A stretch of DNA of 64,000 nucleotides from an uncultured Altererythrobacter sp. GTDB lineage: Bacteria; Pseudomonadota; Alphaproteobacteria; Sphingomonadales; Sphingomonadaceae. Made by a program: the position numbers and the translations under genes. The notes under the pieces are model-generated. The model worked only from the letters and a program-made list of their open reading frames with translations. It was not told where the DNA came from and did no database searches. Of the stretch, positions 1 to 64,000 are shown one piece after another (positions within the stretch are counted from its first letter, which is position 1; each line of letters begins with the position of its first letter). The stretch spans positions 120,959 to 184,958 of the forward strand of contig CAJXJY010000007.1 of the NCBI GenBank assembly GCA_913055875.1, written 5' to 3'.

Positions 1-1
1 G

Positions 2-2611
2 TTCGTCAATGCCGGCGGCGACGGCACGTTCGACGGCGATATCGCTGCGGCGGATGTGGTCCAGCTCGGTTTCGGAGGCGGGCTGATCGCGCAGGACCTG
101 TTCGCCGGGCAGGGGATCGAAGTCGAGACGGTCGACGATGCCGTGCTGGTGCGCGCCGAGGCGCAGAACGGCGCGGTCAATTTCAACGTCGGCGGCGATA
201 TAGCCGGGGCCGCGATCAGCAATCTGGGGTCGGGGGCCGGGCTCACCGGCGACGATGTCACGCTCAATGCGGGCGGCGATATCGACCTGTCGGCCGATAG
301 CGCGGCGTTCGGCGACTATACGGTCAACGCCGGCGGGGCTGTGCGGGCAGGCGATTTCGTCGCGGGCGGCACGCTCGACATTGCGGCGGACGATGTCGCG
401 ATCAGCGCCGGAATTGCCGACACGATCGCGATCGACAGCGCCAACGATATCCTGTTCGACCTGCTCCGCTCGCCCAATGCGATCGGGCTGGTTGCCAATA
501 ACGGCAGCATCGGCGCCAATACCGGCGCGGGCGATATCGACAGCGACGGCGACGTGACCCTGCTGGCGCAGACGATCGCCATCGGCGATATCCTGTCGGG
601 CGGTTCGGTCGATGCGCAGGCGACCGCCGGCGATGCGTCCTTCGGCACGGTCGAGGCCGCGAACGCCATCGCCATCGCCGCCGTCGGGACGCCGAGCGTG
701 GCCGAGGCGATCAGCGGCGGCGATACGACTATCACCGGCCAGTCGGTGTCGCTCGACAACGGCACGATCGGCGGCGATCTCACCCTCGACGCGACCGCCG
801 GCGATATCGACGGCAACGGGACCGTCACGGTCGGCGGCGGGATCGACTTCGACGCGACAGGCGATGTCGGCTTCGGCAGTCTCGATGCTCAGGGCGGCGA
901 TTTCACCGTCGATGCCGGCGGGGCGATCGCCTTCGTCGGCGCGACGGCGGCGGGGCTGATCGATTTCGACGCGGCCGGCGCGATCACGGGCGAAGACATC
1001 GAAGCCGATGGCGGCGTCGACCTGGCGTCGAGTGGTGGGGGCGATATCGCGGTCACCGGCATGGCGAGCGGCGCCGATATCGCCGCGCAGACGGGGGGCA
1101 GCTTCACCGCGGGGACGGTCGCCGCGAGCCAGGCGGGGAGCGGGCAAGTCGCGATCGCGGCCGCTGGGGGTATCGCGATCGATGTCCTCACCGGCAACGA
1201 CGCGACGCTCGACGCGGCGGGAGGCGCTGTCGCGGTGGCCGGGGATATCGATATCGCCGGCCAGGTCGCGGCGACGGGCCGGTCGGTGCTGCTGCGGTCG
1301 ACCAACGACCTGACCGCTGGCGCGCAGGCGACCGCCGGCGATGTGGATGTGGCGACGACCGGCAATCTCACCGTGCTCGGCGCCAATGCGAGCGGCGACG
1401 TGCTGCTCGGCGGGGCGAATGTGACGCTCGCCGACGATGCAAATGCGGCGGACCTGCTCGATATCGACGCGGCGGGGGTGCTTGCGATCCAGGCCGGCGC
1501 GCAGGGGGCCGATATCGATATCCTCGCCGGCGATATCGCGCTCGCTGCGGGGGGCGCGCTCGGAAGCGCCGCGACCCGGACGATAGCGATCGCATCCAAC
1601 GGCGATATCCTGCTCGGCGGGGCGGGCGGCAGCGGGGCCGGATTCGAGCTCGACAATGCCGAGGCCGCGCGCATCGCCAGCGGCGGCAGCGTCACTGTCT
1701 CCTCGCTCGGCGGGAACATGACTGTCGACGATCTCGATGTCGTCGCCGGGCAGGGCGGCCAGATTGCGACCGGGGGCGTATTGAACCTCGCCGCCAGTGC
1801 CGACATGCTGGTCATCGGCGGTGTTACGGTGGCGGGGGGGACGGCCGATACCGGCCTCGCGCTGACGGCAGGCAATACGCTCCGCATCGACACGGCTGCG
1901 GGCAACCTGCGGGTCGAGGATGCAAACGGCACAGCGACCGGAGCGATCGCGCTTGCCGCACAGCAGGTCCTCGCGGTCAGCGACGCCGCGCTGGCCGATA
2001 TCGCGGGCGCCGCTGTGGAGGATATCGACGCGCGCCTGGCGGAAAACGACGGCGTGATCCGCGACGAGGGTTTCATCCAGGCCTCGGCGCTAACCATCGC
2101 GGCGAGCGCAGGCGTGTTTATCCAGAACAGCGGCGCGGGCGACGATTTCGCCGACCGCCGCGGCTTCGCCGCCGATACGCTGACGATCGCCGCTCCGGCG
2201 GGCGCTGCGGGCGTGCCGGTCGCGATCAACGGCGTCGTCGGCGGGCTGACCGGGATCGACGCGATCGGTGCGGCGCAGGTCGGGCTCGATTTCGACGCCC
2301 TCTCCACCATCAACGGCTGCGTCATCGCCGATCCGGTCTCGTGCACCGTGGTGAACGTCGCCTTCGCCGACCAGAGCCGCGACCTGATCGAGGAGGAAAT
2401 CCGCGCGGACGGTGACGGTGACGGTGCGATGGGCGGGATCGACAGCGTGCTGATTGCTATCCGCGACGGTTCGGGACCGGGCGACGATCCGCTGATCGAC
2501 GACCCCGTGACCGGCGCGGGCAACGAGGATCTGTGGGCCGGGGATCGCGAATGCGATGAGGCCGCCGACGATAGCGGGTTGTGCCCCTCGGACGAGGGCG
2601 AGCCGCAATAG
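2..2611 (+). CDS. Large repetitive Gly/Ala/Asp-rich secreted or surface protein, 5' end outside window
   Basis: Frame is open from nt 2 (no stop before the listed GTG at 56) with the same composition. Degenerate GGD/AGGxI-type repeats throughout, acidic Cys-containing C-terminus. Confidence 0.6.
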   Translation, partial: FVNAGGDGTFDGDIAAADVVQLGFGGGLIAQDLFAGQGIEVETVDDAVLVRAEAQNGAVNFNVGGDIAGAAISNLGSGAGLTGDDVTLNAGGDIDLSADSAAFGDYTVNAGGAVRAGDFVAGGTLDIAADDVAISAGIADTIAIDSANDILFDLLRSPNAIGLVANNGSIGANTGAGDIDSDGDVTLLAQTIAIGDILSGGSVDAQATAGDASFGTVEAANAIAIAAVGTPSVAEAISGGDTTITGQSVSLDNGTIGGDLTLDATAGDIDGNGTVTVGGGIDFDATGDVGFGSLDAQGGDFTVDAGGAIAFVGATAAGLIDFDAAGAITGEDIEADGGVDLASSGGGDIAVTGMASGADIAAQTGGSFTAGTVAASQAGSGQVAIAAAGGIAIDVLTGNDATLDAAGGAVAVAGDIDIAGQVAATGRSVLLRSTNDLTAGAQATAGDVDVATTGNLTVLGANASGDVLLGGANVTLADDANAADLLDIDAAGVLAIQAGAQGADIDILAGDIALAAGGALGSAATRTIAIASNGDILLGGAGGSGAGFELDNAEAARIASGGSVTVSSLGGNMTVDDLDVVAGQGGQIATGGVLNLAASADMLVIGGVTVAGGTADTGLALTAGNTLRIDTAAGNLRVEDANGTATGAIALAAQQVLAVSDAALADIAGAAVEDIDARLAENDGVIRDEGFIQASALTIAASAGVFIQNSGAGDDFADRRGFAADTLTIAAPAGAAGVPVAINGVVGGLTGIDAIGAAQVGLDFDALSTINGCVIADPVSCTVVNVAFADQSRDLIEEEIRADGDGDGAMGGIDSVLIAIRDGSGPGDDPLIDDPVTGAGNEDLWAGDRECDEAADDSGLCPSDEGEPQ

Positions 2612-2678
2612 CGCCGGCAGGCGTCGCGCCGCCTTCGCGCTTGACCCGCCGCCCGCCGCCCGTGCACAGCGCCTCGCC

Positions 2679-4154
2679 ATGTCCGACACGCCCCTCAAGC
2701 TGTTCAACAGCCTGACCCGCCGCCTCGAACGCTTCGAGCCCGTCCATCCCGGCGAGGCGCGCGTCTATACCTGCGGACCGACGGTCTACAACTACCCGCA
2801 TATCGGCAATATGCGCGCCTACGTCTTCGCCGACGTGCTCGGGCGCACGCTGAGTTGGAAGGGCTACAAGCTCACGCACGTCATCAACATCACCGATGTC
2901 GGCCATTTGACCGACGATGCCGATGCGGGCGAGGACAAGCTCGAAAAGGCGGCGGCGGAGAAAGCGCAGTCGATCTGGGAGATCGCGCGGCACTACACCG
3001 AGGCCTATTGGGCCGACGTAAAGGCGCTCAATATCCGCAAACCGGCCAAGTGGTCGGTGGCGACCGACTATATCGACGAGATGATCGATTTCGTGCGGTC
3101 GATTCCCGAAAAACACCTCTACGAGATCGAAAGCGGCCTCTATTTCGACGTTTCCACGATCGAGGACTACGGTCGCCTGGCCCGCGCGGTGACCGAAGAG
3201 GGCGAAGGTCGGATCGAGACCGTCCAGGGCAAGCGCAATCCCGCCGATTTCGCCATCTGGCGCAAGACACCTGCCGGAGAAAACCGGCAGATGGAATGGG
3301 ACTCGCCGTGGGGGAAGGGAGCGCCCGGCTGGCACCTCGAATGCTCGGTCATGGGTTGGGACCTGCTCGGTTTTCCGTTCGATATCCATACCGGCGGGAT
3401 CGACCACCGCGAAATCCACCATCCCAACGAGATCGCGCAGAACCAGGCGTTTTGCGGCTACAAGTGTCTAGACGAAGCGAGCAAGTCGGGTGCGAACCTC
3501 TGGATGCACAACAATTTTCTCGTTGAGCGCTCGGGGAAGATGTCGAAGTCTTCGGGCGAGTTCCTGCGGCTGCAATTGCTGATCGACAAGGGCTACCATC
3601 CGCTCGCCTACCGCATGATGTGCCTCCAGGCGCACTACCGCAGCGAGCTGGAGTTTTCGTGGGAGGGACTACAGGCGGCGCTGGTACGGCTCAAGAGGAT
3701 CGTCAACAAGACTGAGGGCTTCCAGATGCCGCCCGGCGGCGTCCGACCTTCGCATCCCCGAGTCCAACCGATTCTCGACAAGTTCGACGCAGCTATGGCG
3801 GACGACCTCAATACTCCTGTCGCGCTGACCGCCTTGGAAGAGGCTCTGGCCCTGAAGAAGGTTGGAGAAGATTCGTTGGTCGAAGCCGTCGCATACATGG
3901 ATCGCGTGCTGGGACTCAGCCTGTCTCCGACTGGCACGAGGGACGAACTCGATCGCGTCGCGCTGCGGATACGTCCGAAAGATGCCGAGTTCACCGAAGC
4001 CGAAATCGAAGTTGCCCTTGCTCGCCGCAAGGAAGCGCGCGCGGCGAAGGATTTCGCCACTTCCGACTCGATCCGCGATGACCTCGCCGCCAAGGGCGTC
4101 GAAGTGATGGACGGCGACCCGCTCGGTTGGGAGTGGAAGCTGTCGGCGGACTAG
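2679..4154 (+). CDS. cysS: Cysteine--tRNA ligase
   Basis: MSDTPLKLFNSLTR..., HIGN (HIGH-type) and KMSKS motifs. ATG at 2679 chosen over the upstream in-frame start. Confidence 0.95.
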   Translation: MSDTPLKLFNSLTRRLERFEPVHPGEARVYTCGPTVYNYPHIGNMRAYVFADVLGRTLSWKGYKLTHVINITDVGHLTDDADAGEDKLEKAAAEKAQSIWEIARHYTEAYWADVKALNIRKPAKWSVATDYIDEMIDFVRSIPEKHLYEIESGLYFDVSTIEDYGRLARAVTEEGEGRIETVQGKRNPADFAIWRKTPAGENRQMEWDSPWGKGAPGWHLECSVMGWDLLGFPFDIHTGGIDHREIHHPNEIAQNQAFCGYKCLDEASKSGANLWMHNNFLVERSGKMSKSSGEFLRLQLLIDKGYHPLAYRMMCLQAHYRSELEFSWEGLQAALVRLKRIVNKTEGFQMPPGGVRPSHPRVQPILDKFDAAMADDLNTPVALTALEEALALKKVGEDSLVEAVAYMDRVLGLSLSPTGTRDELDRVALRIRPKDAEFTEAEIEVALARRKEARAAKDFATSDSIRDDLAAKGVEVMDGDPLGWEWKLSAD

Positions 4155-4155
4155 G

Positions 4156-4213
4156 CCCCTCCGTCGGATGCTGGCGCATCCGCCACCTCCCCATCGCAAG
4201 TCGATGGGGAGGA
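4156..4213. repeat. 58-bp double-hairpin repeat, copy A (direct repeat of 4673-4730)
   Basis: 57/58 identical to 4673-4730. Contains hairpins GGATGC-n4-GCATCC and CTCCCCATCG-n5-CGATGGGGAG. A third related hairpin lies at about 4234-4262. Confidence 0.9.
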
Positions 4214-4296
4214 AAGAGGTTGCGGCTTCGCTATCCTCCCCATCGTCTTGCGATGGGGAGGGGGACCGCCCGCGCAGCGGGTGGTGGAGGGGCAGG

Positions 4297-4749
4297 GTGA
4301 AACGCCCGCCCAAGCCCGCACGCACGATCCGCCGCGCCAGGCGGTTGCGGCGTAAGCTGTCGCCTGCGGAAGTGTTGCTGTGGCAGCGTCTGAAGGGTTC
4401 GCCCGGCGGGCTGCGTTTCCGTAAGCAGCACGCCGCGGGCGATTTCGTGCTCGACTTCTTCTGCGCCCGGGCGAACCTGGCAATCGAAGTCGACGGCGAT
4501 GCGCACGATATGGGCGATCGGCCCGAGCGCGACGCGGCGCGCGATGCGTGGCTGCGCGAGCATCGGATCGAGACATTGCGGATTCCGGCCCGGCAGGTCT
4601 TTGCCGATCCTGCCGCCACCGCCGAGGCGATTGTCGCAGCCGCACGGGAGCGCATGATTGCCTTCGGTAAAACCCCTCCGTCGGATGCTGACGCATCCGC
4701 CACCTCCCCATCGCAAGTCGATGGGGAGGATGATAGAGACCGCACATGA
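4297..4749 (+). CDS. DUF559 (Vsr-like) endonuclease-domain protein
   Basis: RRLRRKLSPAEVLLWQRL...FRKQHAAGDFVLDFFC...LAIEVDGDAH signature. GTG at 4297 chosen because the upstream part of the ORF is repeat sequence. Stop overlaps the next ATG (ATGA). Confidence 0.75.
   Translation: MKRPPKPARTIRRARRLRRKLSPAEVLLWQRLKGSPGGLRFRKQHAAGDFVLDFFCARANLAIEVDGDAHDMGDRPERDAARDAWLREHRIETLRIPARQVFADPAATAEAIVAAARERMIAFGKTPPSDADASATSPSQVDGEDDRDRT
4673..4730. repeat. 58-bp double-hairpin repeat, copy B
   Basis: Direct repeat of 4156-4213. Lies inside the 3' end of the DUF559 ORF. Confidence 0.9.
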
Positions 4750-5684
4750 CCAAAGCCGCTCTCTCCGCCCTGATCCGACCGCTGGTCGAGCCGCGCCTGC
4801 CCGACTGGGTCGAGCCGCACTGGTTCATGAGCAGGGAGGAAGCGCTCGAAGTCGCACCCACCGCCGAGATCGGCTGGTTCGACTTCAACGAGAAGGCGCC
4901 GATGGTCGAGACCGTCCGCGCGGCGGAAAACCTCAAATGGCTCAACTCGATCTATGCCGGGCTCGATTTCCTGCCGCTCGACCTGCTGCGCGAGCGCGGG
5001 ACGGTGGTCACCAACGGCGCCGGGATCAACGCGATCACCATCGCCGAATACGTCGTCATGCTGATGCTCGCGCATGCCAAGGGCTACCGCGACGTCGTGC
5101 GCGCGCAGGACCGGCACGAATGGCTGCTCGACAGCCCCGGCAAGCGCGAGCTCGCGGGCGAGCGCGTGCTGCTGCTCGGCCTCGGCGCGATCGGCGGGTT
5201 GATCAAGGCGCGGCTCGAAGCCTTCGACATGGAGGTGGTGCCGGTACGTCGCTCGGGTGGCGAGGGCGCGTTGCGGCCTGACGAATGGCGCGGGCGGCTG
5301 GACGAGTTCGACTGGGTGGTGCTGGCCGTACCGTCGACCCCGGAAACGGTGAACATGATCGGCGCCGACGAGTTGGCGGCGATGAAATCGACCGCCGTGC
5401 TGGTCAATATCGCGCGCGGCGACGTGGTCGACCAGGACGCGCTGGTCGAGGCGTTGCAGGCGAAAGCGATCGAGGCCGCGCTGCTCGACGTGACCACTCC
5501 CGAGCCGCTGCCCGAGGATCACCCGCTATGGTCGCTCGACAACGCGCAGGTGACGATGCACCTGTCGGGGCGCGCACAGACGAAGATGTTCCAGCGCTCG
5601 GCCGACCGCTTCATCGAGAATCTCGACCGCTGGCATCGCGGCGAGCCGGTCGAACCGCGGCTGGACCTGACGCTGGGCTATTGA
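4746..5684 (+). CDS. D-2-hydroxyacid dehydrogenase family, NAD-binding
   Basis: GLGAIGG Rossmann motif, NIARG...D and later His typical of the D-isomer-specific 2-hydroxyacid dehydrogenase family. Confidence 0.8.
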   Translation: MTKAALSALIRPLVEPRLPDWVEPHWFMSREEALEVAPTAEIGWFDFNEKAPMVETVRAAENLKWLNSIYAGLDFLPLDLLRERGTVVTNGAGINAITIAEYVVMLMLAHAKGYRDVVRAQDRHEWLLDSPGKRELAGERVLLLGLGAIGGLIKARLEAFDMEVVPVRRSGGEGALRPDEWRGRLDEFDWVVLAVPSTPETVNMIGADELAAMKSTAVLVNIARGDVVDQDALVEALQAKAIEAALLDVTTPEPLPEDHPLWSLDNAQVTMHLSGRAQTKMFQRSADRFIENLDRWHRGEPVEPRLDLTLGY

Positions 5685-5714
5685 CCGGCGGGTTTTGCGC
5701 GACCCGGCACCGGC

Positions 5715-6416
5715 TCAGGGCCGTGGCACGATCACCAGTTCGTAGGGGATGTAAAGCAGCACCTCGCCCGGGCCCGAGCGCGCCCATTGCACCGGCATGT
5801 TGAGCCCGGTCAGCTCGACCGCATAGCCGTCGCCGACCGTGGCCGCGGTGCGGCGCGCATCCTCCGCCACCTTGGCGATGATCGCGCCGCGATGGCTGTC
5901 GGGCCCGACCACCGACAGCGTCGGATCGCCGAGCGTGTCCATCTGCGCGCGGCCGACTTCGGGCACCGCATCGACGAAAGAGTCGATCGCCGCCTGCGCC
6001 TGCGCCACCGGGCGCTCGCCGAGCGGTGCCTTGACGAGAAAATTGATCCGCTGGCTGTCGGGACGGTAGTCGTTGGCGAGTTCGAGGTCGTCGATATTCT
6101 CGCGCGTCAGCCGGGTCAGGATGTAGTCGCCGAAAGCGAGTTCGACCCCGTTGCGCGCCGCCATCTCAACCGCCCGTGCGAGCATCGCCCGGATCTCCCG
6201 CTCGCGCTCGACCGGGTCGCGGGTGTCGCCGCGGATCGCGACCTGCTGGACCAGGAAGTCGGCGTTCATCCGCAGTCCGACCGAAGGCATCCGGTCGGAA
6301 TAGTCGTCCTGCTCGATCCGCGAGCCGGTGACCATGATCTCGGCCGATTCGAGATCCTGCGCGGCCAGCGGCGGACAGAGGGCGGCGGCGAGTGCGGCGA
6401 GGAGCAGTTTGCGCAT
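5715..6416 (-). CDS. Secreted hypothetical protein
   Basis: Signal peptide MRKLLLAALAAALCPPLAAQ. GC-rich third codon positions. No family recognised. Confidence 0.6.
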   Translation of the reverse strand: MRKLLLAALAAALCPPLAAQDLESAEIMVTGSRIEQDDYSDRMPSVGLRMNADFLVQQVAIRGDTRDPVEREREIRAMLARAVEMAARNGVELAFGDYILTRLTRENIDDLELANDYRPDSQRINFLVKAPLGERPVAQAQAAIDSFVDAVPEVGRAQMDTLGDPTLSVVGPDSHRGAIIAKVAEDARRTAATVGDGYAVELTGLNMPVQWARSGPGEVLLYIPYELVIVPRP

Positions 6417-6476
6417 GCGACGTTCCTTTCCCTTGACCTGCCGATGTCTACGCCACGCGGCGGCGCGGTCAATCTC

Positions 6477-6842
6477 CTACGCGTCCTCGAGCAGCAGGAC
6501 TTCACATTCGACCAGCAGGCGCGGGTGGGGCAGCAGTTCGTGCTCGACCGCAGCGACGGTGGCGTCGGCGACCAACTGTCCGGGTATCGCGAATTCGTGC
6601 TCGGGCAGGTCGGCAATCAGGCCTTCGCCCGCCTCGACCGCGCCATCGCCATCGAACACCAGCCGCATGATGTGCCGCGTGCCCGCGAAGGTGATACTCG
6701 CCCATGCTTTCTCGACGTGGTGGACGATATCGCCATGGCCACCGGCCAGCGCGCGCACCGCGTCGCGCAGCTTTTCGGCGACCGATCGCGGCTGCCTGCG
6801 TGCGGTATTCGTGGCATCGGGCGACAGAAAATCAGCGCGCAT
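6477..6842 (-). CDS. Hypothetical protein, second gene of a small operon divergent from the S24 repressor
   Basis: 121-aa ORF whose ATG overlaps the upstream 62-aa gene by 11 nt. No recognisable domain. Confidence 0.5.
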   Translation of the reverse strand: MRADFLSPDATNTARRQPRSVAEKLRDAVRALAGGHGDIVHHVEKAWASITFAGTRHIMRLVFDGDGAVEAGEGLIADLPEHEFAIPGQLVADATVAAVEHELLPHPRLLVECEVLLLEDA

Positions 6843-7020
6843 CGCATTGCTCCCGGAATATGTTCATGAAATGTTCCACTCGCTTTTCCATTCGCCGGCG
6901 CGGCATGCGGCCGTTGCGCAGGTCGAGGACGAAGCGCGGATCGTTGGTCGCAAGGCGCCCGAACTTGGTCGCGGGCATGTCGTGCTCGCGCAGGAATTTC
7001 TCGATTGTCCGTATCAGCAT
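6832..7020 (-). CDS. Small basic hypothetical protein, possible Cro-like DNA binder
   Basis: 62 aa, MLIRTIEKFLREHDMPATKFGRLATNDPRFVLDLRNGR. Divergent from the CI-like repressor. Confidence 0.5.
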   Translation of the reverse strand: MLIRTIEKFLREHDMPATKFGRLATNDPRFVLDLRNGRMPRRRMEKRVEHFMNIFREQCDAR

Positions 7021-7075
7021 GGAATCCTCTGTTGGCAGGTCGAGTCGCTGTCCGTGCCGCGAGTCGTCGCAAGCG

Positions 7076-7119
7076 AAATCCTACTTGTCTAGGAAAATTC
7101 CTACGTATATATAGGAAAT
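7076..7119. promoter_or_regulatory. Operator-like cluster of four alternating TCCTA/TAGGA half sites
   Basis: TCCTA 7079-7083, TAGGA 7090-7094, TCCTA 7099-7103, TAGGA 7112-7116. AT-rich, ends 3 nt before the repressor ATG. Confidence 0.55.
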
Positions 7120-7776
7120 ATGGATAACCGAAGCGATACCCCCGAGCCCCGCCGGCGCCTGCTCGATCTGGCGCGCGAAAGCGGGGCGAGCCTTGCCGGC
7201 CTGTCCGAGCTGATCGGGCGCAACCCGAGCTACTTGCAGCAATTTATCCGCAAGGGCAGCCCGCGTCGGCTGGAGGAGCGCGATCGCCGGATCCTTGCCG
7301 AGTTCCTCGGCGTCGCCGAATCCGAACTCGGTGCGCCCGAAGAAAAATCCTACAATCCTGGAGAAAAACCGCCGCAGGACTGGTCCGAAGTATCGCGGCT
7401 TGCGCTGGGCGCTTCGGCCGGGCCGGGGGCTTTCGCCGGTGACGAAGGTGCCTTCGACACGATCCGCTTCTCGCGCCGCTGGCTGCGCGAGATGGGACTG
7501 GAGGGCGCCGACCTCAGCGCGATCCGGGTCGAGGGCGACAGCATGGAGCCGCTGCTGCGCTCGGGCGACGAGATTTTCGTCGACCGGAACAAGCGCGCGG
7601 GCGAGGGTATCTTCGTCGTCCGTATCGGCGATGCGCTCCACGTCAAGCAGGTCCAGGCGAGCGCGCCCGGCCGTATCGCGCTGATCAGCGCCAATGAGGC
7701 CTACGCGCCGATCGAACTCGCGCGCGAGGAGGTCGAGGTGATCGGAAGGGTGGTGTGGAAGGGAGGGCGGGTGTGA
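7120..7776 (+). CDS. XRE-family HTH plus S24 peptidase repressor (CI/LexA-like)
   Basis: N-terminal HTH. C-terminal VEGDSMEPLL...HVKQV gives the Ser/Lys dyad of self-cleaving S24 repressors. Confidence 0.85.
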   Translation: MDNRSDTPEPRRRLLDLARESGASLAGLSELIGRNPSYLQQFIRKGSPRRLEERDRRILAEFLGVAESELGAPEEKSYNPGEKPPQDWSEVSRLALGASAGPGAFAGDEGAFDTIRFSRRWLREMGLEGADLSAIRVEGDSMEPLLRSGDEIFVDRNKRAGEGIFVVRIGDALHVKQVQASAPGRIALISANEAYAPIELAREEVEVIGRVVWKGGRV

Positions 7777-7796
7777 TACGCCGCTCCTTCCCCAAA

Positions 7797-7824
7797 CCGT
7801 CATCCCAGCGAAAGCTGGGATCTC
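7797..7824. repeat. Hairpin repeat (CGTCATCCCAG...CTGGGATCTC), left inverted repeat of the GIY-YIG unit
   Basis: Exact reverse complement of 8140-8167 (28/28). Confidence 0.9.
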
Positions 7825-7849
7825 TCTCCACGCTCCCCGACGCCGGCTG

Positions 7850-8137
7850 ATGGGCGGTTGGGTGTATATCCTGACGAACAAGCCGCACGGTGTTCTCTAC
7901 ACCGGTGTGACAGCCGACCTTGCGGCTCGTATGATCCAGCACCGGGAGGGCAAGGGTTCAGCATTCTGCCGCCGCTACGGGATCAAGCGCCTCGTCCATG
8001 CCGAGCCGTTCGAGAGGATCGAGGACGCGATCGCGCGCGAGAAAGCGATCAAGGCGTGGAAGCGCGCTTGGAAGGTCGAGTTGATCGAAAAGGAAAACCC
8101 GGATTGGGACGATCTCTTCGACGTCATCCTGGGCTGA
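7850..8137 (+). CDS. GIY-YIG nuclease family protein (small, URI-domain only)
   Basis: WVYILTNKPHGVLYTGVT...R...H motif of GIY-YIG. 95 aa. Confidence 0.85.
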   Translation: MGGWVYILTNKPHGVLYTGVTADLAARMIQHREGKGSAFCRRYGIKRLVHAEPFERIEDAIAREKAIKAWKRAWKVELIEKENPDWDDLFDVILG

Positions 8138-8139
8138 GG

Positions 8140-8167
8140 GAGATCCCAGCTTTCGCTGGGATGACGG
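8140..8167. repeat. Hairpin repeat, right inverted repeat of the GIY-YIG unit
   Basis: Exact reverse complement of 7797-7824. Confidence 0.9.
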
Positions 8168-8228
8168 CTATCAAGTGAAGGACGGCTTTCGGGCAGATGA
8201 CGGGTATTGGGTTGCACCGCTTCGTTGA

Positions 8229-8915
8229 ATGACCCATCTCCCCCGCATGACCGACACTCCCGCCCAGCCCCCGATGAAAGCCGGCATCGTCCCGGTCACG
8301 CCGCTGCAGCAGAACTGCTCGCTGATCTGGTGCACCAGGACCAACAAGGGCGCGCTGGTCGATCCCGGAGGCGATCTCGACAAGCTCAAGGCGGCGGTGG
8401 CGAAGACCGGGGTCGAGCTCGAGAAGATCCTCGTCACCCACGGCCATATCGACCATTGCGGCGAAGCGGGCGTGCTGGCGAAGGAACTGGGCCTGCCGAT
8501 CGAGGGGCCGCACGAGGCCGACCGCTTCTGGATCAGCCGGCTCGACGAGGACGGGCGCAAATACGGCGTCAACGGCCAGGTATTCGAGCCCGACCGCTGG
8601 CTCGATGACGGCGACACCGTCACCGTCGGCGAGCTGACGCTGGACGTGATCCACTGCCCCGGCCACACGCCCGGCCATGTCGTGTTCTTCCACCGCCCGA
8701 GCAAGTTCGCCATCGTCGGCGACGTGTTGTTCCAAGGCAGCATCGGGCGGACCGATTTCCCGATGGGCAACCATCAGGACCTGATCGACGCGATCACGCA
8801 GAAGCTGTGGCCGCTCGGCGACGACGTCACCTTCATCCCGGGCCACGGGCCGACCAGCACGTTCGGTCGGGAGCGGCAGACCAATCCGTTCGTGGGCGAT
8901 GCTGCGTTGAGTTGA
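8229..8915 (+). CDS. MBL-fold metallo-hydrolase (glyoxalase II-like)
   Basis: THGHIDHCG (HxHxDH) motif. The start could be the ATG at 8247 instead. Confidence 0.85.
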   Translation: MTHLPRMTDTPAQPPMKAGIVPVTPLQQNCSLIWCTRTNKGALVDPGGDLDKLKAAVAKTGVELEKILVTHGHIDHCGEAGVLAKELGLPIEGPHEADRFWISRLDEDGRKYGVNGQVFEPDRWLDDGDTVTVGELTLDVIHCPGHTPGHVVFFHRPSKFAIVGDVLFQGSIGRTDFPMGNHQDLIDAITQKLWPLGDDVTFIPGHGPTSTFGRERQTNPFVGDAALS

Positions 8916-8918
8916 TGC

Positions 8919-9191
8919 GTTTGTTTATCCGGCGGTGACGGGACCTGTCGCTGCTTGGCAAGCATCGATCCGCGGGATGCGGCACCGGCCCACTCCCCCG
9001 CCCGGCCCCGAGTCGTGGTCGCGTGCGGGCCAGACCTCCGTCTGGCCCTTGCTGTTCCATCCCCCGCCCCCACCCGGCCACCCCGACCATAGTAGCCTAT
9101 GGGTGGCCGGGTGGGGGCGTGGGATGGAACAGCCCCGGCGGTCAGATACTTGCCAAGCAGCGACAGGTCCCGTCACCGCCGGAAAACAAAC
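8919..9191. repeat. Nested long inverted repeat (MITE-like or structured RNA) between convergent genes
   Basis: Perfect 34-bp arms at 8929-8962 and 9149-9182, extended imperfectly to 8919 and 9191. Inner arms 9054-9083 and 9101-9130 (29/30). Extra hairpin at 9024-9046. Confidence 0.85.
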
Positions 9192-9194
9192 TTT

Positions 9195-9587
9195 CTACAT
9201 CACCCCGAGCACGATCAGCACCGCCACGACCGCCAGACCGAGCTGGGTCAGCAGCGTGACATAGACGCCGATCGTGCGGCCTTTCGCCAGCGCACCGCCA
9301 TCCATGCCGAACCCGTGCGCGACGCGCGCGAGCATGTAGATCGCGGCGACCCATGCCAGCCACGGCTGGCCCTTGCCGGCGATCTCGATCGCTGCGATCA
9401 GTACGAGCACGAACACCGTGTTCTCGACGAAATTGAGCTGCGCGCGCATGCGTGCGGTCAGCGGCCCTCCGGCATCGTCGCCGATCGAGATCTTATGCTG
9501 CAACCGCATCCGGCCGACCCGGATCGCGAGCCAGATATTGATGATCGCAGCCGCCGCGGCGGCGGTGAGCGTGACCGGTAGAATCAT
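9195..9587 (-). CDS. MAPEG family membrane protein
   Basis: 130 aa, hydrophobic helices, MILPVTLTAAAAAAIINIWLAIRVGRMR... typical of bacterial MAPEG. ATG at 9587 preferred over the longer ORF. Confidence 0.65.
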   Translation of the reverse strand: MILPVTLTAAAAAAIINIWLAIRVGRMRLQHKISIGDDAGGPLTARMRAQLNFVENTVFVLVLIAAIEIAGKGQPWLAWVAAIYMLARVAHGFGMDGGALAKGRTIGVYVTLLTQLGLAVVAVLIVLGVM

Positions 9588-9755
9588 GACGAACCTCTCC
9601 CTGCTGGCCGACCCTTCAGCGGGCCGGGTGTGCGCTGGGCAGGGGGAGCAGGTCAAGGCTCGGTTGCACTTCGCCACGATCCTCGCGCCGCCGGTCCGGC
9701 TTGCGCCGATCGGGGCGGGCGGGACGGAATATCGGTTCGCGCAGGATGATCTCGT

Positions 9756-10139
9756 TCATCGTGCATCTCCCGTATAGCTCACCACTTCGAACTCGATCCC
9801 GTCCCAGTCGAAGAAATAGAACCGCCGGCCGGGCTCGTAATCGTCGTGGCCGAAGGGTTCGAGGCCGGCCTCGGCAACGATCGCTTCGGCGCCGTCGAGA
9901 TCGTCGACCAGCAGGCCGACATGGTTGAGCGGCACGCCCTTGCGATAGCCGCCTTTCGCCGTGTCGTTGGTGTAGAGCGCGAGATAGGTCGTCTCGTCGC
10001 CGACATGGATGGTGTTGCCGCCCAGCTTCGACGGTCCGCGCCACCGCTCGCGCCAGCCGAGCAGTCGCTCGAACAGGCTGGCGCTGCGTTCCGGGTCGGT
10101 GACGGTGAGATTGGCGTGTTCGATCTGTCCTGTGGGCAT
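9756..10139 (-). CDS. VOC (glyoxalase/bleomycin-resistance/dioxygenase) family protein
   Basis: IEHANLTVTD...LNHVGLLVDD pattern. Divergent from soxR with a sox box between them. Confidence 0.75.
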   Translation of the reverse strand: MPTGQIEHANLTVTDPERSASLFERLLGWRERWRGPSKLGGNTIHVGDETTYLALYTNDTAKGGYRKGVPLNHVGLLVDDLDGAEAIVAEAGLEPFGHDDYEPGRRFYFFDWDGIEFEVVSYTGDAR

Positions 10140-10215
10140 TGCCTGGCACTCCTTCAAGGGGACGCCCGGCTCTTCCGGAAGCGCCCGCTGCGTTTGGGGT
10201 GCACGCGTTATGCAA

Positions 10216-10233
10216 CCTCAAGCTCACTTGAGG
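10216..10233. promoter_or_regulatory. SoxR binding site (sox box)
   Basis: CCTCAAGCTCACTTGAGG, an inverted repeat CCTCAAG-n4-CTTGAGG nearly identical to the classical CCTCAAGTTAACTTGAGG. Lies in the soxR/VOC divergent region. Confidence 0.8.
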
Positions 10234-10264
10234 TCAAGCTCCGAATTGACTATCAGTGTGATCG

Positions 10265-10702
10265 ATGAAAGCGAACGACCTGCTCTCGATCGGCGATCTC
10301 GCCCGGCGCACCGGGCTCAGCGTCTCGGCGATCCGCTTCTACGAGGAGAAGGGGCTGGTCGAGGCGCTGCGCACCGGCGGCAACCAGCGGCGCTTCCTGC
10401 GCAGCGATATCCGGCGGCTGAGCTTCATCATGATCGCGCAGCAGCTCGGCCTCGCTCTGTCGGAGATCGAGGCAGAGCTGAGGAAACTGCCGCTCGGTCG
10501 CACCCCCAACGCGGCCGACTGGAAGCGGATCAGCGGTGCGATCCGCCGGCGGATCGACGCCAGGATCGCGTCGCTCGAAAAGGTGCGCGAGGATCTCGAC
10601 GGCTGCATCGGCTGCGGCTGCCTGAGCCTGAAGAAATGCGCGCTGTTCAATCCCGGCGACGAATGGGGCGAAAGCGGTAGCGGGCCGCGGGTGTTGCGAT
10701 AG
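10265..10702 (+). CDS. soxR: Redox-sensitive MerR-family activator SoxR
   Basis: MerR HTH (LSIGDLARRTGLSVSAIRFYE) and the 2Fe-2S motif CIGCGCLSLKKCALFNP. Confidence 0.9.
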   Translation: MKANDLLSIGDLARRTGLSVSAIRFYEEKGLVEALRTGGNQRRFLRSDIRRLSFIMIAQQLGLALSEIEAELRKLPLGRTPNAADWKRISGAIRRRIDARIASLEKVREDLDGCIGCGCLSLKKCALFNPGDEWGESGSGPRVLR

Positions 10703-10708
10703 CTCAAA

Positions 10709-10729
10709 TCCTCCCCGTTCCGGGGAGGG
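10709..10729. terminator. Hairpin between convergent soxR and sixA
   Basis: TCCTCCCCG-ttc-CGGGGAGGA stem-loop. Weak T tract. Confidence 0.4.
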
Positions 10730-10736
10730 ACAAGTT

Positions 10737-11264
10737 CTACCCCTCCGGCCCCAGCTCCGGATCGAGGTCGCGCGGGCGGATGAAGTGGACCAGCCGTCCG
10801 CAATCCCCGGCCAGCTCGGACCAGTCGTCGATGTCGAGTTCGAACACCGCGAAGGTCGCGGTCGGGAACTTGCGGCTGGCCTCGTCGAAAGCCTCGTTCT
10901 CCGCATTGGGCGAGACCAGCGCGAACAGCACTTCCTGGAGCCCCGGATTGTGCCCTGCCACCAGCACCGCATCGGCGGACCCGGCATGGTCGCGCACCAC
11001 TTCTAGAATTGTCCCCGCCGAAGCGAGATAGAGCCGCTCGTCCCATTCGGGCTCGGTGTCGGGGCAGGCGGCGGCGAGCGTCGCCCTGACTCTCTCCGCA
11101 GGGCTGGCGAGGATCGCGTCCCAGTCGACCCCGTGTTCGAAGATGTGCTTGCCGATCAGCCGTGCGCCGCGACGCCCGCGGTCGTTGAGACCGCGGTCGA
11201 AATCGCGCGTGCCGACATCGTCCCAGTCGGATTTGGCGTGGCGGAGAAGGCCCAGTGTCTTCAC
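10737..11264 (-). CDS. sixA: Histidine phosphatase family protein (SixA-like)
   Basis: LLRHAKS RHG-type motif. GTG start overlaps the helicase stop (GTGA). Confidence 0.7.
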   Translation of the reverse strand: MKTLGLLRHAKSDWDDVGTRDFDRGLNDRGRRGARLIGKHIFEHGVDWDAILASPAERVRATLAAACPDTEPEWDERLYLASAGTILEVVRDHAGSADAVLVAGHNPGLQEVLFALVSPNAENEAFDEASRKFPTATFAVFELDIDDWSELAGDCGRLVHFIRPRDLDPELGPEG

Positions 11265-13882
11265 TTGATTCCTACGTCGTCTGTTTCGCGCACATCCGCA
11301 AGCCCTCCCGCGACACGCTCCAGAGCATCCTCGAGTGTCAGCCGCGTGACAGGCGTGCCCGGCGGGAAGGCGGTGAGCAGGCGCGAGGGGAAAGCGGCGG
11401 ACAGGACGATGAAGTGCCCGGCGTCCTCCTTGCTGCGGATCAGCCGCCCGAACGCCTGCGCCAGTCGCGCGCGGATGATGCGGTCGTCGTAGGCGCCGCC
11501 GCCGTTAGCCGCGCGGCGCGCGCGATGCAGGATATCGGGGCGCGGCCACGGGACCTGCTCCATCACCACGCAGCGCAGCGAGTGGCCGGGGACGTCGACA
11601 CCGTCGCGCAGCGCGTTGCTGCCGAGCAGGCTGGCGCGCGGATCGTCGCGGAAGATATCGGTCAGCGTGCCGGTGTCGATCGGGTCGACATGCTGCGCGT
11701 AGAGCGGCAGCCCGTTGCGCGCGAGCCGGTCGGCGATCCGCCCATGCACCGCGCGCAGCCGCCGGATCGCGGTGAACAGGCCGAGCACGCCGCCGTCCGC
11801 CGCCTCGATCAGCCGGGCGTAGGCGCCTGCGAGCGCGGGCAGGTCACCGCGCTTGATATCGGTGACGATCAGCACTTCGGCGCGATTTGCGTAGTCGAAC
11901 GGGCTGTCGGCCGAGGCGGTCAGCGGGTCGATCTCGATATGCGGTGCGCCGCTGCGCGCGATCGCATTGTCCCAGTCGACGCCAGTTTCGCCGCGGTCGG
12001 TCAGCGTCGCGCTGGTCAGCATCACCCCGTGCGAGGGTTCGAGCACGATCCTGGCGAACGGCTTCATCGGGTCGAGCCAGCGCCGGTGGATGCCGATATC
12101 GAATTCGCGCGCTTCGGACCGCTCGACCGAGAGCCAGTCGACGAATTCGGGATCGGCCGGCCCGCCGAGCCGCTCGAGCAGCGCCTCCCACGCCTGGATC
12201 AAATCGATCCGCCAGCCGAGCGCGTGGCGTGCGCCCTCGATCCGCGCGCGGCCCTGGCCGTCGAGCCAGTCGGGGGCGTCCTCGAGCACCGCCTCGAGCC
12301 GCCCGCCGAGCTTCACCAGCGGGTGGCGGATCGCAGCGAGCGCCGATTGCGCCTCGTCGGCGAGTTCGATGACGTTGCCGGGCAGTCCCGAGGCCTCGGT
12401 CTCGATTCCGTAGCCCGCTTCCTGCCCGCCGCTCTCGTCGCGCGCGTAAGTGACCGCGCGGACGGCGGCGAGCAGGTTTTCGACGGGACCATAGGCCTCG
12501 CCATCGTTCAACCGCTGGAGCCAGCCATCGGCTGGGAGGGCATGCGCCGCCTCGATCGCCGCCTCGACCGCTTCGCCGCCCGCCTCGTCGTAGCTCGCGA
12601 CGTCGGCGAGCCGCGCGGCGAGTCCGCGGCGGCGGCCCTTGGCCTTGCGCTCGGGCCCGATGATCCAGCGGCGCAGCTCGATGGCCTCGCCGCCGGTCAG
12701 TGCGGCGGCGAAGGTCGAATCGGCCGCGTCGAACACGTGGTGGCCCTCGTCGAACACGATCCGCGTGGGGCGCTGCGCGTGGTCGCGCCCCCTTGCCGCA
12801 TTGACCATCACCAGCGCGTGATTGGCGATGACGAGGTCGGCCTGAGCAGAGGCGCGTGCCGAGCGCTCGATGAAGCATTTGCGGTAGTGCGGGCAGCCGG
12901 CATAGACGCATTCGCCGCGCTGGTCGGTCAGCGCCGCGATCCCGCGCTTGCGGAACAGCGTCCCGAGCCAGCCGGGCAGGTCGCCGCCGACGAGGTCGCC
13001 GTCGCGGCTGTAGGCGGCCCAGCGCGCGACCAGCTGCGCGAGGATCGCCGCGCGCCCGCCGAACCCGCCCTGCAGAGCGTCCTCGAGATTGAGCAGGCAC
13101 AGGTAATTCTCGCGCCCCTTGCGCACCACCACCGGGCGGGTGCCGTCGGTGCGGGTTTCGGGCCAGGCGCGCTTCGCCTCGCCGCGCAATTGCCGCTGGA
13201 GGTTCTTGGTATAGGTGCTGACCCACACCGTCCCCTGCGCCGCATGCGCCCAAAGCGAGGCGGGGGCGAGATAGCCCAGCGTCTTGCCGATCCCGGTGCC
13301 CGCCTGTGCCAAGAGTACGTGCGGCCGCCCGCGCTCGCCGCGCGGGGCGAACACCTTGCCGACCGCGCGCGCGTAGAGCCGCTGCCCCTCGCGCCGTTCC
13401 GCGCCCGCGCCGGTGAGGTGTTCGAGCTGCGCCTCGATCTCCGGCTCGTCGATCCGCACCTGCGCGGGTTGCGGGCGATCGGGGGTTTCCTCCCATTCGG
13501 GCAGGCGCGCGAACAGCCATTTCTCCGCGCGCTCGGGCTTGCGCACATGCGGCAGCAGCACCTGCGCCCACGGCCAGCGCATCCGCGTCAGCGTCTGCAG
13601 CGCCGACCACGCGCCTTCGCGCTCGGCCCACTCCTCGCTCTCGCAATGCGCGAGGATCGCCCCCGCCGCCCGCTGCAACAGCGCGGGGACGCCGTCGTCG
13701 CTGGCGGGTTCCTCCAGCCCGAGCGCGTGCGCCAGTCCCTTGGGCGTGGGCACGCAGAAGCGCGCCGGATAGACGAAGGCGAACAGTTCGAGCAGGTCGA
13801 GCCCCGACAGGTCGGGATAGCCCAGCCGCGTCGCCACCAGCGGCGCGTTGAGCAGCAGCACCGGCGTGTCCGCCGCCGCCAT
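11261..13882 (-). CDS. ATP-dependent DNA helicase, DinG/Rad3 (XPD-like) family
   Basis: Walker A AGTGIGKT, Fe-S Cys cluster (CLLN...C..AGCPHYRKC), DEGH box (FDEGHH). ATG at 13882 chosen over the longer ORF. Confidence 0.85.
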   Translation of the reverse strand: MAAADTPVLLLNAPLVATRLGYPDLSGLDLLELFAFVYPARFCVPTPKGLAHALGLEEPASDDGVPALLQRAAGAILAHCESEEWAEREGAWSALQTLTRMRWPWAQVLLPHVRKPERAEKWLFARLPEWEETPDRPQPAQVRIDEPEIEAQLEHLTGAGAERREGQRLYARAVGKVFAPRGERGRPHVLLAQAGTGIGKTLGYLAPASLWAHAAQGTVWVSTYTKNLQRQLRGEAKRAWPETRTDGTRPVVVRKGRENYLCLLNLEDALQGGFGGRAAILAQLVARWAAYSRDGDLVGGDLPGWLGTLFRKRGIAALTDQRGECVYAGCPHYRKCFIERSARASAQADLVIANHALVMVNAARGRDHAQRPTRIVFDEGHHVFDAADSTFAAALTGGEAIELRRWIIGPERKAKGRRRGLAARLADVASYDEAGGEAVEAAIEAAHALPADGWLQRLNDGEAYGPVENLLAAVRAVTYARDESGGQEAGYGIETEASGLPGNVIELADEAQSALAAIRHPLVKLGGRLEAVLEDAPDWLDGQGRARIEGARHALGWRIDLIQAWEALLERLGGPADPEFVDWLSVERSEAREFDIGIHRRWLDPMKPFARIVLEPSHGVMLTSATLTDRGETGVDWDNAIARSGAPHIEIDPLTASADSPFDYANRAEVLIVTDIKRGDLPALAGAYARLIEAADGGVLGLFTAIRRLRAVHGRIADRLARNGLPLYAQHVDPIDTGTLTDIFRDDPRASLLGSNALRDGVDVPGHSLRCVVMEQVPWPRPDILHRARRAANGGGAYDDRIIRARLAQAFGRLIRSKEDAGHFIVLSAAFPSRLLTAFPPGTPVTRLTLEDALERVAGGLADVRETDDVGIK

Positions 13883-14186
13883 GATCGCCTCGCCCTTGGA
13901 ACAGCCGCGCGTGGCGCCGCTAGCCTGTCGCAGCCACGTCCCGGTATGGCTCGCGTGGAGAGCGGGGAGGGGGAGCGGTTCGGCCACGGCGCGAGGATGC
14001 GGCAGGCGGAACGGAAAGTAAACATTCGATGCCGAACCTGCCACAATCGCCTTTCCGTTGGGCGCAAGCGGCGTGCATTTTGTCGCGAAATTTACCATTC
14101 GAACGGTTGCGATTCAACGGTTTGGCGATTCCTGAACCGCGGATAAACCGGAACATGGCGAAAATGTGCCGCGTTGAGTGGGCACT

Positions 14187-15242
14187 ATGCGACACACGAT
14201 CCATACCCCTCGCAGCGCCACCATCGCGATTGCCGCGATGCTCGCGCTTGGCACCACCCCCGCGCTGGCTCAGGAGGCACCCGCGACCGGCACGACCGCC
14301 GATCCGGTGGTCGTCCTGCCCGGTCCGATGACCCCACCGGTCGCGCCGACGGTCACGACGGCTCCGACGACCATGACGGCCCCGCAGCCGCAATCGAACA
14401 CCGTCTCGCGCCCGGTCGTCCAGGACGTTCCGCCGTCGACCACGGTCATGACTACCCCGGTCGTGCCGGAAGTCGAGCCGGAGCCTGCTCCCGTGCGGCA
14501 GCCGCGCCAGGCGAGCAGCGCGACCAGCCCTGCTCCGGCTCCTGCGGTGAGCGCTCCGGAACCGACCGGCATTGCGACCGATGCGGCACCGGCCGATGAA
14601 GCGGCGCCCACAGCAGCCGAGACCGAACTCCCGGTCGCGCCCATTGCCGCGCCCGAGCCGCTTGCTGCCGAGACCGAGACCACGCCGGTCGATTGGGGCG
14701 AGATCCTCGCGCTCGCGCTGGCCGGGCTGATCCCGATCGGCTTCGCGATCGCCGCCGTCCTGTGGTGGCGCCGCCGCTCGGCGACTGCCCGCAACGCTCC
14801 GGCAGCCAAGACGGCCCCGGCACGTACGATCCGCAAGCCGGAGCCGGTCCAGGCGAAGCTTGCGCCCGCTCCGGCCCCCGTGCTCGATCGCGAGCCGCCG
14901 GTCCCCGTCGACACGCCTGCCCCTGCGCAGCCGGTCGCCATGCCGACCACCGCTCGCGTCACACCCAAGCCTCCGCTCACCACGGGCGGTGCGGTGATCC
15001 TGCCGCGCAAGCTGCCCGACAGCTTCGAGGAACGCGATGCGCTGCTGCGCCGGATGGTTGCGGCCAAGCCCGACCGGGCCAATCCGTTCCGTTCGACCAA
15101 GGCTCGCGTCAAGCGCGCCCGGCTGATCCTCCAGTCGCTCGGCCGCAAGTTCGAGAACGCCAAGCCGCGGATCGATCTGAGCCAGTATTCCTACATCTGG
15201 CCGCATCTGGCCGAGGACCGCAACACCTCCGTCGCGGCCTGA
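14187..15242 (+). CDS. Pro/Ala/Thr-rich protein with signal peptide and one TM segment
   Basis: MRHTIHTPRSATIAIAAMLALGTTPALAQ signal, low-complexity region, TM ILALALAGLIPIGFAIAAVLWW. Confidence 0.55.
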   Translation: MRHTIHTPRSATIAIAAMLALGTTPALAQEAPATGTTADPVVVLPGPMTPPVAPTVTTAPTTMTAPQPQSNTVSRPVVQDVPPSTTVMTTPVVPEVEPEPAPVRQPRQASSATSPAPAPAVSAPEPTGIATDAAPADEAAPTAAETELPVAPIAAPEPLAAETETTPVDWGEILALALAGLIPIGFAIAAVLWWRRRSATARNAPAAKTAPARTIRKPEPVQAKLAPAPAPVLDREPPVPVDTPAPAQPVAMPTTARVTPKPPLTTGGAVILPRKLPDSFEERDALLRRMVAAKPDRANPFRSTKARVKRARLILQSLGRKFENAKPRIDLSQYSYIWPHLAEDRNTSVAA

Positions 15243-15274
15243 CCCGGACCGATCCGACCCCGTGGTCGCAGGGT

Positions 15275-15299
15275 GGGGCGCTCCCTTCGGGGGCGCCCC
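15275..15299. terminator. GC hairpin after the Pro-rich gene
   Basis: GGGGCGC...GCGCCCC stem. Poor T tract. Confidence 0.35.
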
Positions 15300-15324
15300 A
15301 TTCGCATGCGCGGTCCGGAACCCG

Positions 15325-15343
15325 ATACCCCCCGGGGGTTTAT
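15325..15343. promoter_or_regulatory. CsoR-type operator upstream of the DUF305 gene
   Basis: ATACCCCCCGGGGGTTTAT, a G/C-tract pseudo-palindrome of the TACCC...GGGTA type, 20 nt before the ATG at 15364. Confidence 0.6.
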
Positions 15344-15363
15344 TGTCATGAAAGGGGACCAGC

Positions 15364-15984
15364 ATGACTTCGCAGACCACCGACGCACAACATGGCGGAC
15401 AGCACGGCAAATGGCCGACCTTCTTCGCGATGATCGCGACCTCGATCGTGACCATGTTCGTGCTCAAATACTCGAATGTATGGGAGGCCGATCACGTCTT
15501 CTTCAGCCAGACGCGGATGTGGATGGCGCTGATGATGGGCATGGCGATGATCGTCATCATGCTCGGCTTCATGTGGGGGATGTACCGTACGCTGCTCACG
15601 AAAGTGCTGGTGATGGCGGGCGCGGTGCTCGGCTTCGGGCTGTTCCTGTTCCTCGCGCGCAGCCAGGCCACGGTCGGGGACGAGGCGTGGATGAAGGCGA
15701 TGATCCCGCACCATTCGATCGCGGTGCTGACCAGCGAGCGCGCCGAGATCAGCGACCCGCGCGTGCGCAAACTCGCCGATGCGATCATCGAGGCGCAGGT
15801 GAAGGAAATCGCCGAGATGAAGCTGCTGCTCGAAGATATCGAGCAGAACGGCGAGATGGGCGACGGAACGCCGCTGCCCGCGCGCACCGCCGATCTCACC
15901 CCCGAACTGCTTGAACAGGCCGAGAAGGCGGTCGAGCGACCGGTCACGCCCGAACTGCGCGAGGAAGTGGAAGCCGGCGAGTAA
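15364..15984 (+). CDS. DUF305 domain protein with N-terminal membrane segments
   Basis: MIPHHSIAV...AIIEAQVKEIAEMK matches the DUF305 signature. Copper-island context. Confidence 0.75.
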   Translation: MTSQTTDAQHGGQHGKWPTFFAMIATSIVTMFVLKYSNVWEADHVFFSQTRMWMALMMGMAMIVIMLGFMWGMYRTLLTKVLVMAGAVLGFGLFLFLARSQATVGDEAWMKAMIPHHSIAVLTSERAEISDPRVRKLADAIIEAQVKEIAEMKLLLEDIEQNGEMGDGTPLPARTADLTPELLEQAEKAVERPVTPELREEVEAGE

Positions 15985-15993
15985 AGCGCGCGC

Positions 15994-16269
15994 TCAGTGC
16001 CGGTTGGTCTCGAACAGGTCGACCAGTTCCTCGAACTTCGCCTTCTGCTCGCCCACATCGCCGCTCGCGATCGCTTCGGCGACGCAGCAGGCGGCGTGGT
16101 CCTTGAGCACCTGGCTCTCGACCTTGCCGAGCGCCGCGCGGACCGCCTGGATCTGCCGCAGCACGTCGATGCAATAGCGATCCTGCTCGATCATCCGCGC
16201 GATCCCGCGCACCTGGCCCTCGATCCGCGCCAGCCGGTTGAGCTTCTGCGCCGTCTCTTTTCCGCTCAT
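15994..16269 (-). CDS. csoR: CsoR/RcnR-family metal-sensing repressor
   Basis: 91 aa, NRLARIEGQVRGI...RYCIDVL...DHAACC gives the C-H-C fingerprint. Confidence 0.85.
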   Translation of the reverse strand: MSGKETAQKLNRLARIEGQVRGIARMIEQDRYCIDVLRQIQAVRAALGKVESQVLKDHAACCVAEAIASGDVGEQKAKFEELVDLFETNRH

Positions 16270-16286
16270 GCCGTGCCCTCTTGCAG

Positions 16287-16303
16287 ATACCCGTAGGGGG
16301 TAT
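16287..16303. promoter_or_regulatory. CsoR-type operator between csoR and copA
   Basis: ATACCCGTAGGGGGTAT, close to known CsoR operators. Confidence 0.7.
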
Positions 16304-16315
16304 ATACGCCGCGCC

Positions 16316-18022
16316 ATGAATACAGGCAACCTCCGGCTTTCGCGGCGCGGCATGATCGGCAGCCTTGCGGCTCTCGGTGCGAGTGCCGCGCTTCCGCTTC
16401 CGGCCTGGGCGAGGGGCGCCTCGCTGACGCATGCCGGGCGCGGTTTCGGCGAGGTGTCGGGCGAGGATATCCGCCTCGCGATCGGCAACCATCACTTCGC
16501 CACCGGCGGCCGGTCGGGGCACGCGGTCGCTGTCAACGGTACCGTGCCCGGCCCGCTGCTGCGGCTGCGCGAGGGGCAGGACGTGCGCATCACCGTCGCC
16601 AACGACCTCGACGAAAGCAGCTCGATCCACTGGCACGGCCTGCTGCTGCCGTTCCAGTTCGACGGCGTGCCCGGCATCAGCTTCCCCGGCATCGCGCCGC
16701 ACTCGAGCTTCACCTACGAATTCCCGATCAGGCAGAGCGGCACATACTGGTGGCACAGCCATTCGGGACTGCAGGAGCAGGCCGGCCATTACGGCCCGAT
16801 CGTGATCGAGAGCGCCGAGCCCGATCCGCGCTACGACCGCGACTACGTCGTGCTGCTGTCCGAGTTCACGCCGATGCATCCGCATCAGATCGCGCGCAAG
16901 CTCAAGGTCGGCGAGCATTATTTCAACTACCAAATGCAGACCGCGACCGAGGGCGACATGTCGGGCGCGGATCGGCGCATGTGGGGCGCGATGCGGATGA
17001 ACCCGCGCGACATCTCGGATGTGACGGGCGCGACCTACACCTATCTCGTCAACGGACATGGTCCGGCGGACGATCTCGAATTCGCGTTCGAGCCGGGCGA
17101 GCGCGTGCGGCTGCGCTTCATCAACGGTTCGGCGATGACGTTCTTCAACGTCCGGCTCCCCGGCGTGCCGATGACCGTGATCGCTGCCGACGGGCAGGAC
17201 GTCTCCGAGGTGGAAGTCGACGAATTCCAGATCGGCGTCGCCGAGACCTACGACGTGATCGTCCGCCCCCCGTCGGGCAGCCACGCGCTGGTCGCCGAGG
17301 CGATGGATCGCAGCGGGATGGGGATCGCCAGCCTGACCTCGCATCCCGGCCACCGTGCCAGCCCGCCGCCGCTGCGGAAGCCGGTGACGCTGACCATGGC
17401 GGATATGGGCATGGGCTCGATGGAGGGCATGGATCACGGCGCAATGGATATGGACCACTCCATGCGCGACACCTCGAATTTACCGGCGGACGTGAAGGTC
17501 GGGCCCGGTATCGACATGGTCGCGCCGATGCCGGTCGACCGGATGGACTATCCTGGCCTCGGCCTCGACGCCGTGAGCCACCGCGTGCTGCGCTACACCG
17601 ACCTGAAGGCGAAGCGGATGAACCCGCACCGCACGGTCGAGCGCGAGATGGAAATCCACCTGACCGGCAATATGGAACGCTACATGTGGTCGTTCGACGG
17701 GCGCAAATTCTCCGCCGTCACCGACGATCCGATCCGTTTCGGCTACGACGAGCGGGTGCGCGTGAAGCTGGTCAACGACACGATGATGGCGCACCCGATC
17801 CACCTGCACGGCCACTTCTTCGAACTGGTCAACGGCGCCGACCACATGCATCAGCCGCTCAAGCACACGGTCGTGGTGCAGCCGGGCGGCACCGCGACGT
17901 TCGACCTGACCGCGAACGAGCCGGGCGACTGGGCTTTCCACTGCCACCTGCTCTACCACATGCATGCTGGCATGATGCAGACCGTCACCGTGCGGCCGTT
18001 TCCGGCGGGGACGGGCGCCTGA
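16316..18022 (+). CDS. copA: Copper-resistance multicopper oxidase CopA
   Basis: Tat signal SRRGMIGSLAALGASAA, copper sites HWHG, WWHSH, HPIHLHGH, HCHLLYHMHAGM. Confidence 0.92.
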   Translation: MNTGNLRLSRRGMIGSLAALGASAALPLPAWARGASLTHAGRGFGEVSGEDIRLAIGNHHFATGGRSGHAVAVNGTVPGPLLRLREGQDVRITVANDLDESSSIHWHGLLLPFQFDGVPGISFPGIAPHSSFTYEFPIRQSGTYWWHSHSGLQEQAGHYGPIVIESAEPDPRYDRDYVVLLSEFTPMHPHQIARKLKVGEHYFNYQMQTATEGDMSGADRRMWGAMRMNPRDISDVTGATYTYLVNGHGPADDLEFAFEPGERVRLRFINGSAMTFFNVRLPGVPMTVIAADGQDVSEVEVDEFQIGVAETYDVIVRPPSGSHALVAEAMDRSGMGIASLTSHPGHRASPPPLRKPVTLTMADMGMGSMEGMDHGAMDMDHSMRDTSNLPADVKVGPGIDMVAPMPVDRMDYPGLGLDAVSHRVLRYTDLKAKRMNPHRTVEREMEIHLTGNMERYMWSFDGRKFSAVTDDPIRFGYDERVRVKLVNDTMMAHPIHLHGHFFELVNGADHMHQPLKHTVVVQPGGTATFDLTANEPGDWAFHCHLLYHMHAGMMQTVTVRPFPAGTGA

Positions 18023-19101
18023 TGCGCGCGGCCCTGCTTGCCGCCGCCGCGCTGGGTGCCGCGCCCGTCGCGGCGCAGGATCATTCGGCGCATGGCGGCC
18101 ATTCGTCCGAAGCGCAGGGCCATGCCGGGCACGGCGATGTCGCCACGCCGCCGGAGATGGATCACTGCGCGATGGGCCATTTGCCACCCGAGCAATGCCC
18201 GTCGCCGGAACAGGACGACGAGGGCGGCGATACCGAACCGATGGACCATTCGCAGATGGATCATTCCGGGATGGAGCAGCCGGACGATAGCCACTCGGGA
18301 ATGGTCCACTCCGCCATGGACCATGCGCCTGCCGACAAGTCCGCACCCGGCGCAGCGCCCGAAAGCGCCGTCCCGCCGCGCGCGCTGCAAGGTCCGCAGC
18401 ACGCCGCCGACGCGGTCTGGGGCGCGGAGGCGATGGCCCCGGCGCGCGAGGCCAACCGCGCGACGCATGGCGGAATGAAAACCGGCATGGTCATGGTCGA
18501 ACGGCTCGAAGCGCGCATCGCCGAGGGCCACGACGCGTTCGTGTGGGACGCGCAGGCCTGGTATGGCGGCGATCTCGACAAAATGTGGCTCAAGACAGAG
18601 GGCGAGGGGGAATTCGGCGGCGCAGTCGAGGATGCGGAGATCCAGGCCCTGTGGAGCCACGCGATCGGCCCGTTCTTCGACCTCCAGGCGGGCGCGCGGC
18701 TCGATCTCGAACCCGAGACGCGCAGCCATCTCGTGCTCGGGGTGCAGGGGCTCGCGCCCTACATGTTCCATGTCGACGGTGCCGTATTCCTGTCCGATCG
18801 CGGCGACATCGCCGCGCGGCTGGAGGGCGAATACGACCAGAAGATCACCCAGCGCCTGATCCTCCAGCCGCGCGCCGAACTCGAGCTGGCGGTGCAGGAC
18901 GTGCCCGAGCGGGGCATCGGCGGCGGCTTGACGACGTTCGAGACCGGGCTGCGCCTGCGCTACGAGATCGCGCGCGAATTCGCGCCCTATATCGGCGTCG
19001 GCTACGAGGCTAAGCTGGGCGAGACGGCGGACATCGCGCGCGCCGCGGGCGAGGATCCGGACGGTTTCGCGTTGCTGCTGGGTGTGCGTGCGTGGTTCTA
19101 G
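18022..19101 (+). CDS. copB: Copper-resistance outer-membrane protein CopB
   Basis: ATG overlaps the copA stop by 1 nt (TGATG). Signal peptide, His/Met-rich MDHS repeats, C-terminal beta-barrel-like region ending in F. Confidence 0.85.
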   Translation: MRAALLAAAALGAAPVAAQDHSAHGGHSSEAQGHAGHGDVATPPEMDHCAMGHLPPEQCPSPEQDDEGGDTEPMDHSQMDHSGMEQPDDSHSGMVHSAMDHAPADKSAPGAAPESAVPPRALQGPQHAADAVWGAEAMAPAREANRATHGGMKTGMVMVERLEARIAEGHDAFVWDAQAWYGGDLDKMWLKTEGEGEFGGAVEDAEIQALWSHAIGPFFDLQAGARLDLEPETRSHLVLGVQGLAPYMFHVDGAVFLSDRGDIAARLEGEYDQKITQRLILQPRAELELAVQDVPERGIGGGLTTFETGLRLRYEIAREFAPYIGVGYEAKLGETADIARAAGEDPDGFALLLGVRAWF

Positions 19102-19155
19102 GGACGCCCGCGCTGCTGCAGCGTTCGTCTCGAATCCGATCGGGCCCGCCCCAAA

Positions 19156-19246
19156 CCGTCATGCTGAACTTGTTTCAGCATCCATCCCTCCACTCGTACC
19201 GTCCGCGCCTCAGGCGAAATGGATCCTGAAACAAGTTCAGGATGAC
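19156..19246. repeat. REP-like hairpin doublet (inverted pair)
   Basis: CCGTCATGCTGAACTTGTTTCAGCATCC at 19156-19183 and its near reverse complement at 19221-19246. Confidence 0.85.
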
Positions 19247-19613
19247 AATGAGGTCGGCAGGGGCTCAGGCTCCTACGGATCGACAGCTCCGGACGAACGG
19301 ATTTCGGTAAGCCGGATTTCAGTAAGCCGAGTCCGTGCCGGGAAATTCTGTCCTACACGGCTGCCCGGCTCTATGCCCGGTCCATGCACGAGTCGCTATC
19401 CCGATTGCTTGCCCTGACGATGCCGGCCCTGCTGGCGGGCGTCACAACGATGCTACGGAAGGTGACAGATGCGACACTTGAAAGAGGTCGTAAACACCTG
19501 ATCTTCCCGAATTTTACGGGTTCTCCGGAATTTTTTGAAACACCCCGGTGCGTGTCACACTTCCACCCCTTCGCGCTTGCAACCTCGCGCCGCCTGCGCG
19601 AAGGGCGGCGGCC

Positions 19614-21239
19614 ATGAGCATGACCGAACTGATGGACGCCGCGCGCGTATCGAAGGCCTGGCCGTTCCAGGAGGCGCAGCGGCTGCTCAAGCGCTATCCC
19701 GACGGGAAGAGCGAGCCCATGCTGTTCGAGACCGGCTACGGCCCCTCGGGCCTGCCGCATATCGGCACCTTCCAGGAAGTGCTGCGCACCACACTGGTAC
19801 GGCGCGCCTACGAGGCGATCATCGGCGCGCGGCCCGAGGACGGCAAGACCCGGCTGGTCGCGTTCAGCGACGACATGGACGGGCTGCGCAAGGTGCCCGA
19901 CAACGTACCCAACCGGGACATCCTGCAGCACAATCTGCACAAGCCGCTGAGCCGCATCCCCGATCCCTTCGGCGGGCACCACCAGAGCTTCGCGCATCAC
20001 AACAACGCCAGACTGCGCGAATTCCTCGACCGGTTCGGGTTCGACTACGAATTCGTCGCCGCGAGCGAGCGCTACAATTCGGGCGCATTCGACGACGCGC
20101 TGCGGCAGGTGCTGCGGCACAATCAGGGCATTCTCGACATCATGCTCCCGACGCTGCGCGAGGAGCGGCGGCAGACCTATTCGCCGGTGCTGCCGATCTC
20201 GCCCACGAGCGGCAAGGTGCTGCAGGTACCGGTCGAGGTGGTCGATGCCGAGGCGGGCACGATCCGCTTTGCCGACGAGGACGGCAGTACCGTCGAGCAA
20301 AGTGCGCTCGGCGGGCAGGCCAAGCTGCAATGGAAGGTCGACTGGGCGATGCGCTGGTATGCGCTCGGGGTCGATTACGAGATGTACGGCAAGGACCTGA
20401 CCGACAGCGGGGTGCAGTCGGGCCGGATCGTCAAGCTGCTCGGCGGGAGGAAGCCCGAAGGGCTGGTCTACGAGTTGTTCCTCGATGCGAACGGCGAGAA
20501 GATATCCAAGTCGAAGGGCAACGGGCTGACGATCGAGGAATGGCTGACCTATGGCAGCGAGGATTCGCTCGGCTTCTACATCTTCCCCAATCCCAAGAGC
20601 GCCAAGCAGCTCCATGCCGGGGTTATCCCGCGCGCGGTCGACGATTACTGGCAGTTCCGCGGCAACATTCCGGAGCAGAAGCTGGAGAAGAAGCTCGGCA
20701 ATCCGGTGTGGAACCTGCTGCGCGCCAATGGCAGCTGGGAAGGTACCGAGGCGCCGGGCGAGGGCGACGGCCTGCCGGTCACTTACGGATTGCTGCTCAA
20801 CCTGGTCGGGGTGCTCGGCGCGGGGGCGGACCGGGCGCAGGTGTGGTCCTATCTCGGCAATTACATCGACGATCCCGACCCGGCGAAGCACCCGGAGCTC
20901 GACGAACTGGTGAACACCGCGCTCGCCTACAATCGCGATTTCGTCGCGCCGACGCTGGACAAGCGCGCGCCCGACGAGCGCGAGGCGGCGGCGTTGAAGA
21001 CGCTCGATCACGCGCTGTCGATCATGGACCCGGCGACGCCTGCGGAGGATATCCAGACGGTGGTCTACGAGATCGGCAAGGACGAGACCTTCGGTTTCGA
21101 GAACCTGCGCGACTGGTTCAGGGCGCTCTACGAGACGCTGCTCGGCTCGGCGCAGGGTCCGCGCATGGGCAGCTTCATCGCGTTGTTCGGCATCGCCAAC
21201 ACCCGCGTGCTGATCGCCGAGGCGCTGGAGCGCTCATGA
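19614..21239 (+). CDS. lysK: Lysine--tRNA ligase, class I
   Basis: ETGYGPSGLPHIGTFQEVLR and KISKSKGNG motifs of class I LysRS. ATG at 19614. Confidence 0.9.
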   Translation: MSMTELMDAARVSKAWPFQEAQRLLKRYPDGKSEPMLFETGYGPSGLPHIGTFQEVLRTTLVRRAYEAIIGARPEDGKTRLVAFSDDMDGLRKVPDNVPNRDILQHNLHKPLSRIPDPFGGHHQSFAHHNNARLREFLDRFGFDYEFVAASERYNSGAFDDALRQVLRHNQGILDIMLPTLREERRQTYSPVLPISPTSGKVLQVPVEVVDAEAGTIRFADEDGSTVEQSALGGQAKLQWKVDWAMRWYALGVDYEMYGKDLTDSGVQSGRIVKLLGGRKPEGLVYELFLDANGEKISKSKGNGLTIEEWLTYGSEDSLGFYIFPNPKSAKQLHAGVIPRAVDDYWQFRGNIPEQKLEKKLGNPVWNLLRANGSWEGTEAPGEGDGLPVTYGLLLNLVGVLGAGADRAQVWSYLGNYIDDPDPAKHPELDELVNTALAYNRDFVAPTLDKRAPDEREAAALKTLDHALSIMDPATPAEDIQTVVYEIGKDETFGFENLRDWFRALYETLLGSAQGPRMGSFIALFGIANTRVLIAEALERS

Positions 21240-21240
21240 G

Positions 21241-21313
21241 TCCCCGCGAAGGCGGGGACCTCGGGCAATCAGGCGCTCCGCTTGACGGCCTGAGGCCCCC
21301 GCCTTCGCGGGGG
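21241..21313. repeat. REP-like hairpin doublet
   Basis: TCCCCGC-gaag-GCGGGGA at 21241-21258 and CCCCCGC-cttc-GCGGGGG at 21296-21313, in inverted orientation. Confidence 0.8.
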
Positions 21314-21319
21314 CTCACG

Positions 21320-21988
21320 CTACCCCCACTTCCGCGTCCGGTACCACTTGGTGATGACGTATTTGGTGCCCTGCTCGACAGCGGTGCCGGCGTGCAGCGT
21401 ATCCTCGTTGGGCGAACCGTCCTCGAGCGCGTTGTTCCATACCAGCAGCACGCCGGGCTTGGGGGTGATCCTGACTCCGACCTTGGTGAAATGCGTCTCG
21501 CCGCCCTTCTCTACCCGGTTGAGGAAGGCCATCGCGGTCCAGCTGCGCTGCCCGCCGCGCTTGCGTTCGCTCTTCCAGTAGTCCTCGGTGGTGTAGAACC
21601 AGTCGTTGTGCGGCCGGAACTGCTGGCCGGGCATGTAGCGCTGACCCTGGATCGCCTCGCCGATCTCGGGCTTGAGGCCGAGCAGGTCGTCGATCCGCCG
21701 CGAGATCCCGGCGACGAACTGGTCGCGCGAATCGAGATTGCCCGAGTAGGAGGTGCGGAAACCGGTCGAGTAGTCCTGATCGTACAGCGTGCTCGGCTGC
21801 GCGACCATGTCGATCATCATCACCAGCCGCTGGCATTCGGCAGGGGAGAGGAAATTGCCGATCGCGAAAATCTCCGCCTTGTCGGTATCGATCTTGTAGG
21901 CCTGGTCGTCGGCCGCGAGCCGCTTGCGCACCGATGCGCCGACGCGCGCGAGCGCGTCCTTGTCGGGAATGATCGTCTTCTTCGCCAT
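21320..21988 (-). CDS. 2OG-Fe(II) oxygenase (prolyl 4-hydroxylase-like)
   Basis: HNDW (HxD) plus a distal His and LLVWNN strand typical of the P4H-type fold. Confidence 0.8.
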   Translation of the reverse strand: MAKKTIIPDKDALARVGASVRKRLAADDQAYKIDTDKAEIFAIGNFLSPAECQRLVMMIDMVAQPSTLYDQDYSTGFRTSYSGNLDSRDQFVAGISRRIDDLLGLKPEIGEAIQGQRYMPGQQFRPHNDWFYTTEDYWKSERKRGGQRSWTAMAFLNRVEKGGETHFTKVGVRITPKPGVLLVWNNALEDGSPNEDTLHAGTAVEQGTKYVITKWYRTRKWG

Positions 21989-22070
21989 GCCGCCCCTCTA
22001 TCAAAGCGTGGCGGCACTGCAAGATGGCTGCTAGGTTGTTGTACCATCGGGGGCAGGGAGAACGAGCACA

Positions 22071-22625
22071 ATGACCGAGGCCGCGCGCAACCGCTATTCG
22101 ACTGGAGCGATGATCTTCCACTGGACGATCGCCGTGGCGGTGATCGTCAACTGGCGGATCGTCGAGGCGGCTGAACACGCGGCGGGTCCCGATCGCGGCG
22201 CGCTGATGGCCAATCACAAGGCGCTGGGGATCGCGATCCTGTTGCTGACCGTAGGCCGGTTGCTGTGGCGCTGGACGCATCCGACGCCGCCGCTGCCGAG
22301 CGATCTCGCAAGCTGGGAGCGCATCCTGGCGAAGACCGTGCACGTGATCTTTTACGTGCTGCTGATCGCGCTGCCGCTGGGCGGCTGGTTCGCCAATTCG
22401 CTCAACGGGCGCGAAGTGGATTTCTTCGGCCTGTTCACCATTCCCGCGCTGCCGGTTGGCGAGAACAGGGATCTCGGCGGGTCGATCTTCGACGTGCACG
22501 AACTTGCGGGAAAGGCGTTCATCTACCTGATCGGGCTGCACATCCTCGGCGCGCTCAAGCACACCTTCTTCGACCGGAACGGCGGCATCTTCCGCATGCT
22601 GCCGTTCGGGAAAGTGCCGGGCTGA
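22071..22625 (+). CDS. Cytochrome b561 family protein
   Basis: IFHWTIAV...HKALGIAILLL...HELAGK His ligands, four TM helices. Confidence 0.85.
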   Translation: MTEAARNRYSTGAMIFHWTIAVAVIVNWRIVEAAEHAAGPDRGALMANHKALGIAILLLTVGRLLWRWTHPTPPLPSDLASWERILAKTVHVIFYVLLIALPLGGWFANSLNGREVDFFGLFTIPALPVGENRDLGGSIFDVHELAGKAFIYLIGLHILGALKHTFFDRNGGIFRMLPFGKVPG

Positions 22626-22633
22626 TCCGTACG

Positions 22634-22665
22634 AAAAACCCCCGCCGATCGCTCGGCGGGGGAAT
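22634..22665. terminator. Bidirectional intrinsic terminator
   Basis: CCCCCGCCGA-tcgc-TCGGCGGGGG (22639-22662), flanked by an A run and A/T. Lies between convergent genes. Confidence 0.7.
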
Positions 22666-22675
22666 GGGACGTGCA

Positions 22676-23575
22676 CTACCAGAAGAAGTCGTAGATCACG
22701 TCGACCACTTCGCCGGTATAGGTGTTCACCAGCAGCACGTCGTCGTAATAGCGGACCCAGCGATAGGGGCCATAGACTTCGGGCAGGCGATAGTGCCACG
22801 GATCGCTGATCCAGTAGCGGCTGCCGTAGAACAGGTCGTCGAGATAGAACCCGATGCTCAGTCGGCGATAGCGGTAGCTGCGATAGGGCGAATAGTAGGC
22901 GCCGAGCCGGAAGATCGTCCGGTTCGTATTGCGATAGCCGTACCAGTTGTAGCGGTTGTTGTCGCGCCAGCGCCGGTCCCAGCGGCGATGGTTGTCGGCC
23001 CGGCGTCCGTCGCGATAGCCGTTACGATAGGCATTGCGGTCGTCGCGGCGGTCGGCATTGCGGTTGTCGCCGCGATAGGTCCGGTTGCGGTCGTTGTCGC
23101 GATAGTCGCGGTTGCGATCGTTGCCGCGCACGCGGCTCGGGTCGAGCCCGAACCGGCGCTGGTCGCCGCGATCGTTACGCGTATCGCTGCCGCGCCGATC
23201 ACCCCCGCCGCGCGTCTGGTCGCGATTGCCGTCCCAGCGCGAGGAGCGCGTGGCCGGAACCTGGCTTGCGTTGCGCTGCGTCGGCGCGCTGCTCTGCCGT
23301 TGCTGCTGCTGCTGCGCAACAGGCTGCTGGCGCTGCCGGGCGACCGGAACGGGGGTCTCCGGGGTTGGCTGCGAACGCTGGCTCTGCTGGCCGTTGCGCG
23401 CACCACGCTGCGAGCGCGCCGGACGCTCGCGTGCCGTATCGCGCGAATCGCGCTCGCTCCAGTTCCGGTCCGACCGGCCCGACTGCGCATCGGCGCTCAC
23501 GGGGATTGCGGTCGCGGCGAGCGCCACCGCCAGCGCACCGAGAGCGGCGCGCGAAAAGACCATGCTACCTTTCAT
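22676..23575 (-). CDS. RcnB-family periplasmic protein with Arg/Asp/Asn-rich disordered region (paralog 1)
   Basis: Signal peptide. C-terminus ...YWISDPWHYRLPEVYGPYRWVRYYDDVLLVNTYTGEVVDVIYDFFW fits the RcnB-like domain. Confidence 0.75.
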   Translation of the reverse strand: MKGSMVFSRAALGALAVALAATAIPVSADAQSGRSDRNWSERDSRDTARERPARSQRGARNGQQSQRSQPTPETPVPVARQRQQPVAQQQQQRQSSAPTQRNASQVPATRSSRWDGNRDQTRGGGDRRGSDTRNDRGDQRRFGLDPSRVRGNDRNRDYRDNDRNRTYRGDNRNADRRDDRNAYRNGYRDGRRADNHRRWDRRWRDNNRYNWYGYRNTNRTIFRLGAYYSPYRSYRYRRLSIGFYLDDLFYGSRYWISDPWHYRLPEVYGPYRWVRYYDDVLLVNTYTGEVVDVIYDFFW

Positions 23576-23729
23576 CGATTTGTTCCTTTGCAGACCTCGT
23601 CCGTCCGATGATCGAGGCGGAGCGAATGGCTTCTTTTCCGCCCAACCGCGTGAGCCGATCCTGAATTCGTTCGATGCCTTTCGTTCATATTAAAGTGCGT
23701 GAACCTGAACGCAATTCGCCATGCATAGC

Positions 23730-23766
23730 AAAACCCCCGCCGGATCGCTCCGACGGGGGTTTTCTG
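23730..23766. terminator. Intrinsic terminator after RcnB-like paralog 2
   Basis: CCCCCG...CGGGGG hairpin at 23734-23759 with T/A runs on both sides. Confidence 0.65.
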
Positions 23767-23811
23767 TTGCGGCCGGACCAACCGAGTGCCGGCCGCAGGG
23801 GAAGATACGCC

Positions 23812-24822
23812 TTACCAGAAGAAGTCGTAGATCACGTCGACCACTTCGCCGGTATAGGTGTTCACCAGCAGCACGTCGTCGTAATAGCGCACCCACCGGT
23901 AGGGGCCGTAGACCTCGGGCAGGCGATAGTGCCACGGATCGCTGATCCAGTAGCGGCTGCCGTAGAACAGGCTGTCGAGATAGAACCCGATGCTCAACCG
24001 GCGATAGCGATAGCTGCGATAGGGCGAATAGTACGCGCCGAGCCGGAAGATGCTGCGGTTGCTGTTGCGGTACCGGTGCCAGTTGTAGCGCCGGTTGTCG
24101 CGCCAGCGGCGGTTCCAGCGGCGGTAGTCGCGGCGATCCGCGCGCCGGTCGGCCCGGCGACCGTCGCGATAGCCGTTGCGATACGAGTTGCGGTCGTTGC
24201 GATAGCTCCGGTTGCGGTCGTTGCGGTACGTCCGGTTGCGGTTGTTGCTGCGCACCCGGTTCGGGTCGAGCCCGAAACGGCGCTGATCGCGTGCCCGGTT
24301 GTTGGCCCGGTTGTTGGACCGGTTGTCGGCACGCCGCTCGATGCGATTGGCTCGCCGGTCTCCGCGCCGTTCGACCTGGCGCGCGGCGCGGTTCGTGCGC
24401 CGGTTGATCTGCCGCGCCTGTTGCGTGTTGCCGGCACGGCGCGCGGCGGCGGCCCGCCGATCGCCGCGATTCTCGATCCGGTCCGCACGGCGTTCCGAAC
24501 GGCGGTCGACGCGATTGGCGCGGCGTTGAGCATTGGCCTGCTGCCGATTGCCATTGTTGCGGTTCGCCTGCTGGCGGTTGCCGCGGCGCTGCTGGCGGGC
24601 TTCGCGGCGATTGCCGCGGTTCTGCCTGGCCTCGCGGCGATTGCCGCGATTCTGCCGGGCCTCGCGGCGGTCGCCGCGGTTCTGGCGGGCGCGGTCGCGA
24701 TCGCCGCGCTGCTGTTCGGCGGCGGCGGAAGCAGCGGCCTCTGCCGGTGCCGGAAGCACGAAGGCCATCGCGGCGGCGAGGGCCGATAGCGCGCTTCCTT
24801 TCAAGAGTTGTGCGAGTGTCAT
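23812..24822 (-). CDS. RcnB-family periplasmic protein with tandem Arg-rich decapeptide repeats (paralog 2)
   Basis: ATG at 24822 followed by a signal peptide. C-terminal roughly 70 aa almost identical to paralog 1. Confidence 0.75.
   Translation of the reverse strand: MTLAQLLKGSALSALAAAMAFVLPAPAEAAASAAAEQQRGDRDRARQNRGDRREARQNRGNRREARQNRGNRREARQQRRGNRQQANRNNGNRQQANAQRRANRVDRRSERRADRIENRGDRRAAAARRAGNTQQARQINRRTNRAARQVERRGDRRANRIERRADNRSNNRANNRARDQRRFGLDPNRVRSNNRNRTYRNDRNRSYRNDRNSYRNGYRDGRRADRRADRRDYRRWNRRWRDNRRYNWHRYRNSNRSIFRLGAYYSPYRSYRYRRLSIGFYLDSLFYGSRYWISDPWHYRLPEVYGPYRWVRYYDDVLLVNTYTGEVVDVIYDFFW
24601..24690. repeat. Three tandem 30-bp units inside paralog 2
   Basis: 24601-24630, 24631-24660 and 24661-24690, encoding REARQNRGNR-type decapeptides. 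Confidence 0.85.
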
Positions 24823-25126
24823 GTGTTGGCTCTCCGTTTGGTCAACGCCGCGCCCACCACATGCGGCCCCTGTCGTGATCACGATGTATCACCGTGTATC
24901 GGTAATGCCGCTCTATGGTGGGTCGACTGACCGGAAACTGAACCGGCCGTTGCGGCTTCTGTTAATGTTCATTTACCAAAAGCTGAATGAACCTGGGCTG
25001 GACGAGCTGGGCCGATTCAGGTTTCGTTACAATGCCGTAGCCGATTGCGAGAGTGCCGCGGTTCGTTACCGGCCCCCGCAGCGCGCGTATGCGAATTGAT
25101 GAAAGCCCCAAACCGTAGTAGATCGA

Positions 25127-25140
25127 TGGTAGCGCTACCA
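25127..25140. promoter_or_regulatory. Perfect 14-bp palindrome, LacI-family operator-like
   Basis: TGGTAGCGCTACCA, 18 nt upstream of the ATG at 25158. Confidence 0.55.
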
Positions 25141-25157
25141 AAAATGGGGCGCGAACA

Positions 25158-26018
25158 ATGGGAGGGGCGTCGTCGATGAGTGCATCCGGGAACATCCTGC
25201 TGCTGTCCGACAATTCCGGCAACGACTATGTCGCGAGGATTCGCGCGGGCGCCGAGCGCGCCGCGACGTCGGCGGGCTTCTCCATCGTCTCGGTGAACAT
25301 CTACGGTACCGAGCTGACGGTCGAGGACGTCCTGCGCGATGCCGACTGCGCCGCGATCGTCGTCACCCCGCCGGTGTCGGACGACCGGCATTCGCTGCTC
25401 GCGGTCGAGGCACGCAAGGCTCCCTATGTCCGGATCGCGCCGCTGCTCGATCCCGGGCGCGGCAATATCGTGGCGATGGACGAATTCGAGGCGGCCTCCG
25501 CGATCACCCGGCTGCTCACTGCGCGCGGCCACCGGCGGATCGCGATCATGCGCGGGCCGAAAATCCACCTCGTCAGCATGCGCCGCTATAACGGCTATGC
25601 GAATGCGCTCGGTGCGAAGGGGCTGCGGGTCGATCCGGCACTGGTCGCGCAGGGCGATTTTACCCGGCAATCGGGGCGCGACGAGGCGGGCAGGCTGTTC
25701 GCCGCGAAACCGACCGCTATCTTCGCCAGCAATGACGAGATGGCAGCGGGAATCGCCGATGCGGCGAAGGCGGTCGGGATCGCCATCCCCGGGGATATCT
25801 CGCTGGTCGGCTATGACGACAACGCAGTTGCTGCGACCATGCGCCCCGCGCTGACCACCGTGCGCCAGCCGCTCGAGGAAATGGGCGAGGCCGCGGGGCG
25901 GCTGGCGATCGAGTGCATCCGCAATCCGCACAAGCCCAACGAGAGCGTCACCGTGCCGTTCGAGATCGTCGAGCGCGAATCGGTGGTGGATTGCAGCGTG
26001 GGGGAGGGGCAGGGCTAG
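25158..26018 (+). CDS. LacI-family ligand-binding (periplasmic-binding-fold) protein lacking the N-terminal HTH
   Basis: Sugar-binding core motifs (ASNDEMAAG, GYDD, LTTVRQP). In-frame TAG at 25119 and AT-rich non-coding sequence upstream leave no room for an HTH. Confidence 0.7.
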   Translation: MGGASSMSASGNILLLSDNSGNDYVARIRAGAERAATSAGFSIVSVNIYGTELTVEDVLRDADCAAIVVTPPVSDDRHSLLAVEARKAPYVRIAPLLDPGRGNIVAMDEFEAASAITRLLTARGHRRIAIMRGPKIHLVSMRRYNGYANALGAKGLRVDPALVAQGDFTRQSGRDEAGRLFAAKPTAIFASNDEMAAGIADAAKAVGIAIPGDISLVGYDDNAVAATMRPALTTVRQPLEEMGEAAGRLAIECIRNPHKPNESVTVPFEIVERESVVDCSVGEGQG

Positions 26019-26027
26019 GGCCACGCA

Positions 26028-26402
26028 TCAAGGCGTGACTCCACCCTCGCGGTATCGCCGACACAGCGGGCGGCGCCTGCCGATCTCGATCGCCCAGCAC
26101 TGCCCGCGTTCGAGTTCGCAACCGGGATGGGCGGCCTGGACCAGCTCGCGCGTCGGGCCGAGCATGCCGAGCGCCCTGGCCTTGGTCACCTTGCGCCCCG
26201 AACAGGCGACGAGATAATGGTCGAAATCGCCGCTGCGCAATTTGGGGTCGCGCAGGCGGACAGAAAACTCGGTGCCGAAATCGCGCGCGACGTAACCGCC
26301 GGACAGGCCCATTGCCCACCCTGTCCTCACCAGGGCGATGGCGACGTGGATCGTCACGAATACGGCGAGGACGATCGCCACCCCGACAAGCTTTTTCGGC
26401 AT
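26028..26402 (-). CDS. Hypothetical membrane-anchored protein
   Basis: MPKKLVGVAIVLAVFVTIHVAIALV N-terminal TM segment. No family recognised. Confidence 0.45.
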   Translation of the reverse strand: MPKKLVGVAIVLAVFVTIHVAIALVRTGWAMGLSGGYVARDFGTEFSVRLRDPKLRSGDFDHYLVACSGRKVTKARALGMLGPTRELVQAAHPGCELERGQCWAIEIGRRRPLCRRYREGGVTP

Positions 26403-26435
26403 CGAACCGGCCACCCTCCCTGCAGGCCCGAAACG

Positions 26436-26705
26436 TTACCGCCGGGAGAAAATTGTCAACCCCTCGGCCTCGGCTTCGCTCGCTTCGATACGCTCCACCT
26501 GCGCGCGGGGCGGGCCGTCGTACATGGCAGAGATCATTCGCTCGACTGCCTGTGCCTCGCCTTCGAGGTGCGCTTCCACGGTGCCGTCGGGCAGGTTTCT
26601 GACCCACCCCGCGACCCCGAGCGAGCGCGCAGTGTCGACCGTCCAGTCGCGGTAGAACACGCCCTGGACGCGGCCGTGGACGATGAGGCGGCGGGCGTCG
26701 CTCAC
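26436..26705 (-). CDS. acyP: Acylphosphatase
   Basis: VHGRVQGVFYR...GWVRNLPDGTVE signature. GTG start overlaps the M28 stop. Confidence 0.88.
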   Translation of the reverse strand: MSDARRLIVHGRVQGVFYRDWTVDTARSLGVAGWVRNLPDGTVEAHLEGEAQAVERMISAMYDGPPRAQVERIEASEAEAEGLTIFSRR

Positions 26706-27718
26706 GTCTCGCCGCCCGCCTGCGCGGCGAGCATCCGTTCCAATCCCTCGACCACCAGCGCCAGCCGCCGATAGTCGAGCGTATCGGGCGTGTCGGTTGC
26801 GCGGTGGTAGTTGGGATTGCGGAAGGGGGCGGTGTCGGTGATCATGAATGCGGGGATGCCCTGCTGCGAATAACTCCAGTGGTCCGACCAGTCGATCCCC
26901 TGCACGAAGCCCGGGGCTGTCCCGCCGATCGAGGGGATGCGGGCATGTGCGCGGAATCCGTCGATCTTCTCGCGCAGGAAGGTCCGCGACGACAGGTCGC
27001 CGGCGAAGGCGACGAAATCGCCGGTGTCGGGATAGCGCAGCGAAAGCGGGAAGGGGTAGTGCTGGCTGCCGCGCGCGTCGGAAAAATAGCCGAGGCTTTC
27101 GAGTGCGATCATTCCGGCGACACGCTCCGGCTCGTCGAGCGAGCGGGCATGGACGAGGCTGCCCATCGCGTTGGTCTTGAAATGGGGCGGCTCCTCGTTG
27201 GCGTAGAACACGAGCTGCAGTTCGAGCGCGGCACGGCCGTCGAGCGGCTTCAGCGCGCGCGCCAGTTCGAGCAGCGCGGCGACCCCGCTGGCATTGTCGT
27301 CGGCGCCCGGCGCCGAACCCGCGCTGTCGTAATGCGCGCCGATCACGAGGATCGGCGCATCGGCGCGCGCAGCCCCGATCCGCACGACCAGATTGTCCGC
27401 TGGGGCGAGGACCTCCTGCCGCTGGACCGCATAACCGAGCGCTTCGAGTTCGCCCCGGAGATAGCCGAGCGTCCGCGTGACCGAGGCAATCCGCTCGAGG
27501 TTGCGCGGCGTTTCGGCGAGCGTGCGAACGTGGCTTTCGAGCCGCGCGGCGAGCTGCGGATCGCCGGGCTCGGCGGGGGGGCCGTCATAGGATTCGCCGG
27601 GCGTTGCGGTGGCCCACAGGAATGCGCCCACGGCGAGCGTGAACAGCGCGAGGACGATCGCGAGGAATACGATACGCCGCGCCTTGCCCTTGCGCTCGCT
27701 TTCCTCGTGATAGCTCAT
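26702..27718 (-). CDS. M28 family metallopeptidase
   Basis: GAHYDS...DDNASGVAALLELAR zinc-ligand motifs. N-terminal TM anchor. Confidence 0.88.
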   Translation of the reverse strand: MSYHEESERKGKARRIVFLAIVLALFTLAVGAFLWATATPGESYDGPPAEPGDPQLAARLESHVRTLAETPRNLERIASVTRTLGYLRGELEALGYAVQRQEVLAPADNLVVRIGAARADAPILVIGAHYDSAGSAPGADDNASGVAALLELARALKPLDGRAALELQLVFYANEEPPHFKTNAMGSLVHARSLDEPERVAGMIALESLGYFSDARGSQHYPFPLSLRYPDTGDFVAFAGDLSSRTFLREKIDGFRAHARIPSIGGTAPGFVQGIDWSDHWSYSQQGIPAFMITDTAPFRNPNYHRATDTPDTLDYRRLALVVEGLERMLAAQAGGET

Positions 27719-27829
27719 GCGGCAGGTCTATCCGCGCAAAGGGATCCCGTCACCCCGTAGGCGAGGACGCAATCGCGGGCGAGTAGGCGGCGGGCGGTCG
27801 GAAGGTCCGTGCCGCCCGCCGCCATGTAG

Positions 27830-28267
27830 TTACGCCGCCTGCTTGATCTCGCGCAGGGTGACGTCGAAGGTGAGATCCTCGCCGGCGAGCGGATGGTTGC
27901 CGTCGGCCTTGACCGACTGCTCGCCCACTTCGACGATGTGGAGCGTGATCGGCTGGCCGTCCTGGCCCTGCGCCTGCAATTGCATGCCGGGCTGCGGGGC
28001 CGGTTCGGGCGGCAGGTTGGAGCGCGGGATGTCGATCACCATCTCCTCGCGCCGCGGGCCGAAGGCGTTCTCGCTCTCGATCGAGACGCTCTGCTGGTCG
28101 CCGACTTCCATCCCGGTGAGCGCCTGTTCGAGCTGCGGGAAGATCTGCCCGCTGCCGAGCTGGATGTCCTGCGGCCCGGCCTCCGCGGTATTGCCGACCA
28201 CTTCGCCGTCGCCTCTGCGCAGCACGTAGTCGATGGTCACGGTGTCGCCGTTCTTGGGATTGGTCAT
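27830..28267 (-). CDS. FKBP-type peptidyl-prolyl isomerase (SlyD-like, no His tail)
   Basis: VTIDYVLR...G.GQIFPQLEQAL.GM..G......NHPLAGEDLTFDV pattern. Confidence 0.85.
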   Translation of the reverse strand: MTNPKNGDTVTIDYVLRRGDGEVVGNTAEAGPQDIQLGSGQIFPQLEQALTGMEVGDQQSVSIESENAFGPRREEMVIDIPRSNLPPEPAPQPGMQLQAQGQDGQPITLHIVEVGEQSVKADGNHPLAGEDLTFDVTLREIKQAA

Positions 28268-28551
28268 GAATGTCCTTTTGGATTTCGTGTTCGCGGCGCG
28301 GATGCACCGCCTGGGGAGCGCGCCCGCGTGTCGAGCGCTTCGCGCGCGAGTCTCGCAAGTTGGGGGGCGGTAGTCAAATGGGGCGGGGGCGAGTGTCCGG
28401 GTTGCGCCATGATGGATAACTGTGCTTCGAGTGGTTTACCCGTACCCCGTCCTTGAGCGGGTTGGCGGACTTCCGCTAATCCACTGCCGCGTCGAAAGCG
28501 CATCCAATGATAGCGCGATGAACGATCAAAAGTAGCACTGTCGGCGCTCGA

Positions 28552-29445
28552 TCAGGTTGCTAGAAACGCCACTAAGATCGTTAACACTAGTCCGCAGACG
28601 GCAAAAAAGAATTTCTTTCTCTCGCGATGCCGAGCTCCGACGCCAAATTCGAATACAACAGAAGGAAAAACCCTTAGATACATTCTTGTAATCAAGAATC
28701 CTGCAAATATTAAAGAAACAAGAAATACAAGAAAAGTGCTAAAATACCCCAACGCACCAAGCCTAGAGCTTGAAAAAGCACCTACGGAAAACGCACCCAC
28801 GAAAGCAGAGACGGTACCTATCGTTAAAAGAGCTGCCTTAAAATATGCGTGATGCAAAAAAGAAAAATCTGGCGCACTGTTTCTCAGCAAATTTAAAACT
28901 GGGTTGGATATTTGACGTACATTCTCCAGAGTGCCAGTGGCCCGAAAATCTGCAGTTTCATCACCCCAGTTTTTTACATGTAGCGAAATAAAACCAGAGG
29001 AATATTGTCCAGCGCGAGCAGTAACAGAAATTGGCTCAGAATGTTCTGATCTAAGAGCTTTCACGGCTTTTCGAATATCATGGAAATCTTCCGTAAGGTC
29101 ATTTTTCCAAGCTATAGAATACACAGGTGTGCAGCTTTTAACTGCCATCTCATAGAGGCTCTTGTTATTAATGTTAGTGGGAATCTTGCCTTTCCTTAAG
29201 TAAGTCTTGAGTCTCTTGGCGTTAACGTCGTAACTAACTGCCACATCCTCGCAGAGCACGCCCATTGTTTCACGCATCACGTCGTCAAGCCTCAGGAGGA
29301 AGCCTTCATCGACCAAAATCGGCTGACTAATTGATCTCTCAATGCTCCCCATAGTAATCCATGCTGCTCGTCCTATCTGCCCCGCCCATGTTTCGTCCAC
29401 ACGGCGAAGTGTCAACAATGTCATGGGGCCGGGGATCTGCGGCAC
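28552..29445 (-). CDS. Orphan low-GC membrane protein (soluble N-terminal domain plus three C-terminal TM helices)
   Basis: A hand-counted 60-nt sample (28561-28620) has 24 G+C, against a GC-rich background. A/T-rich third codon positions. Start uncertain: GTG 29445, ATG 29424 or ATG 29352. Confidence 0.6.
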   Translation of the reverse strand: MPQIPGPMTLLTLRRVDETWAGQIGRAAWITMGSIERSISQPILVDEGFLLRLDDVMRETMGVLCEDVAVSYDVNAKRLKTYLRKGKIPTNINNKSLYEMAVKSCTPVYSIAWKNDLTEDFHDIRKAVKALRSEHSEPISVTARAGQYSSGFISLHVKNWGDETADFRATGTLENVRQISNPVLNLLRNSAPDFSFLHHAYFKAALLTIGTVSAFVGAFSVGAFSSSRLGALGYFSTFLVFLVSLIFAGFLITRMYLRVFPSVVFEFGVGARHRERKKFFFAVCGLVLTILVAFLAT

Positions 29446-29463
29446 CCATAACGACGAACTCGG

Positions 29464-31143
<1,680 letters not shown>

Positions 31144-31256
31144 CGTGCGTGTCCTTCGGGTATCTGGCTGAACGGGATTTCGTGCGCGCAGATAGGGGGT
31201 GGGGGCGTTTCGGGCAAGCTGGACTTGGGGGCGGAGGCGCACTAGCTGACTGCGCC

Positions 31257-32633
31257 ATGCACAGACTCCTCCTGGCGCTCGGCGCCGCTTCGCTCCCCGC
31301 CGCCGCGCTGGCGAATTATCCCGCTCCCGATGCCGGCGCGCTCGCCGACCATGCCGCCGAGCACGACACGATCGCGTGGGACTTCGTCGAGGGGATCACC
31401 ACCGAAGTGGGTCCGCGGCAGGCGGGCACCGAAGCGGAGAAGCGCGGGCGCGAATGGGCGATGCGATGGCTGAAGCGCAACGGCTTCGCCAATGTCGCCG
31501 ACGAGCCGTTCGAGATGGAGACCTGGGTGCCGGGCGACCTGCACAAGGCGGAGATAATCTCGCCCTATCCGCAGCCGCTGGTGATCCAGCCGCTCGGCGG
31601 CAGCGCCTCGACCGGGCCCGACGGAATCACCGCCGAGGTGATCGAGTTCGAGAGCGTCGACGCGCTGCGCGAGGCGGTACCGGGCCTGCTCGAAGGCAGG
31701 ATCGCCTATGTCAGCCACGACATGACGCCGACGCAGGACGGCTCGCAATACGGCTTCGCCGGCCCGGCGCGCTGGGTCGGGGCGGGGATCGCGGCGCAGC
31801 ACGGCGCGGTGGCGACGGTGATCAAGTCGGTCGGCACCGACTACCACCGCAACCCGCATGTCGGCGGGACGGGTTTCCCCGAGGGTGTCGCTCCGACCCC
31901 TGCGGGCGCGCTGTCGCTGCCCGACGCGGCGAATCTCGAGCGAATGTTCGACCGCTCGGGCGGCGCGGCGATCGTGATGAAGCTGACGCTGACGCCGCGC
32001 GATCTGGGCACCACCACTAGCGGCAACGTGGTGGGCGAGATCGTCGGGCGCGATCCGTCGCTGCCGCCGGTGCTGCTCGCCTGCCATCTCGACAGCTGGT
32101 GGAACGGCACCGGGGCGTTCGACGACGGGGCCGGGTGCGGCATCGCCGCGGCGGCGGCGAAGAACGCGACCGCGCACGAGCAACCGTTGCGGACGATCCG
32201 CGTGCTGTTCGCGGGGGCGGAGGAAACCGGACTGTGGGGCTCGAAGGCGTATAGCGCCGCGCATATCGACGAGCCGGTCGGGGTGGCGTTCGAAAGCGAT
32301 TTCGGCGCCGACCGCATCTGGCAGTTCCAGAGCAATTTCCGCGAGGCCAATCCCGAACTGCATGCACAGATCGCGCGCGCCGTGGCGCGCTTCGGTGTCT
32401 CGAATTCGACCATCGTCGCCACCGGCGGCGCGGACATCAACATCGCGCGCGACCAGGATGCCGCGATCATCGACCTGCAACAGGACGGCTCACGCTATTT
32501 CGACCTCCACCACACACCCGACGACACGCTCGACAAGATCGACCCGGTGCAATTGCGCCAGAACGTCGCGGTGTGGACGCAGGTGGTCGGCATTCTTGCC
32601 AATTACGAAGGCGAGATCAGGCCGAAGGAGTAG
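31257..32633 (+). CDS. M28 family peptidase (secreted aminopeptidase-like)
   Basis: Signal peptide MHRLLLALGAASLPAAALA. HLDSW...FDDGAGCG metal-ligand motifs. Confidence 0.85.
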   Translation: MHRLLLALGAASLPAAALANYPAPDAGALADHAAEHDTIAWDFVEGITTEVGPRQAGTEAEKRGREWAMRWLKRNGFANVADEPFEMETWVPGDLHKAEIISPYPQPLVIQPLGGSASTGPDGITAEVIEFESVDALREAVPGLLEGRIAYVSHDMTPTQDGSQYGFAGPARWVGAGIAAQHGAVATVIKSVGTDYHRNPHVGGTGFPEGVAPTPAGALSLPDAANLERMFDRSGGAAIVMKLTLTPRDLGTTTSGNVVGEIVGRDPSLPPVLLACHLDSWWNGTGAFDDGAGCGIAAAAAKNATAHEQPLRTIRVLFAGAEETGLWGSKAYSAAHIDEPVGVAFESDFGADRIWQFQSNFREANPELHAQIARAVARFGVSNSTIVATGGADINIARDQDAAIIDLQQDGSRYFDLHHTPDDTLDKIDPVQLRQNVAVWTQVVGILANYEGEIRPKE

Positions 32634-32659
32634 TCCGCCTACAAGCTGCTTACCTCTAC

Positions 32660-32730
32660 CCGTTCGTCCTGAGCCTGTCGAAGGACGCTGGTGCAGCGCT
32701 GGCGTCCTTCGACAGGCTCAGGACGAACGG
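32660..32730. repeat. Palindromic REP-like element with perfect 29-bp arms
   Basis: CCGTTCGTCCTGAGCCTGTCGAAGGACGC at 32660-32688 and its exact reverse complement at 32702-32730. Confidence 0.92.
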
Positions 32731-33917
32731 AGGCCGTTTTGAGGGCGGACGATCGAACTCTGGCTGCGTAACAAACCCTCTTCGGCCTGCGCATCGCGGT
32801 CGGGGAACAGGGTGCGCATGGCGAGCGGCGGTTCGATCCCGAAATGCGCCGCGACCGCGCCCGCCAGCACCGCCTCGAGCGAACGCGTCGGGCGCAAATC
32901 GCGCTCTTCGTAGAGGTCCTTCGCCGCCAGCCCGGGCCAGTCTGCCAGCACGCGTCCACCGGCCACACTCCCGCCGAGCAGCATCGCCGCGCCGGCGGTG
33001 CCGTGGTCGGTCCCGTCGGTGCCGTTGCGTGCCACAGTGCGGCCGAACTCGGTCGCGACCAGCACCAGCGTATCGTTCCAGTCCACCCCCATGCCGCTGC
33101 GATAGGCACCGAGCATCGCGTCGAGCCGGGTCGCCTGCTGATTGAACTGGAAGCGCTGCCCGGCATGGCTGTCCCACCCGTCGGATTCGACCATCATGAT
33201 GCGCGCGCCTTCCGGCCCGCGCATCAGCGAGGCGGCGAGTTCGCCGGTCTTCTCCGCATCGCGCAGGTTCTTGAGCTGCGTATCGCCCGCCATTTCGCGC
33301 GTCCTGAGCGCCTCGTCGAGCAGGCCGCTCAACTGCGGATCGCTGCGATAGAGCTGGGCCACGCGGTCCATCATGTTGCCGGTCGCCTCGGGCAGCGCCG
33401 AGGGGGCGTAGCTCGACACGCTGTGCTGGCCCTGCAGCGCCAGCGGCACCGCGGGCGACAGCGCCAGCGCACGCGCACCGCCATCGGGCAGCAGGCCGAG
33501 CAGCCGGTTGAGCCACCCGTCGCGCACCGCATAGGCCTCGGTCCCGCCGCTCTCGAGCAGGTTCTGCGCATCGAAATGCGAGCGCTCGCGATAGGATGTG
33601 GCGACCGCATGGACGAACAGCGCCTGGCCGTCGCGGTATAGCCCGCCGATGTTCTCGAACGCCGGATGGAGCGCGAAGAACCCGTCGAGCTTCGGCAGGT
33701 CTTCCACCCCGTCGGCGAGCCGGTCGCGCCGGCGCAGGAAATCGGGATCGCCGACCGGGGCGAGCGTCGCCAGCCCGTCCGCCGCGCCGCGCTGGAGCAC
33801 GAACAACAGCCGCTTGTCGGTCGCCGCGGCCGCCAGCGCCATCGTCGGCATCAGCAGCGTCGCACCGCCCAGAGCGGCGGAGCGGAGCAGCAGGTTGCGG
33901 CGGTCGATCATGGTCAT
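32718..33917 (-). CDS. DUF1501 domain protein (Tat-secreted, sulfatase-like fold)
   Basis: MTMIDRRNLLLRSAALGGATLL twin-Arg signal, ...TEFGRT...G.DHG signature. Start overlaps the DUF1800 stop. Confidence 0.85.
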   Translation of the reverse strand: MTMIDRRNLLLRSAALGGATLLMPTMALAAAATDKRLLFVLQRGAADGLATLAPVGDPDFLRRRDRLADGVEDLPKLDGFFALHPAFENIGGLYRDGQALFVHAVATSYRERSHFDAQNLLESGGTEAYAVRDGWLNRLLGLLPDGGARALALSPAVPLALQGQHSVSSYAPSALPEATGNMMDRVAQLYRSDPQLSGLLDEALRTREMAGDTQLKNLRDAEKTGELAASLMRGPEGARIMMVESDGWDSHAGQRFQFNQQATRLDAMLGAYRSGMGVDWNDTLVLVATEFGRTVARNGTDGTDHGTAGAAMLLGGSVAGGRVLADWPGLAAKDLYEERDLRPTRSLEAVLAGAVAAHFGIEPPLAMRTLFPDRDAQAEEGLLRSQSSIVRPQNGLRSS

Positions 33918-35320
33918 CTCCGCATCATTTCGGGCGCGGCGAGCAGCAGGGCGAGCCCCTGATTGGGGCTCTCGGCGCGCGCGATCGCGGTCGCGGTGGT
34001 GTCGTTGAGCGCGTCGGGGAACAGGCGGCGGGCGAGCGCGGGGACGTCGGTGCGGCGGCTCGCGGTGGCGATCCGCTCTGCGACCTCGATCCGCCGCAGC
34101 AGCGCGTCGGGCGCGGCCCAGCTCGCGGCGGTATCCGCGAAACCGGCGGGGGAGGGCGGCCCCCAGGTCGTCTGGCCGAGCTCGGACTGGATGCCGGTGA
34201 ATATGCGCGCCGGCAACTCGCGCACACCGGTCGCGCGCAGTGCGCCGACCGACCATTCCCACGGCGTGCGGAACTTGTGCCGCTCGGGCCGCCACGTCTC
34301 GGGCGCTTCGATCAGCGTGCGGTAGAGCGTCGGCAGGTCGCCGTCGCTGTTGCGGAACGCGGTCTCGAGCCTGGCGACCAGCGTTCCGGGCGGGTCGTCG
34401 GCGCTGAAATGCCGCGCCAGCTTGGTCGCGACGAAGCGTGCGGTCGAGGGGTGCCGCGCGAGGTCGTCGAGCACCGCCAGCGCCTGGTCGCCGTCGCGCT
34501 GGCGATAGGTCTTGCCGAGGATGGTGCGCCTGCCCGGCTCGTGCACCACCAGCGAAAAGGCCGCACCGTTGCCGAGCGGTTGCGCATCGCGCAGGTAGGG
34601 CAGACCGTCGAAAGTATAGCCGGTCAGAGCGCGTGCGAATTCGGTCACGTCGGCCTGCGTGTAACCGCCGTCGACCCCGAGCGTGTGGAGTTCGAGTATC
34701 TCGCGTGCGAGGTTCTCGTTGAGCCCGACCTCGTCCATCCCGCGGCTGGCGCGAAAGCGCGCGCCGAGGCTGTTGGGACCGACCGAGCGGTCCTGGTCGA
34801 GATAGAGCAGCATTCCCGGATGCAGCGCCGCCGCGCGCAACAGCTCGCGGAAACTGCCCAGCACGTGCGGGCGGATCGCTTCGAACTCGTAGGGCGCGAC
34901 GAGCCCGCTGACCTGCCGCTTGGCGACCGAGACGGCGAAATGGTTCGACCAGAAATGGACCATCCGCTCGACGAACGGCGTGTCGCTGTCGATCGCGACC
35001 TGACCGCGCGCGGCGACGTCGGCGAAATACTTGTCGCGCACCTTGCCGAAATAGCCGCGCAGCACCTGCTGCAGATCCTCGCCCGCCTCTTCGAGCGAAT
35101 CGACCTGGTCCGTGCCGCGCAGCGCGCCGCGCAGGTTGAGCCGGTAATGAAGGAAATCCGCCGCCGCCGCCTTGCTGCCGGGGCGGTCGCGCAAGGCCGC
35201 CGGGTTCGGGTCGTAGCGGTCGAACTGGCCGAGCAGCCAGCGGCGCGGGTTTTCGGGTGGGGCGTCGTCGCCCCTCGCGCCGAGGCCGAACCGGTTGAGG
35301 GCGATGCTCTGCTCGCTCAT
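33914..35320 (-). CDS. DUF1800 domain protein
   Basis: NRFGLGA..., ...HFSVS..., LELHTLGVDGGYTQ.DV signature. Standard partner of DUF1501. Confidence 0.85.
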   Translation of the reverse strand: MSEQSIALNRFGLGARGDDAPPENPRRWLLGQFDRYDPNPAALRDRPGSKAAAADFLHYRLNLRGALRGTDQVDSLEEAGEDLQQVLRGYFGKVRDKYFADVAARGQVAIDSDTPFVERMVHFWSNHFAVSVAKRQVSGLVAPYEFEAIRPHVLGSFRELLRAAALHPGMLLYLDQDRSVGPNSLGARFRASRGMDEVGLNENLAREILELHTLGVDGGYTQADVTEFARALTGYTFDGLPYLRDAQPLGNGAAFSLVVHEPGRRTILGKTYRQRDGDQALAVLDDLARHPSTARFVATKLARHFSADDPPGTLVARLETAFRNSDGDLPTLYRTLIEAPETWRPERHKFRTPWEWSVGALRATGVRELPARIFTGIQSELGQTTWGPPSPAGFADTAASWAAPDALLRRIEVAERIATASRRTDVPALARRLFPDALNDTTATAIARAESPNQGLALLLAAPEMMRR

Positions 35321-35388
35321 GGGCGAGGATAATGCACGCCGGCCGGCCATTTGTCAGGTCGCACCGCGTAACGCTTTGTCGCAAGCGC

Positions 35389-36804
35389 TCAGACTGGTGC
35401 GAAACTGGCCCGCGTGAGCCGCGGCAGCAGCGCCAGTTGCAGCAGCGCGCGCACCACCAGGAACAGCAGGAAGCTCAGCCACAAACCGAAATTGCCGAGC
35501 GGCCAGGTCAGCCACAGGCTCGCGGCGAACACGGCAGCCGAGCCGAGCATCGTCAGCAGCAGCGCGCGCGTCCAGCTCGCCCCGACGAACGCGCCGTCGA
35601 AGATGAAGCCCGCCACGCCGGCAAAGGGAATGATGCACAGGAACAGCGCGTGGCGCTGCGCCTCGCGCGCAACCGCGTCGGTCGCGGCGAAGCTGGCGAG
35701 CACCGGGTCGGCGAACAGCAGGAAGCCGAGCGCCACCAGCGCGGCGGCGCCGAAGCCGCGCCACATGATCGCGCGCAGATAGGCGGTGAAGCCGGGGCGG
35801 TCCTTCGCCCCGAAGCGTTCGCCGTTCAGCACCTGCGCTGCGTTCTCGAACCCGTCGAGCAGCAGCGCGGTGAAGACGAACAGCTGGTAGATGATTCCGT
35901 TTGCCGCCAGCACCACCGCGCCGCGCTCCGCGCTGAGGCGAGTGATCGCGGCGAGCGCCACCATCAGCACCACCGTGCGCAGGAAAAGGTCGCGATTGAC
36001 GCTCAGGAACGGGCGCAATGCGGCCCAGCCGAGATTGGTCCGGTTGCGCAGCCCCGCGGCGATGTCGCGCCGCACCCGCCCGCGCATCACGAACAGGCCG
36101 ACCGCCGCCAGCTTGGCGTATTCGGCGATGAAGCTCGACCAGCCGACCCCGGCGATGCCCATGTCGAGCCCGAGCACGAACCACAGGCCGAGCCCGACAT
36201 TGAGCAGATTGTAGGCGACCTCGAACAGCAGCACGGCGGTCATTTGCCGCCGTCCGACGAGGAAGCCGATCAGCGCAAGGTTGAGCATCACCCCCGGCGC
36301 AGTCCAGTAGCGGATCTCCGCATAGATGCGAGCCGCGCCGAGCACCTCGCCTTCCGCCCCCAGCGCGCCCAGTAGTGCGGGCAGCAGCAGCGGCTTTGCC
36401 AGCAGCAGCAACAGTGCGATCGTCAGTCCGATGGCGATCCCGCGCAGCAATGTTGCCGCCTGTTCCGCCGGTCCGTCGCGCGTCCCGGCCTGCGCCACCA
36501 GCCCGGTGGTGCCGGTCTTGAGGAAGTTCATCACCGTGAACAGCACGGCGAACAGCCGCGCGCCGACATCGACCGCGCCCTGCGTCGCCGCGTCCTCGAG
36601 CCGCCCGACGATCCACATGTCGCCGATCCCGATCAGCGCGGTGGCGACATTGGTCAGCATCGCAGGCAGCGCGATCGCCCAGATGGCGCGTGTGTCGAGA
36701 GACGGTTTTGCGGGGGCTGAAATGAGCGTTGCTCCTTGCCTCCTCCCGCGCTTGCGCTTGGGAGTTTTTCGGCCGGAACCATCCTCCGGATGGTTCCGAG
36801 TCAC
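35389..36804 (-). CDS. MATE family efflux transporter
   Basis: 12-TM profile, IWAIALPAMLTNV...GIGDMWIVG start of the MATE core. Start uncertain: GTG 36804 abuts the tRNA, and a strong internal SD is followed by no canonical start (see finding). Confidence 0.8.
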   Translation of the reverse strand: MTRNHPEDGSGRKTPKRKRGRRQGATLISAPAKPSLDTRAIWAIALPAMLTNVATALIGIGDMWIVGRLEDAATQGAVDVGARLFAVLFTVMNFLKTGTTGLVAQAGTRDGPAEQAATLLRGIAIGLTIALLLLLAKPLLLPALLGALGAEGEVLGAARIYAEIRYWTAPGVMLNLALIGFLVGRRQMTAVLLFEVAYNLLNVGLGLWFVLGLDMGIAGVGWSSFIAEYAKLAAVGLFVMRGRVRRDIAAGLRNRTNLGWAALRPFLSVNRDLFLRTVVLMVALAAITRLSAERGAVVLAANGIIYQLFVFTALLLDGFENAAQVLNGERFGAKDRPGFTAYLRAIMWRGFGAAALVALGFLLFADPVLASFAATDAVAREAQRHALFLCIIPFAGVAGFIFDGAFVGASWTRALLLTMLGSAAVFAASLWLTWPLGNFGLWLSFLLFLVVRALLQLALLPRLTRASFAPV

Positions 36805-36811
36805 GAAAAAC

Positions 36812-36888
<77 letters not shown>

Positions 36889-36914
36889 ACTATGATGGCG
36901 TCTCGGACATCCGG

Positions 36915-36988
36915 TGGGCCCGGCAGGACTCGAACCCGCGACCTAGCCGTTATGAGCGGCCAGCTCTAACCAACTGAGCTACAGGCCC
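36915..36988 (-). tRNA. tRNA with anticodon CAT (elongator Met or lysidine-modified Ile2)
   Basis: GGGCCTG acceptor, loop CTCATAA, TTCGAGT T-loop, CCA not encoded. Lacks initiator features. Met versus Ile2 cannot be decided by eye. Confidence 0.85.
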
Positions 36989-37062
36989 CTGGATGCCGTT
37001 CGGCGCGGTGCGGACTAGCTTGCCGCATCGCACAGGGCAAGCGGGGTTTCGCGCGCGCCGCG

Positions 37063-38070
37063 TCAGCGTTCGACCACGTGCAGGATTTCCCCAATGGTGG
37101 TGGGTGCGACGCCGAGCTTGCCGAGATAGCCGATCGCCCCACGCAGCCAGCGATAGAGTTCGGCCACGTCGTCCTCGTCCTCGACATAGGGGGTATGGCC
37201 CGGGGCCAGCGACGGGCTGTGGAACGACAGCACGATCACCGGCAATTCGTCGTCGATCGCTATATCGATGCCGCGGATCGCCTCGGGCAGGTCCACTCCC
37301 TCGGGCGTCAGCGCGACCCGTTCGAGCATGGCGGTGCGCGACAGCACGCCGGGCAGGTGCGGGATACGCTCGGCAAGCGGGTGCAGCAGCCGCCCCTGCT
37401 TGCGCAGCATGCCCCAGAAGACCGTCGTGACGGGCAGTTCGAGCAGGTCGTGTGCGGCGTCGATCCAATAGGGTTCGAGCGGGTGGCGGCTGTAGTCGGG
37501 CCCGTGCCCCGCGCTGTAATCGAAATGGCTGCGTACCGAAGTATCGACCGCGATGCCCGCCTCGCGCAGAATCTCCGTAGTGCGGGGGCCGAGCCCGTAG
37601 CGCCCGGCGCGATAGCTGCGCGGCGCGGCGCCGAAATTCCGCTCGATCGCGTCGCGCAACCGCAGCAGTTTCTCGCGCTCGAGTTCGAACGGCAAATTGC
37701 CCGCGAAACTGTTGCGGACGTTCACCTGTTCGAGATGCGGCGGGTTCACCCACGGATGGAGCTGGACGCCGATTTCCGCCTTGCCCGCTGCGATCGCGGG
37801 GGCGAGAATCTCCGCCGCTTCGGGCGAGGTCGCGATCGGCCAGTCGACGAGGTAGAGCGGCGAGACGCCGAGATCCTCGCAAAAATCCTGGAAGGTGCGC
37901 AAACGCGGCACGTGATCGAGCCCGTAGCCGGTTGCGCTGAAATCGCCTTCCCAGTCGAACTCCTCCTCGGTGTCGACCGTCAGTAGCACGCGCTGGCCGA
38001 ACCCTTCCGCGAAGCCCGCGCGGGCGGTCTTGTCGGGCGGTGTGAGCATCGAGGCAGCCACGGCGCGCAT
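37063..38070 (-). CDS. Polysaccharide deacetylase family protein (WalW-like)
   Basis: LLTVDTEEEFDW...HPW pattern. The start may be the ATG at 38049. Confidence 0.6.
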   Translation of the reverse strand: MRAVAASMLTPPDKTARAGFAEGFGQRVLLTVDTEEEFDWEGDFSATGYGLDHVPRLRTFQDFCEDLGVSPLYLVDWPIATSPEAAEILAPAIAAGKAEIGVQLHPWVNPPHLEQVNVRNSFAGNLPFELEREKLLRLRDAIERNFGAAPRSYRAGRYGLGPRTTEILREAGIAVDTSVRSHFDYSAGHGPDYSRHPLEPYWIDAAHDLLELPVTTVFWGMLRKQGRLLHPLAERIPHLPGVLSRTAMLERVALTPEGVDLPEAIRGIDIAIDDELPVIVLSFHSPSLAPGHTPYVEDEDDVAELYRWLRGAIGYLGKLGVAPTTIGEILHVVER

Positions 38071-38104
38071 CGTCTCCGTTGCGGGGAGCGGCGCTGCCGG
38101 ATCG

Positions 38105-39787
38105 TCAACCGGCGTCGCCTTCTCCTGTCTGTTCGCCGTCAGCGCTAGGAAGCGCCGAAGTGCCGGTCAAGAGCGGCAGGACGAGCAGTATACAATCGTC
38201 GACGCGCGCCAGCGAGCCGCCCGCCGCCAGCGCCTCGGCGCGGGCGAGCCGCAGCGAGAAGCCGGCGCCGAACACGCCCGCGCTGAGCGCGCCGCCCGGA
38301 GCTTTCGCCGTGGCTGCGAAAATATCCTTCTCCGATGCCAGCCGCGCCGGCAGTTCGCATTTGAGGATCGCCTCGCTCGGCGTGCAGTCGAGCGACAGGT
38401 CGAGTTGTTCGCCTGCACCCGTCGCTCCCGCAAATGTCGCCAGCACGCGCCACACGAGCGTCTCGCTGTCGGCCGGAGCCAGCCCGATCGGGCAGGGGGA
38501 GCCGGGGAGCTTGCAATCGAACCCGGCCATGCGCGGCTCGAGCACGCCCTGCAACTGCCCGGCAATCCGCTCGACCGTGGCCGCAAAATCGGTTTCGCCG
38601 CGTTCGGGCTCTAGCGCGCCGGTTTCGAGCCGCGACAACCGGTCGAGTTCGTCGAACCCGGCGAGAATGCGCGCGCTGTCCGAAGCGATCGAGGCGGCGA
38701 GCGCGCGATATTCGTGCGGGGCGGGGCCGAACAGCTGCTGCTGGATGACTTCGGCGAAACCCTGGATCGCGTTCACCGGGGTGCGCAATTCGTGCAGCAG
38801 CTGGCGGATGCGCGCAGATTCCGCAGCCGCGGAATCCTCGATCCCGTCTCGCTGTGCTTCACCGGCACGCCGGAAACGCCCGGCATAGCCTGCGAACTGG
38901 CCCCCGGCCGGCAGGAATCGCGGGCTCGCCTCGACATTCCACCGCCCGGCTACCGCGGGTGCGCCGCGCAGTTCGACGGCGGCGCCCCGCAGCGGCTGGC
39001 GTTGTGCGAACGTCCGCGAGATATCCCCTTCGTTTGCGGTCAGCGAAGTGCCGACGATTGCTGCGGCGATGGCCGGTTCTGCCCAGTCGATCCGACCGTT
39101 TCCGTCGGCGGTGAAGGCGAATTGCGCGGGCGGCGGGCGATCGGCTTCGCCCAGCGGCAGCCGTGGTGCTGCGGGATCGGTGTGTGCGGCGCTGCGTGTA
39201 CGCTGGAATTGCTCGATCCGCTTGACCAGCGCGCCTATCTCCAGCTCTTCGGGGTCGAGCCTGGAGGTGGGGTGGTCGGGCGGTTCCGGAATGTCCGGCT
39301 CGACCTCGCCAGCGGAGGGCTCGTGCGCGTCTTCCTGCTCGACGGCGGGTTCGGGCAATCCGCGATCGTGTACCCCGAGCCGGTCGAGCACCGCCAGCGC
39401 GCGTTCGGGCAGGTCCTTGCGCAGGCGCAGGAAACCGCGCGCGCGGATCGGCAGGCGCGGGATCAGCGCTTCCCAGTCGTCTTCGGGAAGCCGCACCTTG
39501 GCCAGCGCTGCGGCGGCGACCTCGGGCTCGTCCTCGGCGAGATGCGCTGCGAGCTCGGCATTGCCGATCCTGACCGAGGGATCGCGCAGCATCGCCGCGC
39601 GCTCGACCGCAGGGACCATCCCGCCCAGCGCCCCGAGCCGCAGCCACGCCGCAGCCACCAGGCTCGGGTCGCGCACTTCGCGTGGCCGGTCGAGCAGGTC
39701 GACCAGCTGGCGGAATTGCGTGCGCGCCGCACGCGGGCCCGAGGCACGGTGGCGCAATACGGTGGCGAGGCGGTCGTCGAATTGCAT
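38105..39787 (-). CDS. Soluble histidine-kinase-like protein with HisKA H-box and divergent ATPase domain
   Basis: H-box LLHELRTPVNAIQGFAEVI, G2-like GAGFSLRLARAEALAAGGSL. No clear N or G1 (DxGxG) boxes and no TM segment. Confidence 0.65.
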   Translation of the reverse strand: MQFDDRLATVLRHRASGPRAARTQFRQLVDLLDRPREVRDPSLVAAAWLRLGALGGMVPAVERAAMLRDPSVRIGNAELAAHLAEDEPEVAAAALAKVRLPEDDWEALIPRLPIRARGFLRLRKDLPERALAVLDRLGVHDRGLPEPAVEQEDAHEPSAGEVEPDIPEPPDHPTSRLDPEELEIGALVKRIEQFQRTRSAAHTDPAAPRLPLGEADRPPPAQFAFTADGNGRIDWAEPAIAAAIVGTSLTANEGDISRTFAQRQPLRGAAVELRGAPAVAGRWNVEASPRFLPAGGQFAGYAGRFRRAGEAQRDGIEDSAAAESARIRQLLHELRTPVNAIQGFAEVIQQQLFGPAPHEYRALAASIASDSARILAGFDELDRLSRLETGALEPERGETDFAATVERIAGQLQGVLEPRMAGFDCKLPGSPCPIGLAPADSETLVWRVLATFAGATGAGEQLDLSLDCTPSEAILKCELPARLASEKDIFAATAKAPGGALSAGVFGAGFSLRLARAEALAAGGSLARVDDCILLVLPLLTGTSALPSADGEQTGEGDAG

Positions 39788-40012
39788 CGAGACTTGCAGA
39801 ATCTCCGGCGCGGAATAGCTGCGAGGGGAGCAGCTTCTCAGCACAGGTTCCTAGCACTTGCCCAGTGGTGCCGGAGGCGTCGTGCACAGTGCGTTGCAAA
39901 GCGGGACAATTGCTGGCAAGAACAATAATATTAGCCGCGTATGGTGGGGCGCGCGACTTTCGTTGCCGAATAACGGCAATATTGCTCAACGGACTGTTCT
40001 GGGGGCCAGCAT

Positions 40013-40477
40013 ATGTCCAACCTTGACCAGATCGACCGGCGGCTCCTCGCGGAATTGCAGGCGGAGGGCCGCATCACCAATGTCGAACTCGCGCAGCGCG
40101 TCGGGCTGACCGCGCCGCCGTGCCTGCGGCGGGTGCGCTCGCTCGAGGAAGACGGCGTGATCCGCGGCTATCATGCCGAACTCGACGCGGCCAAGCTCGG
40201 CTTCGCGATCACCGTGTTCGCGATGGTCAGCCTCAAGAGCCAGGCCGAGGATTCGCTGCGCGAATTCGAGCACGCGATGCACGATCTTGCCGAAGTGCGC
40301 GAAGTGCACATGCTCAACGGCGAGATCGACTTCATCCTCAAGGTGGTGAGCCGCGACCTGCAGAGCTTCCAGGAATTCCTCACCAGCAAGCTGACACCGG
40401 CGCCGAACGTGGCGAGCGTGAAGACCAGCCTGACCATCCGGACCAGCAAGCACGAGCCGGGTGTGCCGCTGGAGTAG
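40013..40477 (+). CDS. lrp: Lrp/AsnC family transcriptional regulator
   Basis: LDQIDRRLLAELQAEGRITNVELAQRVGLTAPPCLRRVR plus a RAM domain. Confidence 0.9.
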   Translation: MSNLDQIDRRLLAELQAEGRITNVELAQRVGLTAPPCLRRVRSLEEDGVIRGYHAELDAAKLGFAITVFAMVSLKSQAEDSLREFEHAMHDLAEVREVHMLNGEIDFILKVVSRDLQSFQEFLTSKLTPAPNVASVKTSLTIRTSKHEPGVPLE

Positions 40478-40491
40478 AGATCGGGCCCCTT

Positions 40492-40872
40492 ATGAATATC
40501 GAGGGCGCGACGTTCTCCGAGCTGCGAGAAATGCCTCTCGAGGATGTCGATGCTTTGCTTCGGTTCGGCGATCCGATCACGTTCCGGATGGGCACAGCGT
40601 CAATTCTGGCGGAGTTCAATCGCTTAGACGATGAGCTTCAGGTCAATCTTGCTCATATAGATGGCGGCGGCGAGGGCGTGCTGGTGCGTCTTTGGAAGCT
40701 GATCGAGACGTACGCGAGACAGCGCGAATACAATGCAATCGCCTGGAGTGTTCACGCACTGACTTGTGCCGAGCCAAATCCGCGGTTGCAGGAGTTCCTT
40801 CAAGCTAAGGGATTCAAGCAATTCGACGACGGCACTCACGGCCCTGTTCTTCACTTCAGGCAAGCACTTTAG
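40492..40872 (+). CDS. Hypothetical protein, lower-GC gene 14 nt after lrp
   Basis: 126 aa. Codon third positions are not GC-biased, unlike the neighbours. No family recognised. Confidence 0.5.
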   Translation: MNIEGATFSELREMPLEDVDALLRFGDPITFRMGTASILAEFNRLDDELQVNLAHIDGGGEGVLVRLWKLIETYARQREYNAIAWSVHALTCAEPNPRLQEFLQAKGFKQFDDGTHGPVLHFRQAL

Positions 40873-40904
40873 CTGCCGCGATCAAGCCCATTCCCGGGCA
40901 AGAC

Positions 40905-42254
<1,350 letters not shown>

Positions 42255-42257
42255 GGC

Positions 42258-42755
42258 TTACGAAAGAACGACGAGCGGCTGGTCGAACTCGACCGGCTGG
42301 GCGTTGTCGACCAGGATCGCCTTGACCGTGCCGGATTTGTCGGCGGAGATCGGGTTCATCACCTTCATCGCCTCGACGATCAGCAGCGTGTCGCCTTCCT
42401 TGACGCTGTCGCCGACCTTGACGAAATCGTCCGCGCCGGGTTCGGGGGCGAGATAGACGGTGCCGACCATCGGCGACTTGATCGCGCCGGCATGGTCCTC
42501 TGCCGGCTGGGCGGGCTCGCCCGGGGCGGGTGCGGGCGCCGGGGCTGGAGCGACCGGAGCCGCCGCCGGGGCGGGCGCGGCGACCGGGGCCGCGGCGACC
42601 GCGCCGCCGCGCGAGACCTTGATCTTGCGATCTCCGTCTTCGACTTCGATTTCGGTCAGCCCGGTCTCGCCGAGCAGTTCGGCCAGCTCGCGCACGAGTT
42701 TGGTATCGACATTCATGCCGGACTTACGCCCGGCAGCGCCCTTTGTTTCGGCCAT
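42258..42755 (-). CDS. accB: Acetyl-CoA carboxylase biotin carboxyl carrier protein
   Basis: Pro/Ala linker and EAMKVMN biotinyl-Lys motif. The start may be the ATG at 42716. Confidence 0.92.
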
Positions 42756-42832
42756 AAATGCCCCTTGTCTGCCTCAAGCGCCCGCCTATGCGCGGCTGGC
42801 GCGGGGCTGGCAAGGGGTTGGAAGGCGGAAAA

Positions 42833-43279
42833 TCAGAATTCCGCTACGGCATCGAGCGCGATCAGATAGCTCTTCGCGCCGTGCCCCTCGACCGTCTTCA
42901 CCGCGGCGAGGCCGACATAGGAGTGGTGACGAAATTCCTCGCGCTGCCTGGGATCGGACAGGTGCACCTCGATCACCGGCGTGCGGATCGACAGAATCGC
43001 ATCGTGCAGCGCGACCGAGGTATGCGTGTAGCCGCCCGCATTGAGCAGCACCGCGCGCGCACCCTCCGCCTGCGCCTCGTGCAGCCAGTCGATCAGGTGT
43101 CCCTCGTGGTTCGACTGGCGCATGTCGACTTCCAACCCGAGCTCGCGCGCGCGATCCTCGAGCATGCCGGCGATATCGTCGAGCGTGTCGGAGCCGTAGA
43201 TTTCCGGCTCGCGCAGCCCGAGCAGGTTGAGATTGGGCCCGTTGAGGACGTAGACGGTGTCGGTGATCGGTACGGACAT
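42833..43279 (-). CDS. aroQ: Type II 3-dehydroquinate dehydratase
   Basis: [19 protein letters not shown]...QSNHEG signature. Confidence 0.93.
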
Positions 43280-43330
43280 GCGAACTATCTAGCGGAGGGC
43301 GCGGTCATCTGAAAACCCGTTCATCGGCAG

Positions 43331-43399
43331 CCCGTTCGTGTCGAGCGCAGTCGAGGCACCTTGCCGATAGGCCTCTCGACTTCGCTCGAGGCGAACGGG
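43331..43399. repeat. Palindromic REP-like element (variant of the 32660 family)
   Basis: CCCGTTCGTGTCGAGCGCAGTCGAGGC at 43331-43357 and GCCTCTCGACTTCGCTCGAGGCGAACGGG at 43371-43399, imperfect arms. Confidence 0.7.
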
Positions 43400-43405
43400 A
43401 AAGCA

Positions 43406-43819
43406 TTATTTGTCCACCCCCTTGACCTTCCCCCATTGCCGCGCGGCGGTGTAGCCAAGATAGCCGGTCCCGAACAGCGCGTAGAGCGGTTCGGGCAGGC
43501 CGTTGAGATAGGCGTTCATGCCCGCGGCGATGTCCTTCGCGACCGGCGGGTTGAAGGCTGCGAGCACGCCCATCGGCAGCGCGAACAGTAGCAGCGTGTA
43601 CATCACATAGAGGAAGCTCGGCCGTGCGCGGCTGGTCCAGGGGTCGTTGCTGTTGGCCTCGGCCACGATCGCCGACAGCCGCGCTTCGATCTGCGCGAGG
43701 TCCTGCGACCCTTCGAGCCGGAGCAGTTCGAGCTTGGCCTTGGCGCGCGCTTCCTTGTCGGGGATGATCTTGTCGATAATCGAGGAAATCGGGCCGATAA
43801 GCGATTCGAGTAGGGGCAT
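43406..43819 (-). CDS. 3TM holin of the gene-transfer-release type (GTA/phage holin)
   Basis: MPLLESLIGPISSIIDKIIPDKEARAKAKLELLRLE..., then hydrophobic segments and a basic tail. Matches my recollection of that Pfam family. Confidence 0.7.
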   Translation of the reverse strand: MPLLESLIGPISSIIDKIIPDKEARAKAKLELLRLEGSQDLAQIEARLSAIVAEANSNDPWTSRARPSFLYVMYTLLLFALPMGVLAAFNPPVAKDIAAGMNAYLNGLPEPLYALFGTGYLGYTAARQWGKVKGVDK

Positions 43820-43862
43820 GATGCGCGCTCCGATTGCGAGTCGCGAGATATATAACCAAAAT

Positions 43863-43890
43863 GGTTATTGTAGGAAAATGAAAAATCCTA
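43863..43890. promoter_or_regulatory. 26-nt AT-rich promoter/operator box upstream of the holin
   Basis: The reverse complement of 43863-43888 (GGATTTTTCATTTTCCTACAATAACC) matches 49836-49861 at 24/26 positions. Contains TACAAT. TAGGA 43871-43875 and TCCTA 43886-43890 form an inverted pair. Confidence 0.65.
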
Positions 43891-44778
43891 TTCGGAAAGT
43901 CCGGCGTCGGCCAGCAGCGCCTGCGCCAGCTTCAGATGCGGCAAGTCTACCATCGCCCCGTCGAGCCCGACCGTGCCCGCGCCCGGATTGTCCGCGAAGG
44001 CGGCGATCACGCGGCGGGCATGGGCGATCTCCTCCTCGCCAGGGGTGAAGGCTTCGTTGATCACCGGCACCTGCGCGGGGTGGATCGCGAGCATGCCGCG
44101 ATAGCCCTGGCCGCGCACCATCGCCGCGCGTTCGCGCAGACCATCGAGGTCGCGGAAATCGGGCATCACCGTCTCGACCGGCATCACGCCCGCCGCGACC
44201 GCGCCGAGCAGGCACAGGCTGCGCGCGAGCTCGTAGGTCGGCATGTAGCCGCCGTCGGCCCGGTGCTGGACGCGCGCGCCGAGCGCCGAGGACAGGTCCT
44301 CCGCACCCCAGCTCATCGCCACCAGCCGCGGTGCGCCCTCGTAATCGCCGGTACGGAACATGGCCTTGGGGGTTTCCGTCACCAGCGCAGCGACCCTGGT
44401 CGCGCCCGGCCCGATGCCGTTGACCGCTTCGAGATCGATCAGCATTTCGTCGAGCGCCGCGACATCCTCGCGCCCTTCGGCCTTGGGCAGGAACAGCCCG
44501 CCGGGCGCAGACGGCATGACCGCATCGAGATCGGCGCGCGTTTCGCCGCTCGACAGCGGGTTGACCCGCACCCACAGCCGCGCCCGGTCTTCGCGCGTGG
44601 CGAGGAATTGCGCCACCATTTCGCGCGCCGCGGGCTTGTTCTCGGGCATGACCGAATCTTCGAGGTCGAGCAGCACGATGTCCGCCTCGCCATCGGCGGC
44701 CTTGGCCATCTTGCGCTCGCTGTCGCCGGGGGCGAACAGCCAGCTGCGCATCTTGGTCGGTGTCTCGCGGGCGCTCAT
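43888..44778 (-). CDS. HpcH/HpaI aldolase / citrate lyase beta (CitE-like) family protein
   Basis: RSWLFAPGDSERKM.KA...ADIVLLDLEDSV signature. ATG at 44778, because the longer ORF runs through the tRNA. Confidence 0.85.
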   Translation of the reverse strand: MSARETPTKMRSWLFAPGDSERKMAKAADGEADIVLLDLEDSVMPENKPAAREMVAQFLATREDRARLWVRVNPLSSGETRADLDAVMPSAPGGLFLPKAEGREDVAALDEMLIDLEAVNGIGPGATRVAALVTETPKAMFRTGDYEGAPRLVAMSWGAEDLSSALGARVQHRADGGYMPTYELARSLCLLGAVAAGVMPVETVMPDFRDLDGLRERAAMVRGQGYRGMLAIHPAQVPVINEAFTPGEEEIAHARRVIAAFADNPGAGTVGLDGAMVDLPHLKLAQALLADAGLSE

Positions 44779-44849
44779 GAAAATTCTCCTCGCCGACCGG
44801 TTAGGGAGGCCGCGAGCAAGGCGCAATATCGCGAGGGAAACGAAGCCAC

Positions 44850-44926
44850 TGGTCGGGAAGACAGGATTCGAACCTGCGACCCCCACACCCCCAGTGTGAT
44901 GCGCTACCAGGCTGCGCTACTTCCCG
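44850..44926 (-). tRNA. tRNA-Pro (anticodon GGG)
   Basis: CGGGAAG acceptor, anticodon loop CTGGGGG, TTCGAAT T-loop, encoded CCA. 77 nt. Confidence 0.9.
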
Positions 44927-45132
44927 AGACCAGTGGAGGGCGGCGCTATAGGGCGGGGCGGTGTGGCTGGCAAGCATCGAAAACGGTGCATCGCCGTGCC
45001 GTTAGATTGCAGGGGCCTTGCATTGCTGCTAGGCGCGCCCACCTACTGCGAGGGGAGGCGAGCGGCGCGCGAAATCGCACTGCGACCGGCCCCGGCAGAT
45101 GCAACCCTCCAAGTCGAACAGGCTTTTGAAAC

Positions 45133-45453
45133 ATGCTCGAATTCCTCGCCGCCGCGGCCAATGCCGAAGCGCCGCCCGCATGGATGGGATGGCTGCCGAT
45201 CGTCGGCATGATCGCCATCTTCTGGTTCCTCATCATCCGCCCGCAGATGAAGCAGGCCAAGCAGCATCGCGAGAAGGTCGCCGGGCTCAAGAAGGGCGAC
45301 CAGGTCGTCACCCAGGGCGGCATCATGGGCAAGGTGACCAAGGTCGACGACAACTACGCCGACGTCGAGATCGCGCAGGGCGTGAAGGTCAAGGTGGTCA
45401 AGTCGACCATCGGCGACATCGTGCCCCCGGGCGGCACCGCGGCCAACGACTGA
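45133..45453 (+). CDS. yajC: Preprotein translocase subunit YajC
   Basis: IRPQMKQAKQHREKVAGLKKGDQVVTQGGIMGKV signature. Confidence 0.93.
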   Translation: MLEFLAAAANAEAPPAWMGWLPIVGMIAIFWFLIIRPQMKQAKQHREKVAGLKKGDQVVTQGGIMGKVTKVDDNYADVEIAQGVKVKVVKSTIGDIVPPGGTAAND

Positions 45454-45472
45454 CGCGAAGGGCGCACCGGCA

Positions 45473-47071
45473 ATGCTCGAATTTCCGACCTGGAAGAAGG
45501 TGTGGCTGTGGGGGCTGACGCTGGCCTTCGCCGCCGCCGCGCTCCCCTCGCTGGTATCGCTGTCGGGCTATGACTGGCCCAAACAGCTGCCCGATCCCGA
45601 AGTCAATCTCGGCCTCGACCTCGCCGGCGGGAGCCATATCCTGCTCGAGGCCGATCCCGCCGAAGTCACCGCGCAGCGGATCGAGAACATGGAAGAGGGC
45701 GTGCGCACAGCTTTGCGCAACGCCGAGCCGCGTATCCAGCATGGCGACGTTTCGACGCAGGGCGGGCAGCTCAGTTTCATGGTCGATAGCACTGCCGAGG
45801 TGGATCGCGCTCGCTCGCTGATCGAGCCGCTCGTCAACGGGCAGGGGCTGGTGCGTGAATGGGACCTGCAGGTGGTCGACGAGACGCGTTTCGTCCTGAC
45901 CCCGACCGCGCAGGGCCTCGAGGAAGCGCTCAACCAGGCGATGGACAGCGCCAAGGAAGTGATCGACCGCCGCATCAACGCGCTCGGCACGCGCGAGCCG
46001 ACCATTATCCGCCAGGGCGAGGACCGGATCGTGGTGCAGGTCCCCGGCCTGCAGGATCCCGACCAGGTCAAGGAACTGGTCGGCAAGACCGCCAAGCTCG
46101 AATTCAAGCTGGTCGACCAGAACGCGCTGCCCGCCGACGTGCAGCAGGGCATCGTCCCGCCCGGCAGCCAGATATTCCCTTATGCCGCGGGGAGCGATTT
46201 CGAAGGCACTTCGATCGCGGTCAAGCGGCTCGGCGGGATCCAGGGCGACAACCTGATCGGCGCGCAGCAGGGCTTCGACCAGGAGACAAACGCGCCGGTG
46301 GTCAATATCCAGTTCGACCAGCAGGGTGCGGCGCGCTTCGGTACGCTCACGCAGCAGAACGTCAACAAGCCGTTCGCGATCATTCTCGACGGCGAAGTGC
46401 TGTCGGCGCCGAACATCAACGAACCGATCCTGGGTGGCAACGCGCAGATTTCGGGTGGCTTCTCCGTCGAGACCGCCAACAATCTCGCCATCGCATTGCG
46501 CTCGGGCGCCTTGCCGGTCGAGCTTGCCGTGGTCGAGGAACGCACCGTCGGTCCCGATCTCGGCGCCGATTCGATCAAGCGCGGCATGATCGCGATGCTG
46601 ATCGGCAGCATCGCGGTGATTGCGCTGATGATCGCGACATACGGCCGTTTCGGCGTCTATTCGACCGCCGCTCTGGTGTTCAACGTGGCGATGCTCCTCG
46701 GCGTGATGGCGCTGCTCAACACCACGTTGACACTGCCCGGCATAGCCGGCTTCGTACTCACCATCGGCGCGGCGGTCGATGCCAATGTGCTTATCAACGA
46801 GCGTATTCGCGAAGAGCGAAAACGCGGGCGGCGGGTGATCGCCGCGGTCGAGACCGGCTACAAGGAAGCCAGCCGCGCGATCTACGACGCCAACATCACC
46901 AATTTCATCGCCGGCGTGCTGCTGTTCCTGTTCGGCTCGGGCCCGGTGCGCGGCTTCGCGGTGGTGCTGGTGATCGGCCTCTTCACCAGCGTCTTCACCG
47001 CGCTCATGCTGACCCGGATGTGGGTCGCGGGCTGGCTGCGCAAGGCGCGGCCGACGGACCTGCATCTGTAA
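45473..47071 (+). CDS. secD: Protein translocase subunit SecD
   Basis: LGLDLAGGSHILLE..., C-terminal 6 TM helices. Follows yajC. Confidence 0.95.
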   Translation: MLEFPTWKKVWLWGLTLAFAAAALPSLVSLSGYDWPKQLPDPEVNLGLDLAGGSHILLEADPAEVTAQRIENMEEGVRTALRNAEPRIQHGDVSTQGGQLSFMVDSTAEVDRARSLIEPLVNGQGLVREWDLQVVDETRFVLTPTAQGLEEALNQAMDSAKEVIDRRINALGTREPTIIRQGEDRIVVQVPGLQDPDQVKELVGKTAKLEFKLVDQNALPADVQQGIVPPGSQIFPYAAGSDFEGTSIAVKRLGGIQGDNLIGAQQGFDQETNAPVVNIQFDQQGAARFGTLTQQNVNKPFAIILDGEVLSAPNINEPILGGNAQISGGFSVETANNLAIALRSGALPVELAVVEERTVGPDLGADSIKRGMIAMLIGSIAVIALMIATYGRFGVYSTAALVFNVAMLLGVMALLNTTLTLPGIAGFVLTIGAAVDANVLINERIREERKRGRRVIAAVETGYKEASRAIYDANITNFIAGVLLFLFGSGPVRGFAVVLVIGLFTSVFTALMLTRMWVAGWLRKARPTDLHL

Positions 47072-47083
47072 GGGGAAAGATCG

Positions 47084-48067
47084 ATGCGACTGCTCAAACT
47101 CGTCCCCGACGATACCAATATCAAGTTCCTCAAATGGCGCCTGCCGTTCTACGTCGTCAGCTGCCTGCTGATCGCTGCGAGCTGGGGCCTGGTGCTGACC
47201 AAGGGGCTCAATTACGGCGTCGATTTCGCCGGCGGCCAGGAAGTGCGGCTGACCTTCGAGCAGCGCAAGGAAGCGCCCATTCCGGCGCTGCGCGAGCTGG
47301 TCGGCGGGCTCGGCTACGGCACGCCGGTGGTGCAGGAATTCGGCGAGGCCAACCAGGTCTCGATCCGCGTGCGCCTGCCCGAGGAGGCCGAGGGCGTGCC
47401 GGGGGCGGCAACCGAGATCGGCAATCAGGTCATCCGGACCATCGAGGGCGAATATCCCGCCGTCCGCCGCGACGGCAACGACACCGTCTCGGGCAAGGTC
47501 GCGAGCGAGTTCCGCAGCGATGCGGTGCTGGCGCTGGTGCTCGCGATGCTCGGCGTGGCGCTGTATATCTGGATCCGGTTCGAATGGCAGTTCGGGGTCG
47601 GCGCGCTGTTTGCGCTGTTCCACGACGTTTCGCTCACGCTCGGCATGTTCGCGCTGTTCCAGATGGAATTCAGCCTCCAGATCATCGCCGCGATCCTCGC
47701 CATCATCGGCTATTCGCTCAACGATACGATCGTCGTCTACGACCGCATACGCGAGAATTTGAAGAAATACCGCAAGATGCACCTGCCCGAACTGCTCGAC
47801 CTGTCGGTCAACGAGACGCTCGCGCGCACGGTGATGACCTCGCTGACGCTCGCCGTCGCGCTGATCCCGCTGCTGTTCTTCGGCCCGGCGAGCCTGTTCG
47901 GGCTGACCGCGGCGATCTTCCTCGGGCTGGTGGTCGGCACCTACAGCTCGGTCTACATGGCCGCGCCGATGCTGATCTGGCTCGGCGTCAATTCGGACAG
48001 CTTCGTTCCGGAAGAGACGATCGCCGACAAGCAGGAAGCGGCCGCCCGGCGAATGAGCGAGGGCTAG
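47084..48067 (+). CDS. secF: Protein translocase subunit SecF
   Basis: NYGVDFAGGQ..., SLNDTIVVYDRIRE motif. Confidence 0.95.
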   Translation: MRLLKLVPDDTNIKFLKWRLPFYVVSCLLIAASWGLVLTKGLNYGVDFAGGQEVRLTFEQRKEAPIPALRELVGGLGYGTPVVQEFGEANQVSIRVRLPEEAEGVPGAATEIGNQVIRTIEGEYPAVRRDGNDTVSGKVASEFRSDAVLALVLAMLGVALYIWIRFEWQFGVGALFALFHDVSLTLGMFALFQMEFSLQIIAAILAIIGYSLNDTIVVYDRIRENLKKYRKMHLPELLDLSVNETLARTVMTSLTLAVALIPLLFFGPASLFGLTAAIFLGLVVGTYSSVYMAAPMLIWLGVNSDSFVPEETIADKQEAAARRMSEG

Positions 48068-49242
48068 GCAATCAGCCGGTCATAGTAGTCGGCGAGCCTC
48101 TCGCCGTTCGCCTTCCAGTCGAATTGAGCCACGGTGGCTGCGACACGCTCCTGCGGGATCGGGTTGTCGAGCACGCGCCGGATGCCCGCAGCGATGGCGT
48201 CGGTCGTGCGCTCGACCAGCACCCCTGCATCGGGCGAGGTGACGAGTTCGCGCACTCCGCCGACATCGGTGGTGACCAGCGGCGTCCCGCAGGCGAGCGC
48301 CTCTACCCAGGCATTGGCCAGCCCCTCGCTGCGCGTGGGCAACACCATTGCGTTGGAGGCCGACAGCACCACCGGCAGCATGTCGTGGTCGAGCAGGCCG
48401 ACGAAATGCACCCGGTCGGCGACGCGCAGGTCCTCCGCCAGCCGGCGCAGATGCGCCTCGTCCTCGCCCTTGCCGACCAGCATCAGGTGGGCGTCGGGAA
48501 TCGAGGCGAGCGCGCCGATGGCGAAATCCTGCCCCTTGCGCTCGATCAGCGCGCCGACGCAGCACAGCAGCGGCTTGTGCTCGGGCAATGAAATGCCGAG
48601 CGCGTCGCCGAGCGTTCGGCGCATGCCTTCGTAGGCCATCGGCCGGAACAGGTCGCGGTCGAGCCCGGTATAGTGGATGGTGATCTTGCGCCGATCCATG
48701 CCCAGATCGGCCATGTCGCTCGCGATCTGCCTGGACACTGCGAGCAGGCCTGCGGCGCGGTCGGCCGCGTCGAGCATCTGGTCCTCGGCGAAGTCCTTGC
48801 CTCCCCAATAGGAGATGTCCGCCCCGCGCGCCTTGATCGAGAAGGGCAGGCCGAGCCTGTCGGCGATCCACGCCGCCGCCGGGCCGTCGGGATAGAAGAA
48901 CTGCGCATCGACGAGGTCGAACGGGGTCTCGGCGTGGAGCCGCTCGGCGAGCGGCAGCACCTTGCGCGCGATGGCGCCGGGATTGATCCGCGCACCGAGG
49001 CGCGGGATCAGCGTGAATTTGGGCCGATGGACCTCGACCCCGTTCTCCACCCCGTCGACCGCGGCCTCGGCCAGGGCGCGATAGCGGCCGAACAGGATCG
49101 GCGGGACGCCGATCGGATTGACCAGCGTGACGTGCCAGTCGCCGCGCGCCGCCAGCGCCTCGAGCGAGCGCGCGACGAAGATGCCGAAACGCGGCGTCGA
49201 GGCGTTGGGATACAGCGTCGAGAGCGACAGGACGCGCTTCAC
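48064..49242 (-). CDS. Glycosyltransferase family 4
   Basis: GTG at 49242 (VKRVLSLSTLYPN...). C-terminal E..G....EA.ACG.P GT-B motif. Start overlaps the stop of the XRE gene. Confidence 0.8.
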   Translation of the reverse strand: MKRVLSLSTLYPNASTPRFGIFVARSLEALAARGDWHVTLVNPIGVPPILFGRYRALAEAAVDGVENGVEVHRPKFTLIPRLGARINPGAIARKVLPLAERLHAETPFDLVDAQFFYPDGPAAAWIADRLGLPFSIKARGADISYWGGKDFAEDQMLDAADRAAGLLAVSRQIASDMADLGMDRRKITIHYTGLDRDLFRPMAYEGMRRTLGDALGISLPEHKPLLCCVGALIERKGQDFAIGALASIPDAHLMLVGKGEDEAHLRRLAEDLRVADRVHFVGLLDHDMLPVVLSASNAMVLPTRSEGLANAWVEALACGTPLVTTDVGGVRELVTSPDAGVLVERTTDAIAAGIRRVLDNPIPQERVAATVAQFDWKANGERLADYYDRLIA

Positions 49243-49811
49243 AATTTGCGCACCAGCATTTCCGCGACCGCGATCCATGCCGGGTCGTCGACCACCTGCT
49301 GTTTCTCTCCGCTGCCAGGTGGCAGAATGCCGACCAGTTTGCCCTGCCGGTCGATCAGCCGCCCGAAGGCGAAACGACCGCCCTTTCTGGGCACGAGCAC
49401 GTCGCGGTTGATCGCGCGTTGTGCGTCGCCGGGATCGAGCTGGCGCAGCCACAGCTGGTCGCCGGCGCAATAGGGGCCTGCGGCGGCCTCGATCGCCAGC
49501 ACCATCAGCGGCCCGTCGCCGCCGAGATCGGTCGGCAGGATCGCATCGCGCGTTTTTGCGAGCGCCTCGGGCCCCGACGCCTCGAGCGTGGCGACGATTT
49601 GCGGATGCCCGGCCTTTTCGGAGCGCACCAGCGTTTCGGGATCGACCCCGAGCGCCGCGCCGATGCGGTCCATCCACTTGATCGACAGATTGCGCATGCC
49701 CGTTTCGAGCCGGCCGATCGTCTGCGCGGTGGTCGGCGGATCGCATGCCTCGGCGAGGTCGGCCAGCGTCCAGCCCTTCTCCTTGCGAATGTCGCGAATG
49801 CGATTGATCAC
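49239..49811 (-). CDS. XRE-family HTH regulator with degenerate (non-catalytic) S24/LexA-like C-terminal domain
   Basis: INRIRDIRKEKGWTLADLAE HTH. The C-terminal beta-rich domain aligns by eye to S24, but AAAGPY replaces GDSMEP. GTG start. Confidence 0.7.
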   Translation of the reverse strand: MINRIRDIRKEKGWTLADLAEACDPPTTAQTIGRLETGMRNLSIKWMDRIGAALGVDPETLVRSEKAGHPQIVATLEASGPEALAKTRDAILPTDLGGDGPLMVLAIEAAAGPYCAGDQLWLRQLDPGDAQRAINRDVLVPRKGGRFAFGRLIDRQGKLVGILPPGSGEKQQVVDDPAWIAVAEMLVRKL

Positions 49812-49835
49812 GCGCTCTCTCTCGGTAACCTTTTT

Positions 49836-49861
49836 GGTTTTTTCACTTTCCTACAATAACC
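49836..49861 (+). promoter_or_regulatory. 26-nt AT-rich promoter/operator box in the divergent region
   Basis: GGTTTTTTCACTTTCCTACAATAACC, 24/26 identical to the holin box. TACAAT at 49852-49857. AACC-n5-GGTT inverted repeat at 49827-49839. Confidence 0.65.
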
Positions 49862-49909
49862 GCATGAATGCAAGACCATCGATACGTCGAATCGACCGAT
49901 GGAGGCACG

Positions 49910-50383
49910 ATGCAACGCAAACTGGCCGAACGCGAGCTGACCGAGGAGGGGCCGCGCAGGAGCAACGGAGCACGGAAAAGGCGCCGCAGCGTTACCGTGA
50001 ACCTCGCCGAATCGCCGCTCGCCTGGCTCCATGCGCGCGGGCATCTCGACGATCGGCTGTTCGATGCGGGCGAGCGGCTGCGCGCCGATTACGAACGCGC
50101 GCAGCTCGGCCCCAACGTGACCATGCGGTGGGACCCGGTGCGGGTGAAGACGACCGGCGATACCGGCCTGTCGCCGACCGAGCGGCAGATCGCCGCCAAG
50201 GATCGCTTCGACGGCGCGCTCCGCGAGGCGGGCAAGGGGCTGCAGGATATTCTCTGGCGCGTGGTGTGCGGCTGCGAGAGCCTGCCCGCGGCGGAGAAGG
50301 CGCTCGACTGGCCGGCACGCAGCGGCAAGCTGGTGCTCAGGCTGGCGCTCGACCGGGTGGCGGATTTCTACCGGATCGGGTGA
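49910..50383 (+). CDS. DUF6456-like protein (possible DNA-binding regulator)
   Basis: ATG at 49910 preceded by GGAGG (49901-49905). LAESPLAWLHARG...AGERLRADYE pattern as recalled for DUF6456. The listed ORF starts at 49868, only 6 nt after the box. Confidence 0.55.
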   Translation: MQRKLAERELTEEGPRRSNGARKRRRSVTVNLAESPLAWLHARGHLDDRLFDAGERLRADYERAQLGPNVTMRWDPVRVKTTGDTGLSPTERQIAAKDRFDGALREAGKGLQDILWRVVCGCESLPAAEKALDWPARSGKLVLRLALDRVADFYRIG

Positions 50384-50430
50384 CGGCGACCGCTCTGGCA
50401 ACGTGGCGCGCTTTGTGGCAGCCATGCCGC

Positions 50431-50844
50431 ATGTGGCGCGTGGTGGTGGCATATGGAGCGGGACTGGCGGCCGTGGCGATGCTGCTCGAATACATGCAGT
50501 ATCGCCACCTGATCCGGTCGCTGCAGACAGAGACCTATATCGTCGTGCTGGCCGTGGTGTTCGTCGGCATCGGGCTGTGGGTGGGGATGCGGATCAACCC
50601 GTCGCCGGCCGGCGAGCCGTTCGAACGCAATGTTCGCGCGGTGGCTTCGCTCGGCCTGACGGCGCGCGAATGCGAAGTGCTCGAATGCCTGGCGCGCGGC
50701 GAATCGAACAAGGAGATCGCGCGCGCGATGGAAGTTTCGCCCAATACGGTGAAGACGCACGTCGCCAATCTCTACGCCAAGCTCGGCGTATCGGGCCGGG
50801 GCAAGGCGGTGGAGGCGGCGCGCGCGCTGGCGCTGATCCCTTGA
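50431..50844 (+). CDS. Membrane-anchored LuxR/GerE-family transcriptional regulator
   Basis: Two N-terminal TM helices, then LTARECEVLECLARGESNKEIARAMEVSPNTVKTHVANLYAKLGV. Confidence 0.7.
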   Translation: MWRVVVAYGAGLAAVAMLLEYMQYRHLIRSLQTETYIVVLAVVFVGIGLWVGMRINPSPAGEPFERNVRAVASLGLTARECEVLECLARGESNKEIARAMEVSPNTVKTHVANLYAKLGVSGRGKAVEAARALALIP

Positions 50845-50958
50845 TTCGGGGGGCGATCGCCCGTGAAAACGGACTATTCGACCCAATTCACCCACATGGG
50901 TGATAGCATTTCGCGCAATTCTCCGGCCTGTCCGGCTTCCTTGGAAAGGAGAACGGCC

Positions 50959-51495
50959 ATGTTTCGATACGCAGCAATTTACGGCGCGATCGCCGGCACG
51001 GTGATCATCGCCACGATGACCCTCGTGCTGACGCTGGGGGGCGACGAGGATTACGGTTTCAGCGAGGTGATGGGCTACCTCGTCATGCTCGCCGTGCTGT
51101 CGCTGATCTTCATCGGCATCAAGCGCTACCGCGACATCGAGAAGGGCGGGGTGATCAAGTTCGCCCCCGCTTTCGGACTCGGCCTCGCCATCACCGCGGT
51201 CGCGGGCGTGTTCTATGTCATCAGCTGGGAAATCTACCTCGCCTCGACCGACTACGCCTTCATCGACAGCTACAGCGAGAGCATGATCGCGAGCATCGAG
51301 GCGAAGGACCTGCCGCCCGACGAACGCGCAGCGGAGATCGCCGAGGTCGAGTCCTCGCGCACGCTCTACGGCAATCTGCCGTTCCGGCTGATGATCACCT
51401 TCATCGAGATCTTCCCGGTCGGGCTGCTGGTGGCGCTGGTATCCGCCGCGCTGCTGCGCAACCCGCGGCTGCTGCCGGCGCGCAAAGCGGCCTAG
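50959..51495 (+). CDS. DUF4199-like multi-pass membrane protein
   Basis: ATG at 50959 behind AAAGGAGAA. MFRYAAIYGAIAGTVIIA..., four hydrophobic segments. Confidence 0.55.
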   Translation: MFRYAAIYGAIAGTVIIATMTLVLTLGGDEDYGFSEVMGYLVMLAVLSLIFIGIKRYRDIEKGGVIKFAPAFGLGLAITAVAGVFYVISWEIYLASTDYAFIDSYSESMIASIEAKDLPPDERAAEIAEVESSRTLYGNLPFRLMITFIEIFPVGLLVALVSAALLRNPRLLPARKAA

Positions 51496-52061
51496 GCGAG
51501 ACTGGCTGCCGCGGCTTCGCGCAGCCGCGGCAGCACCTCGGCCTCGAACCAGGGGTGCTTGCGCATCCAGATGGTGCTGCGCCAGGCGGGGTGGGGCAGC
51601 GGGAAGAAGTGCGGCAGGAAGTCCTCGAAACGGCGCACCCGCTCGGTCATCGACAATGCGCGCGCTTCGGGCAGGTAACGCGCCTGAGCATAGGTTCCGA
51701 CCAGCAGCGTCAGCCGGTCCGCGGGCAGTTCCGCGAGCACGCGCTCGTGCCATTGCGGGGCGCATTCCTTTCGGGGCGGTTTGTCGCCGCCGCTCGCCTT
51801 TCCCGGGTAGCAGAACCCCATCGGCACCAGCGCGACCTGCGCCGGATCGTACATCTGCTCGCGCGTGAGCCCGGTCCATTCGCGCAGCCGGTCGCCGCTG
51901 GCATCGTCCCACGGGATGCCGCTCTCGTGGACCTTCGAGCCGGGCGCCTGGCCGACGATCAGCAGGCGCGCAGTCGGGGAGAAGCTGACCACGGGCCGCA
52001 CGCCGTGCGGCAGGTAATCGCGGCACAGCGTGCAGGCGGTTATCTCGTCGTGCAGGCTCAC
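51492..52061 (-). CDS. Uracil-DNA glycosylase superfamily protein
   Basis: LLIVGQAPG...GIPW and HPAW/HPS-type motifs. Start overlaps the uup-like stop. Confidence 0.8.
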   Translation of the reverse strand: MSLHDEITACTLCRDYLPHGVRPVVSFSPTARLLIVGQAPGSKVHESGIPWDDASGDRLREWTGLTREQMYDPAQVALVPMGFCYPGKASGGDKPPRKECAPQWHERVLAELPADRLTLLVGTYAQARYLPEARALSMTERVRRFEDFLPHFFPLPHPAWRSTIWMRKHPWFEAEVLPRLREAAAASLA

Positions 52062-53893
52062 CCTTCGACCAGTTCGGCCAGTTCGAGCCAGCGCTCTTCG
52101 GCGGCGTGTTTCTCAGCGCGGGCGTTTTCGAGGCCCTTGGTGATGGTGGCGAATTTCTGCGGGTCGGCGGTGTAGAGGTCGGGATCGGCGAGGATCGCCT
52201 CGCCCCTGGTTATGGCGCCTTCCAGCTCCTCGATCCGCGCGGGCAGCAATTCGTAGTCGCGCTGGTCCTTGTAGGAGAGCTTCTTGCTCGCCCTCTCCGT
52301 TGCGGGAGCAGGCTCGGGGGTGGGGGAGGACTTGTGCGCTTTGCCGGACCCGCTCCCGGTCCCTCCCGCACGCGGGAGGGGAGACTTGCGCTCGCGCCGT
52401 TTCGCCTCCCAGTCCTCGTAGCCGCCCGCGACCACATCCACCGTGCCAGAGCCGTCGAGGCCGAGCGTCAACGTCACGGTCTTGTCGAGAAAGTCGCGGT
52501 CGTGGCTGACGATCAGCACCGTTCCCTCGTAATCGGCGATCACCTCCTGCAGCAGGTCGAGCGTTTCGAGGTCGAGGTCGTTGGTCGGCTCGTCGAGCAC
52601 GAGGAGGTTCGACTTGCGGGCGAATTCGCGCGCCAGCAGCAGCCGCGAACGCTCGCCGCCCGACATGATGCCGACCCTGGTGTCGACCACTTTGGGATCG
52701 AACAGGAACTCCTTGAGATAGCCTTGCACGTGCTTGCGCGTGCCGCGCACGTCGATCCAGTCGCCGCCCTCGGCGAGCACTTGCCGCACGGTCACGTCGC
52801 CTTCGAGCAGGCTGCGCTGCTGGTCGATCATAACGCCCGTAAGCTTCTTCGAGATCTCGACCGAGCCGGTGTCGGGTGCGAGCTCGCCGGTGAGGAGCTT
52901 GAGAAGCGTCGTCTTGCCCGCGCCGTTGGCGCCGACCACACCGATCCGGTCGCCGCGCTGGATGCGCAGCGTGAAATCGCGGATGATCTTGCGCTCGCCA
53001 TAGGATTTGGAGACATTCTCGGCGACGATCACCGACTTGGACTTGAACTCCTCCTCGGTCGCCAGCCCCAACTTCGCCGTGCCCTTGGGTGCGATCATCG
53101 CGGCGCGCTGGGCGCGCATCTCCCACAGCTTCTCGAGCCGGCCCTGGTTGCGCTTGCGCCGCGCGGTCACCCCGCGCTCGAGCCAGTGCGCCTCGAGTTT
53201 CAGCTTGGCGTCGAGCTTCTCCGCCGCACGCGCCTCCTCGGCATAGACCTGCTCTTCCCACGCCTCGTAGCCGCCGAAGCCGACCTCCTTGCGCCGCAGG
53301 ATGCCGCGGTCGAGCCAGATCGTTGCTCGAGTCAGCCGCTTGAGGAAGGTCCGGTCGTGGCTGATGACGACGAAGGCGCCCTTGTAGCGGTCGAGCCAGC
53401 CCTCGAGCCATTCGATCGCCGACAGGTCGAGGTGGTTGGTCGGCTCGTCCATCAGCAGCAGGTCGGGATCCTGCGCCAGCGCCTTGGCGATCGCCGCGCG
53501 CCGCTTCTCGCCGCCGCTGGCGCCCTTCGTCGGTGTGGCCATGTCGATGCCGAGCTGGCCCGCAATCGCCTCGACCTCATGCTCGGCGGGGGCGTGTTCG
53601 CCCCCCAGCGCGAAGTCCATCAGCGTGGCGAAGGGGGAGAAATCGGGTTCCTGTTCGAGCACCACTATCCGCGTGCCGGGCTTGACCTTGCGCAGGCCCT
53701 TGTCGGCCTCGATCCGGTCGTCGATCAGGCGGAACAGCGTGGTCTTGCCGACGCCGTTGCGACCGATCAGCGCGAGCCGGTCGCGCGGCCGGATGTGGAG
53801 GTCGAGACCATCCTTGTCCGGCCCGCCGAACAGCCATTTGCCGCCCTGTTGCAGCGAGACGCCTTCGAGGCTGAGGATCGGGGGTTGCGCCAT
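52058..53893 (-). CDS. uup: ABC-F family ATPase (Uup-like)
   Basis: Two ABC cassettes and a C-terminal coiled-coil tail (LSYKDQRDYELLPARIEELE). Confidence 0.8.
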   Translation of the reverse strand: MAQPPILSLEGVSLQQGGKWLFGGPDKDGLDLHIRPRDRLALIGRNGVGKTTLFRLIDDRIEADKGLRKVKPGTRIVVLEQEPDFSPFATLMDFALGGEHAPAEHEVEAIAGQLGIDMATPTKGASGGEKRRAAIAKALAQDPDLLLMDEPTNHLDLSAIEWLEGWLDRYKGAFVVISHDRTFLKRLTRATIWLDRGILRRKEVGFGGYEAWEEQVYAEEARAAEKLDAKLKLEAHWLERGVTARRKRNQGRLEKLWEMRAQRAAMIAPKGTAKLGLATEEEFKSKSVIVAENVSKSYGERKIIRDFTLRIQRGDRIGVVGANGAGKTTLLKLLTGELAPDTGSVEISKKLTGVMIDQQRSLLEGDVTVRQVLAEGGDWIDVRGTRKHVQGYLKEFLFDPKVVDTRVGIMSGGERSRLLLAREFARKSNLLVLDEPTNDLDLETLDLLQEVIADYEGTVLIVSHDRDFLDKTVTLTLGLDGSGTVDVVAGGYEDWEAKRRERKSPLPRAGGTGSGSGKAHKSSPTPEPAPATERASKKLSYKDQRDYELLPARIEELEGAITRGEAILADPDLYTADPQKFATITKGLENARAEKHAAEERWLELAELVEG

Positions 53894-53939
53894 GGGAGGC
53901 GGCAGGTAGTTGCTCGCTTACGGACCCGCAAGTCCAATC

Positions 53940-54050
53940 CCCCTCCCCATGGGGAGGGGTTAGGGGTGGGGGTTCGGCGCTGATGGCCGGGTCGGTGGCA
54001 GCCTCCGGCGCCGTACACCCACACCCAACCCTCTCCCTCAAGGGAGAGGG
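53940..54050. repeat. REP-like doublet of G/C hairpins
   Basis: CCCCTCCCC-at-GGGGAGGGG at 53940-53959 and CCCTCTCCC-tcaa-GGGAGAGGG at 54029-54050, with partly complementary GGGGTGGGGGT/ACCCACACCC segments between them. Confidence 0.8.
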
Positions 54051-54073
54051 CTTTCGGCATCATTCCGGATACT

Positions 54074-55639
54074 TCAGCGCGCTGCCTTCTCCGCCTCGAC
54101 CATCGCCGCCACATCGGCGAGCAATCGGTGCGCGTCGTAAACCACGCCGTCTTTTACTGTCCACCGCACCCCGCCGACCGTTTCGAGCTGGTTGGTCTCG
54201 CGATTGAGCCTCCGGTGGCCGGTGCCGTACAGTACCTTGAGGTTGTCGAGGGGGTTCTCGGGCACGATCACCAGGTCGGCGAGCTTGCCGACCGCGATGC
54301 TGCCGATCGGCGGTTCGGCGACCCCGCGCGGTTCGTAGATTTCGCGCGCACCGTTGATCGTCGCCGCCTGGATCACCTCGAGCGGGCTCAGCCCCGCCTC
54401 GCGCAGCATTTCGAGTTCGCCGATATAGGCGAAGCCCCAGGTCTGGTAGATATAGCCCGGGTCCGAACCGGCGGTGACGCGCCCGCCGCGGTTCTTGAAA
54501 TCGCGCGTCAGGTCGAACCATTTGCGGTAGAAGTTTCGCCACGCGACTTCGTCCTCGCTCGACCAGTCGTGGTAGTAGCTGCCGTGATTGGTCAGGCTGG
54601 GCGAATAGAAATCCATCAGCGCGGGTAGCGTGTAATCCTCGTGCCATTCGAAATTGCGCGCGCGCATCACGTCGCGGCTGGCGGCGTAGATGTTGAAGGT
54701 CGGCGAGAGCGTCGCCCCGCTCTCGACGAGGAAATCGACGTATTCGTCCCATTCCTCGCTGCCCGGCTCGACCGCCTGCGGGGCGAGCCGCGCGACCCAG
54801 CCGAAGCGGTCCTGCTCGTCGGCGTAATTGTAGCCCTTCGGGTAGGACGGCACCGTGCCGTCCTTGAGCAGGCTTTCGAAATGGCCGTAGAAATGCGTCA
54901 CGCCTCCGAGGCCCATTTCGATCGCCTTCCTCGCATTGACCTGCGCCACACCCATCTGCGCGAGGTGCGCAACGGTGCCCAGGTCCTGCCTGTCCGCCTC
55001 GTCGAGCGCGGCGGCGAAGGTGCTCGGGTTCGAGGAGTTGAAGAACTTGACGCCCCAATAGCCCTGAGCCTTGGCCCAGCGGACCCATTCGCGCGCCTTT
55101 TCGGGCGTGTCGGGCATGCCGCCGCTCCACTTGTCGCCGAACACGGCGTAGGGGATCAGCCGCGGTGCGACGATCGTGTTGGCCCTGCTGCGCGCGGCGT
55201 CGGACAGGTCCGGGGCGGGGCCGAAATAGAACGACACGCCGCGCACCGTCGTCACTCCGTGCGCCAGCCACAATTTGTAACCGTAGCTCGGCTGCGGTGC
55301 TTTGCCCGGGTCGCCGTTATGGCCGTGCGTGTCGATGAAACCGGGGAGCACGTACATGCCGCTCGCATCGACCGTCCGCGCGGCGCGGTTGCGCACCTCG
55401 TCGGGCGCGCCGCCGAAATGCATCGCGGCGATGCGATTGCCTTCGACCACGATATCGACCGGCCCGATCGGCGGGGCGCCGGTACCGTCGATCACCGTCC
55501 CGCCCGCGATGAGCAGGGTGGGGTAGGGCCCGCCGCCTTCGTCGGCGCCGCGATCGGGCACCTCTTCCATGCCCTGCGCGAGCGCAGCGGCGCTCCACAG
55601 CATGGCGAGGCCGGCGGCAAAGGCGCGAATGAAGGTCAT
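54074..55639 (-). CDS. Amidohydrolase family protein, secreted
   Basis: Signal peptide. GFIDTHGH metal motif. Confidence 0.85.
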   Translation of the reverse strand: MTFIRAFAAGLAMLWSAAALAQGMEEVPDRGADEGGGPYPTLLIAGGTVIDGTGAPPIGPVDIVVEGNRIAAMHFGGAPDEVRNRAARTVDASGMYVLPGFIDTHGHNGDPGKAPQPSYGYKLWLAHGVTTVRGVSFYFGPAPDLSDAARSRANTIVAPRLIPYAVFGDKWSGGMPDTPEKAREWVRWAKAQGYWGVKFFNSSNPSTFAAALDEADRQDLGTVAHLAQMGVAQVNARKAIEMGLGGVTHFYGHFESLLKDGTVPSYPKGYNYADEQDRFGWVARLAPQAVEPGSEEWDEYVDFLVESGATLSPTFNIYAASRDVMRARNFEWHEDYTLPALMDFYSPSLTNHGSYYHDWSSEDEVAWRNFYRKWFDLTRDFKNRGGRVTAGSDPGYIYQTWGFAYIGELEMLREAGLSPLEVIQAATINGAREIYEPRGVAEPPIGSIAVGKLADLVIVPENPLDNLKVLYGTGHRRLNRETNQLETVGGVRWTVKDGVVYDAHRLLADVAAMVEAEKAAR

Positions 55640-55764
55640 GAACGGTTTCCTCCCGCCGCCCGTCTATCGCCATGATGCAGGGCTGTGAAGCGGAACCGGG
55701 CGGTTCAGCCGCGCGTAAGTCGGGCGAACCGACAATCGCGCCCCATACTTGCAGGAGTATCCCC

Positions 55765-56475
55765 ATGAATCGTTACGCGCTTCCGATCCTCGCCGTCGCC
55801 GCGCTCGCCGCGCCGGCACAGGCCGCCGAGGTCCAGATCCAGTCGCAGGGCCCGGTGGTCGAGCTGACCGTCAACGAAGTGGTCTATTCCGCGCCCGACG
55901 TGGCGCAGATCGGGGCCGGGGTGCAGACCCGCGCGCCGACAGCGCAGGAGGCGGTGCGGCAGAACGCAGCGGCGATGGAGAAGGTGGTGGCGCAATTGCG
56001 CGCGCTCGGCATCGCGCGGGGCGATATCCAGACGTCGAATTTCAATCTCAACGCGCAATACGATTATCGCGACGGCACAGCGCCGCGTTTCGTCGCCTAC
56101 GAGGTCAACAACCAGGTCCAGGTCAAGCTGCGCGATCTCGAACGCGCGGGCGAGGTGCTCGACGCGCTGGTCGCGGCGGGGGCGAACAATATCTACGGTC
56201 CCAACTTCATGCTCGAAGCCGATGCCGAAGCGAAGGCCGAGGCGCGCGGCAACGCGTTCAAGAACGGCCGCATGATGGCCGAGGAATACGCCCGTATGGC
56301 GGGGTATAACGGCGTGCGGCTGCTCGAAGTGTCGGAGACTTTCCAGAGCTACGGCCCGCGCCCGCAGCTCGCCTCGCGCGCGGTTGCCGAGAGCGGCGAT
56401 GCCTCGACTCCGATCGAGCCCGGCGAAGTCGGCACCGGAGTGACCGTCACCGTCAAATACGAGATGTCGCGGTAA
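55765..56475 (+). CDS. SIMPL (DUF541) domain protein
   Basis: Signal peptide MNRYALPILAVAALAAPAQA. Pattern typical of SIMPL/26-kDa periplasmic proteins. Confidence 0.8.
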   Translation: MNRYALPILAVAALAAPAQAAEVQIQSQGPVVELTVNEVVYSAPDVAQIGAGVQTRAPTAQEAVRQNAAAMEKVVAQLRALGIARGDIQTSNFNLNAQYDYRDGTAPRFVAYEVNNQVQVKLRDLERAGEVLDALVAAGANNIYGPNFMLEADAEAKAEARGNAFKNGRMMAEEYARMAGYNGVRLLEVSETFQSYGPRPQLASRAVAESGDASTPIEPGEVGTGVTVTVKYEMSR

Positions 56476-56558
56476 ACGTTCGGGCAGGCACCCTGAACTC
56501 TGCGCAACCGCAGCATTCACAGCTTGTTCAATGCGTTTGCCCTAGGCAGGATGGTGAC

Positions 56559-56861
56559 ATGCGCAAGCTGATCGCCTCCTGCCTTGCCGGCGCAATTCTC
56601 GCCACCGGCCTCGCCGTGCCCGCTTCTGCGCAGCCGCGCACCGAGCAGGGCGAGGCGCGCAAGGAAATGCGCGCGGGCAATATCCTGCGCTCGCGCGAGA
56701 TCGAGGCGTGCGTGCTGCCGACGATGGGCGACGCCGAATATCTCGGCTTCGCCTACGATTCGACCGCGATGGCCTATCGCCTCAAATTCATCAAGAACGG
56801 GCGCGTGCTGTTCGTCGACGTCGATGCGCGCACCTGCCGTATCCTGCGGCGCAGCAAGTGA
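56559..56861 (+). CDS. PepSY domain protein
   Basis: Signal peptide, short beta-rich domain, usual position upstream of an OmpR/HK pair. Confidence 0.6.
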   Translation: MRKLIASCLAGAILATGLAVPASAQPRTEQGEARKEMRAGNILRSREIEACVLPTMGDAEYLGFAYDSTAMAYRLKFIKNGRVLFVDVDARTCRILRRSK

Positions 56862-56957
56862 TGGTGGGCGACATGGCGGGGAAACCTTCGTTCATGTTGA
56901 CGCGTTTGCCACAAGCGACCACTTAAGCGCGACACCATCACGGGGGAATTCACCGGC

Positions 56958-57635
56958 ATGCGTATCCTGATCGTCGAGGACGAACCGACACTCGGCCAGC
57001 AGCTCAAATCGACACTCGAGCAGAACGGCTATGCGGTCGACCTTTCGACCGATGGCGAGGACGGTCATTTCCTTGGGAGTACCGAGGACTACGACGCGGT
57101 CATCCTCGACCTCGGCCTGCCCGAGATCGACGGGCTGACCGTGCTCGGCATGTGGCGCAAGGAAGGGCGCCAGTTCCCCGTCCTCGTGCTGACCGCGCGC
57201 GACAGCTGGAGCGACAAGGTCGCCGGGCTCGACGCGGGCGCCGATGATTATCTCGCCAAGCCGTTCCAGACCGAGGAACTGATCGCCCGCCTGCGCGCGC
57301 TGATCCGCCGCGCTTCGGGCAACACCTCGAGCGAGCTGACCGCGGGCGATGTCCGGCTGGACACGCGCTCGGGCCGCGTCACGCTCAAGGGCGAGCCGGT
57401 CAAGCTGACCGCGCAGGAATACAAGCTGCTGTCCTACCTCATGCACCACAAGGGCAAGGTGGTCAGCCGCACCGAACTGATCGAGCATATCTACGATCAG
57501 GATTTCGACCGCGATTCGAACACGATCGAGGTCTTCGTCACCCGCATCCGCAAGAAGCTGGGCGCGGACGTCATCACCACCATCCGTGGCCTCGGTTACA
57601 GCCTCGACGACCCCGACGACCAGCCGCGCGCCTGA
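56958..57635 (+). CDS. OmpR-family response regulator
   Basis: MRILIVEDE..D..LPEIDG receiver domain plus winged helix (TIRGLGYSL). Confidence 0.93.
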   Translation: MRILIVEDEPTLGQQLKSTLEQNGYAVDLSTDGEDGHFLGSTEDYDAVILDLGLPEIDGLTVLGMWRKEGRQFPVLVLTARDSWSDKVAGLDAGADDYLAKPFQTEELIARLRALIRRASGNTSSELTAGDVRLDTRSGRVTLKGEPVKLTAQEYKLLSYLMHHKGKVVSRTELIEHIYDQDFDRDSNTIEVFVTRIRKKLGADVITTIRGLGYSLDDPDDQPRA

Positions 57636-57675
57636 CGCCGCCACTCCGGGCGACGCCGAGGCACGCGACGCGGTC

Positions 57676-59076
57676 GTGGACGGCGACGCGTCGGCGGAGG
57701 AGATCGTCGAGCATATAGAGGCGGGCCACGCCCCGCCGCATACCGGCAGCCTGTCGCGGCGGATGATCGTGATCGCGGCGGGGTGGATCGCGGTGCTGCT
57801 GCTCGCCGGCGGCTTTGCGCTCGACCGCACGCTGACCAATCTCGTGCAGCGCAATTTCGACGACCAGCTGCAATATATCCTGACCGCGATGATCGCTTCG
57901 GCCGAGGTCGGTCCCGACGGCGAAGTGTTCTTCTACCGCGCGCTCGGCGACCAGCGTTTCCTCGAACCGAACAGCGGGCTCTACTGGCAGATCAGCGGCG
58001 AGGGGCACGACGATTTCCCCTCGCGCAGCCTGTGGGATCGCAGCCTCGAACTCGAAGGCGAGTACACCGACGGCGGGGCGCATTTCTACGACAGCGGCCA
58101 GTTTGCCGGCGAGCCGCTGCGGATTGCCGAACGCACCGTGATCCTGCCCGACAGCGAGACGCGCTGGACCTTCGCCGTCGCCTCGGCGCGCGGCGAGCTC
58201 GACGCGCAGATCGCGCGCATCCGTTCGATCCTGGTATGGAGCTTCGCGGTGTTGGGGCTCGGCCTGTTCGTGATGGCGGCATTGCAGAGCTGGTACGGGC
58301 TCGCCCCGCTGCGCCGCGTGCGCGCCGCGATCCAGCGCATCCGCACCAGCGGCTCCAACCGTGTCACCGACCCGCTGCCGCTCGAAGTCCAGCCGCTGGT
58401 CGAAGAATTGAACATGCTGCTGGCGCATTCGGAGCAGCAGGCGGAGGAGGCGCGGATGCATGCGGGCAATCTCGCGCATGCGCTCAAGACGCCGCTGACG
58501 GTGCTGACCAACGCCGCCACCGCGCGCGATCCGCAGCTGTCCGACCTCGTCTGCCGCGAGACCCGGACCATGCAGCGCCATGTCGAGCACCACCTTGCGC
58601 GCGCCCGCGCGGTCGGCCGCCGCGCCACCGGTCTCTCGCGCGCCGAGGTGTGGGCGAGCGTCGAGGCGGTGCTGCGCGCGGTGACGCGGATCTACGAGGA
58701 CACGCGCTTCGACCTCGCCGGCAACGAAGATGCGAGCGTGTGCATCGAACGGCAGGATCTCGACGAAATCCTCGGCAATCTGATCGAGAACGCCGCGAAA
58801 TACGGTGGCGGCAGCGTGTTCGTCACCGTCGATGCGGTGGCCGACAGCGAGCAATGCGTCATCTGGATCGAGGACGACGGCATGGGCATCCCCCAGGCCG
58901 AGCGTACCCGCATCTTCGACCGCGGCGCGCGTCTCGACACCGGCAAGCCGGGCACGGGTCTCGGCCTCGCCATCGTGCGCGACGTGGCGGAGATCTACGG
59001 CGGAACTGTGGAACTCGACGAGAGCGAGGATCTGGGCGGTCTGCTGGTACGGCTAAGCCTGCCGCGGGCCGGTTAA
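57676..59076 (+). CDS. Sensor histidine kinase
   Basis: Two TM segments, HAMP, H-box HAGNLAHALKTPL, N/G boxes (DDGMGIP, GTGLGLAIV). Start uncertain: GTG at 57676, while the listed ORF starts at 57586. Confidence 0.88.
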   Translation: MDGDASAEEIVEHIEAGHAPPHTGSLSRRMIVIAAGWIAVLLLAGGFALDRTLTNLVQRNFDDQLQYILTAMIASAEVGPDGEVFFYRALGDQRFLEPNSGLYWQISGEGHDDFPSRSLWDRSLELEGEYTDGGAHFYDSGQFAGEPLRIAERTVILPDSETRWTFAVASARGELDAQIARIRSILVWSFAVLGLGLFVMAALQSWYGLAPLRRVRAAIQRIRTSGSNRVTDPLPLEVQPLVEELNMLLAHSEQQAEEARMHAGNLAHALKTPLTVLTNAATARDPQLSDLVCRETRTMQRHVEHHLARARAVGRRATGLSRAEVWASVEAVLRAVTRIYEDTRFDLAGNEDASVCIERQDLDEILGNLIENAAKYGGGSVFVTVDAVADSEQCVIWIEDDGMGIPQAERTRIFDRGARLDTGKPGTGLGLAIVRDVAEIYGGTVELDESEDLGGLLVRLSLPRAG

Positions 59077-59474
59077 CCCGCGCCGTCTTCCACCCAGCCG
59101 CGCAGCATCCGGCCGACCGCAGCGGCGTTCTGCCCATGGTAGCGGTCGTTGTGCCAGCGCAACATGCGGATCGTGCCGAGTGCGGCCTCGTCGGTGAATT
59201 CGAGCCCCGCGGCCTGGCCTTCGGTCCACGCCACCATGCACAATTCGTCGAGCGGCGAGCAGGCGAGGACGCATTCGCGCCCCTCGCGAAGAGTCGCGTC
59301 GGTAACGATCCGCGCGCCCGTGCGCGAGATGTCCTCGATCGCGCATTCGAACTCGCCGTCGAGCGTGGTGAGCGTTCCGGGCAGCAGCACGGCGAGCCGT
59401 TCGGCGCCGCGCCGGTTGGCGGAGGCATCGATTGCGCATTCGGGCGCGGGGTCGGGATGCGGCAGGCTCGCCAT
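59073..59474 (-). CDS. PilZ domain protein
   Basis: RRGAER (RxxxR) and DISRTGA (D/NxSxxG) c-di-GMP binding motifs. Confidence 0.75.
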   Translation of the reverse strand: MASLPHPDPAPECAIDASANRRGAERLAVLLPGTLTTLDGEFECAIEDISRTGARIVTDATLREGRECVLACSPLDELCMVAWTEGQAAGLEFTDEAALGTIRMLRWHNDRYHGQNAAAVGRMLRGWVEDGAG

Positions 59475-59626
59475 GCATGGTAAATTACGCGGTAACCATG
59501 AAATTCCGGTAAACGGGAATGGCCGTATTCGACGCAGCTAACCGACTCAAAAACCGCGTGTTTCGCGGAACCGGACCCGGCTTCGCGCATAGTATGGTTA
59601 ATCGAATATTTCCGGGGAGATATCTC

Positions 59627-60130
59627 ATGGCGCCGCGCATTCCCGCTTTCGCGCTGCTCGCCGCGACCGCGCTCGGTCTCGGCGCGTGCAGCACTTACGA
59701 CGATGGCTACGGCTATCGCTACGGTGGTGCTCACTACGGCTACGACAACGGCGGTGGCTACTACGATTACGGCGACGGGTATTACGGCGATGGATACGCG
59801 CGCGGCGGATATTACGAACAACGTTCGGGCGCCTACTATCCGGCCTATTTCGGCTGGTACAACCAGTATTACTATCCGGGGACCGGCTATTACATCTACA
59901 GCCGTTCGGGCGATCGTTATCGCTGGAACGACGCGACGCGGCGTTATTGGGAATCGCGGCGCTTGCGTTATCGCGACGGCACCGAGCACCGCGGCCCGTG
60001 GCGCGACAACTGGTCGGGCTATGCCCGCCATCGCGAGGGCTACTACTACGACCCGCGCCCGCGCCGGCGTTACGACCGCGCACCGCGCCGGGACGACCGG
60101 CGCTACGAACGCCGGCGCTATCGCGACTAG
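59627..60130 (+). CDS. Tyr/Gly-rich then Arg-rich lipoprotein
   Basis: Lipobox LGLGAC after MAPRIPAFALLAATA. Low-complexity YG repeats and RR-rich tail. Confidence 0.6.
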   Translation: MAPRIPAFALLAATALGLGACSTYDDGYGYRYGGAHYGYDNGGGYYDYGDGYYGDGYARGGYYEQRSGAYYPAYFGWYNQYYYPGTGYYIYSRSGDRYRWNDATRRYWESRRLRYRDGTEHRGPWRDNWSGYARHREGYYYDPRPRRRYDRAPRRDDRRYERRRYRD

Positions 60131-60420
60131 CCGGCGCGCGCCTTTTCGTGATGCCGGATCACCTCTTCGATCACGAAGCGGATGAACTTCTCGCCGAATT
60201 CGGGGTCGAGGTCCGATTCCTCCGCCAGCTTGCGCAGCCGCGCGATCTGGTCCTGCTCGCGCGACGGATCGGCTGGCGGCAGGTTCGCCTGCGCCTTGTA
60301 GCGCCCCACCGCCTGGGTAATGCGAAAACGCTCGGCCAGCATATGCACCAGCGCCGCGTCGATATTGTCGATGCTGCGGCGGAAGGCGGCGAGTTGCGCG
60401 TCGGGATCGGTATCGCTCAT
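60127..60420 (-). CDS. Chorismate mutase (AroQ class)
   Basis: LAAFRRSIDNIDAALVHMLAERF...VGRYK pattern. 97 aa. Confidence 0.85.
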   Translation of the reverse strand: MSDTDPDAQLAAFRRSIDNIDAALVHMLAERFRITQAVGRYKAQANLPPADPSREQDQIARLRKLAEESDLDPEFGEKFIRFVIEEVIRHHEKARAG

Positions 60421-60497
60421 TGCGCAACATCTATCACGCGCTTTGCAACACTTCCATGCTTGCCAAGCGCGCGGGGTATCCGCATGGCGATGGCGTC

Positions 60498-61508
60498 ATG
60501 ACCGCCGAGATCATCCCCCTCCCGCGCCGCAACCCCACGCTCGATCCGATGCTCGCGCTGACGGCCTCGGGGATGAACGCGGTCAATGCGGTGATCCTCG
60601 AGCGGATGCAGAGCGAGATCCCGCTGATCCCGCGGCTTGCCGGCCACCTGATCTCGGGCGGCGGCAAGCGTCTGCGCCCAATGCTGACGCTCGCCGGGGC
60701 GGAGCTGGTCGGCTACAACGGCACGCGCCATCACAAGCTCGCCGCGGCGGTCGAGTTCATCCACACCGCGACGCTGCTCCATGACGACGTCGTCGACGGC
60801 AGCGAGCTGCGGCGCGGCAAGACCGCCGCCAATATCGTGTTCGGCAATCCCGCCACCGTGCTGGTCGGCGATTTCCTGTTCAGCCGCGCCTTCGAGCTGA
60901 TGACCGAGGACGGCAGCCTCAAGGTGCTCAAGATCCTCTCCAGCGCGAGCGCGATCATCGCCGAGGGCGAGGTCTCGCAGCTCACCGCGCAGCGCCAGAT
61001 CGAGACCAGCGAGGAACGCTACCTGCAGATTATCGGCGCCAAGACCGCCGCGCTGTTCGCCGCCGCCAGCCGCATCGCCGCGGTGGTCGCCGAATGCGGC
61101 GAGGCGGAGGAGCAGGCGCTGGAGGATTACGGCCGCAATCTAGGCGTCGCCTTCCAGCTGGTCGACGACGCGATCGACTACGATTCGGATGCTGCGGAGA
61201 TGGGCAAGGACCGCGGCGACGATTTCCGCGAAGGCAAGATGACACTGCCGGTGATCCTCGCCTATGCGCGCGGCAACGAGGAAGAACGGCGCTTCTGGCA
61301 GTCGGCCATCCTCGGTCACCGCACCACCGACGCCGACCTCGACCAGGCGATCGCGCTGATCGCGAAGTACGACGCGGTCGACACCACCCGCGAACGCGCC
61401 CGCCATTTCGCCGACCGTGCGATCGACGCGATCTCGATCTTCCCCGACAGCAAGGCCCGCGCGGCGATGGCCGAAGCGGCGCATTTCGCCGTGGCGCGGG
61501 GGTATTGA
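60498..61508 (+). CDS. ispB: Polyprenyl (octaprenyl) diphosphate synthase
   Basis: GGKRLRP, LLHDDVVD (DDxxD), second DDAIDY motif. ATG at 60498. Confidence 0.88.
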   Translation: MTAEIIPLPRRNPTLDPMLALTASGMNAVNAVILERMQSEIPLIPRLAGHLISGGGKRLRPMLTLAGAELVGYNGTRHHKLAAAVEFIHTATLLHDDVVDGSELRRGKTAANIVFGNPATVLVGDFLFSRAFELMTEDGSLKVLKILSSASAIIAEGEVSQLTAQRQIETSEERYLQIIGAKTAALFAAASRIAAVVAECGEAEEQALEDYGRNLGVAFQLVDDAIDYDSDAAEMGKDRGDDFREGKMTLPVILAYARGNEEERRFWQSAILGHRTTDADLDQAIALIAKYDAVDTTRERARHFADRAIDAISIFPDSKARAAMAEAAHFAVARGY

Positions 61509-61516
61509 CGGGGCAT

Positions 61517-61575
61517 TGTAAAAAATCTTTGACATCGCTGTTCGCGCTTCCTATCTGTGTAAAAGATTTTTGACA
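61517..61575. promoter_or_regulatory. Two 18-bp pseudo-palindromic boxes (direct repeat) upstream of the membrane-protein/XRE operon
   Basis: TGTAAAAAATCTTTGACA at 61517-61534 and TGTAAAAGATTTTTGACA at 61558-61575. Each contains TTGACA. Confidence 0.6.
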
Positions 61576-61595
61576 CAGACGGGAAGGAGTTCACG

Positions 61596-61997
61596 ATGTC
61601 GTTCAGGGAAAAGTCGGCCTGGGTCATGGCTGCGGTGTTGCTTGCGGTCGGGGCGTTCTACGTGAAGCTGGTCACGGTCGACGGGGTGCCGCCGGCAGCC
61701 GCGGCGATACCCTTCGTGCTGGCCGTCATCGTTCTCTCGGTCGCCGCCCAGATCGTGCTGGCGATAGCCTCGCCAAAGGAGGCTTCGAGCCCGGCAGACG
61801 AGCGCGAGCGGGTCGCGATCGACAAGGCGGGGCATTTCTCGTCCTACGTGCTCGCGGTCGGCGTGCTGGTCGGGCTGGGGCAGTTCATGCTCACCGCCGA
61901 CGGCAACGGCATGTTCCATACCATGCTGACCTGCCTTATCCTCAGCCAGGTCTCCGAATACGGCGCGCAGGTGTTCTTCTTCCGCCGGGCCATGTGA
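61596..61997 (+). CDS. Small multi-pass membrane protein (DUF2178-like partner of a YozG-type regulator)
   Basis: Four hydrophobic segments. GGAGT RBS. Stop 1 nt before the next ATG. Confidence 0.6.
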   Translation: MSFREKSAWVMAAVLLAVGAFYVKLVTVDGVPPAAAAIPFVLAVIVLSVAAQIVLAIASPKEASSPADERERVAIDKAGHFSSYVLAVGVLVGLGQFMLTADGNGMFHTMLTCLILSQVSEYGAQVFFFRRAM

Positions 61998-61998
61998 G

Positions 61999-62217
61999 AT
62001 GGGCAAGCGTACGCCGATCACCAACCGCGTGCGCGAATTGCGCGAAGCCAACGGGGCGATGAGCCAGGCGGCGCTGGGCGAGGCGGTCGGCGTCACCCGC
62101 CAGACCATCATCGCCATCGAACAGGGCCGCTATTCCCCCAGCCTCGAAACCGCCTTCCGTATCTCGCGGCTGTTCGGGGTCGGGCTGGAGGACGTGTTCG
62201 GCTGGGAGGAGGAGTGA
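61999..62217 (+). CDS. XRE-family HTH transcriptional regulator (short, YozG-like)
   Basis: NRVRELREANGAMSQAALGEAVGVTRQTIIAIEQGRYSPSLETAFRISRLF. Confidence 0.88.
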   Translation: MGKRTPITNRVRELREANGAMSQAALGEAVGVTRQTIIAIEQGRYSPSLETAFRISRLFGVGLEDVFGWEEE

Positions 62218-62225
62218 AGCAATTA

Positions 62226-62307
62226 CGTCATCCCGGACTTGATCCGGGATCTCTCGCCGCACTGCGCGACTTGCCCGCACGAGATCCCGGCTTTCGCCGG
62301 GATGACG
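62226..62307. repeat. REP-like hairpin doublet of the same family as the GIY-YIG flanks
   Basis: CGTCATCCCGGACTTGATCCGGGATCTC at 62226-62253 and GAGATCCCGGCTTTCGCCGGGATGACG at 62281-62307, in inverted orientation. Confidence 0.88.
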
Positions 62308-62330
62308 AAATCGGCTAGCTGTATTGGGAC

Positions 62331-64000
62331 ATGCCTGCCGACCTCCCTATCCACGCCGTCCTGCCCGACTTGCTCGCCGCCTTGCGCGATCGCGGCGCGG
62401 CGGTGCTGGTCGCTCCGCCGGGCGCGGGCAAGACGACCGCAGTGGCGCCCGCGCTGATCGAAGAGGATTGGTGCAGCGGGCAGGTGATCCTGCTGTCCCC
62501 CCGCCGGGTGGCGGCGCGCGCGGCGGCCGAGCGGATGGCGGAACTGATGGGCGAGAAGGCGGGGGAGACGGTCGGCTACCTGACCCGGCTCGACAGCAGG
62601 ACCTCGGCGAAGACGCGCATCCTCGTCATGACCGAGGCGATCTTCGTCAACCGGATAGTCGACGACCCGGACCTCGCAGGCGTCTCCGCGGTGCTGTTCG
62701 ACGAGGCGCACGAGCGGCATCTCGACAGCGATCTCGGCCTCGCACTTGCGCTTGAAAGCCGCGCGGTGCTGCGCGAGGATTTGCGGATCTGCGTGATGTC
62801 GGCGACGATCGACGGGGCGCGGTTCGCGCGGCTGCTCGGCGAGGATGCGGCGGTGGTCGAGAGCGAGGGCAAGGCCTGGCCGCTCGCGATAAGCTGGCTC
62901 GGTGCATCGCCGCAGAAGCGAATCGACGATGCGATGGCGACGGCCGTACTCACCGCATGGCGCGAGACGGCGGATGGGGACGGCGGCGACCTGCTCGCCT
63001 TCCTCCCGGGTGTGCGCGAGATCGAGCGGGTGCGCGAACGTCTCGTCGATCGGCTGCCCGATATCCCGATCCTGCCGCTCCACGGACAGGTGCAGCCGCA
63101 CGACCAGCGCGCGGCGATCCGGCGCGATCCCGAGGGACGGCGGCGGATCGTGCTCGCCACCGCCATCGCCGAGACCTCGCTGACGCTCGACGGGGTGTCG
63201 GTGGTGGTCGACAGCGGGCTCGCGCGGCACGCCGAATTCGACCGTGCGGCGGGGACCACGCATCTGGTCACGCGCAACGCCAGCCGCGCCTCCGCCGCAC
63301 AGCGCGCGGGCCGCGCCGCGCGGCAGGGGCCGGGTGTCGCCTATCGGTTGTGGAACGAGGCGGGGCATGCCGGGCGGCCCGAATTCGATCCGCCCGAGAT
63401 CGAAACCGCCGACCTTGCGCCGTTGTTGCTGAGCCTCGCGAAATGGGGCAGCGGCGATCCGGCATCGTTGCCGTGGCTCGACCCGCCGCCCGCCGCATCC
63501 GTCGCCTCCGCGCGCGAGCGGCTTGCGAAACTGGGAGCGCTCGACGCGGAGGGGCGGATCACGACGTTCGGCGAGCAGGTCGCGAACCTGCCGATGGACC
63601 CGGCTTCGGGCGCTGCGGTGCTCCACGGCGCGCGGGCAGGGCAGGCGCTCGAAGCGGCGAAGCTGGTCCTGTTGCTGCAGGAACGCGGCCTCGGCGGGCG
63701 GGGCGAGGACCTACTGCAACGGTTGCAACGCTGGGACGGCGAACGCGGCGCGCGCGCCGTCGCGGCGCGCAAGCTGGCGGGGCGCTGGGCGAAACTGGCG
63801 GAGAGGCTGTGCCAGCGTGCTTCGACAGGCTCGGCACGAACGGTGAAGGGGGGAGCCAAGTATTCTCCCACAACCGTTCGCCCTGAGCTTGTCGAAGGGG
63901 CGGGCGAAACATCCCCGGGCTCGAACAACCCCGCCATTTTCCTCGCGCTCGCGCGGCCCGACAATATCGCCCGCAGGCGCGGTGCCTCGGGCGAGCACTG
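62331..64000 (+). CDS. hrpB: ATP-dependent helicase HrpB, 3' end outside window
   Basis: Hand translation from ATG 62331: PGAGKTT Walker A, DEAHER box, ATAIAETSLTLDGV, QRAGRAARQGPG. Open to nt 64000. Not in the ORF track because no stop is reached. Confidence 0.88.
   Translation, partial: MPADLPIHAVLPDLLAALRDRGAAVLVAPPGAGKTTAVAPALIEEDWCSGQVILLSPRRVAARAAAERMAELMGEKAGETVGYLTRLDSRTSAKTRILVMTEAIFVNRIVDDPDLAGVSAVLFDEAHERHLDSDLGLALALESRAVLREDLRICVMSATIDGARFARLLGEDAAVVESEGKAWPLAISWLGASPQKRIDDAMATAVLTAWRETADGDGGDLLAFLPGVREIERVRERLVDRLPDIPILPLHGQVQPHDQRAAIRRDPEGRRRIVLATAIAETSLTLDGVSVVVDSGLARHAEFDRAAGTTHLVTRNASRASAAQRAGRAARQGPGVAYRLWNEAGHAGRPEFDPPEIETADLAPLLLSLAKWGSGDPASLPWLDPPPAASVASARERLAKLGALDAEGRITTFGEQVANLPMDPASGAAVLHGARAGQALEAAKLVLLLQERGLGGRGEDLLQRLQRWDGERGARAVAARKLAGRWAKLAERLCQRASTGSARTVKGGAKYSPTTVRPELVEGAGETSPGSNNPAIFLALARPDNIARRRGASGEH
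63820..63897. repeat. REP-like palindromic element inserted in frame inside hrpB
   Basis: Arms CTTCGACAGGCTCGGCACGAACGG (63820-63843) and CCGTTCGCCCTGAGCTTGTCGAAG (63874-63897), 20/24 complementary. Same family as 32660-32730. 78 nt, equal to 26 codons. Confidence 0.75.

What the first reader, a model, noticed from the sequence alone, without database searches (positions are those of the whole stretch)
28500..29463. Single-gene low-GC island encoding an orphan membrane protein between an FKBP gene and ettA
Base composition drops sharply here. A hand-counted 60-nt sample (28561-28620) has 24 G+C, while flanking genes are strongly GC-rich. Codon third positions are A/T-rich, so the gene looks horizontally acquired.

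The 297-aa product has a roughly 200-aa soluble N-terminal domain with no motif I recognise. Three C-terminal TM helices follow: AALLTIGTVSAFVGAFSVGAF, LGALGYFSTFLVFLVSLIFAGFLI and FFFAVCGLVLTILVAFLAT.

The gene fills the gap so tightly that only 18 nt separate its longest start from the ettA stop. No mobility gene or clear target duplication is visible.

The sensor-plus-membrane-effector architecture and island context are typical of single-gene abortive-infection or defence proteins. That assignment is pure inference.
Basis: partly seen in the sequence, partly recalled or inferred. Interest (0 to 1): 0.6.

Follow-up and report, generated by a model that had tools for sequence, protein, structure and literature searches.

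The report
Foreign one-gene islet, unknown membrane protein
A 1.1-kb piece of AT-rich foreign DNA between two housekeeping genes of a sphingomonad carries one intact gene for a very rare, undescribed kind of membrane protein; its relatives are always such compositional islets, often in mobile islands, so it may be an anti-phage or other conflict gene, but this was not tested.

Summary
GC falls to 0.43 (GC3 0.40) over window 28552-29352, against 0.66 genome-wide and GC3 0.84-0.92 in neighbouring genes. This is the second-deepest real trough in the 3.3-Mb genome.

Two details need correcting. The gene starts at the ATG at 29352, giving 266 aa rather than 297, and lies 111 nt from ettA rather than 18. 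It is also not an orphan: exhaustive HMMER found 56 other cluster representatives. No Pfam, NCBIfam, PHROGs, PADLOC, PDB or BFVD match exists, although the AlphaFold model is very confident (pLDDT 96).

Horizontal acquisition is well supported:
- The ettA-FKBP spacer is empty (153-246 nt) in several relatives and holds unrelated cargo in others, including a low-GC DUF2971 gene.
- 0 of 400 other genomes of the order carry the family.
- In 12 of 12 independent loci the family gene is a GC trough. Five lie beside recombinases or a transposase.
- One lone copy is bracketed by a perfect 53-nt tRNA-Cys repeat and has no integrase.

The defence or abortive-infection reading remains circumstantial.

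The parts
28552..29352 (-). Coding sequence of the 266-aa family protein (ATG 29352-29350, stop TGA 28554-28552); GC 0.429, GC3 0.397
   Evidence: ORF. The start is set by the gene call (P0001, 266 aa) and by all homolog alignments, which begin at residue 32-33 of the long ORF. Composition and shuffles.
28858..29352 (-). Residues 1-165: cytoplasmic alpha/beta domain. It has a six-stranded sheet plus helices and an acidic HTH-like helix pair at 33-55. Conserved residues are P11, V14, W82, N84, L100, E103, P107, G115 and P161.
   Evidence: AlphaFold models at pLDDT 96.1 and 95.7; alignment A1; no fold match in PDB or BFVD.
28669..28848 (-). Residues 169-228: TM1-TM2 helical hairpin with a very short, uncharged periplasmic turn
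28642..28668 (-). Residues 229-237: the conserved F-P-x-V-V-F-x-F-G loop, followed by a basic stretch (RHRERKK); predicted cytoplasmic (family mean net charge +3.2). It forms a short strand (232-234) that appears together with strand 12-14 only in the full-length model.
28558..28644 (-). Residues 237-265: TM3; C-terminus outside
29353..29463 (-). 5' spacer of 111 nt (GC 0.59), specific to this genome. It holds the spurious 31-codon N-terminal extension of the longest ORF. No sigma-70-like promoter was detected.
28379..28551 (-). 3' spacer of 173 nt (GC 0.60), specific to this genome, with a weak terminator-like hairpin at 28548-28534 just after the stop codon
   Evidence: no Rfam match
29423..29434 (.). 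Left copy of a 12-nt imperfect direct repeat (ATGGGGCCGGGG on the + strand), 29 nt from the ettA stop
   Evidence: (family D5). At chance level on its own.
28378..28389 (.). Right copy of the repeat (ATGGGGCGGGGG), abutting the point where homology to relatives resumes. Removing the islet plus one copy would leave a 41-nt spacer, close to the 38 nt I count in the aligned empty site L038.
28268..28378 (-). Conserved promoter and leader of the FKBP gene (starts at a TTTGAC box), alignable in all relatives; this is the right-hand limit of the variable site
27830..28267 (-). FKBP-type (SlyD-like) peptidyl-prolyl isomerase gene, downstream neighbour
   Evidence: Pfam FKBP_C, E 1.5e-14
29464..31143 (-). 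ettA-type ABC-F ATPase gene (559 aa), upstream neighbour; its stop codon is the left-hand limit of the variable site
   Evidence: Pfam ABC_tran x2 plus ABC_tran_Xtn; 64-96% identical in 40 of 41 relatives

Best explanation
Shown. Window 28379-29463 is a horizontally acquired one-gene islet. It lies in a hypervariable intergenic site between the ettA stop codon and the promoter of the FKBP gene, in an erythrobacter-type sphingomonad.

Its single intact gene encodes a 266-aa inner-membrane protein of a very rare family that no library describes. The protein has an acidic cytoplasmic alpha/beta domain of about 165 aa with no detectable structural relative. After that come a TM1-TM2 hairpin, a conserved basic cytoplasmic loop (F-P-x-x-x-F-x-F-G) and TM3, with the C-terminus outside.

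Family members are accessory cargo. They occur in tRNA-targeting integrase islands, beside serine recombinases or a transposase, and as lone AT-rich one-gene islets. One lone copy still has perfect tRNA-derived att repeats but no integrase, so it resembles a cis-mobilizable element.

Inferred. The protein has no conserved catalytic-type residues; E103 is the only conserved polar one. It has no conserved partner gene. It is patchily distributed and turns over fast. I therefore think it most likely acts alone as a conflict effector of the abortive-infection or exclusion type. In this model the cytoplasmic domain senses an invader-derived cue. It is coupled to the membrane part through pairing of strand 12-14 with the F-P loop strand. 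That coupling would change the packing of the three TM helices so that membrane integrity or membrane potential is lost.

The AT-rich gene is probably kept silent or low by the host's MucR-type silencer. I put the acquisition and cargo part at about 0.9 and the defence-type mechanism at about 0.35.
For: Composition and ORF.

Start codon and family: 56 other representatives, all full-length alignments, best 41% identity; conserved motifs.

Fold: pLDDT 96.1, pTM 0.89; domain alone pLDDT 95.7. No PDB or BFVD match: E >= 0.04, TM <= 0.23. No Pfam, NCBIfam, PHROGs, PADLOC or PDB-sequence hit for 40 members.

Hotspot: the ettA-to-FKBP gap is 153-246 nt in L036, L037, L038, L111 and L117-L119. Elsewhere it is filled with MASE1 sensors, a beta-lactamase-like gene, an M28 peptidase or an EEP nuclease-like gene. 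In Aurantiacibacter gilvus it holds a low-GC DUF2971 gene, GC 0.50 vs 0.64. DUF2971 includes the validated single-gene Abi Aristaios (PMC11381338).

Rarity: 0 of 400 other genomes in the order and 2 of 400 in the class; 0 of 60 relatives.

Mobility:
- L024/L025: integrase, HTH_17, AAA_25, then the homolog, ending at tRNA-Ser.
- L026: tRNA-Lys, integrase, resolvase, homolog, serine recombinase.
- L027: integrase fragment.
- L029: resolvase, homolog, a methyl-directed restriction-enzyme-like gene, then a NACHT gene.
- L196: Y1 transposase.

- L028: perfect 53-nt repeat of the tRNA-Cys 3' end brackets a 1,192-bp unit holding only the family gene.

The family gene is a GC trough in 12 of 12 loci, mean -0.18.

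Topology: the F-P loop has net charge +3.2 and the TM1-TM2 turn is neutral. Strands 12-14 and 232-234 appear only in the full-length model (vs 86).

The host has a MucR/Ros gene, 172 bits. MucR is proposed as a silencer of AT-rich DNA (PMC7710501).
Against: There is no direct evidence of any function. No PADLOC model matches. Only 1 of 12 contexts has recognisable defence neighbours. Seven contexts are plain housekeeping surroundings.

No relatives were found in 50,697 phage records, 72,556 plasmid records or IMG/VR.

In the window itself there is no tRNA, no integrase and only a chance-level 12-nt repeat, so how it inserted here is unknown.

No promoter-like site was found, and expression could not be tested.

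Small-xxx-small motifs in the TM helices are only about 1.2-1.9 times expectation.

The strand-pairing 'latch' is read from secondary-structure strings, not from coordinates.
Confidence: 0.4

Rival explanations
1. The protein is accessory cargo with a role outside genetic conflict. It could be a niche-specific membrane sensor, scaffold or stress protein. It would spread on islands only because islands carry all kinds of accessory genes.
For: Seven of 12 contexts have no defence or mobility neighbours. The same hotspot also holds sensors (MASE1-PAS-GGDEF), peptidases and hydrolases. The genome's other low-GC islets are mixed: a transporter, a ring-hydroxylase subunit and a methyltransferase. 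No defence HMM matches.
Against: The family is extremely rare and patchy: about 57 representatives among 1.84 billion, and 0 of 400 in the order. It never shows ameliorated composition (12 of 12 troughs). Both argue for fast turnover rather than stable niche adaptation. There is no conserved partner or pathway context.
Confidence: 0.25
2. It is a selfish maintenance or exclusion function of integrative elements, for example a membrane protein that blocks entry of a competing element or penalises loss of the element. The window copy would be what remains after the rest of an island decayed.
For: Homologs lie directly beside integrases, resolvases and large serine recombinases. An integrase fragment is adjacent in L027. 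L028 is a one-gene unit with intact att repeats.
Against: No conserved element backbone accompanies the gene. Within islands it is an even deeper GC trough than the island itself (L024: 0.48 vs about 0.60; L026: 0.43 vs about 0.52), so it behaves as cargo rather than as a core gene. No antitoxin-like partner is present.
Confidence: 0.15
3. It is a silent, functionless remnant in this genome: foreign DNA that has not yet decayed, is not expressed and is of no use to the host.
For: No promoter-like site and only a weak SD-like GGA upstream. AT-rich DNA in a host that has MucR. The metagenome copies are clonal, so they give no evidence of selection.
Against: An 801-nt open frame in 43% GC DNA is very unlikely without selection or very recent arrival (0 of 20,000 shuffles). 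Every conserved family residue is intact: P11, L100, E103, P107, G115, P161, F229, P230, F234 and G237.
Confidence: 0.12
4. It is a native gene whose AT-richness is maintained by selection, not foreign DNA.
For: AT-richness is a property of the whole family in every host. That could reflect selection, for example for silencing, rather than donor composition alone.
Against: The site is empty in related genera. The gene is absent from 460 relatives, and homologs sit in att-flanked and integrase-bearing islands.
Confidence: 0.03

Closest known systems
Single-gene abortive-infection or defence proteins with a cytoplasmic domain plus TM helices, carried in variable hotspots (for example lactococcal Abi proteins; Aristaios/DUF2971, PMC11381338; hotspot cargo of P2/P4 elements, PMC9122126)
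   Same: A stand-alone gene with low GC and patchy distribution, located in an integration or variation hotspot that holds a DUF2971 gene in another genus. It has a soluble domain joined to a membrane part and no conserved partner.
   Different: No sequence or fold relation to any known defence family (PADLOC, Pfam, PDB and BFVD all negative). No phenotype is known, and defence neighbours occur in only 1 of 12 contexts.
Cis-mobilizable elements (CIMEs) and decayed tRNA-targeting genomic islands (PMC5704250, PMC6323972)
   Same: The L028 relative is a 1,192-bp unit bounded by a perfect 53-nt duplication of the tRNA-Cys 3' end and has no recombinase. Other relatives lie in integrase-bearing tRNA-Ser and tRNA-Lys islands.
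   Different: The window copy is not at a tRNA and has no convincing att repeats. Known CIMEs are usually several kb; here the unit is a single gene.
Integron gene cassettes
   Same: One-gene, roughly 1-kb, AT-rich, promoter-poor units inserted between unrelated genes.
   Different: No attC-type core pair (RYYYAAC ... GTTRRRY) downstream of any of 12 family genes, and no integron integrase nearby.
Three-TM holins, including the GTA holin of this genome (window about 43.4-43.9 kb)
   Same: Three TM helices and a small protein encoded by an isolated gene.
   Different: A 165-aa structured cytoplasmic domain precedes the TM part. No holin family matches. The GTA regulon box GGTTATTGTAGGAAA is absent near the gene.

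Membership tests
Known anti-phage defence or Abi protein families (PADLOC-DB 2.0) | Significant match to a family HMM | tested here: not met
   0 hits for the window protein at E <= 10. Among 40 family members there is only one stray GajA hit at E 0.01.
Known anti-phage defence or Abi protein families | Recurrent co-location with known defence genes (defence-island enrichment) | tested here: inconclusive
   1 of 12 contexts (L029: mREase_II-like gene at E 9e-9, plus a NACHT gene). The same chromosomal hotspot holds DUF2971 in L040. The sample is too small for statistics.
Known anti-phage defence or Abi protein families | Protection against phage, or infection-triggered toxicity | not testable with these tools
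   Needs bench assays.
tRNA-targeting integrative island / CIME | Flanking direct repeats that duplicate the 3' end of the target gene (attL/attR) | tested here: inconclusive
   Window: only a 12-nt 11/12 repeat, at chance frequency (about 8 expected in 1.6 kb), though one copy lies exactly at the homology boundary. Relative L028: perfect 53-nt tRNA-Cys repeat, E 4e-26.
tRNA-targeting integrative island / CIME | Insertion next to a tRNA or tmRNA gene | tested here: not met
   The nearest tRNAs in the window are at 36.8 kb and 44.9 kb. The criterion is met in L024, L026 and L028.
tRNA-targeting integrative island / CIME | No recombinase inside the unit (for a CIME) | tested here: met
   The 1,085-nt genome-specific segment holds only the one gene.
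Integron cassette | attC site with R''/R' core pair downstream of the ORF | tested here: not met
   0 matches in 12 loci, against 0.26 expected by chance.
GTA regulon / GTA 3-TM holin of this genome | Shared promoter box upstream; holin family match | tested here: not met
   The box occurs only at window 43863 and 49847, with a 3-mismatch site at 52264. No holin Pfam hit.
Membrane-tethered HTH regulators | Recognisable DNA-binding HTH domain | tested here: not met
   Residues 33-55 follow an HTH-like pattern, but no Pfam HTH family matches in 40 members even at E <= 10. The segment is net acidic, -0.84 on average.
Pfam DUF2157 (predicted membrane protein) | Score above the gathering threshold (32.4 bits) | tested here: not met
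   11.6-11.7 bits, E about 0.2; 2 of 40 members.

The most novel reading that the evidence does not exclude
The family is a new single-gene anti-phage (abortive-infection or exclusion) system with a previously unseen cytoplasmic fold latched onto a three-helix membrane effector. Its constant AT-richness would be functional, keeping the gene under MucR/H-NS-type silencing until needed. It would travel as a minimal one-gene, att-flanked cassette mobilised in trans by integrases of tRNA islands, which would explain lone copies wedged between housekeeping genes.
Probability: 0.2. Interest if true: 0.75.

Novelty: new variant of a known kind. Interest (0 to 1): 0.5.

Why it matters
Cargo genes of variable hotspots are the main source of newly discovered bacterial immune systems. 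This family is a clean candidate for three reasons. It acts alone. It has a very confident predicted structure with no known relative. Its genomic behaviour is also unusually consistent: it is always an AT-rich one-gene islet, and in one case it still has intact att sites but no integrase. Testing it could yield a new membrane-acting defence mechanism. It could also give a simple model for how single genes hitch-hike on tRNA-island integrases. The ettA-FKBP spacer is itself a usable landmark for mining accessory genes in Erythrobacteraceae. If the gene proves silent or unrelated to conflict, the finding reduces to an ordinary small genomic islet with an uncharacterised cargo gene.

Tried and rejected
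1. Word-indexed homolog searches found only the window's own protein. With the profile they were swamped by TM words and returned 2 proteins.
Single-protein scans of IMG/VR found nothing.
3. Pfam, NCBIfam, PHROGs, PADLOC and PDB-sequence scans of 40 members gave nothing recurrent.
4. Foldseek with the whole chain and with the soluble domain alone gave no significant match. Weak CYTH-like, Hsp90-N and AdoMetDC hits at TM <= 0.23 were rejected.
5. P0048 (938 aa, four matching stretches) is a ChW-repeat / peptidase C39 protein, so that hit is spurious.
6. GTA regulon membership: rejected, because the box is absent.
7. Integron cassette: rejected, because there is no attC.
8. Membrane-tethered HTH regulator: rejected as unlikely, because the helix is acidic and no HTH family matches.
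9. Remnant of the MASE1 gene that fills this site in G018: no tblastn trace in the window.
10. Shared promoter or terminal motifs among the flanks of 12 loci: none.
11. Rfam over 27500-30000: no RNA family.
12. Polymorphism in the metagenome copies: they are 100% identical clones over up to 12.8 kb, so uninformative.
13. Glycine-zipper enrichment in the TM helices: weak.
Full report
**1. The observation**

Across window 28500-29400 the GC content of 300-nt windows drops to 0.40-0.47, against 0.62-0.72 on both sides.

The gene has GC 0.429 and GC3 0.397. The neighbouring genes (ettA, FKBP, M28 peptidase, acyP) have GC3 0.84-0.92.

In the whole 3.31-Mb genome (GC 0.661; 800-nt windows have SD 0.035), this is the third-lowest window at 0.431, about -6.6 SD. 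The lowest is an N-masked stretch, so this is effectively the second-deepest real trough.

The ORF at 28552..29445 (-) exists. An open frame of this length in such AT-rich DNA is not a chance event: none of 20,000 shuffles stays open.

**2. Corrections to the observation**

- The longest ORF (297 aa, GTG at 29445) is not the gene. Public gene calls give a 266-aa product (P0001).
- All homologs align from residue 32-33 of the long ORF to their own residue 1-3.
- The 31 extra codons have no codon-position bias (GC3 0.58).
- The start is therefore the ATG at 29352-29350. The distance to the ettA stop is 111 nt, not 18.
- The soluble part is about 165 aa, not about 200.

**3. Not an orphan, but an undescribed family**

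Pfam, PADLOC and Rfam gave nothing. The word-indexed search of 5.8 billion proteins found only the protein itself.

The exhaustive HMMER scan of 1.84 billion cluster representatives found 57 proteins at E <= 1e-3, the window's own among them. Nine are at <= 1e-30 (the window's own included), and the best relatives are 41% identical. Almost all are 235-306 aa and align end to end. One hit (P0048) is a ChW-repeat protein and is spurious.

Clusters have 1-3 members each. The only names given by sources are 'hypothetical protein', for example WP_447056391.1 of Allosphingosinicella humi and a Negativicutes MAG.

None of 40 members matches any Pfam, NCBIfam, PHROGs, PADLOC or PDB-sequence family in a recurrent way.

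**4. Anatomy of the protein**

The alignment (A1) shows conserved P11, V14, D15, F18, L19, A38, W82, N84, L100, E103, P107, G115 (invariant), P161, L166, H167, then F229-P230-x-x-x-F234-x-F-G237. E103 is the only strongly conserved polar residue, which argues against an enzyme.

AlphaFold2 with this alignment gives a very confident model (pLDDT 96.1, pTM 0.89):

| Element | Residues |
|---|---|
| strands | 2-8, 12-14 |
| helices | 16-41, 45-54, 64-74 |
| strands | 77-82, 87-90 |
| helix | 93-102 |
| strands | 107-115, 121-129, 132-140 |
| helix | 142-158 |
| TM1 | 169-198 |
| TM2 | 200-228 |
| short strand | 232-234 |
| TM3 | 237-265 |

The domain modelled alone (residues 1-165) is equally confident (pLDDT 95.7). 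In that model strand 12-14 disappears. My inference is that it pairs with strand 232-234 of the conserved F-P loop, forming a latch between the soluble and membrane parts.

Family-wide charge counts place the F-P loop in the cytoplasm (net +3.2). The TM1-TM2 turn is short and neutral, and there is no signal peptide. The topology is therefore N-in, C-out.

Residues 33-55 follow an HTH-like pattern, but they are acidic and match no HTH family, so DNA binding is unlikely.

Foldseek found nothing significant in the PDB or BFVD, for the whole chain or for the domain (best E 0.04-0.08, TM <= 0.23). No AlphaFold DB library was available.

**5. The site is a hotspot of gene turnover**

The family is absent from 60 relatives searched with the protein. 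With the profile it is absent from 400 other genomes of the order, and only 2 of 400 in the class show distant partial matches.

The host is an erythrobacter-type sphingomonad. Its closest FKBP relatives are 79% identical (Pontixanthobacter, Qipengyuania). No same-genus genome was available.

Where ettA directly precedes the FKBP gene in relatives, the gap varies widely:

| Locus | Content of the ettA-to-FKBP gap |
|---|---|
| L036, L037, L038, L111, L117-L119 | empty, 153-246 nt |
| L033, L115, G018 | MASE1-PAS(-GGDEF) sensor |
| L032 | beta-lactamase-like hydrolase |
| L042 | M28 peptidase |
| L123 | EEP-family protein |
| L031, L035 | small unknown genes |
| L040 (Aurantiacibacter gilvus) | single low-GC DUF2971 gene, GC 0.50 vs 0.64 |

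In G004, whose ettA is 96% identical, ettA is followed directly by acyP.

DUF2971 includes Aristaios, an experimentally validated single-gene abortive-infection protein (PMC11381338).

Aligning the empty sites shows that 28268-28378 is conserved in all relatives. This is the FKBP promoter and leader, starting at a TTTGAC box. Everything from 28379 to the ettA stop (1,085 nt) is specific to this genome. That segment comprises the 111-nt 5' spacer, the 801-nt gene and the 173-nt 3' spacer.

A 12-nt 11/12 direct repeat (29423-29434 and 28378-28389) lies just inside the left edge and exactly at the right edge. Removing the islet plus one copy would leave a 41-nt spacer, close to the 38 nt I count in the aligned empty site L038. 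Repeats of this quality are expected by chance about 8 times in the region, so I treat it only as a possible junction.

**6. How the family travels**

I examined twelve independent loci.

- The gene is a GC trough in every one. The mean difference is -0.18 (range -0.06 to -0.25), and this holds even inside islands that are themselves lower in GC than the host.
- Five loci lie with recombination genes:
  - L024/L025: integrase, HTH_17, AAA_25, then the homolog, ending at tRNA-Ser.
  - L026: tRNA-Lys, integrase, then (after several genes) resolvase, homolog, large serine recombinase.
  - L027: an integrase fragment.
  - L029: resolvase, homolog, a DUF6998 gene matching methyl-directed restriction enzymes, then a NACHT gene.
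  - L196: a Y1 transposase.
- Seven are lone genes between housekeeping genes:
  - the window itself;
  - L028;
  - L030, between rpsA and cmk-aroA;
  - L194, after guaA;
  - L195, after an aconitase gene;
  - L197 and L198.
- In L028 the lone gene is bracketed by a perfect 53-nt direct repeat. This repeat is the 3' part of tRNA-Cys(GCA) (tRNA at 7795-7868; repeats at 7822-7874 and 9014-9066). It defines a 1,192-bp integrated unit with no integrase. That is the signature of a cis-mobilizable element (concept: PMC5704250, PMC6323972).
- No attC-type sites follow any of the 12 genes.
- No shared flank motif exists.
- No relatives were found in phage, plasmid or IMG/VR collections.

**7. What it most likely does**

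Shown: this is foreign, mobile-pool cargo encoding a real, structured inner-membrane protein of a new family.

Inferred: a stand-alone conflict effector. The reasons are listed here.
- It has no catalytic signature and no partner gene.
- It is extremely rare and patchy, and its composition is never ameliorated, which indicates fast gain and loss.
- It occupies a hotspot that elsewhere holds a member of a validated Abi family.
- One context has restriction-like and NACHT genes.

The proposed mechanism is that the cytoplasmic domain senses a cue and, through the 12-14 / F-P-loop latch, re-packs the TM helices so that the membrane is compromised.

The host encodes MucR/Ros, which is proposed as a silencer of AT-rich foreign DNA in Alphaproteobacteria (PMC7710501). 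The gene may therefore be kept low or silent. No sigma-70-like promoter was detected.

All of this mechanism is untested. I rate it about 0.35, against about 0.9 for the acquisition and cargo part.

The rival explanations are:
- a non-conflict accessory membrane protein;
- an element-maintenance or exclusion function;
- a silent remnant;
- a native gene kept AT-rich by selection (contradicted by the presence/absence data).

**8. Limits**

- The four metagenome copies are identical clones of the window over up to 12.8 kb, so there is no population signal.
- There is no same-genus comparison and no AlphaFold DB search.
- The latch is inferred from secondary-structure strings rather than from coordinates.

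**9. Verdict**

The horizontal-transfer reading is well supported and is now placed in a defined hotspot. The protein belongs to a rare, undescribed family with a confident but unmatched fold and a striking, consistent 'AT-rich one-gene islet' behaviour. The defence reading is plausible but only circumstantial. It is a good candidate for a simple bench test and of moderate interest.

Noticed in passing
L028:7795-9066 (ENA ERZ1759591, forest-soil contig): A 1,192-bp unit holding only a family homolog is bracketed by a perfect 53-nt duplication of the 3' end of tRNA-Cys(GCA) and has no integrase. It is a minimal one-gene, att-flanked element.
   Followed up: yes
L040:2961-3752 (Aurantiacibacter gilvus DGU6), same ettA-FKBP site: A different low-GC single gene (263 aa, DUF2971, GC 0.50 vs 0.64) fills the same intergenic site and converges on the ettA stop. 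The spacer between ettA and the FKBP promoter is a family-wide hotspot, with at least 8 different cargos.
   Followed up: partly
Genome contig C9:79361-80422 (outside the window): Another single-gene low-GC islet (GC 0.46) encodes a 353-aa HATPase_c protein that matches the PADLOC candidate defence family PDC-M43B (E 3e-15).
   Followed up: partly
Genome contigs C12:23502-25439, C3:115529-116938, C10:69255-69944, C9:17083-17829: Further one-gene GC troughs: a 645-aa trypsin-like peptidase fusion, a 469-aa and a 248-aa protein with no credible family match, and a methyltransferase. The genome has about 24 troughs with 800-nt GC <= 0.52.
   Followed up: partly
L029:1668-5729 (Logan SRR25685066 contig): A family homolog sits in a compact block: resolvase, homolog, a DUF6998 gene resembling methyl-directed restriction enzymes, then a 625-aa NACHT protein. 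This looks like a small defence islet.
   Followed up: partly
window 27830-28267 and relatives: The FKBP (SlyD-like) gene is itself patchy, present in only 13 of 41 family/order genomes at E <= 1e-10. The M28 peptidase that follows it here lies between ettA and the FKBP gene in Qipengyuania vesicularis (L042). The whole region downstream of ettA is rearranged between genera.
   Followed up: partly
window 29464-31242: The longest ettA ORF (592 aa from GTG 31242) carries a 33-codon extension. Homologs and gene calls support 559 aa from the ATG at 31143.
   Followed up: no
L026:3300-3779 and the related 27.9-kb JGI contig (3300071358, no DNA fetched): The tRNA-Lys island that carries a family homolog also carries its own Ros/MucR-type genes: one in L026 and two on the longer related contig. 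An island-borne silencer next to AT-rich cargo may be relevant to how such genes are kept quiet.
   Followed up: no

What the first reader, a model, noticed from the sequence alone, without database searches (positions are those of the whole stretch)
43406..43890. Orphan GTA-type 3TM holin wedged between aroQ and a citE-like gene, carrying the shared 26-nt box
The 137-aa product (MPLLESLIGPISSIIDKIIPDKEARAKAKLELLRLE..., followed by hydrophobic segments) fits the Pfam family described as holin of 3TMs for gene-transfer release.

No endolysin, spanin, capsid, tail or integrase gene is nearby. The neighbours are accBC-aroQ, a REP element, a citE-like lyase and tRNA-Pro.

Its upstream region holds the 26-nt box shared with 49836-49861. 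It also holds a TAGGA (43871-43875) / TCCTA (43886-43890) inverted pair, the latter overlapping the stop codon of the upstream gene.

A solitary, specifically regulated holin in a housekeeping neighbourhood suggests either a lysis gene of a multi-locus GTA or a co-opted membrane-permeabilising effector.
Basis: partly seen in the sequence, partly recalled or inferred. Interest (0 to 1): 0.6.

Follow-up and report, generated by a model that had tools for sequence, protein, structure and literature searches.

The report
Endolysin-less gene-transfer-agent holin, wired to GTA switch
This is a real, strongly conserved membrane-hole-forming (holin) gene of a domesticated-phage "gene transfer agent" in an Erythrobacteraceae bacterium; it is tied by a shared promoter element to the agent's master switch and particle genes, yet it has no cell-wall-cutting partner enzyme and survives in relatives that have lost the particle genes.

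Summary
ORF 43406-43819(-) encodes a 137-aa PF11351 GTA_holin_3TM protein (E 2.7e-30), single-copy in a 3.3-Mb Erythrobacteraceae genome. Its 26-nt upstream box recurs 24/26 before the DUF6456 (GafZ-like) gene.

- **Not orphan:** the citE-holin-REP-aroQ-accB arrangement is conserved across genera. The holin sits 6-12 kb from the XRE/gafZ switch in most of the family. Its dN (0.13) is lower than that of aroQ, accB or citE.
- **GTA present:** the genome has one complete RcGTA-like head-tail cluster on another contig.
- **The box:** nine of the 26 nt (T[TG]TCCTACA) are a generic promoter element with 66 genomic copies. The specific part is a TAACC-N5-GGTTA palindrome in the spacer/-10. Only six such sites exist genome-wide; three are the holin, gafZ/XRE and GTA-cluster promoters. 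All are conserved in relatives.
- **No endolysin:** relatives carry a GH108 endolysin before the holin, but this genome and 16 other holin-alone genomes have none.
- **Coupling:** across 61 genera the holin always co-occurs with gafZ (39/39) but not with GTA tail genes. Five complete genomes without capsid, portal or tail genes keep an intact holin.

Best reading: GTA-regulon lysis gene, a new variant of a known kind. Expression could not be tested.

The parts
43406..43819 (-). Holin CDS, 137 aa, PF11351 GTA_holin_3TM / PHROG 3427
   Evidence: The AF2 model is all-helical. Only residues 68-90 are strongly hydrophobic.
43828..43831 (-). Shine-Dalgarno GGAG, 8 nt before the ATG
   Evidence: GGAG(C) is conserved at this position in nearly all of 80 relatives.
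43838..43842 (-). GACTC (GANTC, the CcrM-type methylation motif) in the leader, within conserved GCGA(C/A)TC(G)
   Evidence: CGANTC lies 20-29 nt before the ATG in 60-61 of 80 relatives, against 12.3 expected from shuffles. Its function is inferred only.
43853..43867 (-). Perfect palindrome TAACCATTTTGGTTA in the promoter spacer. Its right half GGTTA(TATAT) provides the -10 (TATATA at 43849-43854). This is the specific cis element of the GTA regulon.
   Evidence: The loose form occurs in 57/80 and strict AACC-N5-GGTT in 37/80 named relatives. The pattern occurs in 38/61 genera, with about 70 forward hits against 10 control hits.
43869..43877 (-). -35-like element TTTCCTACA, generic for this lineage and not GTA-specific
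   Evidence: There are 66 genomic copies, upstream of ruvA, rplK, ispG, argB, purA, lon, prfA, lepB and others, with GCTA about 12 nt downstream. It is present in 78/80 holin loci, 56-66 nt before the ATG.
43863..43888 (-). It comprises GGAT plus a T-tract, the generic -35-like element, and the left half-site ATAACC.
43331..43399 (-). REP-family hairpin, beginning 7 nt past the TAA stop codon of the holin gene. It probably insulates or terminates the holin transcript before aroQ.
   Evidence: about 20 copies; -53.1 kcal/mol, z -3.5. It has no U-tract.
49826..49839 (+). Palindrome TAACCTTTTTGGTT between the XRE start (49811) and the gafZ -35-like element. This is the same cis element as in the holin promoter.
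   Evidence: It is conserved in most of 30 relatives, in the order XRE start, about 20 nt, AACC-N5-GGTT, 8-10 nt, T[TG]TCCTACA.
49836..49861 (+). Second copy of the 26-nt box (24/26), the promoter of the DUF6456 gene. It is followed by ATGCAAG (49868-49874), the local form of the family-conserved (A)ACC-N5-GGCAAG.
49910..50383 (+). DUF6456 (GafZ / GafA C-terminal-like) gene. The likely true start is 49910, preceded by GGAGG, not 49868.
   Evidence: PF20057, E 2e-41. Single copy. Start inspected.
49239..49811 (-). XRE-family HTH protein (RogA-like candidate repressor), divergent from gafZ
   Evidence: PF01381, E 1.1e-9. It is adjacent to gafZ in all 30 relatives examined.

Best explanation
The gene encodes a bona fide member of the GTA-release holin family. 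It is the membrane-lesion component of an RcGTA-like, multi-locus gene transfer agent of an Erythrobacteraceae bacterium.

**Transcription.** The gene has its own promoter, made of three parts:
- the lineage's generic -35-like TTTCCTACA;
- a 17-nt spacer carrying the palindrome TAACC-N5-GGTTA, whose right half is the -10;
- a GANTC-containing leader.

**Wiring.** The palindrome-type element is shared with the promoter of the XRE/gafZ master switch 6 kb away, and with the promoter of the head-tail cluster on another contig. Holin synthesis is therefore tied to the GTA on/off decision. The factor reading the element is inferred, not shown. It is either the sigma-like GafZ protein or the XRE repressor. 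In Caulobacter the GafZ-binding element is likewise a palindrome between -35 and -10.

**Action (inferred).** The protein has a roughly 60-residue cytoplasmic helical N-terminus, a conserved DPWTSRARP juxtamembrane motif, one strong and one weak membrane helix, and a basic C-terminal tail. It would accumulate in the inner membrane and permeabilise it late in GTA production.

**Open step.** The usual GH108 endolysin partner is absent here. The step that breaches the murein is unknown.
For: **Shown**
- Family membership.
- Phage members of the same family.
- Single copy in the genome.
- A complete head-tail cluster at C5:96.7-111.3 kb, with TerL, portal, HK97 capsid, tube, NCTSP+DUF2460, hub, NlpC/P60, Rcc01698-like and DUF2793 genes.
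- DUF6456 plus XRE switch.
- Box identity 24/26, unique in the genome.
- The cis element [TGA]AACC-(AT-rich N5)-GG(TT|CA) has six sites genome-wide. Three are the holin, gafZ/XRE and GTA-cluster promoters. The GTA-cluster site is an independent hit, because the pattern was derived from the other two (chance about 3e-4).
- The element is conserved at the cluster promoter in 14 relatives, at gafZ in most of 30 relatives and at the holin in 57/80 relatives.
- In relatives the same promoter drives endolysin-holin operons and other accessory genes.
- Holin and gafZ are linked at 6-12 kb in most genera and co-occur 39/39 (Fisher p 4e-4).
- Purifying selection: dN 0.128, dN/dS about 0.16, with dN lower than aroQ, accB or citE.

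**From the literature**
- rcc00555/rcc00556 are the unlinked RcGTA lysis locus, with conserved local synteny (PMC5026251). They are switched on by GafA plus CtrA~P (PMC9638019).
- The GafZ-binding element in Caulobacter is a palindrome between -35 and -10 (PMC11150451).
Against: - No expression or lysis data exist.
- No GH108 endolysin is in this genome or in 16 other holin-alone genomes. No alternative muralytic gene lies behind the element or between holin and aroQ in relatives. A holin alone does not release 30-40-nm particles in the classical model.
- Holin presence is not associated with the GTA tail gene: 28/39 against 14/22, p 0.57.
- Fourteen genomes with the GTA tail gene lack the holin.
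- Five complete genomes lacking capsid, portal and DUF2460 keep an intact holin.
- The position of the element differs between promoters. It is in the spacer/-10 at the holin and upstream of -35 at the cluster and gafZ, so a single simple mode of action is unlikely.
- Hydropathy supports one clear TM segment, not three.
- Nine of the 26 shared bases are generic.
Confidence: 0.6

Rival explanations
1. The holin is mainly a GTA-independent effector of the XRE/GafZ switch. It would be a regulated membrane-permeabilising or export device. Possible modes are non-lytic release, altruistic death, or activation of host autolysins by membrane depolarisation. On this reading it merely shares its regulator with the GTA and is kept by selection whether or not particles are made.
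For: - Holin co-occurs with gafZ in 39/39 genera but is independent of the GTA tail gene, p 0.57.
- G201, G211, G214, G216 and G250, all at least 98% complete, have no HK97 capsid, no PF04860 portal and no DUF2460. They still carry holin and gafZ, and G201, G211, G214 and G216 also carry the promoter motif.
- G195, G023 and G232 show a decaying cluster (a portal without capsid or tail gene, a portal fragment, an in-frame stop) with an intact holin.
- Holins of four of these genomes (cluster-less G216 and G201; cluster-remnant G023 and G195) are full-length and ungapped. Pairwise dN/dS is 0.16-0.19 among G216, G201 and G023, within the range seen among GTA-bearing genomes.
- No GH108 endolysin is present.
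- The holin evolves more slowly than flanking housekeeping genes. In Rhodobacterales, by contrast, rcc00556 is among the fastest-evolving GTA genes (PMC5026251).
Against: - In this genome a complete GTA cluster carries the same cis element.
- In many relatives the holin is still paired with a GH108 endolysin in a classical lysis cassette behind the same promoter.
- The phyletic test is not corrected for phylogeny.
- Pairwise dN/dS includes time before cluster loss.
- Other capsid or portal families were not searched.
- No positive evidence exists for any alternative cargo or phenotype.
Confidence: 0.25
2. The shared box reflects only the lineage's ordinary promoter architecture. On this reading the holin is not specifically co-regulated with gafZ or the GTA cluster. 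It would be constitutive or otherwise controlled, for example through the GANTC site and the cell cycle.
For: - T[TG]TCCTACA occurs 66 times before housekeeping genes.
- The total genomic count of the degenerate palindrome pattern (8 hits) is close to the chance expectation of about 6.
- Thirteen of 80 relatives have a holin promoter without the palindrome but with the generic element and CGANTC.
Against: - Identity of 24/26 extends beyond the generic 9-mer and is unique in the genome.
- Three of six palindrome sites fall in the three GTA-related promoters, and the other three are not promoters.
- The element is conserved at all three promoter types across genera.
- The full motif is strongly enriched over its reversed control in 61 genera.
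- All six gafZ-less genomes lack the specific motif.
Confidence: 0.1
3. The gene is a decaying remnant of a prophage lysis cassette with no current function.
For: It lacks an endolysin and spanin. Family members occur in phages.
Against: - dN/dS is about 0.16, and the protein is 80-94% identical across many genera.
- All examined orthologues are 137 aa.
- Synteny is conserved (aroQ downstream in 75/80), as are the promoter, Shine-Dalgarno and leader.
- No prophage genes are nearby.
Confidence: 0.03

Closest known systems
Rhodobacter capsulatus RcGTA lysis locus rcc00555 (endolysin) / rcc00556 (holin)
   Same: - It belongs to the GTA-release holin family. The Pfam PF11351 description reads 'for gene-transfer release'. 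That rcc00556 itself is a member rests on my knowledge of Pfam and TCDB 1.E.54; it was not tested here.
- It is unlinked from the head-tail cluster.
- Its local synteny among cellular genes is conserved.
- It is expressed under the GTA regulators GafA plus CtrA~P (PMC5026251, PMC9638019).
   Different: - There is no adjacent or distant GH108 endolysin here.
- The holin is among the slowest-evolving local genes here, whereas rcc00556 is among the fastest-evolving RcGTA genes (PMC5026251).
- The regulator is a short DUF6456 protein with a divergent XRE gene, rather than full-length GafA.
- The holin lies only 6 kb from the regulator.
Caulobacter crescentus CcGTA control (RogA repressor, GafY/GafZ, IHF) and LypABC lysis
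   Same: - An XRE-type repressor candidate sits next to a DUF6456 gene.
- Dispersed accessory loci share the activator.
- The GafZ-binding element is a palindrome between -35 and -10 (PMC11150451), which is the position of TAACC-N5-GGTTA in the holin promoter.
- No holin-endolysin pair is used; release leaves non-explosive ghost cells (PMC13236601).
   Different: - Caulobacter has no holin or endolysin homologue at all and lyses through the CARD-NLR-like LypABC (PMC9632790, PMC13236601).
- Its RogA operator is GGAA-N4-TTCC.
- GafZ binds only the cluster promoter there.
- Here the palindrome is found at three promoter classes and in two different positions.
Phage holins of PF11351 / PHROG 3427 (for example Pseudoalteromonas phages HP1 and RIO-1, Salinibacter phages M8CRM-1 and M31CC-1)
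   Same: They share residues about 38-135: the DPWTSRARP motif, the TM core and the GYLGY C-terminal helix. Identity is 37-51%.
   Different: - The gene is chromosomal and single-copy, lies in a conserved housekeeping neighbourhood, and has a conserved extra N-terminal helix (IIDKIIPD).
- The phage contexts examined did not show an annotated adjacent endolysin either, so they do not add functional proof.
Endolysin-holin cassettes of other Erythrobacteraceae/Sphingomonadales genomes (GH108 + PG_binding_3-like protein of about 180 aa, then the holin)
   Same: The holin is orthologous, and the same promoter motif TCCTACA-N4-5-AACC-N5-GGTTA is present, placed upstream of the endolysin.
   Different: In this genome and its clade the cassette has lost (or never had) the endolysin. 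It sits between citE and aroQ instead of next to hslVU.

Membership tests
PF11351 GTA_holin_3TM (GTA-release holin family) | Significant full-length match to the family profile | tested here: met
   E 2.7e-30, 105.8 bits against a cut-off of 24.8, profile positions 2-123 of 123. PHROG 3427 holin, E 2.7e-27. The family motifs AExxSxDPWTSRARPSFLY and LFGxGYLGY are conserved.
PF11351 GTA_holin_3TM (GTA-release holin family) | Three transmembrane segments | tested here: inconclusive
   By Kyte-Doolittle hydropathy only residues 68-90 are clearly hydrophobic. Residues 2-19 and 108-126 are marginal. AF2 (pLDDT 79) gives helices 2-18, 22-37, 40-56, 68-89, 91-107 and 110-133. Charge distribution fits an N-in/C-in topology with two membrane helices plus an amphipathic N-terminal helix; this is inference.
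PF11351 GTA_holin_3TM (GTA-release holin family) | Small size and a basic cytoplasmic C-terminal tail, typical of holins | tested here: met
   The protein is 137 aa and ends in RQWGKVKGVDK.
PF11351 GTA_holin_3TM (GTA-release holin family) | Causes membrane permeabilisation or lysis when expressed | not testable with these tools
   This requires inducible expression and viability or dye-uptake assays.
Classical holin-endolysin lysis cassette (as rcc00555/rcc00556) | A cognate endolysin gene adjacent to, or co-regulated with, the holin | tested here: not met
   tblastn with three orthologous GH108 endolysins against the whole genome found nothing at E 1e-3 or better. PF05838 is absent from this genome and from 16 other holin-alone genomes, and present only where it is adjacent to the holin. 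No other gene lies behind the cis element.
RcGTA-like multi-locus gene transfer agent | A head-tail structural cluster of RcGTA type in the same genome | tested here: met
   The cluster is at C5:96.7-111.3 kb. It has Terminase_6N/6C, Phage_portal, Phage_capsid (the only one in the genome), Phage_tail_2, NCTSP+DUF2460, hub (PF09931+PF09356), NlpC/P60, Phage-tail_3+Rcc01698_C and DUF2793. GTA_TIM (PF13547) is not detected.
RcGTA-like multi-locus gene transfer agent | A GafA/GafYZ-type regulator | tested here: met
   A DUF6456 gene, E 2e-41, single copy, with a divergent XRE HTH gene. No GafY-type partner was identified.
RcGTA-like multi-locus gene transfer agent | Lysis locus co-regulated with the structural cluster | tested here: inconclusive
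   A shared, conserved cis element is present at the holin, gafZ/XRE and cluster promoters. The phyletic profile couples the holin to gafZ but not to the cluster.
Prophage lysis module | Embedded in, or adjacent to, prophage genes and variable between strains | tested here: not met
   There are no phage genes in 40-52 kb. The synteny citE-holin-aroQ-accB is conserved across genera.

The most novel reading that the evidence does not exclude
The holin together with the XRE/GafZ switch forms a self-standing, selectable 'programmed permeabilisation' module that outlives the GTA particle genes.

In at least five complete Erythrobacteraceae genomes with no capsid, portal or tail genes, the module is intact, carries its promoter in most of them, and (in the two compared) is under purifying selection. 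In most of the family it works without any dedicated endolysin.

Its real role would then be a regulator-gated, endolysin-independent membrane lesion. That could mean non-explosive release, export, or altruistic death, possibly with a cell-cycle or methylation input through the conserved CGANTC leader. GTA release would be only one of its uses.
Probability: 0.25. Interest if true: 0.7.

Novelty: new variant of a known kind. Interest (0 to 1): 0.5.

Why it matters
GTA release is understood in only two systems. Rhodobacter uses a classical holin-endolysin pair. Caulobacter uses the immune-like LypABC with no holin at all. In the papers searched, Sphingomonadales RcGTA-like clusters appear only in comparative-genomic surveys (PMC5721377).

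This locus shows a third configuration. A highly conserved GTA-family holin has lost its endolysin in a large clade. It remains hard-wired, through a recognisable cis element, to the GafZ/XRE switch and to the structural cluster.

That gives three directly testable handles:
- a 15-bp palindrome that can be mutated;
- a one-gene lysis candidate that can be deleted;
- natural 'experiments', namely genomes that kept the switch and holin but lost the particle genes.

These bear on an open question: why are GTAs and their costly lysis functions maintained by selection?

Tried and rejected
- **GTA_TIM (PF13547):** searched as a cluster marker and absent. The cluster was then found through the capsid.
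- **A third box copy at C1:447790-447815 (6 mismatches):** it lies just past the 3' end of an ftsK-like gene and points antisense into it. I judged it chance.
- **Site C4:104878-104900 matching the full motif:** it is the ordinary lepB-rnc-era promoter. This led to recognising the generic T[TG]TCCTACA element.
- **Alternative endolysin:** none between holin and aroQ in relatives with insertions there. No GH108 anywhere in the genome.
- **Accessory genes seen behind the motif in relatives** (spike-like 104-142 aa proteins, an SGNH-like 538 aa protein): no homologues in this genome.
- **CtrA box (TTAA-N7-TTAA):** considered for the palindrome. AACC-N5-GGTT does not fit it, so it was rejected on sequence grounds.
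- **TAGGA/TCCTA inverted pair:** too short to be meaningful; it is explained by the generic element plus the stop-codon context.
- **Foldseek of the AF2 model against BFVD:** no hit at E 0.001 or better. The best hit was another PF11351 phage holin at E 0.63, which is uninformative. A PDB fold search was not run.
- **Consensus sigma-70 and terminator scan of 43100-44100:** found nothing, because the promoter type is non-consensus.
- **NCBIfam:** no model for the holin or for DUF6456.
- **The look-up of sequencing runs:** Westbye 2013 (PMC3811591) is not held.
- **Phage genomic contexts of homologues:** no annotated adjacent endolysin.
Full report
**1. What is there**

The minus-strand ORF 43406-43819 encodes 137 aa. 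It has a GGAG Shine-Dalgarno 8 nt upstream.
- It matches Pfam PF11351 GTA_holin_3TM over the whole profile, E 2.7e-30 and 105.8 bits against a cut-off of 24.8.
- It matches PHROG 3427 'holin', E 2.7e-27.
- It is the only PF11351 gene in the 3.31-Mb, 99.99%-complete genome.

- aroQ-accB-accC lie downstream on the same strand.
- A REP-family hairpin at 43331-43399 begins 7 nt past the TAA stop codon of the holin gene. It has about 20 genomic copies, -53 kcal/mol and z -3.5.
- A citE/HpcH-type lyase ends at 43888.
- tRNA-Pro is at 44850-44926.

The closest proteins are 83-94% identical. They come from Altererythrobacter, Erythrobacter, Aurantiacibacter, Pontixanthobacter, Qipengyuania and related genera, where NCBI calls them 'holin family protein'. 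The organism is therefore a member of the Erythrobacteraceae (Sphingomonadales).

**2. The protein**

Hydropathy shows one strongly hydrophobic segment at residues 68-90. Two marginal segments lie at 2-19 and 108-126.

An AlphaFold2 model built on 51 diverse homologues has mean pLDDT 79, and above 90 for residues 80-110. It is all-helical: H2-18, H22-37, H40-56, a loop carrying the near-invariant DPWTSRARP motif, H68-89, H91-107 and H110-133.
- With Arg residues before the central helix and a basic C-terminus (RQWGKVKGVDK), I infer an N-in/C-in topology.
- The '3TM' of the family name is not clearly borne out here.

A fold search against viral models was uninformative. Phage homologues cover residues about 38-135, in Pseudoalteromonas phages HP1 and RIO-1 and in Salinibacter phages.

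**3. Not an orphan and not a recent insertion**

PF11351 is present in 157 of 201 genomes sampled across the order, mostly as a single copy.

In 80 named Erythrobacteraceae loci:
- aroQ-accB lies downstream in 75.
- The citE-like gene lies upstream in 45.
- None has an endolysin upstream.

Against the same genomes, holin dN (0.128; dN/dS about 0.16) is lower than that of aroQ (0.165), accB (0.219) and citE (0.272). One caveat applies: the loci were chosen by holin similarity. This contrasts with Rhodobacterales, where rcc00556 is among the fastest-evolving RcGTA genes (PMC5026251).

The holin and the DUF6456 gene are also linked at 6-12 kb in most genera of the family, and at 6 kb here (coordinates).

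**4. The genome does contain a GTA**

The only HK97 capsid gene lies at C5:106133-106993. It sits within a complete RcGTA-like head-tail cluster at C5:96.7-111.3 kb. The cluster contains:
- a TerS-like HTH g1, TerL, portal, protease, capsid, adaptor and tail tube;
- a tape-measure-like protein;
- a 797-aa fusion of the non-contractile tail sheath domains with DUF2460;
- a hub, NlpC/P60, an Rcc01698-like megaprotein and DUF2793.

At 49.2-50.4 kb of the window, an XRE HTH gene is divergent from a DUF6456 gene (GafZ / GafA C-terminal-like). The multi-locus GTA frame is therefore real.

**5. What the '26-nt box' is**

The match is 43863-43888 against the reverse complement of 49836-49861, at 24/26. 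Both copies have the same orientation towards the downstream gene, and the match is unique in the genome.

The 9-mer T[TG]TCCTACA inside the box is generic.
- It has 66 copies, against about 17 expected from base composition (my own estimate).
- It has an upstream A-tract and a GCTA -10 about 12 nt downstream.
- It stands in front of ruvA, rplK, ispG, argB, purA, lon, prfA, lepB and others.

The specific part is what follows it. In the holin promoter this is TTTCCTACA-A-TAACCATTTTGGTTA-TATAT. That is a perfect palindrome (43853-43867) in the spacer, and its right half supplies the -10.

The architecture TCCTACA-N4-5-(A)ACC-N5-GGTTA is widely conserved:
- It is present in 25 of 30 holin loci of the family.
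- It is present in 57 of 80 named relatives.
- It occurs in 38 of 61 genera, with about 70 hits against about 10 for the reversed control.

In relatives the motif marks 2-3 loci per genome:
- the holin or an endolysin-holin operon;
- HTH proteins of 291-423 aa with a DGWTPERQ motif;
- small spike-like proteins, some followed by an SGNH-like protein.

At gafZ, the family-conserved layout is as follows:
- the XRE start;
- about 20 nt;
- (T)AACC-N5-GGTT;
- 8-10 nt;
- T[TG]TCCTACA;
- N4-5, then (A)ACC-N5-GGCAAG.

It holds the right half of an upstream palindrome, a T-tract, the generic -35-like element, and the left half of a spacer element.

**6. Link to the structural cluster**

I scanned the whole genome for [TGA]AACC-(AT-rich N5)-GG(TT|CA). 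This gave 8 hits at 6 sites, about the number expected by chance.
- Three sites are the holin promoter, the XRE/gafZ region and the promoter of the head-tail cluster (C5:111470).
- The other three lie in coding sequence or in an uninformative spacer.
- The pattern was derived from the first two sites, so the cluster promoter is an independent hit, with a chance of roughly 3e-4.

In 14 relatives and in this genome the cluster promoter reads (T)AACC-N5-GG(T/C)N, then 8-9 nt, then TTGACATCGTSACGCT-N5-GGTTAGAG. The same element therefore marks all three GTA loci.

**7. Who reads the element (inference)**

In Caulobacter:
- GafY occupies the promoters of gafYZ, the cluster and the accessory loci.
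- RogA binds only gafYZ, at GGAA-N4-TTCC (PMC9632790).
- The GafZ-binding element is a near-perfect palindrome between -35 and -10 (PMC11150451).

The holin-promoter palindrome has exactly that position, and holin presence is perfectly nested within gafZ presence. This favours the sigma-like GafZ protein. The XRE protein remains a good candidate because the palindrome abuts its own start codon. The different positions of the element (spacer/-10 against upstream of -35) argue against a single simple mode of action.

A conserved CGA(N)TC lies 20-29 nt before the ATG in 60-61 of 80 loci, against 12 expected. This suggests an additional methylation or cell-cycle input. That is speculative.

**8. 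The missing endolysin**

In about 12 of 30 family loci the holin is preceded by a protein of about 180 aa with a GH108 domain (PF05838) and, by eye, a PG_binding_3-like C-terminus. The promoter sits upstream of that gene.
- tblastn with three such proteins finds nothing in this genome.
- PF05838 is absent from this genome and from 16 other holin-alone genomes. It is present only where it is adjacent to the holin.
- No substitute was found next to the holin or behind the cis element.

How the murein is breached is therefore open. Candidates are the cluster's NlpC/P60 or TIM-barrel tail proteins, host autolysins, or a non-explosive release like the one in Caulobacter (PMC13236601).

**9. Phyletic pattern**

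In one genome per genus (61 genera):
- Full-length holin is present in 39, gafZ in 54 and DUF2460 in 42.
- Holin and gafZ co-occur in 39/39 (Fisher p 4e-4).
- Holin against DUF2460 is 28/39 versus 14/22 (p 0.57).

Of the 11 genomes with holin and gafZ but no DUF2460:
- seven lack any PF05065 capsid;
- five (G201, G211, G214, G216, G250; at least 98% complete) also lack a PF04860 portal;
- G195, G023 and G232 show remnants.

The holins of four of these genomes were compared: cluster-less G216 and G201, and cluster-remnant G023 and G195. All are 137 aa and ungapped. Pairwise dN/dS is 0.16-0.19 among G216, G201 and G023, similar to GTA-bearing pairs.

These counts are not phylogenetically corrected, and only one capsid family and one portal family were searched. 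Even so, they keep the 'co-opted effector' reading alive.

**10. Verdict**

- The gene is a genuine GTA-family holin belonging to the GafZ/XRE-controlled regulon of an RcGTA-like agent (confidence about 0.6 that GTA release is its job here).
- It is a new variant of a known kind. It is endolysin-less, unusually conserved, linked to the switch, and evolutionarily decoupled from the particle genes.

Noticed in passing
Whole genome; in the window e.g. 19349 (C7:140307), 43869-43877, 49847-49855: T[TG]TCCTACA is a lineage-typical -35-like promoter element. It has 66 copies, an A-tract upstream and a GCTA -10 about 12 nt downstream. It stands before many housekeeping genes (ruvA, rplK, ispG, argB, purA, lon, prfA, lepB). 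It does not resemble the TTGACA consensus, and what recognises it is unclear.
   Followed up: partly
Own genome, outside the window: C12:22049, C9:15571(-), C9:81852, C6:117601, C7:99153, C5:62923(-), C1:322779(-), C1:372633(-), C4:83955: A paralogous HTH family with the motif DGWTPERQRxF...GSV..AA...GMS...AY.LR.R..F..AWD has at least 9 copies. Most sit right behind a TCCTACA-type promoter box, and four have an ATG 36 nt after the box start, suggesting near-leaderless mRNAs. There is no significant Pfam hit. The N-terminus resembles GTA g1 (TerS-like). In relatives, some members sit behind the GTA-specific promoter. This family could be the missing GafY-type partner.
   Followed up: partly
43838-43842 and C5 about 111380 (leader of the GTA cluster): A GANTC (CcrM-type) site within conserved GCGA(C/A)TCG lies 20-29 nt before the holin ATG in 60-61 of 80 relatives, against 12 expected by chance. 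GATTC or GAGTC also follows the conserved GGAACATCGCGAT leader of the GTA cluster. This may be a methylation or cell-cycle (GcrA-like) input.
   Followed up: partly
43406-50383 (holin to gafZ), and the same interval in relatives: The holin and the XRE/gafZ switch are kept 6-12 kb apart in most genera of the family. Here tRNA-Pro, yajC-secDF and a glycosyltransferase lie between them. This is loose but conserved linkage of GTA accessory loci.
   Followed up: partly
C5:100580-102973(-), outside the window: The GTA cluster encodes a 797-aa fusion of the non-contractile tail sheath protein domains (PF23844 and PF23845) with DUF2460 (the g12 distal tail protein). Open frames of 765-950 aa at the DUF2460 hit in most family genomes suggest the fusion is conserved. 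GTA_TIM (PF13547) is absent from the genome.
   Followed up: no
49868-49910: The longest DUF6456 ORF starts at 49868, inside the promoter's conserved -10-like ATGCAAG. The likely true start is the ATG at 49910, preceded by GGAGG. In several relatives the gene is about 100 aa longer at the N-terminus, and the XRE gene lies about 300 nt further away. These may be GafA-like fused forms.
   Followed up: partly
44780-44926: The GTG-started citE-like ORF (to 44886) overlaps tRNA-Pro (44850-44926, same strand). The real start is probably a downstream ATG (MSARETPTKMRSW...).
   Followed up: no
Relatives G244, G232, G195, G023: There are signs of piecemeal GTA decay. G244 has a holin with an in-frame TAG. 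G232 has a portal with an in-frame TGA and no capsid. G195 has an intact portal next to gafZ but no capsid or tail gene. G023 has a 130-residue portal fragment.
   Followed up: partly
50371-51495: Directly downstream of gafZ lie a membrane-anchored LuxR/GerE-type regulator (50371-50844, overlapping the gafZ 3' end) and a DUF4199 membrane protein. Their relation to the switch was not examined.
   Followed up: no

What the first reader, a model, noticed from the sequence alone, without database searches (positions are those of the whole stretch)
49239..50383. Phage-style divergent switch (XRE/pseudo-S24 repressor versus DUF6456-like gene) whose promoter box recurs in front of a distant holin
Seen in sequence:
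- 49239..49811(-) encodes an XRE HTH fused to a LexA/CI-like C-terminal domain. Where the paralog at 7120..7776 has the catalytic GDSMEP, this protein reads AAAGPY, and I can find no Ser/Lys dyad. It therefore looks like a non-cleavable repressor.
- Its stop overlaps by 4 nt the GTG of a family-4 glycosyltransferase (48064..49242), an odd operon partner.
- Divergently, 49910..50383 (ATG behind GGAGG) encodes a DUF6456-like protein, followed by a membrane-tethered LuxR-type HTH.
- The 26 nt at 49836-49861 (GGTTTTTTCACTTTCCTACAATAACC) match the reverse complement of 43863-43888 at 24 of 26 positions. Both copies have the same orientation relative to the downstream gene, sit at similar distances from its ATG (48 and 43 nt), and contain a TACAAT -10-like hexamer.

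An AT-rich 26-mer recurring this closely in a GC-rich 64-kb window is very unlikely by chance.

Inference: one regulator pair controls both loci. That would make this a dispersed, domesticated phage- or GTA-derived module (repressor, activator, lysis gene, surface-modifying glycosyltransferase). Published GTA systems are also multi-locus and have dedicated activators and repressors. Whether these proteins are related to them cannot be judged by eye.
Basis: partly seen in the sequence, partly recalled or inferred. Interest (0 to 1): 0.8.

Follow-up and report, generated by a model that had tools for sequence, protein, structure and literature searches.

The report
Gene transfer agent master switch, regulon promoter
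This is the on/off control locus of a gene transfer agent (a domesticated phage) in a sphingomonad bacterium, and the repeated "box" is a strongly conserved promoter that marks the scattered lysis, DNA-packaging and fibre-like genes of that agent across the whole bacterial order.

Summary
The 26-mer occurs twice in the window (24/26 identical, none expected by chance), both times aimed at the downstream gene. The divergent pair is a RogA-like repressor (XRE HTH plus a LexA/CI-fold domain without the Ser/Lys dyad) facing a GafZ-type activator (Pfam DUF6456). The distant gene is a GTA holin (PF11351).

The box is part of a composite motif, CAYTTTCCTACA-NN-AACC-N5-GGTTA.
- GTA holins (69 sites)
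- stand-alone small terminases (38)
- GH108 endolysins (9)
- fibre-like or unknown genes (a few)

All named genome hits are Sphingomonadales. The gafZ promoter keeps the box but carries the palindrome upstream, next to the repressor gene.

The repressor-gaf linkage recurs in other alphaproteobacterial lineages, there with gafY-gafZ-sufE. The repressor-GT4 operon is conserved within the order. The LuxR-like gene is not conserved.

This is the Sphingomonadales version of the Caulobacter RogA/GafYZ and Rhodobacter GafA circuits. It has no adjacent gafY, but it has a sharply defined regulon promoter, which those models lack.

Not shown: which protein binds which element, and whether the head-tail cluster carries the box.

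The parts
49239..49811 (-). rogA-like repressor gene (190 aa): an XRE HTH (residues 1-61) plus a LexA/CI-fold C-terminal domain without the Ser/Lys dyad
   Evidence: Pfam HTH_3. AlphaFold model with Foldseek hits to 186/lambda CI and LexA C-domains. No invariant Ser in the C-domain. About 80% identical across Erythrobacteraceae. 36% identical (E 6e-26) to a homologue that lies divergent to gafY-gafZ in another lineage.
48064..49242 (-). Family-4 glycosyltransferase, translationally coupled (GTGA overlap) to the repressor gene
   Evidence: Pfam Glycos_transf_1 / Glyco_trans_4. It lies immediately downstream of the repressor in every Sphingomonadales locus examined, including Novosphingobium. 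It is absent from the homologous loci of other lineages.
49826..49839 (.). Palindrome TAACC-N5-GGTT (PAL) in the divergent intergenic region, 15 nt upstream of the repressor start codon and 4 nt upstream of the box
   Evidence: TAACC and GGT are invariant in 11 distinct rogA-like/gafZ intergenic regions. AACC-N5-GGTT occurs only twice in the window.
49844..49861 (+). Box CACTTTCCTACA-AT-AACC of the gafZ promoter. It is followed by N8-GCAAG (49870-49874) in place of the GGTTA half-site.
   Evidence: CTTTCCTACA is conserved in all 11 intergenic regions. The distance to the ATG is the same as at regulon promoters.
49910..50383 (+). gafZ-type activator gene (157 aa, DUF6456)
   Evidence: Pfam DUF6456, E 1.6e-41. 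36% identical to the 291-aa DUF6456 protein of a gafY-gafZ-sufE locus. The C-terminal ~60 aa of the model resemble sigma region 4, but only weakly. DUF6456 = GafA/GafZ per PMC9638019 and PMC9765227.
43854..43880 (-). Complete regulon promoter motif CATTTTCCTACA-AT-AACC-ATTTT-GGTT in front of the holin gene
   Evidence: The same composite motif precedes holins in 69 other loci.
43406..43819 (-). GTA holin (137 aa, 3 TM), a stand-alone gene between housekeeping genes (HpcH-type lyase and aroQ/accBC)
   Evidence: Pfam GTA_holin_3TM, E 2.7e-30. PHROG 3427 holin, E 2.7e-27. Gene context.
50431..50844 (+). Membrane-anchored GerE/LuxR-type HTH gene. It is a neighbour, probably not part of the module.
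   Evidence: GerE hits. It is present only in contigs of the window's own species and absent downstream of gafZ in other genera.

Best explanation
The locus is the master switch of an RcGTA-type gene transfer agent in an Erythrobacteraceae (Sphingomonadales) genome. A non-cleavable CI/LexA-like repressor (RogA-like) is transcribed divergently from a GafZ-type activator across a 98-bp control region. The activator gene and the dispersed GTA accessory genes share one activator-dependent promoter type. Here that means the holin 6 kb away. In relatives it also includes a GH108 endolysin, a stand-alone small terminase and fibre-like genes.

That promoter type has two elements. The first is a 12-bp asymmetric box, CAYTTTCCTACA, at roughly the -35 position. 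The second, at the accessory genes, is the palindrome AACC-N5-GGTTA, which overlaps the spacer and -10 region.

Proposed working (inferred):
1. In most cells the dimeric repressor occupies the palindromes. This keeps gafZ and the accessory promoters silent, and the upstream palindrome at its own gene lets it autoregulate.
2. An unknown signal, not RecA-type self-cleavage, relieves repression.
3. GafZ then binds the box through its sigma-region-4-like domain, recruits RNA polymerase, reinforces its own synthesis and fires the whole regulon.
4. The outcome is particle release by holin and endolysin.

Shown here: the gene identities, the order-wide conservation, the orientation, fixed spacing and gene-family specificity of the motif, and the cross-lineage linkage of the repressor family to gaf genes.

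Not shown: who binds which element, the transcription start sites, and the inducing signal.
For: Gene identities:
- Pfam calls for the HTH, DUF6456 and GTA holin domains.
- Repressor model and fold matches.
- No catalytic Ser among orthologues.

Literature:
- DUF6456 = GafA/GafZ (PMC9638019, PMC9765227).
- RogA = HTH + S24-like domain lacking catalytic residues. It directly represses gafYZ through inverted repeats (PMC9632790).
- GafZ has a sigma-like HTH, and a palindrome between -35 and -10 is needed for it (PMC11150451).

Motif in genomes:
- 48 continue as N5-GGTY. Of these, 45 are in named Sphingomonadales and 3 in unclassified MAGs.
- Their downstream genes are 27 holins, 12 small terminases (PHROG 4044, E down to 5e-21), 5 of the 'MPxP' small or 350-aa family, and 1 GDSL-like gene.
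- The gap to the ATG is mostly 25-41 nt.

Motif in metagenomes: 42 holins, 26 small terminases, and 9 endolysins carrying GH108 + PG_binding_3.

Position-specific conservation extends beyond the searched bases: T21, T23 and A28, plus an A-rich tract upstream.

No canonical sigma-70 promoter is found in either control region of the window.

Linkage:
- gafZ <> rogA-like-GT4 synteny in all Sphingomonadales loci examined.
- Homologues at 32-36% identity sit divergent to DUF6456, or to Bac_DnaA_C + DUF6456 + sufE, in other lineages.
Against: - No binding or expression data exist for any Sphingomonadales GTA.
- Homology of the repressor to Caulobacter RogA (CCNA_00080) could not be tested directly. 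That sequence was not obtainable, and the published survey does not list Sphingomonadales among the RogA-rich orders.
- In Caulobacter, RogA binds only two sites, and the palindrome between -35 and -10 is the GafZ element. By that analogy the palindrome here could be the activator site rather than the operator.
- The sigma-region-4 similarity of the GafZ model is not statistically significant (Foldseek E >= 1.7).
- No gafY was found next to gafZ, although GafY is required in Caulobacter. An unlinked GafY-type protein could be the real box reader, because the box matches the DnaA-box consensus TTWTNCACA at 7 of 9 positions (my own comparison).
- No head-tail structural cluster was recognised downstream of any of the motif sites sampled, so control of the main cluster by this motif is unproven.
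Confidence: 0.72

Rival explanations
1. Same module, opposite assignment of sites. The palindrome AACC-N5-GGTTA would be the GafZ binding element, analogous to the Caulobacter ZBE that lies between -35 and -10. The asymmetric box would be read by something else, such as RNA polymerase itself or an unlinked GafY/DnaA-domain-IV-type activator. The RogA-like repressor would act only at the gafZ/rogA intergenic region.
For: - In Caulobacter the GafZ element is a near-perfect palindrome between -35 and -10. GafZ occupies only promoters that have it, while RogA has just two genomic binding sites (PMC11150451; PMC9632790 and its S3 Fig legend).
- The palindrome occupies the same relative position here.
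- The box matches the DnaA-box consensus TTWTNCACA at 7 of 9 positions (own comparison). The GafA N-terminus and GafY are DnaA-domain-IV-like (PMC9638019).
Against: - No gafY-like gene lies next to gafZ in any Sphingomonadales locus, and none was found by tblastn in the window or the fetched loci.
- The gafZ promoter lacks the downstream palindrome but keeps the box. That fits box = autoactivation site more simply.
- A palindrome suits a dimeric CI-like repressor. A homologous locus in another lineage has a GGT/ACC-type palindrome (TTTGGT-N4-ACCAAA) beside the repressor gene.
Confidence: 0.2
2. The XRE/pseudo-S24 protein is a regulator of the co-transcribed glycosyltransferase (envelope polysaccharide), and its adjacency to gafZ is synteny without function. 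The box would then be the promoter of an unrelated regulator or alternative sigma factor that happens to control phage-derived genes.
For: - The regulator-GT4 operon is conserved with overlapping stop and start codons.
- No experimental link exists between this protein and GTA genes.
- The motif also occurs in two prophage-like contigs.
Against: - Across lineages the conserved neighbour of this protein family is a gaf gene, not a GT4.
- The intergenic region contains both motif elements with invariant spacing.
- The architecture matches published RogA (PMC9632790).
Confidence: 0.05
3. The 26-mer is a generic dispersed repeat or a chance recurrence without regulatory meaning.
For: AT-rich intergenic words can recur in GC-rich genomes. 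Near-matches of TTTCCTACA (<=1 mismatch) number 10 in the window against 2.2 expected.
Against: - 0 of 100 shuffles give a second copy.
- In more than 150 independent loci the motif is intergenic, co-oriented with and at a fixed distance from the downstream gene, and restricted to a handful of phage-derived gene families.
- Hits outside Sphingomonadales lack the GGTT extension.
Confidence: 0.01

Closest known systems
Caulobacter crescentus RogA / GafY-GafZ control of CcGTA (Gozzi et al. 2022, PMC9632790; Tran & Le 2024, PMC11150451)
   Same: - The repressor has an XRE HTH plus a LexA/CI-like domain lacking the catalytic residues.
- The activator is of the DUF6456/GafZ family.
- The regulon is dispersed and multi-locus, and includes a stand-alone homeodomain/small-terminase-like gene and a fibre gene.
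- A palindrome lies between -35 and -10 of the target promoters.
- Inverted repeats lie in the gaf promoter.
   Different: - Here the repressor is adjacent and divergent to gafZ. In Caulobacter the two are unlinked.
- No gafY lies in the locus.
- One sharply conserved 27-bp motif marks all the accessory promoters. No GafY/GafZ consensus could be derived in Caulobacter.
- Holin and endolysin genes are recognisable regulon members here. Caulobacter has no recognisable holin or endolysin and lyses by another route.
- The repressor is co-transcribed with a GT4.
- Sequence orthology to CCNA_00080 was not tested.
Rhodobacter capsulatus GafA (Fogg 2019; Sherlock & Fogg 2022, PMC9638019)
   Same: - The DUF6456 domain is homologous to the GafA C-terminal DNA-binding region.
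- The activator promoter is implied to be autoregulated.
- The activator controls unlinked holin/endolysin, fibre and packaging genes.
   Different: - GafA is a 382-aa fusion with an N-terminal DnaA-like domain and a central Rpo-omega-binding region. The protein here is 157 aa with only the C-terminal module.
- RcGTA has its small terminase inside the head-tail cluster. Here that gene stands alone.
- No RogA-type repressor is known for RcGTA.
Hyphomicrobiales-type gafY-gafZ-sufE loci with an upstream HTH/mucR regulator (Sherlock & Fogg 2022, Fig. S2 description)
   Same: Homologues of the window's repressor (32-36% identity) sit divergent to the gaf operon in such loci.
   Different: Those loci keep gafY (Bac_DnaA_C) and a longer GafZ (~290 aa), and have sufE and mucR as neighbours with no GT4. 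Their control regions do not contain the Sphingomonadales box.
Temperate-phage CI-type immunity switches (lambda CI, phage 186 CI)
   Same: - Divergent repressor and lytic-activator genes flank a short operator-bearing region.
- The repressor has the HTH + CI/LexA-fold dimerisation architecture. The best structural matches are 7jvt, 2fjr and 2ho0.
   Different: - There is no catalytic dyad, so there is no RecA-stimulated self-cleavage.
- The element cannot propagate itself.
- Its targets are scattered over the chromosome among housekeeping genes.

Membership tests
RogA-type GTA repressor | N-terminal XRE/Cro-CI helix-turn-helix | tested here: met
   Pfam HTH_3 E 1.1e-9 and HTH_31. Five-helix N-terminal domain in the model.
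RogA-type GTA repressor | C-terminal LexA/CI-like (S24-fold) domain lacking the catalytic Ser/Lys | tested here: met
   Foldseek hits 7jvt, 2fjr, 2ho0, 8gms and 6a2s (E 6e-7 to 4e-4, TM to target 0.5-0.64). No Pfam S24 hit. No invariant Ser among 30 orthologues. AAAGPY and FGRLI stand in place of GDSMEP and HVKQV.
RogA-type GTA repressor | Sequence homology to Caulobacter RogA (CCNA_00080) | not testable with these tools
   The RogA sequence could not be retrieved. It is not in the paper or its supplements. Homologue lists carry no Caulobacter names.
RogA-type GTA repressor | Functional or genomic association with gafYZ / GTA genes | tested here: met
   Divergent to gafZ in all Sphingomonadales loci. 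Homologues are divergent to DUF6456 or to Bac_DnaA_C + DUF6456 in other lineages.
RogA-type GTA repressor | Direct binding to inverted repeats in the gaf promoter and repression of it | not testable with these tools
   A conserved TAACC-N5-GGTT palindrome is present in the control region. Binding and repression need experiments.
GafZ / GafA C-terminal family (DUF6456) | Match to Pfam DUF6456 over the whole domain | tested here: met
   E 1.6e-41, profile positions 2-135 of 136. 36% identity to a gafY-linked DUF6456 protein.
GafZ / GafA C-terminal family (DUF6456) | Sigma-factor region-4-like HTH | tested here: inconclusive
   Model pLDDT 71.9. The best local matches are -35-binding domains of SigD, SigL and sigmaE (TM to target 0.67-0.88 over ~60 aa), but Foldseek E >= 1.7.
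GafZ / GafA C-terminal family (DUF6456) | Partner GafY (DnaA-domain-IV-like), adjacent or fused | tested here: not met
   No Bac_DnaA_C gene lies next to gafZ in the window or in L001, L003, L006, L008 and L010. No tblastn hit in the window or the fetched loci. An unlinked copy elsewhere in the genome is not excluded.
GafZ / GafA C-terminal family (DUF6456) | Activates or anti-terminates GTA gene transcription | not testable with these tools
   Support is indirect only: its promoter shares the box with holin, endolysin and small-terminase promoters.
GTA holin (PF11351) | Match to GTA_holin_3TM over full length | tested here: met
   E 2.7e-30, profile 2-123 of 123. PHROG 3427 holin.
LexA / S24 self-cleaving repressors | Ser-Lys catalytic dyad and Ala-Gly cleavage site enabling RecA-stimulated autoproteolysis | tested here: not met
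   No conserved Ser, and the Lys position is an invariant Arg151. No Pfam or NCBIfam S24 hit.

The most novel reading that the evidence does not exclude
Sphingomonadales may run their gene transfer agent with a minimal two-protein switch: a RogA-like repressor and a GafZ-only activator, with no GafY. The switch would act on one uniform 27-bp promoter placed in front of every dispersed GTA gene.

The repressor is translationally coupled to a glycosyltransferase that may build the surface polysaccharide used as the GTA receptor. If so, the 'producer-off' state would be hard-wired to 'recipient-competent'.

The same promoter type may also drive an undescribed ~400-nt structured RNA and several unknown particle proteins.
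Probability: 0.2. Interest if true: 0.75.

Novelty: new variant of a known kind. Interest (0 to 1): 0.6.

Why it matters
GTAs are widespread in Alphaproteobacteria, but their control is understood only in Rhodobacter and Caulobacter. In neither could a binding consensus for the activator be derived.

Here a near-invariant promoter signature spans an entire order. That has three consequences:
- GTA regulons become computable in hundreds of genomes.
- The motif immediately nominates new GTA components: a stand-alone small terminase, a GH108 endolysin, a ~140-aa family with a GDSL-like partner, and a possible ncRNA.
- It offers a clean system to separate activator and repressor sites by mutagenesis.

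Sphingomonadales are reported to show the strongest selection on GTA genes (PMC9765227), yet their GTAs have not been studied experimentally.

Tried and rejected
- **Viral contig scans.** Scans of IMG/VR with the box gave only low-GC chance hits or two prophage-context sites. No Sphingomonadales GTA cluster was recovered.
- **Head-tail cluster.** None of the motif sites sampled is followed by a recognisable large terminase, portal or capsid gene. The small-terminase genes always stand alone. I had no GTA structural protein to use as a query, so the cluster promoter could not be examined.
- **Caulobacter RogA sequence.** It was not in the paper's supplements. Representative, cluster and homologue searches carried no organism names that identify it.
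- **Paralogy with 7120-7776.** Rejected.
- **TACAAT as -10.** Rejected on conservation. Sigma-70 consensus scans find no promoter in either region.
- **LuxR-like gene as GafY substitute.** Rejected. It is not conserved outside the window's own species.
- **gafY in the window or the fetched loci.** Not found.
- **Rfam.** No match for the ORF-less region behind a motif variant.
- **CtrA box, ECF and sigma-54 readings of the motif.** Considered by eye and dropped, because spacing and half-sites do not fit.
- **The repeat finder on the control regions.** Its limits are too strict for 4-6-nt half-sites, so I replaced it with a script.
Full report
**1. The observation**

The two 26-mers are real. 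49836-49861(+) and 43863-43888(-) match at 24 of 26 positions. They are the only hits in 64 kb at up to 3 mismatches, and no shuffle produced a second copy. The core TTTCCTACAAT is likewise unique to these two sites. Both copies face the downstream gene, with 48 and 43 nt between the 26-mer and the ATG.

The gene calls also hold:
- 49239-49811(-) carries an XRE HTH.
- 49910-50383(+) is DUF6456 (E 1.6e-41).
- 43406-43819(-) is GTA_holin_3TM (E 2.7e-30).
- 48064-49242(-) is a family-4 glycosyltransferase whose GTG overlaps the repressor's TGA as GTGA.
- 7120-7776(+) is a true S24 protein with GDSMEP.

**2. The two regulators**

*The repressor.* An AlphaFold model (pLDDT 84.9) has a five-helix HTH and a C-terminal beta domain. 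The best PDB matches of that domain are a lambda-186 hybrid repressor, phage 186 CI, the lambda CI C-terminal fragment and LexA C-domains (E 6e-7 to 4e-4). Pfam and NCBIfam see no S24 domain. Among 30 orthologues no Ser is invariant in the C-domain, and the Lys position is an invariant Arg. This is exactly how Caulobacter RogA is described: an HTH plus a LexA/cI-like autopeptidase domain lacking the key residues, and a direct repressor of gafYZ (PMC9632790).

*The activator.* DUF6456 is the annotation carried by GafA homologues and corresponds to GafZ, the C-terminal part of GafA (PMC9638019, PMC9765227, PMC9632790). The GafZ-like model (pLDDT 72) has a C-terminal ~60-aa bundle. Its best local matches are sigma region-4 '-35-binding' domains, but without statistical significance. 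That is consistent with, though does not prove, the published sigma-like HTH of GafZ (PMC11150451).

The S24 protein at 7120-7776 is not a detectable paralogue.

**3. Organism and synteny**

The repressor and GafZ proteins are ~80% identical across Pelagerythrobacter, Qipengyuania, Erythrobacter, Altererythrobacter and Aurantiacibacter. The window is therefore from Erythrobacteraceae (Sphingomonadales).

- The arrangement gafZ <> repressor-GT4-secF-secD-yajC is conserved in P. marensis, E. litoralis HTCC2594 and Qipengyuania.
- The repressor-GT4 pair also holds in Novosphingobium.
- The holin lies within 4-9 kb in many of these loci.
- The LuxR/GerE gene downstream of gafZ exists only in contigs of the window's own species.
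- No gafY (DnaA-domain-IV-like) gene is adjacent.

**4. What the box is**

An alignment of gafZ and holin upstream regions from four genera reduced the 26-mer to an invariant core, C(A/T)YTTTCCTACA-NN-AACC.

In 48 of them the sequence continues as N5-GGT(T/C). Of these 48, 45 are in named Sphingomonadales (Novosphingobium, Sphingomonas, Sphingorhabdus, Erythrobacter, Qipengyuania, Porphyrobacter, Citromicrobium, Croceicoccus-type relatives and others) and 3 are in unclassified MAGs. Hits in other phyla lack the extension.

The genes behind these 48 sites are:
- 27 GTA holins
- 12 stand-alone small terminases (PHROG 4044, E 5e-21 to 1e-14)
- 3 members of a ~140-aa 'MPxPxI...LPLPV' family, plus 2 proteins of ~350 aa with a related N-terminus
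- 1 GDSL-lipase-like protein of 454 aa
- 3 unresolved

The ATG lies mostly 25-41 nt after GGTT. In two loci the 140-aa gene is followed by a GDSL-like gene.

It gave 42 holins, 26 small terminases and 9 endolysins, plus 2 of the 140-aa family, 1 GDSL-like gene, some singletons and a few low-GC chance hits. The endolysins carry Glyco_hydro_108 (E 2e-26) plus PG_binding_3.

*Conservation beyond the searched bases.* Conservation extends to positions that were not part of the search pattern: T at +21 and +23, A at +28, T-rich at +29 to +31, and an A-rich tract at -3 to -1.

The motif is thus a regulon-type promoter for phage-derived genes scattered among housekeeping genes, not a generic repeat.

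**5. Architecture of the two promoter classes**

- *Accessory genes:* CAYTTTCCTACA-NN-AACC-N5-GGTTA(T/C)nT, then ~30 nt, then the ATG.
- *gafZ* (11 distinct intergenic regions): repressor start codon - ~15 nt with the Shine-Dalgarno - TAACC-N5-GGTT - N4 - CnCTTTCCTACA - NN - AACC - N8 - GCAAG - ~35 nt - gafZ ATG.

The box-to-ATG distance is the same in both classes. At gafZ, however, the complete palindrome lies upstream of the box, against the repressor gene. Downstream of the box only the left half-site survives.

If the -10 is the TATnT just after GG (compare the Caulobacter GTA -10, TATCTTT; PMC11150451), then TTTCCT sits at the -35 position and the palindrome covers the spacer and the -10 edge. 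No sigma-70 consensus promoter is detectable in either control region of the window, as expected for activator-dependent promoters.

**6. Linkage beyond the order**

A sensitive search shows a rather small family: 232 representatives at E <= 1e-10. Members at 32-36% identity to the window protein, aligned over both domains (E 6e-26), lie divergent to one of three things:
- a DUF6456 gene (L147)
- a Bac_DnaA_C gene next to sufE (L148)
- a complete gafY (Bac_DnaA_C) - gafZ (DUF6456, 291 aa) - sufE operon with mucR nearby (L285 and L286)

The last is the Hyphomicrobiales-type synteny described by Sherlock & Fogg, who noted an upstream 'helix-turn-helix' regulator. The conserved partner of this repressor family is therefore a gaf gene. 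The GT4 is a Sphingomonadales-specific addition.

**7. Mechanism**

*Best-supported reading (inferred).* The dimeric, non-cleavable CI-like repressor binds the palindromes, and GafZ binds the asymmetric box at -35 through its sigma-4-like domain. GafZ thereby activates itself and all accessory promoters. Repression is lifted by a signal other than RecA-mediated cleavage.

*Main rival.* The palindrome is the GafZ element, as the ZBE is in Caulobacter, and the box is read by another factor, possibly an unlinked GafY-type protein. The box matches the DnaA-box consensus at 7 of 9 positions (my own comparison).

The data here cannot separate the two readings. Slightly favouring the first:
- The gafZ promoter keeps the box but not the downstream palindrome.
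- gafY is absent from the locus.
- A GGT/ACC-type palindrome lies beside the repressor gene in a distant homologous locus.

**8. Limits**

- No head-tail cluster was recognised behind any sampled motif site, and none could be fetched for inspection.
- Orthology to CCNA_00080 is untested.
- There is no expression or binding evidence.

**9. Novelty**

The kind of system is known: the RogA/GafYZ and GafA circuits. A gafA homologue in Sphingomonadales was already noted computationally (PMC9765227). I found no paper describing any of the following (literature searches):
- a Sphingomonadales GTA promoter motif
- the divergent repressor-gafZ arrangement in this order
- its operon with a GT4
- the regulon membership listed above

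The finding is therefore a new variant of a known kind, with practical value for predicting regulons.

Noticed in passing
L152:12667-13098(-), L154:1933-2364(-), L172:337-768(+), L233:225-656(-), also L234 and L169 (metagenome contigs): A variant of the promoter, preceded by CCCCC instead of AAACAY, is followed by ~400 nt without an ORF, and the next gene is convergent. The stretch has conserved blocks. RNAalifold gives a long-range closing helix and 19 of 54 pairs with compensatory changes in at least one of the 4 sequences. No Rfam family matches at E <= 1. It may be an undescribed RNA under GTA-type control.
   Followed up: partly
window 7021-7119: The control region between the S24/LexA-like repressor gene (7120-7776 +) and a divergent 62-aa ORF (6832-7020 -) carries inverted repeats built from TTCCTA/TAGGAA half-sites: ATTTCCTATATATACGTAGGAAT and TTCCTAGACAAGTAGGA. 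TTCCTA is the same hexamer as in the GTA box TTTCCTACA. It could be a second, SOS-type phage-like switch. Any cross-talk with the GTA box is unknown.
   Followed up: partly
L097:3066-7187, L132 (reverse orientation) 2000-3775, L115, L122, L068, L117, L167: Unannotated gene families sit directly behind the regulon promoter. They are a ~140-aa protein ('MPxPxI..GY...LPLPV'), often followed by a 420-530-aa GDSL/SGNH-hydrolase-like protein and in one case by a 693-aa protein; a ~350-aa relative; and an 89-aa + 809-aa pair. Apart from weak GDSL-lipase matches for the GDSL-like protein, they have no Pfam or PHROG match. They are candidate GTA fibre, spike or receptor-degrading proteins.
   Followed up: partly
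L062 and L110 (both Sphingomonas sp. SMAG_U5820): One genome has two different stand-alone small-terminase-like genes (246 and 255 aa), each behind the full motif.
   Followed up: no
L268:5058-5080 and L271:3573-3595 (IMG/VR contigs, GC 0.67 and 0.63): The full motif also occurs in prophage contexts. In L268 it lies at the end of a Mu/P2-like baseplate/tail module after a Dam methylase gene. In L271 it lies between an XRE-like gene and phage genes with HNH endonucleases. This hints that phages of these hosts use, or donated, this promoter type.
   Followed up: partly
window 50431-50844 (+) and 50863-51495 (+): A GerE/LuxR HTH protein with two predicted N-terminal membrane segments, followed by a DUF4199 membrane protein, sits between gafZ and a UDG-family gene. 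The LuxR-like gene is present only in this species' contigs, so it looks like a recent insertion next to the switch.
   Followed up: partly
L006:19103-19620 (Pelagerythrobacter marensis): A YefM/YoeB toxin-antitoxin pair is inserted between the GTA holin and aroQ. It is absent at the same place in the window.
   Followed up: no
L285:3940-3955 and the L285/L286 gafY leaders: In gafY-gafZ-sufE loci of another lineage the control region has a TTTGGT-N4-ACCAAA palindrome near the repressor gene, and a shared GTCTGGTAGAnCTTTnTCC block just upstream of gafY. These are lineage-specific operator candidates.
   Followed up: no
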